Shown: in pieces, positions 1-25,056 of the stretch | Layout: every line of letters begins with the position of its first letter | How positions within the stretch are numbered: position 1 is the first letter of the stretch | Assembly: GCA_039815185.1 (NCBI GenBank) | Contig: JBCBZT010000081.1 | Coordinates: 1 to 25,056 of the forward strand | Source: Cyanobacteria bacterium P01_A01_bin.123 | Lineage (GTDB): Bacteria > Cyanobacteriota > Cyanobacteriia > Phormidesmidales > Phormidesmidaceae | DNA length: 25,056 nt | Reading direction: 5' to 3' | Position numbers and translations under genes: made by a program | The notes under the pieces: generated by a model | What the model saw: the letters and a program-made list of their open reading frames with translations, nothing else | Database searches by the model: none | Told to the model about the DNA's origin: nothing

Positions 1-522
1 CATCTCGTCACGCAAACCGCGATTCAACTGGGCAACCAAGGGCTTGATATCAAGAAATTCTTGACCCAAGAGATCGTTAACAACATGCGAGAACGGGCTA
101 AACCGGATGCCGTCTCCCGCCTTGAGCGTACCCTAGCCCTGGGAGAAGTGGCTAAGCAAGAATCCATTGAGCTAGAGGCAGCAGCGATTAAAACCCGCAT
201 GGATGAAATGCTTGAGGAAGTCAGTAGCCCTGAGGATATTGACATGGAGAGGCTTGAGGAGGTGGTTCGCGAGGATTTGCTCAAAGATAAGATATTGGAT
301 TGGTTAGCGACCCAAAATACTGTGGAATTTGTACCAGAAGGTACTCTGACCCCAGAGGAAGCCGAAGAAGAGGACACATCAACGGCAGACAAAAAAGAGT
401 CGGTTGATGCAACTCAAGCGACAGTAGAAGCAATAGCAGAAGCCGTTGAACCCGACACCCCTGAGCCTGAGGTAACCGAGCCTGATGCTGAGGAAGGTGA
501 ATCTGATGTCGATGAAGATTGA
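1..522 (+). CDS. tig: Trigger factor, C-terminal part (5' truncated by window)
   Basis: Frame is open from position 1. Helical chaperone-domain-like sequence (LALGEVAKQESIE...LLKDKILDWL) with an acidic tail, directly upstream of clpP-clpX (conserved tig-clpP-clpX order). Confidence 0.9.
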   Translation, partial: HLVTQTAIQLGNQGLDIKKFLTQEIVNNMRERAKPDAVSRLERTLALGEVAKQESIELEAAAIKTRMDEMLEEVSSPEDIDMERLEEVVREDLLKDKILDWLATQNTVEFVPEGTLTPEEAEEEDTSTADKKESVDATQATVEAIAEAVEPDTPEPEVTEPDAEEGESDVDED

Positions 523-768
523 TTAAGCCCCAATCCCCTGTTCTTCAAGGCTTACCCAACCTAGCCAGCCTAGATCCGAATGATGAGCAACCTTTGAATT
601 CAGCCAGGCAGAAGATCTCGCATGCTTAAGTCTGGCTGTACCTTTCCCTGCGCTTCGCGAATGTTGAGGCATAATGGACTAGAGGCTGGGCCTGTGACAG
701 ATTTATCGATACCTGTTAGGCTTAAGCCGATTTGTATAAAATCACGGATTCACTGATTTAACGCTGGT

Positions 769-1458
769 ATGTTTCATCCCAAGGCAACGCTCTACTCCAT
801 TGATAGCCTTAGCTCAATTGCTTTATCAGCCGCCCAGGTTCAAAGTGTGGTGCCCATGGTGGTTGAGCAGTCTGGGCGGGGCGAACGCGCCTTTGACATC
901 TACTCGCGGCTATTGAGGGAACGCATCATCTTTTTGGGAACGCCTGTCGACGATATGGTGGCTGACTCAATTGTGGCTCAGCTGTTGTTCTTAGACGCTG
1001 AAGAACCTGAGAAAGACATTCAGATCTACATCAACTCCCCTGGTGGTTCTGTTACAGCAGGCATGGCGATCTATGACACGATGCAGCAAATTCGCCCTGA
1101 TGTTGTGACGATTTGCTATGGTTTGGCTGCCAGCATGGGCGCTTTTTTACTGTCTGGCGGGGCTAAGGGTAAACGACTTTCCCTACCGAGCTCACGCATC
1201 ATGATCCACCAACCTCTGGGAGGAGCTCAGGGACAGGCGGTGGATATTGAGATTCAAGCAAAGGAAATTCTCTATCACAAGCAAAAGCTGAATGAATTGT
1301 TGGCTCATCACACTGAGCAGCCTATAGAGAAGATTGAAGCTGATACAGAGCGAGATTTCTTCATGTCAGCTGAAGAAGCCCAACAGTATGGCTTGATTGA
1401 TCAGGTGGTTGAACGGCCTACCCTGGCGACAATTTCCAACGGAGCAGCGTTGAAGTAG
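769..1458 (+). CDS. clpP: ATP-dependent Clp protease proteolytic subunit
   Basis: [39 protein letters not shown], catalytic Ser in AASMG and His in MIHQP. Confidence 0.98.
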
Positions 1459-1466
1459 GAACCCTT

Positions 1467-2804
1467 ATGTCTAAGTATGACTCCCATCTTAAATGTTCCT
1501 TTTGCGGCAAGTCTCAAGAGCAGGTGCGTAAGTTAATTGCAGGCCCGGGAGTCTACATCTGCGATGAATGCGTAGATCTATGCAATGAGATCTTGGATGA
1601 AGAGTTATTTGATTCCAGCGCTGCGGTATCCCAACCCGTTCAGCGGCGGGAGCAGCCCCCAGAACGACGACGAACCGCAACGAGTATTTCGCTGACCCAA
1701 ATTCCTAAGCCCCGTGAAATCAAGCATTATCTTGACGATCACGTGATTGGGCAAGATGAAGCTAAGAAAGTTTTGTCGGTTGCGGTGTACAACCATTACA
1801 AACGGCTTAGCTACGCCCAATCCAAAGATTCTGAAGGGTCTGAAGAGGTTGTTGAGTTGCAAAAGTCAAATATTTTGCTGATTGGGCCAACAGGGTGCGG
1901 CAAGACTTTGTTGGCTCAAACTTTGGCCAAAATTTTGGATGTCCCCTTCGCGGTTGCAGACGCTACAACCTTAACTGAGGCGGGTTATGTTGGGGAAGAT
2001 GTTGAAAATATTTTACTCCGGTTGCTCCAGGTGGCTGATTTAGATGTAGAGGAGGCCCAACGGGGGATTATCTACATCGATGAAATCGACAAAATTGCTC
2101 GCAAAAGCGAGAACCCTTCAATTACGCGAGATGTTTCTGGAGAAGGGGTGCAGCAGGCGTTACTGAAGATGCTTGAGGGTACAGTTGCTAATGTACCTCC
2201 GCAGGGGGGGCGAAAGCACCCTTATCAAGACTGCATTCAGATTGATACCAGCAATATCCTGTTTATCTGCGGCGGAGCCTTTGTTGGACTGGAAAAAATT
2301 GTTGAGCAACGCACCGGTAAGAAATCGATGGGGTTTGTACGACCCGGTGAGGGCCAGCAACCCCGCGAAAAACGGGCAGCAGATGTGCTGCAACATCTGG
2401 AACCTGAGGACTTGGTCAAGTTTGGCTTGATTCCTGAGTTTATTGGCCGGATTCCAGCAATTTCTGTGGTAGATCCGCTGGATGAAGATACCTTAGTGGA
2501 AATTTTGACCGAGCCCAAAAATGCCTTAGTCAAGCAATTCCAAAAACTCATGCGTATGGATAACGTGCAGCTTGAGTTTAAGCAAGACGCCATTCGTGCG
2601 ATCGCACGAGAAGCTTATCGACGAAAGACAGGAGCACGTGCCCTACGAGGCATCATCGAAGAATTGATGCTGGATGTAATGTATGAGTTGCCTTCGCGTA
2701 AGGACGTCAATCGTTGCATGATTACTCGCGAGATGGTGGAGCAACGTTCAACTGCTGAGTTGCTGGTTCATCCCTCGTCTTTGCCGAAGCCGGAATCTGC
2801 CTAA
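1467..2804 (+). CDS. clpX: ATP-dependent Clp protease ATP-binding subunit ClpX
   Basis: N-terminal C4 zinc finger (CSFC...ICDECVDLC), Walker A GPTGCGKT, Walker [23 protein letters not shown]. Confidence 0.99.
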
Positions 2805-2849
2805 AGGCCTGTTAAAACCTCGTTTCGTGGCGTTGTCTCACTTCGCCGA

Positions 2850-2869
2850 TCGGGTATAGCTATGCCCGA
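2850..2869. repeat. Near-perfect 20-bp palindrome downstream of clpX
   Basis: TCGGGTATAG|CTATGCCCGA: the arms are reverse complements with one G-U-compatible mismatch. Confidence 0.5.
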
Positions 2870-3021
2870 AGGGGTACACGCTACCTTACGGTTTGTTTAG
2901 ATGGTGAAACTGGTGCTTTGTAAGCCTAACCATTACTGTTTAATATGACTCTTGACTGGGACTTGGCAATGCCTAGACTCAATCCCTTTTCAGGGTGATC
3001 GAAAGAGAGGAAGAATAACCA

Positions 3022-3879
3022 GTGCCTTACATTGTGGTAAGTGGGGTTGAACATTTTTATCAATGGGTGCCCTTGCGATCGCCCGATTCAGCTAAACCAG
3101 TGATGGTATTTGTGCATGGCTGGGGTGGTTCGTCTCGCTATTGGCAAAGTACAGCTGAGGCGCTGTCCGAACAGTTTGATTGTTTGCTGTACGATATGCG
3201 TGGTTTTGGCCGATCGCAGGCTAAGGCTGTAGAACAGGCAGCAGAGACTGACTATAAACTCATCACCTTTGCTGATGAGTTGGCAGGGCTGTTGGATGCC
3301 TTAGGTTTGGCTGATAAAGTCTATCTCAATGCCCATTCTATGGGGGCTTCGGTAGCTGCTTTCTTTTTGACCCGCTATGGTGATCGCGTTGAGAGAGCGA
3401 TTCTCACCTGCAACGGTGTGTTTGAATACGACAAAGCGGCGTTTGAAGCTTTCTATCGCTTTGGTGGCTACGTGGTGGCGTTTCGACCTAAGTGGTTGGC
3501 CAAGATTCCGTTGGCTCCCCGCTTTTTTATGGCTCGATTTTTGCACCAGTCGGTACCCAGTCAAGACAAGCTGGCGTTTTTAGAAGATTTTTTAGTCGCT
3601 GATTACAAAACTGCCCTAGGCACCATTTTTACCTCCGTGAGCAAAGAAGCCACTGAAGTAATGCCTCAAGAATTTCAGAACATTCCCGTCCCTACCTTGC
3701 TGGTTTCAGGTCAATATGACAAAATCACCCCGGCTGAATTGGGGAAAGAAGCGGCAGCCCTCAATTCCAAAATCGAGTATGTGCTCATCCCCAAAACGGG
3801 ACACTTCCCTATGCTGGAAGATCCTAATACCTACTTAGCTGCGGTCAATCAGTTTTTAACACCTGGAGAAGCGGCTTAG
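3022..3879 (+). CDS. Alpha/beta fold hydrolase
   Basis: HGWGG oxyanion motif, YDMRGFGRS, nucleophile elbow AHSMG, GQYD acid, GHFP catalytic His. GTG start with GAGGA upstream. Confidence 0.92.
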   Translation: MPYIVVSGVEHFYQWVPLRSPDSAKPVMVFVHGWGGSSRYWQSTAEALSEQFDCLLYDMRGFGRSQAKAVEQAAETDYKLITFADELAGLLDALGLADKVYLNAHSMGASVAAFFLTRYGDRVERAILTCNGVFEYDKAAFEAFYRFGGYVVAFRPKWLAKIPLAPRFFMARFLHQSVPSQDKLAFLEDFLVADYKTALGTIFTSVSKEATEVMPQEFQNIPVPTLLVSGQYDKITPAELGKEAAALNSKIEYVLIPKTGHFPMLEDPNTYLAAVNQFLTPGEAA

Positions 3880-3996
3880 CGGGAGGTGAAGATCTTGCTA
3901 GCTCTAGGTTATGCGCCCTATCATGCGGATGAGTTTGTACCACGTCTCAAATCTTTGAAGTGCGCCCTGGATAACCACTGTGCGCTCCTACGACCG

Positions 3997-4788
3997 ATGT
4001 CTCTTTCCTATTTTTCCGGCTTTGATCCCAGCCCCCAGGCGAGCCTACTCAACGATGCCGATCCTGAGTATTTACAAGCTGCAACCCCTAGTCAAATGGG
4101 AGTCATTTGCCTACACGGGTTTACTGGCGTGCCCTTTGAGGTCATGCCAGTGGCAAAGGGATGTCAAGCGGCAGGCATCGATGCAGTAGTCCCACTGTTA
4201 CCGGGGCATGGCTATCGCGATCGCGACCAGCAGCGTCAGCAATTTGCTGCAATTACGCCAGAAATTATGTTTCAGGCGGCTCGTCAAGAAATTGAGCGCG
4301 CCCGCGAGCGCTATGAAAAGGTTGCCATGTTTGGCTTTTCTATGGGAGGCGCGATCGCGTTGAAAATGGCTGCCGAAGGGCGGTTAGCAGCATGCGCGGT
4401 CGGGGCTCCGGCCCTGAGGCTGATTTGGCAGGCTGAACTGCTGATTCCTCTGCTAGGCTGGGCCAGCTTCACCCTAGAGGCTCCGCGCAGCGAAGATTTT
4501 TATATTCCAGGATACGAGTTTCACCACTCCCGTGCCCTCCGAACCCTGTGGCAAATTGGTCGCCGTGCCCGGGCTGAGTTGAGTCATATTCACTGTCCCC
4601 TGCTAGCGGTGCATTCCCACAGTGATGCAACTATCCCTGCGATCGCAACCGAACACCTTCAACGTCAGATCCCTGTTGACATAGAAGTTGCCTGGTTTGA
4701 CCGTTCCAACCACTGCCTGGCACTCGATGTCGAAGCGGAAGCCGTCGTTCAACAGGTCACGCATTTCTTTCAGCGACAACTCGGATAA
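3997..4788 (+). CDS. Alpha/beta hydrolase, carboxylesterase/monoacylglycerol lipase-like
   Basis: LHGFTG, LLPGHG, GFSMGG nucleophile, SDATI acid, SNH His. ATG 3997 chosen over the upstream GTG 3886; start uncertain. Confidence 0.85.
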   Translation: MSLSYFSGFDPSPQASLLNDADPEYLQAATPSQMGVICLHGFTGVPFEVMPVAKGCQAAGIDAVVPLLPGHGYRDRDQQRQQFAAITPEIMFQAARQEIERARERYEKVAMFGFSMGGAIALKMAAEGRLAACAVGAPALRLIWQAELLIPLLGWASFTLEAPRSEDFYIPGYEFHHSRALRTLWQIGRRARAELSHIHCPLLAVHSHSDATIPAIATEHLQRQIPVDIEVAWFDRSNHCLALDVEAEAVVQQVTHFFQRQLG

Positions 4789-4860
4789 CCCTATAGCGAT
4801 CGAGATAGGTTGAATTTTTGTAAGCATTTCATCACAAATTCACCATTTTAGTCAGACAAA

Positions 4861-4874
4861 GTAGCCATATATAC
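4861..4874. promoter_or_regulatory. NtcA-binding site (GTA-N8-TAC)
   Basis: aaaGTAgccatataTACa, about 50 nt upstream of ATG 4924. A TAN3T hexamer (TATCTT, 4881-4886) follows after only 6 nt. Confidence 0.65.
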
Positions 4875-4923
4875 AGAATATATCTTAGGTTAGGGAAGAG
4901 ATAAATCTGACTCCCCAATTCCT

Positions 4924-5301
4924 ATGGCAAGCTTTTCTCAACCCGTAACTCAAAAATCTGTCTTTGCCCAGCATCAGGCTTCCCTGGCGGCTTTATTGGA
5001 GCGGCGCATGGCCGTGGCCAAGGCCCGTGATGATCAGCCTCTGCTCGCCCTGCTTGAGCAAGAGCAAGCGCAGTTAGATGCTGAATGGTCTCCTGCCGAA
5101 GTGTCCAACCCGCTTCAACAGGTTTGGGCATGGTTAGCTCAGACCCTTGACCGCAGTACCCAACTCAACATTGAGCAAATCGTGGATGAAGGCGGTCAGA
5201 TTTGGTGGCGCGGGTTTGATCCCCGCACAGGTAAGGGGATCTTTGCCGAGTCTAAAGCCGAGGTGGTGCATTGGATTGAGCGACATCACCTGGGACGTTA
5301 A
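4924..5301 (+). CDS. PirA-like N-terminal helical hairpin fused to a small W-rich cyanobacterial domain
   Basis: The N-half HQASLAALLERRMAVAKARDDQPLLALLEQE resembles the PirA (Ssr0692) pattern as I recall it (H..NL..SL..R..VA.A.G...L...LE.E). The C-half WWRGFDPRTG...ESKAEVVHWIE resembles a common small cyanobacterial hypothetical domain. Confidence 0.65.
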   Translation: MASFSQPVTQKSVFAQHQASLAALLERRMAVAKARDDQPLLALLEQEQAQLDAEWSPAEVSNPLQQVWAWLAQTLDRSTQLNIEQIVDEGGQIWWRGFDPRTGKGIFAESKAEVVHWIERHHLGR

Positions 5302-5377
5302 TGCGATCCTCAGGATGAGCACAAAGGTTAGAATTTTCTTCGGCATAATGGCTCACAGATGTCACTAAGCACAAACT

Positions 5378-6067
5378 GTGAAAAAACTTCTAATTTTGAG
5401 TTCGTTTATCGTGGTTGGCGCGATTGCAGGTGGCAGCGCCTATTACCTGACCCGAGCCTCTGCCTTACCCACTTGGTATAACGAGACCAGCACTGCCATA
5501 ACGGTTGAGGCTATTTCTCCAGCTGATTTACTGGCTGCCAAGCTGGCTTCTGGAGATGGGGTCCGCTACCTAGACAACTCACGGGTTGAAATTACCCTTA
5601 GCGAAGCTGAGCTAAACCAAATGATTATGGGGGCGATCGCCGACCACACCCAAGCTGCTACCTGGCTACGGTCGGCCCAGGGTATGGATACCACCATCTC
5701 AAACGATCGGATCGAAAGCGGCATTGTGATTAACTTGGCAACAGTATCCACCGACGAGCTACCTGCTGGCGGACAACAGATCGTTGATCAAATTACCCAA
5801 CGTTTCCCGGCTTTAGCCAACCGTGATGTTTACCTTGGTGTCGAAGGTAGCCCCAGCGTCGCCGACGGGCGACTCATCCTCGATGACAATATCCGCATCA
5901 AAATCGGTAACGTTAGTTTCACCGTCGATCAAATTGCCAATCGCCTGGGCCTTTCACCCAGTCAGCTTGAAGATCAGCTCAATCTCAGCCTATCCCAAGG
6001 TGGTGTTACCCTCGATGGCATTGAGTTTGTAAACGGGGAAGCCGTGTTGAGGGGGACTATACCCTAG
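5378..6067 (+). CDS. Hypothetical protein with N-terminal signal/anchor helix
   Basis: 229-aa ORF; KK followed by a hydrophobic stretch LLILSSFIVVGAIAGG, then a soluble domain. Confidence 0.75.
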   Translation: MKKLLILSSFIVVGAIAGGSAYYLTRASALPTWYNETSTAITVEAISPADLLAAKLASGDGVRYLDNSRVEITLSEAELNQMIMGAIADHTQAATWLRSAQGMDTTISNDRIESGIVINLATVSTDELPAGGQQIVDQITQRFPALANRDVYLGVEGSPSVADGRLILDDNIRIKIGNVSFTVDQIANRLGLSPSQLEDQLNLSLSQGGVTLDGIEFVNGEAVLRGTIP

Positions 6068-6077
6068 AAAGGAATGG

Positions 6078-6779
6078 CTACCCAGCTGCATCCTTGAATA
6101 GAGCGTAGGCATCCATGGCCTCTTGCAAAAAGGCACGCCACTCCTGGGGCGGACAGAGGCGATGAAAGTAGTAGTAAACCATAAAGTTGCCTGACCCTTC
6201 AGTATTGACGCCAGGGCGGTTTTGATAGAAGGGAATCACACGGTCATTGAACAGCCGACGAATTTCGGTTTCTTCTTCTCCGCGGAGTAAGTAGCGTCTA
6301 GAAAACTCAGGATAATCATTAAAGTCAATGTCCGCGTAGCCAAAGAGCCCGCCTAGACGGTGAAAAATTGTTTCTGGCATCAGTACAAATCGAGGCAGAA
6401 TGATGTCTGGGTCATTTAGGAGCACTACGGTTTGTCTGTGGGCATTCGCTCGCTTGCCGCTGCCTACCCGATAGGCGTAGTCAAATATGGATACCTGGAC
6501 ATTTCTTTGTTGCCCTTGAATCAAGTTTTGCACCCGCCGCGATCGCCCTTTGGAAAATAAATCTAAGTGCCATGCTAAAGCTGGAATTTTCAGGTTATTG
6601 TTGCCGAGCAAGTGCCATGCCCAAGGCGGAATTTTTAGGTTGTCGTTGCCAATCACGCTAAAGCCGAGTTGATCTGCGATCGCTTTGATCGCTTTGGTGC
6701 GTTGACGGCTACGATAGGCTCCTATTAAGGCGAACACCCCGAAAATAGCCAACACAATTGTGATCATCCAGCCATTCAT
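6078..6779 (-). CDS. Hypothetical membrane-anchored protein
   Basis: 233-aa ORF with an N-terminal TM helix (ITIVLAIFGVFALIGAY) followed by basic residues; contains a 15-aa internal duplication. Confidence 0.75.
   Translation of the reverse strand: MNGWMITIVLAIFGVFALIGAYRSRQRTKAIKAIADQLGFSVIGNDNLKIPPWAWHLLGNNNLKIPALAWHLDLFSKGRSRRVQNLIQGQQRNVQVSIFDYAYRVGSGKRANAHRQTVVLLNDPDIILPRFVLMPETIFHRLGGLFGYADIDFNDYPEFSRRYLLRGEEETEIRRLFNDRVIPFYQNRPGVNTEGSGNFMVYYYFHRLCPPQEWRAFLQEAMDAYALFKDAAG
6565..6650. repeat. 45-bp-period tandem duplication (2 copies) inside CDS
   Basis: 6565-6605 aagtgccatgctaaagctggaattttcaggttattgttgcc versus 6610-6650 aagtgccatgcccaaggcggaatttttaggttgtcgttgcc; 34/41 identical. Confidence 0.9.
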
Positions 6780-6953
6780 AAGCGCTACCCAAAACGAGAA
6801 ATCGGGACTCTTATCAAAAAAGATTCAATCAACCGTGAACATCTTGTAGAAGAACTCCAAATATCTGTAAATCAGCGCCTCTGGTTGGCAGGGTGGGTCA
6901 ACAGGCTACAATTTGAGAACTGTTTCAATCATCACAACACCGATTTAATCGCT

Positions 6954-7424
6954 ATGACGCTAGACGTGGGAGACGCTGCCCCAGACTTCAGCCTACCTGA
7001 CACTGAGGGTAATCAAGTTAGCCTCGCTGACTTCAAAGGCAAGCGCGTCGTGCTGTATTTCTACCCCAGAGACAACACTCCAGGCTGTACCAAAGAAGCT
7101 TGTGGTTTCCGGGATGCCTATGGTGATTATCAACAACAAGATGTAGTGGTGCTGGGGGTCAGCACGGATGATGCCAAGTCCCACACCAAATTTGCGACTA
7201 AGTATGACTTGCCCTTTCCTTTATTAATCGACGAAGGGGGAGAAATGGCTAGTCTTTATGGTAGCTATGGCCTGAAAAAGTTTATGGGCAAGGAATATAT
7301 GGGTATTAGTCGCAGCACGTTTATCATTGGCCCGGACGGGACGCTCGAAAAGATTTATCGCAAGGTTAAACCAGAGCCCCATGCGGCAGAAGTGCTAGCA
7401 GACTTAGCGTCTCTGGCATCATAG
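6954..7424 (+). CDS. bcp: Peroxiredoxin Q / BCP thiol peroxidase
   Basis: GDAAPDFSL, YFYPRDNTPGCTKEAC (peroxidatic PxxxTxxC plus resolving Cys), SRSTFIIG. ATG 6954 preferred to TTG 6885. Confidence 0.95.
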   Translation: MTLDVGDAAPDFSLPDTEGNQVSLADFKGKRVVLYFYPRDNTPGCTKEACGFRDAYGDYQQQDVVVLGVSTDDAKSHTKFATKYDLPFPLLIDEGGEMASLYGSYGLKKFMGKEYMGISRSTFIIGPDGTLEKIYRKVKPEPHAAEVLADLASLAS

Positions 7425-7434
7425 AGGATTTTCC

Positions 7435-7890
7435 ATGGAGGGAATTTGGCGTCCGATTCGGGTGTTGTTGGGCCTAATTTTGAGGCGGCCTATATTGGGC
7501 ACCAGTGTTATCCCAGTACTGCCAGACGGCACAATTGTGCTGATTCGTCGCCGGGACAATGGTAAATGGGGTCTGCCAGGGGGCATTGTTGATTGGGGCG
7601 AGGATATTTTTACCGCCGCCCGACGCGAACTCTTCGAAGAAACGGGTCTAGAACTGATGCGACTCGGTCGCTTGGTCGGGATTTATTCGGCTCCGAATCG
7701 AGATCCCAGGTTTCATTCCGTTTGTGTAGCCCTAGAAGTTAGAGTCCAGGGTACGCCGATCATCACGGATCCTCACGAAGTATTGGAAGTGAAAGCCTTC
7801 ACAGCTGCTACTCTGCCCAAGGGCCAACTCGCCCACGATCATGATCAACAACTTGAAGATTATTTTGCCGGTACGACCGTGCTGGCCTAG
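7435..7890 (+). CDS. NUDIX hydrolase
   Basis: Nudix box GGIVDWGEDIFTAARRELFEETGL; RDPRFH motif. Confidence 0.93.
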   Translation: MEGIWRPIRVLLGLILRRPILGTSVIPVLPDGTIVLIRRRDNGKWGLPGGIVDWGEDIFTAARRELFEETGLELMRLGRLVGIYSAPNRDPRFHSVCVALEVRVQGTPIITDPHEVLEVKAFTAATLPKGQLAHDHDQQLEDYFAGTTVLA

Positions 7891-7962
7891 GTAATGTAAT
7901 AAGCGCGCAATTCAACTTTTTCTTTAAATAGATTTCTTTGCTCAGCAACCGTTGCATTCAGG

Positions 7963-8787
7963 ATGACCCTACCCGTTCGCAATTCCCGCATCCGACTTTC
8001 CCAAGGCACACTGTTTTGGCGCGAAGTTGGCCATGGCAATCCGACTTTAGTCTTGCTGCACGGAACCTGGTCTGACAGCAGCCAGTGGTTACCCCTAATG
8101 ACCCAATTAGGTCAAGATTTTCACTGCTTAGCGCCAGATCTGCTCGGGTTTGGGGAATCAAGCCAATCTCTGACGCTACCTTATTCCATCACTTTAGAGG
8201 TGGAGTGTCTGGCGGAATATTTGGAGGCGCTGCGATCGCAATCAGTTTATTTTATCGCGGACGCCCTGGGGGCTTGGGTTGCGACCAGCTATGCCTTACG
8301 CTATCCCGAACGAGTGCAGGGATTAGTGTTAATTGCCCCTGAGGGGGTTAGCCCGCCAACATTGGTAGGCCGATGGAGCCTGCATCGCTTACTGGCCGGA
8401 CGCTTTTCAATCGTGGCTTGGACAATTAGAGTGATCGCACCGGTTGCCCGAGGATTGGGCCAGGCTAAATGGGTAGCGCGATCGCAGCATTTGCGCCGTC
8501 AACTTCTGGCCTTCCCTGCTGCCTGCCGATTGCTCTTTAAGCGTCGTCAGGTAGAACTTCAAGGTGAACGGCTCGACGGGCAACTCCCCTATCTGAATAC
8601 GCCCCTGTGGTTATTACGCGGTGAACAAGATCAGGTTGAAGCCCAAACCCTCCGTGAGGTCTATGCCGCAGCCGCGCATCAGGGAATCGTGGTGGAAATT
8701 GCGGCAAATCTGAATCAGCTAGAGACGGCAACCGAGGCACTTGCCTTGGCGATCACGCCCTTGATAAAACAAACTATCAAGGCTTAG
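7963..8787 (+). CDS. Alpha/beta fold hydrolase-like protein, apparently lacking the nucleophile
   Basis: LVLLHG, APDLLGFGES and YPERVQGLVLIAP are present, but the elbow reads ADALG instead of GxSxG. Confidence 0.85.
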   Translation: MTLPVRNSRIRLSQGTLFWREVGHGNPTLVLLHGTWSDSSQWLPLMTQLGQDFHCLAPDLLGFGESSQSLTLPYSITLEVECLAEYLEALRSQSVYFIADALGAWVATSYALRYPERVQGLVLIAPEGVSPPTLVGRWSLHRLLAGRFSIVAWTIRVIAPVARGLGQAKWVARSQHLRRQLLAFPAACRLLFKRRQVELQGERLDGQLPYLNTPLWLLRGEQDQVEAQTLREVYAAAAHQGIVVEIAANLNQLETATEALALAITPLIKQTIKA

Positions 8788-9526
8788 CAACTTGAGGTTG
8801 GCGCGGGCGTACCTGAGTGGGTTCAATCGCAAACATCGCATCTTCTAAGGCGCGCGATCGCAACCTTTTTTGAAATACGTTGACCTGATGAACCTGGCGG
8901 TTATCCATATCGACTGCTGTTAACCAGCCACTTTTGGGGTGATAAGCCCCCGTATCAATGTCAATCCACCCACGACCTTGGGCGATTTGCCCCGGCAGTA
9001 CCCCTGGCAGCGTAAAGGTTATCGTATGCCCTGTAATGATCAGCTTGTCGTCAAAATAGGCCTCAGCACTAGCGTGGAAGACGTTGCGAATCCAGCAGAG
9101 TTCTTGCTGAGTCTGCTGATCCACGGGTAGGCGTGGATTGACCCCCGCGTGAACCAACCAAATATCATCTAAGTCGAGGTAAAGGGGCAAGGATCTAATC
9201 CAAGCCACATCTTCTAGCAGTTTTTCAACATCAGTGTAGCTGGATAAGGTGGCCTGTCCGCCGCTGTAAAGCCAGCCCTGCAACATCGGCAAATGCGCAC
9301 CATCTTTAGGAAAGGCTTCGAGCAAAAGCTGTTCATGATTGCCCAAGACACAACCATCAGCATGGGCGCGAACAAACTCAACCACTTGGGCACTCTTTGG
9401 GCCCCGATCAATTAAATCACCCACAAAATACAGCCGATCGTCGGAAGCCAAGGATATTTCATCCAGGAGCTGCATTAGCCCATCATAGTGACCATGTACA
9501 TCCCCAATAAACACACGACGGGCCAT
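8777..9526 (-). CDS. Calcineurin-like metallophosphoesterase (PPP/ApaH/PrpA-like)
   Basis: GDVHG, GDLIDRG, GNHE, VHAG, GHT and DTG motifs. ATG 9526 chosen as start. Confidence 0.93.
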   Translation of the reverse strand: MARRVFIGDVHGHYDGLMQLLDEISLASDDRLYFVGDLIDRGPKSAQVVEFVRAHADGCVLGNHEQLLLEAFPKDGAHLPMLQGWLYSGGQATLSSYTDVEKLLEDVAWIRSLPLYLDLDDIWLVHAGVNPRLPVDQQTQQELCWIRNVFHASAEAYFDDKLIITGHTITFTLPGVLPGQIAQGRGWIDIDTGAYHPKSGWLTAVDMDNRQVHQVNVFQKRLRSRALEDAMFAIEPTQVRPRQPQVAKP

Positions 9527-9741
9527 TACTTTAAACCGTTCACTTGATAACAACGCTGAATTGCGTTAAGAGCTCAATATAAACACCCAATTCACATTCA
9601 GGATATTCTATTGGCTTCCTACCTTTCTCATTATGCCCGGTTTCTTGAAAAAGGCTGATTTGTGGATGCCAGATATCCTTAAACTTTCCGTAAGCTACGA
9701 TGAATTTCTGGAGTAGTTGCTCTATTTGCCTATGGCAGCAT

Positions 9742-9775
9742 AACAAAAACGGACTTACAGTTTTGTAAGCCCGTT
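9742..9775 (-). terminator. Rho-independent terminator downstream of hpf/lrtA
   Basis: Minus strand: AACGGGCTTACA-aaac-TGTAAGTCCGTT (12-bp stem with one G-U pair) followed by TTTGTT, ~75 nt after the hpf stop. Confidence 0.75.
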
Positions 9776-9850
9776 GATCACCTTAGTTTAGCCTGGGTAG
9801 CATTAACTGCTATTCGTCTACTCTGAAGGGCATGTCAGAGAGCAAAACCC

Positions 9851-10540
9851 TCAAACCATCGATGTCATGTTGGTGACATCCAACTCTGACGGGTTGGTGT
9901 GTCCATTTTTGTGGTGCCTATGGCCATTATCACTGTGGCCGTTACTACCGTGGCCATTGTTGTAGCGTGGCTGGAGTAATCCATAGCCACCGTGATTGCG
10001 TTCGTAAATCACATTGATAGCGCCCGTTTCCACATTGTGGAACATGTAGAAATCGTGATCGACAAGCTCTAAGTGTTCTAGCGCTTCTTGCACCGTCATC
10101 GGTGGCATCGCAAAATATTTGCTTCTGACTACGGCATCGGGGAGCTGTGGAGTACGCTGGTGTAACACCTCTGAGATATCCGCCGAGTTTTCAACAGGCT
10201 CGATCAGCGCATCTGTAGGCTTAACGGGGAGATGGGCTTTGTGCTGCCGTTTCTCTTTATATTTGCGCAGTTGACGGGTAATTTTGTTAGCCACTAAGTC
10301 AATGCTGGCGTAGAGGTTTTCGCTACTCTCCTCTGCCCGGACAATGGCACCATTGACGTAGATTGTGACCTCTGCCGACTGTTTAGGCGTTATCCGAGGG
10401 TTTCGAGCCACTGATAGGTTGACATCCACTTCATGGGTTAAATGATGGAAATGACAGACAGCCTTCTCAACTTTTTGCTTAACGTAATCGCGGATAGCAT
10501 CAGTAATTTCGATGTTTTTGCCTTGGATAACAAGCTTCAT
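9851..10540 (-). CDS. hpf: Long-type ribosome hibernation promoting factor (LrtA/HPF)
   Basis: [39 protein letters not shown]-terminal domain [21 protein letters not shown]...INVIYER.HGGYG. Confidence 0.97.
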
Positions 10541-10728
10541 AGAGCGAGCCTCCTTACTAGTTCGGTCTTACAATTTCACCCTAACATCTTGTATTCTGGA
10601 CGACACTCCCGTTTAAGATCCTTTGCATGGGTTGATAATTCTTGATTAGGGTTGTCTTCGAAAGCACAGGGAATTAAGTGAATTTTCCCTTGATTTACCC
10701 GTGAAATTGCAGCACCCTTACGACTGGT

Positions 10729-11445
10729 ATGGGAACCCTAGATTCTTTCAATACTCAGACTTTAACCAACGGCTGCTGGCTTTATTCCCTGGGACAGGTG
10801 CCATTTGAAACCGCATGGGACTGGCAGCAGCACCTGTTGCAACAACGCTTAGAGGATAGTGCGCTGCCGGATGTGCTGCTGATTTTAGAGCATCCCCCAA
10901 CCTACACACTAGGTCAAGGTGCCGATCCGCAGTTCCTTAAATTTGATTTGGCAGCACCACCGGCAGCGGTCTATCGGATTGAACGAGGGGGAGAGGTAAC
11001 CTATCACTGCCCGGGGCAGCTTGTGGGCTATCCTATTTTGAATCTGCGGCGTCATCGCCAAGACTTACATTGGTATCTGCGTCAACTTGAGGAGGTGATC
11101 ATTCGGGCGATCGCAATATATGGCCTATCTGGTGAGCGGGTTGAAGGGCTCACAGGGGTTTGGGTAGAAGGCTACAAAGTGGCAGCCATCGGCATCAAGG
11201 TCAGCCGTTGGATTACGATGCATGGCTTTGCCTTAAATGTATGCCCAGATTTGTCCGGGTTTGACATGATTGTGCCCTGTGGCATTGCTAATCGGCCGGT
11301 GGGCAGTTTGCAGCAATTTATCCCCCAGATTCGCTGGGAACAGGTTCAGCAAACAGTCGCTCGCTGTTTTTCGGAGGTGTTTCAGCTACAGTTGTTTCCA
11401 GATCATGACATTAATCATGTTCTCACTAAACGGCGTATAGGCTAA
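10729..11445 (+). CDS. lipB: Lipoyl(octanoyl) transferase
   Basis: [46 protein letters not shown]. Confidence 0.97.
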
Positions 11446-12166
11446 ACTCATCCGCTAGCTTAGGGGTTAACCGTTTGCGATTGAGGAAGCTGAAAGACAG
11501 ATTTTTCTCATTGGCAGACATGTTTTCGCCACTACCTACCACATAAACAGCTCCTGGGAACGGCAAAGGTTTGAGCGGTGTGCCCTGTTTGGCCATCTTG
11601 CCCTTGAGATCTTGATGGTTGATATGAAACAGGTAGTAGCCACACCCCCGATTAAACTCAGGCTGGTCGGGAATGTCGTTGAGATCGTAGCGCAAAATAT
11701 TCGCAGTTCCGGTTTGTCGGTAGAATTCTCGCCGCTTGATGTAGAGAAACGCCGTGTTGTTCAGGTATTTATACCCCTTTTGGAAAAACCAACCGTTGTC
11801 CTTGGGGTGCTGGCTGATATATTCGGCAAGGCGATTGCTAACACAGTCATCTGCATCCACACTCATCGTATGAGTGGGAGCAAACTTCTGGGCTTCAATG
11901 AGCCCTGAGAGCACTTTACGCCCCTTATCTGCCAGACCGCTGGCAATCCGATTGTTTTCTTCAGGCGCAGAAAATTCGACCTGAAGATAATGCACATGGG
12001 GATGGTGAAACTCAATATCAGGCTTTTCGTTACACACCACAATCACGCGAAAATCAGGATTGGTTTGGTGGCAAGTGGATTTGAGACAGCGCTCAAACAG
12101 CTTACAGACATAGTCCCAAGAGCTAGAGACCTTGGCGCTCTTCAGAGGAATGATAAAGGCCAGCAT
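11426..12166 (-). CDS. GT-A fold (family 2-like) glycosyltransferase
   Basis: N-terminal FIIP strand, [15 protein letters not shown] (DxD) motif; co-oriented immediately downstream of hpsN. Confidence 0.75.
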
Positions 12167-12202
12167 GGAAATGATTGGAATAGGAGAATAAGCTGATGCC
12201 GG

Positions 12203-13261
12203 TTAGCTTTTAGATAAGCTTTCTAATTCTTCGGTGGCTTGTTCTTGAGAGGGCTGAACAGGGTAAGTTACTGGCGCAGATGACCTTTCTGCTTCTATGC
12301 GGGTATAGCGCTGACCGTCATCCCACAAACCTTGGGTTAGGGTCCAAACCGCTTGGATGAAACCCAAGAGGTAAAACACAAAGCGGGTGACGATTTTGAT
12401 TGGGGATCCGCTCTTATGACAAGGGGGACGCCCTAGTACATGACAATCAAACAGTCGTCCAAAAAACCGCATTGCCTGGTAAGGCGTGAGATTTTTCAGC
12501 CCTAACAAGAAGTGGTTGTGGTAGAAGGTGACTTGATACTTGAGCGATCGCGTGCTGATATCGTGACACCCTCCCGTTTCTTCACCCAAATGAACCAAAT
12601 GAGCTTCTGGATCGTACCAAATCTTGAAATCCGTGTTGCGAATGTGCAGGCAAAAATCTGACTCTTCGCGCACCGCGCTACCACGAAACCGTTCATCGAA
12701 GCGCAACCCGTGGGTGACAAACAGCGATCGCCGAAAGGACATATTACAGCCCCGCGCCGTGAGTACCTGTTGTGGTTTTATCGTATGTACTAAGTCGATG
12801 TGATACCAGGCAATCCCAGGATCCATTGCCTCAGGAGGCAAATCCTCTATCTCTAAATTCCTAGCATCGGCCAGCTTCATGCGGTCGAATACCCGCCCTG
12901 CCACAGCACCAATGTCGGGTCGATCTTGATAGTTACGGACATGGGCCTCTAAAAATCCTTCAGGGAGTTCCACATCGTCGTCGATGAAGAGAATAATCTC
13001 ACCCTGCGATCGCGCGACGGCATAGTTCCGTGCCCCAGGCAAACTCGCCCAGTCCACACGATATAGGCTGATTTTGCCGCTATTGGCAGCTTGATCCAGA
13101 TAAGCCTGCACCTCATGTTTATGCTGTTGGGTCTGATCCACAACAATCACTTCATAGGCGGGATAGGCTTGTGCCAGCACGCTCTCCAGCGTGGCTTGTA
13201 GCACTTCTTCACGGCCATAGGTGGGCACGATGACAGAAATCAGTGGCCAAATCACCTGCAA
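12203..13261 (-). CDS. hpsN: Family 2 glycosyltransferase, HpsN-like (hormogonium polysaccharide)
   Basis: ISVIVPTYGRE, FIDDD, and recognisable HpsN segments AMDPGIAWYHIDLVHT, FDERFRGSAVREESDFC, LGEETGGCHDIS. GAGGAG RBS upstream (start TTG 13261 or GTG 13255). Confidence 0.88.
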   Translation of the reverse strand: MQVIWPLISVIVPTYGREEVLQATLESVLAQAYPAYEVIVVDQTQQHKHEVQAYLDQAANSGKISLYRVDWASLPGARNYAVARSQGEIILFIDDDVELPEGFLEAHVRNYQDRPDIGAVAGRVFDRMKLADARNLEIEDLPPEAMDPGIAWYHIDLVHTIKPQQVLTARGCNMSFRRSLFVTHGLRFDERFRGSAVREESDFCLHIRNTDFKIWYDPEAHLVHLGEETGGCHDISTRSLKYQVTFYHNHFLLGLKNLTPYQAMRFFGRLFDCHVLGRPPCHKSGSPIKIVTRFVFYLLGFIQAVWTLTQGLWDDGQRYTRIEAERSSAPVTYPVQPSQEQATEELESLSKS

Positions 13262-13384
13262 TACTCCTCACAGTAAAGAACAGCGGCAATACACCCCAAG
13301 CTCAAAACACTACGAAACCACATCCGATTTGAAAACTTGAGTCTTTAGCTTAGGGAAAACAATGAATCTAGATGTGGATAAGGT

Positions 13385-15247
13385 TTAAAACCCTTGGGAC
13401 TGTTTCGCCTTAAGCTTCTTACTTAGTTTGCCCGAAGCCCGCCCCTCTTCTATCCGTTTTTGCAAACGTTCCTGCTTATCAATTTCAGGCACCTTGAGGG
13501 CGATGCCCGCAGCTAGCCAATAGTAGACGTTTACCGGATCCACATCGAGCGGGTAGTAATAGGGAAAATAGCTAATAAATAGAACAAACACCCACATAGA
13601 AGCAGCATAGCCCCGCAGGTTTTTCTCTTTGGTGGAGCGATATGCCTTAAAGGTCGCAACGACCAACACGGTATAAACCACAAGCAGCGAAGCTAGCCCA
13701 ATTAGCCCAATTTCAAACAGCACTTTAGGGTGATAGGTCTCTACCAGCTCAACTTTGCCAAAAATCCGGGCGGCATTGGTAGCTCGGCCTACCCCCCGAC
13801 CCAGCATGCCCTCCTGCTGTTCCATCGACCAATGAAATTGCTCTGCGATAAACTCATTGGGAGGAGACGCTCTCCACCGCCCTTGAAAGCTTTCAATCCG
13901 CGCTTGTACCAGGTCTGGATTGCGAATCACCAGGTAGGTCAAAATCAACCCTAGGGCAATCCCAATTGGAATAAACCGTTTCAGGTTGGCAACTTGGCCG
14001 GTTAAAACAGCTAAAACACCGACAGAAACGGGTACCAGCATCAAGGCGATCCGCTGACCCGATAGCACAGCCATCACCGCCACGACTACCATTGAGGCCA
14101 AACCTAAGGCACGCCAAAACGGCGAGCGATCGCTGAAAGCAGTTCCAAAGCTAAAGAAGGCACTGGAAATCAAGAACCAACCCCACTGCCAAGGGGCCAC
14201 AAAGGTTCCTGGCAATCGAATCTGGCCATGTTGGGGGGTATAGAGCAAAGACCCCCCGACAAAACAGCGCGCCTCGAGAGACGCTTTGAACAGTGCTGAA
14301 CCTGTGCCTACCGTGCCACGACAAGTTCCCGTTTTGAGCATCAAATATTGAATCAGCCCTAGGGAACAGGCCACAATAATCAAGATCACCTGCAGCCGCA
14401 GGATGAAATAGAGATCTTCACGGTTGCGAATCAAATAGTAAATGCACGGGATCACAAACAAATAACCAAACAGGGTCTTAAGGCCCAAAAGACCCATTGC
14501 AATAGCACTATCGCCGCTGGCAAATTGCTGAGGAACATTGACCAAAAGCAGGGTCATGCAAGAAAGCGTCAGCAGCAGCAGAAATGGGAACTTAATCGAC
14601 TTAGGAACCAAAAAGGGAAGATTTTTGCGGCGGCAAAAGTGAATCACCGCAAACAAGGCTGGCAAGTAAAAAGCATCTTTGGCCAACTGTAAGATAGAGC
14701 TGCCGCCGAGGGCGTAGACTACCGTCCCAGAAAACGGCACATAGATAATAAAAGCATAGATGGCAAGCCGGGGATATTGAAATGATAACGCCAAACAAAG
14801 GAGACCAAATCCCAGCCCGACCCCAAGTGCAATTTCTGTTGCCAACCCTACGACTAACCCTATGACCGCACAAATCGCGAAGGAAATCGCGGTAGCTTGA
14901 ATCAGCTTTTGCCTCTCTTTCTGGGCTTTCCGCTCCTGCGCTCGTATTTCTTTGCGGCTGAGTTCGGGTTCGTTGAAGTCATCGCGAGTCGCAGCGCCTT
15001 CACCCTGCTTATCCTGAGGCTTACCCTTCCCTTTGCGATTACCTTTGAGCTTTCGAGCCGAGTCTTTTCGCGCCGATTTGCGACCTTTAAGTGTGTCATC
15101 AGCGTCAAGATCGACCTCATCAAGCTCTTCAGTTAGGGTTGCCGTCCCATTGGCTTGAGACTGAACAGCCTCGTTCGCCGTAGGTCGATTGCGCCCACGG
15201 GGTTTGCTGCGTCTAGAGGAACGGGGAACTGAATTTTTTCTGGCCAT
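13385..15247 (-). CDS. hpsL: HpsL-like polytopic membrane protein (Wzy/O-antigen ligase-like)
   Basis: Many TM helices; LQLAKDAFY, RLPGTFVAPWQWGWFL, SGQR, GRGVGRATN, ETYHPK, YYPLDVDPVNVYYW; adjacent to hpsN. Confidence 0.85.
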   Translation of the reverse strand: MARKNSVPRSSRRSKPRGRNRPTANEAVQSQANGTATLTEELDEVDLDADDTLKGRKSARKDSARKLKGNRKGKGKPQDKQGEGAATRDDFNEPELSRKEIRAQERKAQKERQKLIQATAISFAICAVIGLVVGLATEIALGVGLGFGLLCLALSFQYPRLAIYAFIIYVPFSGTVVYALGGSSILQLAKDAFYLPALFAVIHFCRRKNLPFLVPKSIKFPFLLLLTLSCMTLLLVNVPQQFASGDSAIAMGLLGLKTLFGYLFVIPCIYYLIRNREDLYFILRLQVILIIVACSLGLIQYLMLKTGTCRGTVGTGSALFKASLEARCFVGGSLLYTPQHGQIRLPGTFVAPWQWGWFLISSAFFSFGTAFSDRSPFWRALGLASMVVVAVMAVLSGQRIALMLVPVSVGVLAVLTGQVANLKRFIPIGIALGLILTYLVIRNPDLVQARIESFQGRWRASPPNEFIAEQFHWSMEQQEGMLGRGVGRATNAARIFGKVELVETYHPKVLFEIGLIGLASLLVVYTVLVVATFKAYRSTKEKNLRGYAASMWVFVLFISYFPYYYPLDVDPVNVYYWLAAGIALKVPEIDKQERLQKRIEEGRASGKLSKKLKAKQSQGF

Positions 15248-15347
15248 AACAATGTGCCTTACATGCCTTTCCCAATTTACTCAACCCAGACGACAAGCCT
15301 AGGCATCCCGTCATTGGCAGCGAAGAACTGTACTAAATCTTTATTCA

Positions 15348-15356
15348 AGGATACCC
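15348..15356 (-). promoter_or_regulatory. Possible SigJ/SigF-type promoter element upstream of hpsL
   Basis: GGGTATCCT on the minus strand, ~100 nt upstream of the hpsL ATG; 7/9 match to the GGGAATACT-type consensus as I recall it. Confidence 0.3.
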
Positions 15357-15483
15357 ACAGCTTCGTGTCAGCTTTACAAGCTTGCCAAGATACTCCAGGC
15401 ACAGTAAATCTTGCCTAAACTCAGCCCTCTGATTTTGCCCAAGCTAAAAACTCGAGTTGCAAAATCAAAAAATACGATGTAGC

Positions 15484-16896
15484 TTAACGGCCTAAAAGAT
15501 TGGGCAGGTCACCGCAACCACCAGGGATAGCAGCACGAGTTTTGTCGCCCCCCCAAATACAGCAATAGCGCCGTTGTTGCTCTGACATGCGCTTGACCCC
15601 GGAAAAATCAGCGCCTTCGACCACAGCTCCAGTATAAGCCCCGCTTTGGTAGTCAGGGATATCAGTGCGGGTACGGGGTGAGGCAGTTTCTAGCTCACCA
15701 TAAAACAGGCGAGCTCCCATAACATCTGCCTTAGCTAGGTTGGCATCTACCAAAATAGCCCGGGCTAAGTTCCCCCGGACTAAATCACAACCCTGTAAAT
15801 TGGCGCGAATCAAGTTAGCATCACTCAGATCTGTCCAACGCAGGTCTGTGCCAGAGAGATCGCTGGCGGCCAACATAACGCCCAAATCAATCACGCGGAT
15901 GCCATAACCCCTTTCTTCAGCATAGCCCCCTGACCCATCTAAAATCGGACGACCCAAACGGCGATCGCGCTTGAGTGGCGTTAGTAGTCTCGAACCCGAT
16001 AAAAACCGAATCACCTTGGCTTTGCCTGCCGCATCAATACTGCTGAGAATGGCAGCAGTTCTGGCTTCAGCAATGGAGCGTTCTTGGGGCCAGTCTTCGA
16101 GCAACCCTTCGTCATCGAGTACTAAATCAGAAATACCCTGGAAATAGGCATCGATAGTTTGCTGTTGGGTAATCCGGTTTTGCTGGGTGGTCAAATCACG
16201 AGAGATCACATACTGTCGCCAAGCCACATAGACTGCCAACAGGGCAATCAGAATTTGGCCGAAGGCTCCTAAGAAGTCACCCAAAGCCCCAACCACATCC
16301 CAACGAATGCCCTGACCCCACCTTAAAATTGCACCAGTGAGCCCACTGATTTGCATTAAGCCAACCACCCCAAACAGCGCACCGGGGACAGCAATTAACA
16401 AGGTTTGCTGCTGCGGGGTGAGTTCGGCCAAAATGCCCTGTAAAGAGGGCCAGACTAACCGCATGGAGACCACTGTGGCCACCATTGACCCAGCTAACGT
16501 GAGCCAGAAATCGTTGAGTATTAGCCCCGTAGCTACAATGGCGATCGCAATACTCACCACAACCCGAGCAGAAATCTGACGATCGCGCCGGGATGTCAAC
16601 GTCGATACGGTAGATGGTGGATGACTAAAAGATGCTAAGGGGGAAACGGTTTCAGGATCTATTGGCGATCCCCCACTATCCTCAAGCCCTTTATTCGTCT
16701 TGTTATTGTGAGTCTGGCTATCACTCTGATCGGGGGTAACAGACGAGGAAGTGACATACTCAGCCTTGCCGTTCTCACAATCGATAGATTCAGCCCCATC
16801 AATTTCGACTGACGCAGTCATATCAGTAGCATAGGCTGATTCAGATTGAGGCAGTAAAGCGTCGGGTAGATTTGAGTCTTCAGGTGAGGTGGGCAT
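15484..16896 (-). CDS. Membrane protein with C-terminal pentapeptide repeats
   Basis: Disordered S/D/P-rich N-terminus, about 4 TM helices, conserved QQQTIDAYFQGISDL, then A(D/N)Lxx repeats (SDLSG TDLRW TDLSD ANLIR ANLQG). Start uncertain (ORF open to 16971). Confidence 0.88.
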   Translation of the reverse strand: MPTSPEDSNLPDALLPQSESAYATDMTASVEIDGAESIDCENGKAEYVTSSSVTPDQSDSQTHNNKTNKGLEDSGGSPIDPETVSPLASFSHPPSTVSTLTSRRDRQISARVVVSIAIAIVATGLILNDFWLTLAGSMVATVVSMRLVWPSLQGILAELTPQQQTLLIAVPGALFGVVGLMQISGLTGAILRWGQGIRWDVVGALGDFLGAFGQILIALLAVYVAWRQYVISRDLTTQQNRITQQQTIDAYFQGISDLVLDDEGLLEDWPQERSIAEARTAAILSSIDAAGKAKVIRFLSGSRLLTPLKRDRRLGRPILDGSGGYAEERGYGIRVIDLGVMLAASDLSGTDLRWTDLSDANLIRANLQGCDLVRGNLARAILVDANLAKADVMGARLFYGELETASPRTRTDIPDYQSGAYTGAVVEGADFSGVKRMSEQQRRYCCIWGGDKTRAAIPGGCGDLPNLLGR

Positions 16897-17076
16897 AGCA
16901 TCAGGGTTGCTGGAGGATAGGCTCACGGCCTCTTGATATTTATAGCGGAATCTTTCTCTGCCACAGATCAAAAGGCTTAAATAACTTAGCCCCTTTGCTA
17001 ATTAAAGTAGCCAAACCCGATACTTTTAGATCAGATGGCTTAAGCAGATTAGAAACGTCCCTGGAAATAAATCACA

Positions 17077-17442
17077 ATGTCAACTGGCAAACTTACTACC
17101 CACGTCCTGGATACCGCCAAGGGACGTCCTGCCGCACAGATTACCGTGGAGATTTGGCAGCTTTCACAGCATCCCGAAGCGCGCACGTTGCTGACGATGG
17201 CAAAAACCAACGCGAATGGACGCACCGATGAACCCTTACTTCAAGGAGAGGATTTCAACGTTGGTATTTACGAGCTCATTTTTGCCGTAGGTGACTATTT
17301 TGCAGCAACAGAGGACAACTTACCCAATCCTCAGTTCTTAGATCGGGTTCCCATTCGGGTTGGCATTGCCAATACGCAAGCCCATTACCATGTCCCGCTG
17401 TTGGTTTCGCCTTGGGCTTACAGCACTTACCGGGGGAGCTGA
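17077..17442 (+). CDS. uraH: 5-hydroxyisourate hydrolase (transthyretin-like)
   Basis: LTTHVLDTAKGRPA, TNANGR, HYHVPLLVSPWAYSTYRGS (C-terminal YRGS signature); no signal peptide. Confidence 0.96.
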   Translation: MSTGKLTTHVLDTAKGRPAAQITVEIWQLSQHPEARTLLTMAKTNANGRTDEPLLQGEDFNVGIYELIFAVGDYFAATEDNLPNPQFLDRVPIRVGIANTQAHYHVPLLVSPWAYSTYRGS

Positions 17443-17447
17443 TAACG

Positions 17448-18542
17448 CTACTCGAACAAACGCTTAATTTGATCGACATCAATTGTGAAGTTCATGTTTT
17501 TACTATAGGCAATGATGTCTTTCTGGAAGGGGGTCTTAGTTTGACTTGGCTGACCAAATGCATAGGTATACTCATGGCCACAAGCCTTTGATAGGTAATA
17601 ATAATGTGGAAACGCTACTGAACCTGAAAAAAGCTCGATAACCTTTAATTTAGATCCAAAGATCATATTAGTTAAGCCTGCGCCATGGGGCGACAAAACT
17701 ATCTCAGCATCATAGAATAAATCTATCTGTTCTTGAGGTGAGAGAGTCTCTAATAAATACTTTTTAAATCCATGGCGATCAAGAACCGCAAGCATCTCAT
17801 CCTCGTTAACAATGTGACGACAATTGTAAGCCTTTTCTCGGCTAATATAAATTCTATGCCTCTTCTCACGCGATCGTTTGGGCAAGAGGGGGTCATAAAT
17901 TTTCTGCCGGTAAAAGCTGGGCAGACAGCCAGTTCCCTGACGTACAGGGAAGTCAGACACAATAACCCTCTCTAAGCGATAGAGTTTCCCTTCTTTCACA
18001 GGGTGAGGAATAACATTATCTGGCATAAATGAATTCAAGAAAAACTGGCTCGAAACATGACGAGACAGAATCAACTTCACCTCTTTCTTCTCGTCTTTAA
18101 TCAAAGGGTGCTGGCAAGTCGAGTAGAAACGTGGGAGATTTTCTAGTAGCGCGTGATAGTAATTATTATCGAAGTGGTGAAGTACAGTACACAAGCCTGA
18201 AATTTCTTCCACATCCTTGTTAAAAATGTATTTCAAATTAAAGTCTTCTCTAGATCTGATAACGTTATAAGACTCCAGAATAGGTCTATTCTTGTTAGTT
18301 AAGAGAATTCTGTACTCAGGGCAGTAGAGCACATCCTCCAATATGTGGGTGTTAACATCGCAACTTTTGACCTCAGTGTGAGCATATGCTTGACTAACCT
18401 GAGAGAGAGGCATCTGAACAACTTCTGGAGTCTGGAAAGTTTCTGCACTGAGAAACTTTAAGGATTTCCGCACGGGATAGGCATCTGCCACTGAGACTGG
18501 CCGTACTAAGCCTTGCTTGAGAAGCTTCTTAAAGATCTTCAT
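17448..18542 (-). CDS. Glycosyltransferase family 61 (DUF563-like)
   Basis: NNYYHALLENLPR, RIYISR...RHIVNEDE, EQIDLFYDAEIVLSPHGAGLTNMIF, VIELF. ATG 18542 chosen (ORF open to 18620). Confidence 0.88.
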   Translation of the reverse strand: MKIFKKLLKQGLVRPVSVADAYPVRKSLKFLSAETFQTPEVVQMPLSQVSQAYAHTEVKSCDVNTHILEDVLYCPEYRILLTNKNRPILESYNVIRSREDFNLKYIFNKDVEEISGLCTVLHHFDNNYYHALLENLPRFYSTCQHPLIKDEKKEVKLILSRHVSSQFFLNSFMPDNVIPHPVKEGKLYRLERVIVSDFPVRQGTGCLPSFYRQKIYDPLLPKRSREKRHRIYISREKAYNCRHIVNEDEMLAVLDRHGFKKYLLETLSPQEQIDLFYDAEIVLSPHGAGLTNMIFGSKLKVIELFSGSVAFPHYYYLSKACGHEYTYAFGQPSQTKTPFQKDIIAYSKNMNFTIDVDQIKRLFE

Positions 18543-19059
18543 GAGATTACCAGATGTATTGGGGGAGAATACGATCTTGCACCTGTTACCTAAACGCTTT
18601 TGAGTCAAGCGTGTGGTCAAATTTGGCCACCATAAAGCAACGAAACACCTCGACGCACTAAAGTTCGGGGTATTTGCAAAATCTTGGTCAAATCATCATG
18701 GATAACAAGCTATTTCACAAACCCTTAAAAGTAGTTTCATCTTAGCTTGACAACCCAACGTTCCATATTCGGCACCAAGGTCAATAACACCAGGATTCTA
18801 TGGCAACGATAGCGATATCAACTATTTAGGCCAAGGTGTTTGTCATTGCTTATTGTGCATCTAACACCATCTAAACTCGAATGATATAGGGCCACTATGA
18901 CAGGTGGCCGCTTGGCGTCTCTAGCAAAACAGTTGGCGCGACTTGAGGCCTGGAGCAATGCGGTAAAGAATATATAGTCTGCATAGGTTATCACCCTTGA
19001 GAAATAGGGTGCCACAGACCCCAAGTTATCCTAGTTATTTTGATGTCCCCGATTTTCCA

Positions 19060-20397
19060 ATGAGTGATACTTCTCGATATTGGACGTTGATGCGGCTTGA
19101 AGCGTCTGGCAAGGCCAGAACGCGAGTGCTAGAAACCGCTAAAATCTGGTTTGAGAGTTGCTTTGACTCCGTTCAGGCAGATCAGGTGCAGACTCAATTG
19201 TGGACTATCTACCAAGGTAAGCACGACGAAGTGGCATCGGCTCAGTTGTGTTTGCGCTGCTGGGTGTCCCAGGGCATTTATCAGGCCTGTGCTCAACTGG
19301 TGCAGAAGTTTGGACAGCGGTATCAATTTACTTTGACCGATTTGTTGGGCTATGTGCTTGATGATGATGGAAAATCTTTGGGGGCTTATCAACCCCTAAC
19401 CGTGAAAATTTTGGAGTCCTTTGATGCAACCAAAGGCAAGCTCTTGAGCTGGGTATACAAGCTCACCCAAAGTCACCCCGACATCAACCGTCTTCTTCTT
19501 GATCGCGGCTTGTATCGAGCCAGTGACTGGGCCATTCTCAATGACACATCGCTATCCCAATTGCAGCGCATTTTGAGGGACATTTATGGCTGGAGTGAGA
19601 CCGAAGTCGCTCAGCCTTGTCGCTTGCTGGCGTGCTATCACCAGATCTATCGGCAGACGCGATTGCAGCAACGTTTGGCTAAAACCGCTAGACATCGTTG
19701 TGAAGCCCCCAACGACAATCAATTGCAGCAAATCGACGGAACGCGATCGCCCCAAACGGTTTTGGCCCAGCTTAAAGCACTTGCCGATGTGTTGCGCGAT
19801 CACAAAGTGCAGGTGCGACAGGGTGCTCCTTTTGCTGTCTCTATGGATAGTCTGGATCCAGAACGCTTGGTGGTTAACGACGCCTCTGACGATAGCGAAA
19901 CAGAGACGACCCGTTTCTTGCAGGGCTATCGCAGCCAACTGAAGCAGTGCCTGGTGGACAGCTTAACTGCCGGGATTCAGTTCAAAGTCGACAAATTCAA
20001 GCGTAAACAGCCGGAAAAAGCCCACGCTTTTGTCAAAGGGTTATCGCTTTTCCATTGTGAGGGGCTATCTATGGGGGCGATCGCGCCCCAAGTCGGTTGT
20101 CAAACCCAGGTACAGGTGACCCGCCTGCTAGACCTCAAGCGCTTTCGCCAGGACGTTCGCAACCAGATTATTCCCTGCTTGCAGACGAGGTTGCAAACGC
20201 AAGCCCTCACCTATGTCAGCGCTGATCGGTTACAAGCCATTGCCCATCAGCTCGATCAACTCTTGAGTGACGATGTGGATCGGGTTATGGCCGAAGCCGC
20301 TGCCGAAGCTCAAATGCCTAAGAATCGAACGACTCGCAGCCTGTTCGCGGTGCAGCTTTGCCAAACCATCCATGTCTTTCTCGATGAAGCCGCCTGA
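19060..20397 (+). CDS. Sigma-70-like / HetZ-related HTH protein
   Basis: Motifs AQLCLRCWVS, VLDDDG, ILESFD, SDWAILND and a sigma region-4-like HTH LSLFHCEGLSMGAIAPQVG..QVQVTRLL (~20041-20130). ATG 19060 chosen. Confidence 0.65.
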   Translation: MSDTSRYWTLMRLEASGKARTRVLETAKIWFESCFDSVQADQVQTQLWTIYQGKHDEVASAQLCLRCWVSQGIYQACAQLVQKFGQRYQFTLTDLLGYVLDDDGKSLGAYQPLTVKILESFDATKGKLLSWVYKLTQSHPDINRLLLDRGLYRASDWAILNDTSLSQLQRILRDIYGWSETEVAQPCRLLACYHQIYRQTRLQQRLAKTARHRCEAPNDNQLQQIDGTRSPQTVLAQLKALADVLRDHKVQVRQGAPFAVSMDSLDPERLVVNDASDDSETETTRFLQGYRSQLKQCLVDSLTAGIQFKVDKFKRKQPEKAHAFVKGLSLFHCEGLSMGAIAPQVGCQTQVQVTRLLDLKRFRQDVRNQIIPCLQTRLQTQALTYVSADRLQAIAHQLDQLLSDDVDRVMAEAAAEAQMPKNRTTRSLFAVQLCQTIHVFLDEAA

Positions 20398-20434
20398 GGC
20401 GGTAATCCAGTTTATTCACAGCAGGCGACCTATC

Positions 20435-21595
20435 ATGTTGACCCTTCCCTCCCTAACCTTGAGTACCATGGACTTCCATTCTTCCCTTGACGCCATCACC
20501 CTCACCCCAGCAGACCTTGACTGGGTAAGCCAGCGCTGTCAAGCGTCAGTTGACGAAACCCTTCAGTGGCAGGGATTCCTGGAACATATGGCAATTTGCG
20601 GTGTGCAGCAATGGCTAGAAGCTGGGGTGGTTGACTTTAACATCCATCTGGAGTCTGGAACGTCCGCCAGCCATCTGCGGATCAACGGTTACCGTCTACA
20701 AATTGTGCCGATGGGCAGCTTTAGTGACGAGTGGGTGATGCTAACGCGATCGCAACCTGCATCTCCTGACAATCAGCCCCATCTCTATATTTTGGTCGAA
20801 GTCATTGAGGAGACCGACCAAGTGATCATCCTCAGTGGCCTGCGCGGCGATCAACTTGTCGATGTGATGGCTCAATATGCGATCGCCCCCAACCCTCAAA
20901 CCCCAATCACACTTCCCGTCACCGCTTTCACCACCTCCCCCGATCAGATTCTGCTCTACCTCACCTGCCTTGACCCCGCAACCCTCAGTCCCCAGGGAAT
21001 CGTTTCAGCAGAGCAACCCTCCATCCCTCACCCCTCACCCATGACTGCCTCTGAAACGCCTAGTGGAACTTCCCTGCGATCGCCGCTAATCAACGTCAGC
21101 CAATGGCTTAATAACCAACTCGACGCGATCGCCGAACAACTGGCCTGGACTCTCTTGCCACCCTTAACACCGTCTCCCTTACGCGGCATTCGCACGCCGG
21201 TTGAAGAGCTAGAAGCAATCGTTTACGAACTCGACCCCCAGCGAATGACAATTCCCCCCAGGGCCCGAGGGGCTTACCAGGCGCTCCAGCTTGCCGGCCT
21301 GCCCCTACGTCTCTATGCCATGGTCTGGGCCGTGGTGGAATCCGCTGAACCAGAATGGAGTCTGATGGTGTTTTTAGGGGCTGGAGAAGGCGATCGCTTG
21401 CCAGACGGCCTCCAACTCCAGATTCAAGATCAAACTGGGATCTTAGCCAACCAAACTTTTCAAGCGAATGTAGGGTCTGACTTCTTATATGCCCAAGTGA
21501 TTGGCCACTGGGACGAGTCGTTTATGGTGTCACTCTCCTTACCCAACGGCGTATCCCTCACCCTGCCCCCCTTTGCCTACCAACCCAACGCCTAA
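20435..21595 (+). CDS. DUF1822-like protein
   Basis: WQGFLEHMAICGVQQWL, PHLYILVEVIEE, LLYLTCL, INVSQWLNNQLD..A..LAWTLL, and a C-terminal beta domain LPDGLQLQIQD...LYAQVIG.WDESF.V...TLPPF. ATG 20435 chosen. Confidence 0.75.
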   Translation: MLTLPSLTLSTMDFHSSLDAITLTPADLDWVSQRCQASVDETLQWQGFLEHMAICGVQQWLEAGVVDFNIHLESGTSASHLRINGYRLQIVPMGSFSDEWVMLTRSQPASPDNQPHLYILVEVIEETDQVIILSGLRGDQLVDVMAQYAIAPNPQTPITLPVTAFTTSPDQILLYLTCLDPATLSPQGIVSAEQPSIPHPSPMTASETPSGTSLRSPLINVSQWLNNQLDAIAEQLAWTLLPPLTPSPLRGIRTPVEELEAIVYELDPQRMTIPPRARGAYQALQLAGLPLRLYAMVWAVVESAEPEWSLMVFLGAGEGDRLPDGLQLQIQDQTGILANQTFQANVGSDFLYAQVIGHWDESFMVSLSLPNGVSLTLPPFAYQPNA

Positions 21596-21692
21596 ATTTT
21601 CCCTCTCCTTATTCCCTCCGGAAAGGCTACAAAAGACTCCGGTCAGGACAAGCTCCCCCTCTGCCCCCTTGCTTCCCCCTCTCCCCGTCTCT

Positions 21693-24224
21693 ATGTTTTA
21701 TCAGCTCACGGTTCAAAAAATTGAGCAAACCTGTGTCTTCAACCTGACCTGGGGCAACCACCAGCGACTCCATGCTGAGGTTCCGTTTCCACCTGCGATT
21801 TTGCAATTCTACAAAAACTGGCAGGCTGCTTATCTCGGATACTACCAGGCAGAATTAAGGGGTGTAGTACTGCAAGATCCGACTCAGCAGGGGGCAGTGT
21901 CACCAGCACCAGACCCGAAAAATTCAGACCTGCGGGGGCGTCCTGGGATGGTGGGGCAGGTCGCCTCGCAAGCCGTGAACTGGCATAGTCAACTGGCCCA
22001 AACAGAAGCCCAACTGCTGTCTGAATTTCACCGCTGGCTGCTGGGCGAACCGCTACACAAAATTCGTCAAACTCTAATAGAAGGGCTAGACACCCTAGGC
22101 CCTGATACCACGCTAAATGTATTTCTCACCTGCACACCGATTGAGTTAGCCCGCCTCCCCTGGGAAACCTGGGAACTAGACAAAGGCTCAGCCAACTGCT
22201 TACGCTTTGCCCGATCGCCGATCAACATTGAAGCCACCACGCCACCTCGACGACAGTTTCGCAAAGGACGAGCGCGGGTTCTGGCGATTTTGGGAGATTC
22301 TACCCACATCAACGCCCGACAGGATCTCGACACCCTGCAAGAAAGACTCAAACGCACGGTAGAAATTGAATCGGTAATTTGGCACTCGGGCAAAGCTATC
22401 ACGACATTGAAACAGGAAATCCGCGATCGCCTAAGGGATCCCTTAGGCTGGGATATCCTCTTTTTTGCAGGGCACAGCAATGAACAAAAACTGGTGAAAG
22501 GGGAAATCGCGATCGCGCCCAGTGTCACCCTATCTATGCGTACCCTGGAGCCTGACCTCGAAATTGCTAAAGCACGGGGGCTGCAATTTGCCCTGTTCAA
22601 TTCTTGCAGCGGCCTTGATATTGCCGATGCACTCATCGGTATGGGGTTGAGTCAAGTCGCCATTATGCGCGAGCCTGTCCATGATCAAGTCGCGCTGGCA
22701 TTTTTAGACAGCTTTTTACAAGGGGTTGCAGGGTATGAAGACGTGCATGATGCCTTGATTAAAGCCTGTCGCCACCTGCGATCGCAGCAGCAGTTGACCT
22801 ACCCCTCAGCCTATTTTATTCCGTCGTTATTTCGCCATCCCAGCGCCACTTTGTTTCAGCTTGAACCCACAGGCTGGAAACGCCAACTGCGCCGGTTCAT
22901 GCCGCAGCGGCGGGAAGCAATTGCCGTAGCGGTGATCACCACCCTCAGCCTACTAACCCCCGTTCACTATTGGTTAGTAGATCAGCGCGTCAAAGTTCAG
23001 GCCCAATATCGCCAATTAACCCAGCAACAACCTGCACTTATACCCTCAGCCACCACACCACCGGTTTTATTAGTGCAAATTGACGATCAATCGCTCCAGT
23101 TGAGAGAAATTGGTGACCCCAGCATCATGGATCGCACCTATCTAGCTGATTTGGTAGACCAAGCCACAAGCTTAGATGCACCTGTGGTCGCCTTAGACTT
23201 CGTTTTAGACCGGGTACGACCTGACAATGTTTACCTGGGTGAGACCATTCAAAATAACATTGCCGCCAGGCAAAGTTGGTTTATCTTCGCAACCAAGAAA
23301 AGTCACTCTGGGGAATGGCAATGGCCCTTACCTGAGATTTCTGAAAACACTTGGAGCCTGCGAGGGGATATGAATATTCCCCTGTGGAATGTTGCCCCAC
23401 TGCGTCGTAGCAATAGCGATCGCCCGATGCCATTCAGCTACCAAATCGCAGTCGCCTATCAACTCAGTCAGTCAGGGAGTACAACGGAGAATTCGCTTAA
23501 GTTGGCTCCGACTTTGCAAGAGCGGCGATCGCTCCAAAGCCAAATCTTTGATCTATCATCTCGTCTAGATGCTGACAGTCAGGCTGTGATCACCTCAAAA
23601 AATGCCAACCTTAACCTGATCACCGCACTCTCTTATCGATTTAGATTGCGGTGGTTGCAACCTATTCTAGACTTTTCCATCGCGCCAGAGCAGGTTTATC
23701 AAACTATCCCTGCGTGGCATTTTTTAGATCAGAACGGGAGGACGCTACCCAAAAATTTAGGGGCGTCCTCTTTACAAGAGAAAATCGTCATCATTGCTCC
23801 AGGTGGTTACGACGAAGCTGGCGTCAATCAAGAGGGTGAAGACAATTTTCCGATGCCCCCTGCGATCGCTTACTGGCGTCAACAAACGGGCAATCCTAAC
23901 CGGGGTCTAACCGGAGGAGAAGCTCATAGCTACATGATTCATCACTATCTCAACCAGCATTTTATCATTCCCATTCCAGACACTTGGATGGTGCTGCTCA
24001 CGGCGGCATGTAGCAAGTTATTGATTGTTATCTTACCTAACCAGGTGTTCAAATCCCGATGGCAGTTCACATCAGTTTTGGCTTTAGGCACAGGAGTTTA
24101 TGGCGTCTTGAGTATGCAAGTTTATATCTCTGGACAATTGCTGTTGCCGTGGCTATTGCCTAGCCTAATCATTTGGAGTTATTGGCTCCCCCTACTTTTG
24201 GAGAACCCCTATGAATCTCACTAA
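21693..24224 (+). CDS. CHAT (caspase-like) protease domain + TM + CHASE2 sensor + 3 TM membrane protein
   Basis: CHAT motifs LARLPWE, RVLAILG, ILFFAGHS (His 22473-22475), ALFNSCSG (Cys 22605-22607). TM at ~22917-22980. CHASE2 motifs VLLVQIDDQSL, RTYLADLV, VVALDFVLD, EKIVII, GGEAH. Three C-terminal TM helices. ATG 21693 chosen. Confidence 0.85.
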   Translation: MFYQLTVQKIEQTCVFNLTWGNHQRLHAEVPFPPAILQFYKNWQAAYLGYYQAELRGVVLQDPTQQGAVSPAPDPKNSDLRGRPGMVGQVASQAVNWHSQLAQTEAQLLSEFHRWLLGEPLHKIRQTLIEGLDTLGPDTTLNVFLTCTPIELARLPWETWELDKGSANCLRFARSPINIEATTPPRRQFRKGRARVLAILGDSTHINARQDLDTLQERLKRTVEIESVIWHSGKAITTLKQEIRDRLRDPLGWDILFFAGHSNEQKLVKGEIAIAPSVTLSMRTLEPDLEIAKARGLQFALFNSCSGLDIADALIGMGLSQVAIMREPVHDQVALAFLDSFLQGVAGYEDVHDALIKACRHLRSQQQLTYPSAYFIPSLFRHPSATLFQLEPTGWKRQLRRFMPQRREAIAVAVITTLSLLTPVHYWLVDQRVKVQAQYRQLTQQQPALIPSATTPPVLLVQIDDQSLQLREIGDPSIMDRTYLADLVDQATSLDAPVVALDFVLDRVRPDNVYLGETIQNNIAARQSWFIFATKKSHSGEWQWPLPEISENTWSLRGDMNIPLWNVAPLRRSNSDRPMPFSYQIAVAYQLSQSGSTTENSLKLAPTLQERRSLQSQIFDLSSRLDADSQAVITSKNANLNLITALSYRFRLRWLQPILDFSIAPEQVYQTIPAWHFLDQNGRTLPKNLGASSLQEKIVIIAPGGYDEAGVNQEGEDNFPMPPAIAYWRQQTGNPNRGLTGGEAHSYMIHHYLNQHFIIPIPDTWMVLLTAACSKLLIVILPNQVFKSRWQFTSVLALGTGVYGVLSMQVYISGQLLLPWLLPSLIIWSYWLPLLLENPYESH

Positions 24225-25056
24225 TTGGACACGTTTTGTTTGCCGAACAGCCAGCTATCTCGGTGTTGCCTTACTATTACCGACTCAGTCAATATTGGCC
24301 CAAACTAATCTCGATGACTCACTTACCTGGACTAATTTTCTCAACTCCTGGTTAGAGCAAGAAGATCCAGGACGGAATCGGAATGGGGGGGGGCGTCTCC
24401 CAGACTTTTGTGCCGTCACTAGCTATGCAGACCCGATTCAAGTGTGGCACTTACAGCCAATCTATCTTTGGCAAGGGGCAGAAAGACCTGTGGCTATCCG
24501 TCCGGATGGTGATACCGACAACACTTTAGCAGCAGATGTTACCGTTGAATCAGCAACAGAGCTGAATGTAGCTCAAAGCTCCGAGAACCCATTGCAGCCA
24601 GGAGAAAGTTACGACTGGATCCTTTATGATCGCCTCGATCCAGAGCAGGAGATTATGGTTGAACCCTTTCAGGTGATGACCATAGCTAAGCGGCATCAAG
24701 TGACTACAGCGCTCGAGCAATTGGTTGAAGACTTAGACAACCAGGGGGCCTCAGCTGAAGAAATTGCTTTAGCTAAAGCGAACTACTTCCTTGAGCAAGG
24801 GCTGATGGTAGACGCTGTGCAAAGTATGTTCTTGGTTGAAGAACCTTCGTCCCACGTGCTAGGAAGTCGGACGGGGATGGTTGTTAAGCTATGTAATCCA
24901 GGGCCATTGCCAGGAGAAGACACAGCGTTCGGGATGGGGCATGATGGCCAAGTGACGCCCATCGGGGGAGCAGACACCGGCGATGCCTTGGTCGCTGCCG
25001 TTCGGGCAGAACGGGTACGCGTCGGTTACTTTGCCGTCGTCGTCAGCGAAGCGCAA
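24211..25056 (+). CDS. DUF928-like secreted protein (absent from ORF track; no stop before window end; homology seems to end ~24897)
   Basis: ATG 24211 overlaps the upstream gene by 14 nt. My translation: MNLTNWTRFVCRTASYLGVALLLPTQSILAQ (signal-like)...GRNRNGGGRLPDFCAV...VWHLQPIYLWQG...PLQPGESYDW...FQVM...GASAEEIALAKANYFLEQGLMVDAVQ...KLCN. Confidence 0.75.
   Translation, partial: MNLTNWTRFVCRTASYLGVALLLPTQSILAQTNLDDSLTWTNFLNSWLEQEDPGRNRNGGGRLPDFCAVTSYADPIQVWHLQPIYLWQGAERPVAIRPDGDTDNTLAADVTVESATELNVAQSSENPLQPGESYDWILYDRLDPEQEIMVEPFQVMTIAKRHQVTTALEQLVEDLDNQGASAEEIALAKANYFLEQGLMVDAVQSMFLVEEPSSHVLGSRTGMVVKLCNPGPLPGEDTAFGMGHDGQVTPIGGADTGDALVAAVRAERVRVGYFAVVVSEAQ
24889..25056 (-). CDS. purL: 3' fragment of large-type FGAM synthase (PurL) glutaminase domain; foreign-looking and truncated
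   Basis: Minus frame from the window end reads LRFADDDGKVTDAYPFCPNGSDQGIAGVCSPDGRHLAIMPHPERCVFSWQWPWIT*. It contains YP.xPNGS, GIAG.CSPDGRHLA.MPHPER (His-Pro-Glu catalytic motif) and WQWPW. 24901-25056 is 100/156 GC (64%). Confidence 0.75.
   Translation of the reverse strand: MRFADDDGKVTDAYPFCPNGSDQGIAGVCSPDGRHLAIMPHPERCVFSWQWPWIT

Follow-up and report, generated by a model that had tools for sequence, protein, structure and literature searches.

A cyanobacterial operon joining a CHASE2 receptor protease to a DUF1822 protein and a divergent sigma-like factor: a candidate trans-envelope signalling switch

Introduction

What does a CHASE2 receptor control when it carries a protease and ends without a C-terminal output domain? 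In the window (the whole 25,056-nt stretch of contig JBCBZT010000081.1 from Cyanobacteria bacterium P01_A01_bin.123 analysed here) this question is raised by four genes from position 19060 onward, encoding a divergent sigma-like factor (gene 1), a DUF1822 protein (gene 2), the receptor protease (gene 3) and a DUF928-related protein (gene 4). The gene set has already been catalogued: in the part of Kaur et al. 2021 (PMC8195603) covered here, EACC2-caspase neighbourhoods with an ECF sigma factor and DUF1822 are described by computation only, the receptor has the same architecture (their EACC2+CASPASE+CHASE2+TM+TM), and its activation as an autopeptidase is proposed. That part yielded no promoter, regulon or cleavage site, and DUF928 is unnamed in the 12 of its 13 supplementary files that were covered. 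The original prediction knew of no mechanistic description; given this model and the HetF precedent discussed below, that holds only in part. Our literature search found no experimental work on any member. We add a sigma2/sigma4 model of gene 1, a fold model of DUF1822, a candidate cut site and a promoter-like motif. The best overall explanation appears to be a one-step trans-envelope signalling switch in which the protease cuts DUF1822 and the sigma factor is freed, to which we assign a probability of roughly 0.6.

Results and Discussion

The four-gene set is a real cyanobacterial operon. Its co-directional reading frames at 19060–20397, 20435–21595, 21693–24224 and from 24211, all on the forward strand like every feature of the system given below, are separated by gaps of 37 and 97 nt followed by a 14-nt overlap, as originally predicted, and no kinase, cyclase or receiver domain matched in the four proteins. 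The predicted end of gene 4 at 24897 had to be corrected, as there is no stop codon at this position and the reading frame stays open to the end of the contig. Positions 24898–25056 hold, on the reverse strand, a fragment foreign to the locus, derived from a large single-chain PurL (GATase_5, E 2.2e-22; TIGR01735, E 3.6e-23), which is probably an assembly join at 24897/24898 and lies outside the system. In public run X1 it is found on a separate 3,456-nt contig with a depth of 54.4 vs 31.3 for the operon, no listed piece bridges the junction, and in run X6 a contig of 10,095 nt diverges from the window sequence at 24849. Since the PurL fragment lies on its own contig at another depth, neither the real 3' end of gene 4 nor anything downstream of it is visible.

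To place the operon among its relatives we compared 80 related receptor loci. All four families occur together in 45 of them, far beyond chance, which bears out their predicted co-occurrence; a sigma factor together with DUF1822 is found in 56 and a DUF928-like gene in 68. A sigma factor without DUF1822 was seen in none of the 80, while the sigma factor is absent from 24 (within the 4.6–10.2 kb fetched) and a nearby DUF1822 from 22. The same slot is filled by three different sigma types, each with its own DUF1822 clade, and the DUF1822 tree needs two changes of sigma-type label, the minimum possible, where the tree is a quick one and kin share labels, so that this pattern is no proof of co-evolution. 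Of 301 genomes sampled across the phylum, 85 had a receptor-related match; a search for related loci starting from a single protein returned 2 loci only. Among 95 neighbour proteins from 42 loci there was no Cas effector besides a TnpB-like transposon gene. The genome also holds a paralogous cassette (C113) without the promoter motif described below and without gene 4, and a sigma–DUF1822 pair without an adjacent protease (C109). The idea that the DUF1822 protein of C109 consists of the N-domain only was rejected, as it is full length (Pfam match 15–385).

Gene 3 (21693–24224, 843 aa) combines a conserved N-terminal module, a CHAT caspase-fold domain, a transmembrane segment, CHASE2 and C-terminal transmembrane segments in this order. 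As had been claimed, CHAT (E 4.5e-10) and CHASE2 (E 4.2e-15) both score above their Pfam cut-offs and the His/Cys pair of the CHAT domain is present, with the predicted catalytic residues His261 (22473–22475) and Cys305 (22605–22607) assigned by alignment. This dyad is kept in 45 of 47 aligned rows, both exceptions being split genes. From the hydropathy of the protein, with hydrophobic segments at residues 410–428, 764–782 and about 795–828, CHASE2 would lie outside and the protease inside the inner membrane. In 78 of the 80 loci the module of about 125 residues ahead of CHAT belongs to the same protein as CHAT and CHASE2; by architecture it would be EACC2, the profile used being one built in this analysis and not a published EACC2 profile. 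Gene 3 and its neighbours share with the system of Kaur et al. a caspase fold with a His/Cys dyad, CHASE2 with a transmembrane segment, and an adjacent sigma factor and DUF1822.

The CHAT domain is also related to HetF by profile comparison (99.2%, E 3.1e-19), with no profile homology detected between the two N-termini, and the HetF–PatU3–sigmaHetZ circuit of Anabaena PCC 7120 provides an experimental precedent for the logic that is closer, being from the same phylum, than type III-E CRISPR. HetF is a membrane-anchored CHAT protease that cuts an anti-sigma factor after Arg (PMC9457339; PMC13342950), namely PatU3 between Arg117 and Ser118 (PMC9457339), and PatU3 inhibits the ECF sigma factor HetZ (PMC13342950), which is laden with insertions, co-transcribed with its inhibitor and activates its own circuit (PMC9457339; PMC13342950). 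In PatU homologues (31 rows) a conserved Arg with Ser, Gly or Thr after it precedes a region of helices and a C-terminus rich in strands. The protease domain alone is detectably homologous between the two systems: profile comparison of DUF1822 with PatU gave 0.4% and 0.1%, and the suggested comparison of gene 1 with HetZ gave a probability of 1.5% and no homology beyond the helix-turn-helix. Moreover, sigmaHetZ was absent from the rows of both fold searches with gene 1, and the HetZ family NF037963 matches C99, C92 and C83 of the genome and not gene 1. The circuits are not orthologous, as the genome has its own hetZ-patU (C99) and hetF (C115, NF045509). They differ further in the sensor, which is a periplasmic TPR domain in HetF and CHASE2 in gene 3, in the recognition motif (TCCGGA/TGnA for HetZ) and in that all parts are found here in one operon.

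The type III-E CASP system consists of the CHAT protease Csx29, Csx30 and CASP-sigma (PMC10028731). Csx30 is a two-domain anti-sigma factor cut in a loop, whose N-part binds the sigma factor and whose C-part is needed for cleavage, and CASP-sigma motifs lie within their own locus (PMC10028731) like the motif found here. The trigger of that system, in contrast, is target RNA on Cas7-11 without a membrane receptor, and none of the 50 best structural rows of gene 2 is Csx30.

Gene 2 (20435–21595, 386 aa) is the candidate anti-sigma factor and protease substrate. The predicted two-domain DUF1822 protein was recovered, with PF08852 above its cut-off (E 9.5e-21) and two domains in the model: an N-domain with a PD-(D/E)XK nuclease-like fold (residues 20–183, 20492–20983) and a C-terminal helix with an Ig-like beta-sandwich (residues 255–382, 21197–21580; Ig-like structural matches with Z 5–6), the latter being a candidate protease-docking domain. 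At locus L069 the DUF1822 C-domain adjoins the receptor and the nuclease-like domain is absent. In the part of Kaur et al. covered here DUF1822 is called a TPR protein, whereas our model has no TPR array. A TPR or TRADD-N fold was rejected for gene 2, neither being among the 50 best structural rows; this applies to gene 2, and other DUF1822-labelled proteins could still have a TRADD-N fold.

Between the two domains, residues 242–254 form a loop without secondary structure in the model, in which Arg250 and Arg253 mark the candidate cleavage site (residues 249–255, 21179–21199). A hydrophobic residue, Arg and a small residue follow each other in this loop in 91 of 133 DUF1822 homologues, compared with 201 of 3106 background windows (6.5%). 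This strong enrichment in an exposed loop, together with the trans cleavage of an anti-sigma factor by the related HetF (PMC9457339), argues against the autopeptidase model proposed in Kaur et al. 2021 (PMC8195603, as far as covered), in which the caspase cuts its own receptor and the released EACC2 fragment binds DUF1822 and sigma, DUF1822 being an adaptor. Several observations fit that model nevertheless. The loop Arg is missing in 21 of the 133 homologues and in 11 of 56 paired DUF1822 proteins, and 10 of these 11 have partner receptors that retain the dyad; a nearby DUF1822 is lacking from the 22 receptor loci mentioned above; and at C43 of the genome a motif-preceded EACC2-CHAT gene stops ahead of the membrane segment. 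When loss of the loop Arg was compared with the protease residues, only clade-level differences appeared and none could be interpreted as an S1 change. We consider autoproteolysis of the receptor unlikely, if still the strongest competitor to cleavage of DUF1822 in trans.

The sigma-like nature of gene 1 (19060–20397, 445 aa) was upheld by profile homology and by its modelled structure, although the protein has no Pfam or NCBIfam match by itself. Its family profile is homologous over 351 columns to TIGR02937-positive sigma factors of sister loci (98.2%, E 4.6e-14), a family in which 4 of 4 members pass TIGR02937 and one matches Sigma70_r2. The model (pLDDT 91.6) has sigma factors as 12 of its 13 best structural matches with Z 6.1–7.4, values below 8 being moderate. 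Residues 38–152 (19171–19515) form a sigma2-like domain matching pro-sigmaK (Z 7.4, rmsd 3.9, 99 aligned), RpoS region 2 (Z 6.8, rmsd 3.4, 95 aligned) and SigA domain 2 (Z 6.7, rmsd 3.1, 93 aligned). A sigma4-like helix-turn-helix (residues 318–357, 20011–20130) is modelled with helices at 318–333, 338–345 and 350–357 and corresponds in the alignment to the part of the sister family that matches Sigma70_r4, with no direct Pfam match of its own. The proposed fold check against sigma-70 was thus positive by structural Z score and negative by Foldseek, which returned nothing at E <= 0.001 despite sigma factors in its top three rows; searching solved structures by sequence, with gene 1 or with its profile, gave nothing meaningful. 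Gene 1 models as a sigma2/sigma4 protein, a divergent sigma-70/ECF-like factor with insertions.

For the predicted complex of gene 1 and gene 2, co-folding gave a score of 0.42 vs 0.00 for the best of three controls, with at least 47% contact agreement between runs and a partner pLDDT of at least 67. Of 157 solved complexes 116 reach the co-folding mark, and of 215 mismatches 2 do so; 18 of the 157 and both mismatches reached it at <= 0.60. The modelling thus lends weak support to binding of the two products.

Upstream of the operon, a de novo motif search revealed a candidate promoter at 18980–19006, TG(A/C)ATA(A/G)G-N12-AG(A/C)N(A/C)TA, a bipartite motif of fixed spacing that ends 53 nt upstream of the gene 1 ATG. 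Of 46 dereplicated regions ahead of gene-1-type sigma factors it was found in 27, with a mean of 15.7 bits compared with 10.95–11.39 in four shuffles, and the site itself reaches 22.8 bits with a matrix built leaving it out. In the window this is the single match (0 in 100 shuffles), and the genome contains 17 sites of at least 20 bits, 12 of them within 60 nt of an ORF start, while each of two shuffles gave 0. A scan for generic sigma-70 promoters and terminators stayed at chance level, and among the matches listed in a literature search for the motif octamers nothing was related. Across genomes the motif follows the sigma factor: the 52 genomes that have a close sigma factor contain 277 matches and the 54 genomes without it 29 (means of 5.3 and 0.54 copies per genome), compared with 17 and 4 for a reversed-pattern control, and 104 matches in 31 held-out genomes. 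Within one genus the link is weak (1.33 vs 0.67 per genome), and 5 of the 52 genomes with the sigma factor have no exact match. From this co-occurrence we infer that the gene 1 sigma factor reads the motif. The genes following it in this genome encode, according to Pfam, exported CHAT/caspase proteases, TPR and LRR proteins, joined in relatives by TpsB and RTX proteins.

The same data might be explained if gene 1 were a dead sigma factor or sigma-derived DNA-binding regulator, the motif being read by a core-genome sigma factor and both merely travelling together on islands. This would suit the lack of a sigma HMM match and the moderate Z scores of gene 1, the clustering of motif sites, seen in several genomes, on islands close to the cassette, and the residual sites in genomes without the sigma factor, which exceed the reversed control (29 vs 4). 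It is at odds with the 351-column homology to proteins passing the sigma-70 superfamily cut-off and with the retention of both sigma2- and sigma4-like parts. In addition, the motif is nearly absent without gene 1 in genus g169 (0.4 copies vs 6.0 with it) and from the 8 loci with other sigma types, none of which has a site of at least 16 bits. We regard a dead sigma factor as improbable, a shade more so than autoproteolysis.

A third possibility, that DUF1822 is a latent effector whose cleavage frees the nuclease-fold domain to kill or arrest the cell with the sigma factor as a side arm, is suggested by the nine best structural matches of the N-domain, all PD-(D/E)XK nucleases or resolvases (D212, Z 8.7, rmsd 4.0, 133 aligned; I-Ssp6803I, Z 8.0, rmsd 3.1, 117 aligned), by the retention of Asp and Glu of a PD-(D/E)XK-like motif in the 4 DUF1822 proteins that go with the small sigma type and by protease-activated death effectors being common, EACC1 included (PMC12642450), but is very unlikely given that the catalytic D...(D/E)xK positions are replaced by Asn/His and hydrophobic-Cys in gene 2 and its clade (alignment read by eye), that none of the four proteins matches PADLOC at E <= 0.001 (best E 0.0093), and that DUF1822 is strictly paired with sigma factors.

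Gene 4 (24211–24897, at least 229 aa, stop not seen) is predicted to be exported, with an N-terminal hydrophobic segment and a conserved Cys67/Cys228 pair (Cys67 invariant, Cys228 in at least 90% of 24 aligned rows). The original assignment to DUF928 holds as a distant relationship: the gene 4 profile is homologous to true DUF928 proteins (95.3%, E 2.2e-8), whereas gene 4 itself has no match to DUF928 (PF06051) even at E <= 1. Among 23 close orthologues PF06051 matches 7 at E <= 0.01 and one above the cut-off, and the first Atlas match (0.96) is to a cluster with 21% DUF928. In the covered Fig. 3 source data of Kaur et al. (PMC8195603), a Fischerella locus reads DUF1822-family gene, receptor, 'TM+beta_rich+TPRs' and TPR-caspase, the third of which is probably the DUF928-like gene. 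Gene order suggests that gene 4 may act as ligand or co-receptor of CHASE2. A comparable case, in which a dedicated envelope protein switches CHASE2 receptors, comes from Sinorhizobium meliloti, where, according to a published summary, the CHASE2 cyclases CyaD1, CyaD2 and CyaK respond to a protein signal via NsrA (PMC13001267); their output is cAMP from a C-terminal cyclase, in contrast to the N-terminal protease here. Elsewhere in the genome, DUF928 genes lie next to a CHASE2 histidine kinase and next to one further CHASE2 protein.

The originally proposed chain from CHAT via DUF1822 to the sigma factor is partly supported and fits the survey, the sigma2/sigma4 model, the weak complex, the Arg loop and the motif. 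Against it speak the Arg-less DUF1822 proteins, the receptor loci lacking a sigma factor, the C109 pair with no protease beside it, and the C113 cassette with neither motif nor gene 4. In the signalling switch that we favour, gene 3 would sit in the inner membrane as a receptor, with CHASE2 facing outward and the HetF-related caspase-fold protease on the inner side. Gene 4 would be exported and, probably disulfide-bonded, act as a partner of CHASE2 that may set or relay the input. The activated protease would cut DUF1822 in the exposed interdomain loop, most likely after Arg250 or Arg253, and thereby inactivate or destabilise it, uncut DUF1822 presumably binding and inhibiting the gene 1 sigma factor. 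Once freed, the sigma factor would read motif promoters, including that of its own operon as a positive feedback. The regulon under its direction would consist mostly of proteins for export, namely C14 caspase-like and TPR-CHAT proteases along with TPR and LRR proteins, to which relatives add TpsB and RTX proteins. Physiologically, the switch probably leads to a cell-surface defence or to an envelope or contact response.

Conclusion

In summary, the operon may represent a widespread cyanobacterial receptor-caspase pathway, a broader picture to which we give even odds. In it a CHASE2 receptor, paired with an exported co-receptor of the DUF928 type, would act through a caspase-fold protease that cuts an anti-sigma factor of dead-nuclease fold, and a very divergent sigma factor with a private promoter would drive an exported regulon of caspase-like, TPR, LRR and two-partner-secretion proteins. 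DUF1822 would then be a modular substrate, docked by its Ig domain and Arg loop and with an N-domain exchanged along with the sigma type, and paralogous cassettes would form insulated channels with different promoters. With a named promoter motif and a candidate cut site the pathway is directly testable. If it is true, DUF1822 and DUF928 gain functions, CHASE2 driving a protease is a new receptor class, and the HetF–PatU3–HetZ logic has been put to use again with different pairs of sigma and anti-sigma factors. Many filamentous cyanobacteria hold such cassettes together with large sets of caspase-like proteases without known control.

Results and Discussion

The four co-directional reading frames were confirmed at 19060–20397 (gene 1, sigma-like), 20435–21595 (gene 2), 21693–24224 (gene 3) and 24211–24897 (gene 4); 37 and 97 nt separate the first three, and the last two overlap by 14 nt. 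Family scans bore out gene 2 as a DUF1822 protein and gene 3 as a CHAT plus CHASE2 receptor, whose CHAT domain carries the dyad His261 and Cys305. Neither gene 1 nor gene 4 on its own gave a family match in the Pfam and NCBIfam scans; gene 4, predicted to be DUF928-like, was found in the expected place and lacks a stop codon. The window, which makes up the whole of contig C78, switches to other sequence at 24898, and family scans assign 24898–25056 (minus strand, contig end) to part of a large PurL of the single-chain type, whereas the related gene on contig C6 of the same genome is a short PurQ-sized ORF (named from its tblastn match). The 24897/24898 junction was bridged by none of the pieces listed from four public sequencing runs. 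In run X1, which may be the source sample, the PurL piece was assembled apart from the operon, in a contig with greater depth, and in run X6 a 10-kb contig diverges from the window sequence at 24849; X5 and X6 come from other studies and carry the cassette at 95–99% identity. The PurL fragment apparently originates from another organism, the assembly (8.09 Mb, cyanobacterial, completeness 99.99, contamination 5.99) probably being chimeric there. As gene 4 orthologues terminate 0–20 residues past the conserved Cys228, little of the protein is missing. The window also holds an ordinary trigger factor–clpP–clpX cluster (1–2804, recognised in translations) and, divergent from the operon, a glycosyltransferase family 61 gene (17448–18620, minus strand) in a low-GC stretch (0.42–0.45 vs about 0.50).

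The sigma fold proposed for gene 1 was recovered in its model (pLDDT 91.6), since sigma factors make up 12 of the 13 best rows, via residues 38–152 and with Z-scores of 6.1–7.4, which are moderate (below 8); an HTH is present at residues 338–357. Its family profile (137 rows) matches a sister family positive for the sigma-70 superfamily model TIGR02937 at 98.2% over 351 columns, and its Atlas neighbours (0.92–0.96) contain Sigma70_r4 in 12–87% of members. Gene 1 was also compared with HetZ, and this identity was rejected.

The original prediction that the gene set recurs was confirmed in a survey of 80 loci of 4.6–10.2 kb, mostly around top-scoring gene 3 matches (40 stretches from 198 matches in a sample of the phylum, and 40 from the 65 matches within the organism's own family, self excluded). 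Sigma and DUF1822 genes occur together in 56 of these loci, 68 have a DUF928-like gene and 45 have all four; no sigma was found without DUF1822, counting that of locus L069 on the opposite strand. The first slot holds three sigma types, namely the gene-1 type, one of 400–600 aa (passing TIGR02937 in 4/4) and one of 215–260 aa, each pairing with one side of a DUF1822 tree branch (quick tree, 56 rows, L069 excluded). The operon is real and conserved. A second, paralogous sigma/DUF1822/receptor cassette (L183, contig C113, 1–10299) has neither gene 4 nor the promoter motif described below, and the next gene after it encodes a P-loop-containing WD40-repeat protein at least 1326 aa long; the receptor on C43 is shortened and ends ahead of the membrane part. 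A lone sigma–DUF1822 pair with no adjoining protease (L146, C109, 6385–8856), its sigma matching Sigma70_r2 and r4, may be served by a protease in trans; this DUF1822 protein has an Arg-Gly linker. DUF928 genes adjoin a CHASE2 histidine kinase on C9 and another CHASE2 gene on C96, so DUF928 accompanies CHASE2 regardless of output; DUF928-like genes on C23 and C33 have no neighbouring CHASE2. The C96 locus (L148, 1905–10001) comprises TpsB, the CHASE2 protein, DUF928 and a convergent TpsA, and two-partner secretion genes adjoin several cassettes (L053, L054, L058, L068).

As a whole the system is best read, with a probability of roughly 60%, as a receptor protease that cuts its DUF1822 partner and thereby frees the sigma factor. 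The DUF1822 protein would inhibit the sigma and the protease would cleave it at a candidate loop site, with a signal and a role of gene 4 presumed. Co-folding of genes 1 and 2 weakly supports the predicted complex, scoring 0.42 against 0.00 for the best control (runs share no fewer than 47% of contacts, and partner pLDDT is 67 or higher), where the mark is reached by 116/157 solved complexes and 2/215 mismatches, and at scores up to 0.60 by 18/157 and both mismatches. A precedent is found in Anabaena PCC 7120. There, PatU3 inhibits HetZ, which Hu et al. 2026 (PMC13342950) established as an ECF sigma, and HetF cleaves PatU3 between Arg117 and Ser118 (PMC9457339); the HetF CHAT domain matches that of gene 3 at 99.2%. 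Full-length PatU homologues in 31 genomes (L073, 2630–3709; L076–L105) keep, at a single alignment position, an Arg with Ser, Gly or Thr after it, also in non-heterocystous lineages, and this is probably the HetF cut site.

In the gene 2 model (pLDDT 85.4, pTM 0.58) the N-terminal domain leads into a disordered segment and then a conserved, Trp-rich short element; after these come an open loop (242–254) and a helix with an Ig-like sandwich. The loop contains hydrophobic-Arg-small in 91 of 133 homologues (6.5% of background windows) and any Arg in 112. It lacks Arg in 11 of 56 paired DUF1822 proteins (L037, L050, L063, L108, L113, L120, L127, L132, L133, L138, L143), which carry Met/Leu-Ser or Met-Pro instead, and the dyad is intact in 10 of their 11 receptors. 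This counts against cleavage after Arg and means either altered specificity or absence of cleavage. Autoprocessing of the receptor, in line with the autopeptidase activation proposed by Kaur et al. 2021 (PMC8195603), is an unlikely explanation, given the Arg conserved in most loops.

When the 250 nt preceding gene-1-type sigmas were searched de novo (46 regions after dereplication), they yielded the bipartite motif TG(A/C)ATA(A/G)G-N12-AG(A/C)N(A/C)TA (mean 15.7 bits vs 10.95–11.39 in shuffles), with fixed spacing in 27. Its single copy in the window (0 in 100 shuffles) is a candidate promoter at 18980–19006, 53 nt upstream of gene 1, and its geometry resembles that of ECF promoters with a -35 starting TG and a -10 ending TA. 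Genome-wide, 17 sites reach at least 20 bits (0 and 0 in two shuffles), and 12 have an ORF start within 60 nt. Downstream of these lie gene 1, three TPR-CHAT proteins, a TPR and an LRR protein, the C43 EACC2-CHAT protein, two C14 caspase-DUF4384 proteins whose N-termini are twin-arginine-like, a STAND-like NTPase and a further two proteins that match no family. In relatives, genes for TpsB, RTX, PPC and TPR proteins likewise have the motif upstream, as do some of the sigma-less receptors. An island on C33 (L172, 2704–17128) of TPR-CHAT, C14 caspase-DUF4384 and TPR genes, with transposon genes at its edges, has four strong copies; as it opens with a truncated gene-4-like ORF it may be a remnant of another cassette.

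The motif follows the sigma type. Among 121 genomes (5 with partial sigma matches set aside) exact copies number 277 in 52 genomes with a close sigma vs 29 in 54 without, and 7 in 10 having only the divergent paralogue type, the reversed-pattern controls being 17, 4 and 8; after removal of 21 training genomes 104 copies remain in 31. P-values for this link are overstated because kin genomes are not independent. Within genus g136 the contrast is small (1.33 vs 0.67 per genome). That a different sigma reads the motif would hardly fit the contrast in g169 (6.0 with sigma vs 0.4 without), and we consider it slightly less probable still than autoprocessing. A latent nuclease effector is very improbable: the nine best structural matches of the N-terminal alpha/beta domain of gene 2 are all PD-(D/E)XK nucleases (best Z 8.7), but the catalytic positions, as read by eye, are missing in its clade and partly retained in the small-sigma clade. 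DUF1822 proteins of four small-sigma loci (L065, L067, L068, L070) keep the Asp and Glu of a PD-(D/E)XK-like motif and could be active or metal-binding.

Conclusion

EACC2-caspase proteins with CHASE2, adjoining ECF sigma and DUF1822 genes, are described by Kaur et al. 2021 (PMC8195603), and related literature exists (PMC10028731, PMC12642450, PMC13001267, PMC5587647, PMC9679502, PMC2853523). Our search on DUF1822, DUF928/CHASE2/CHAT and EACC2, with subscription papers mostly outside it, found no experimental study of the cassette. This kind of system is already known computationally and experimentally untouched, with a close mechanistic precedent, and the main value of the present analysis lies in the candidate promoter, regulon and cut site, all of which are testable.
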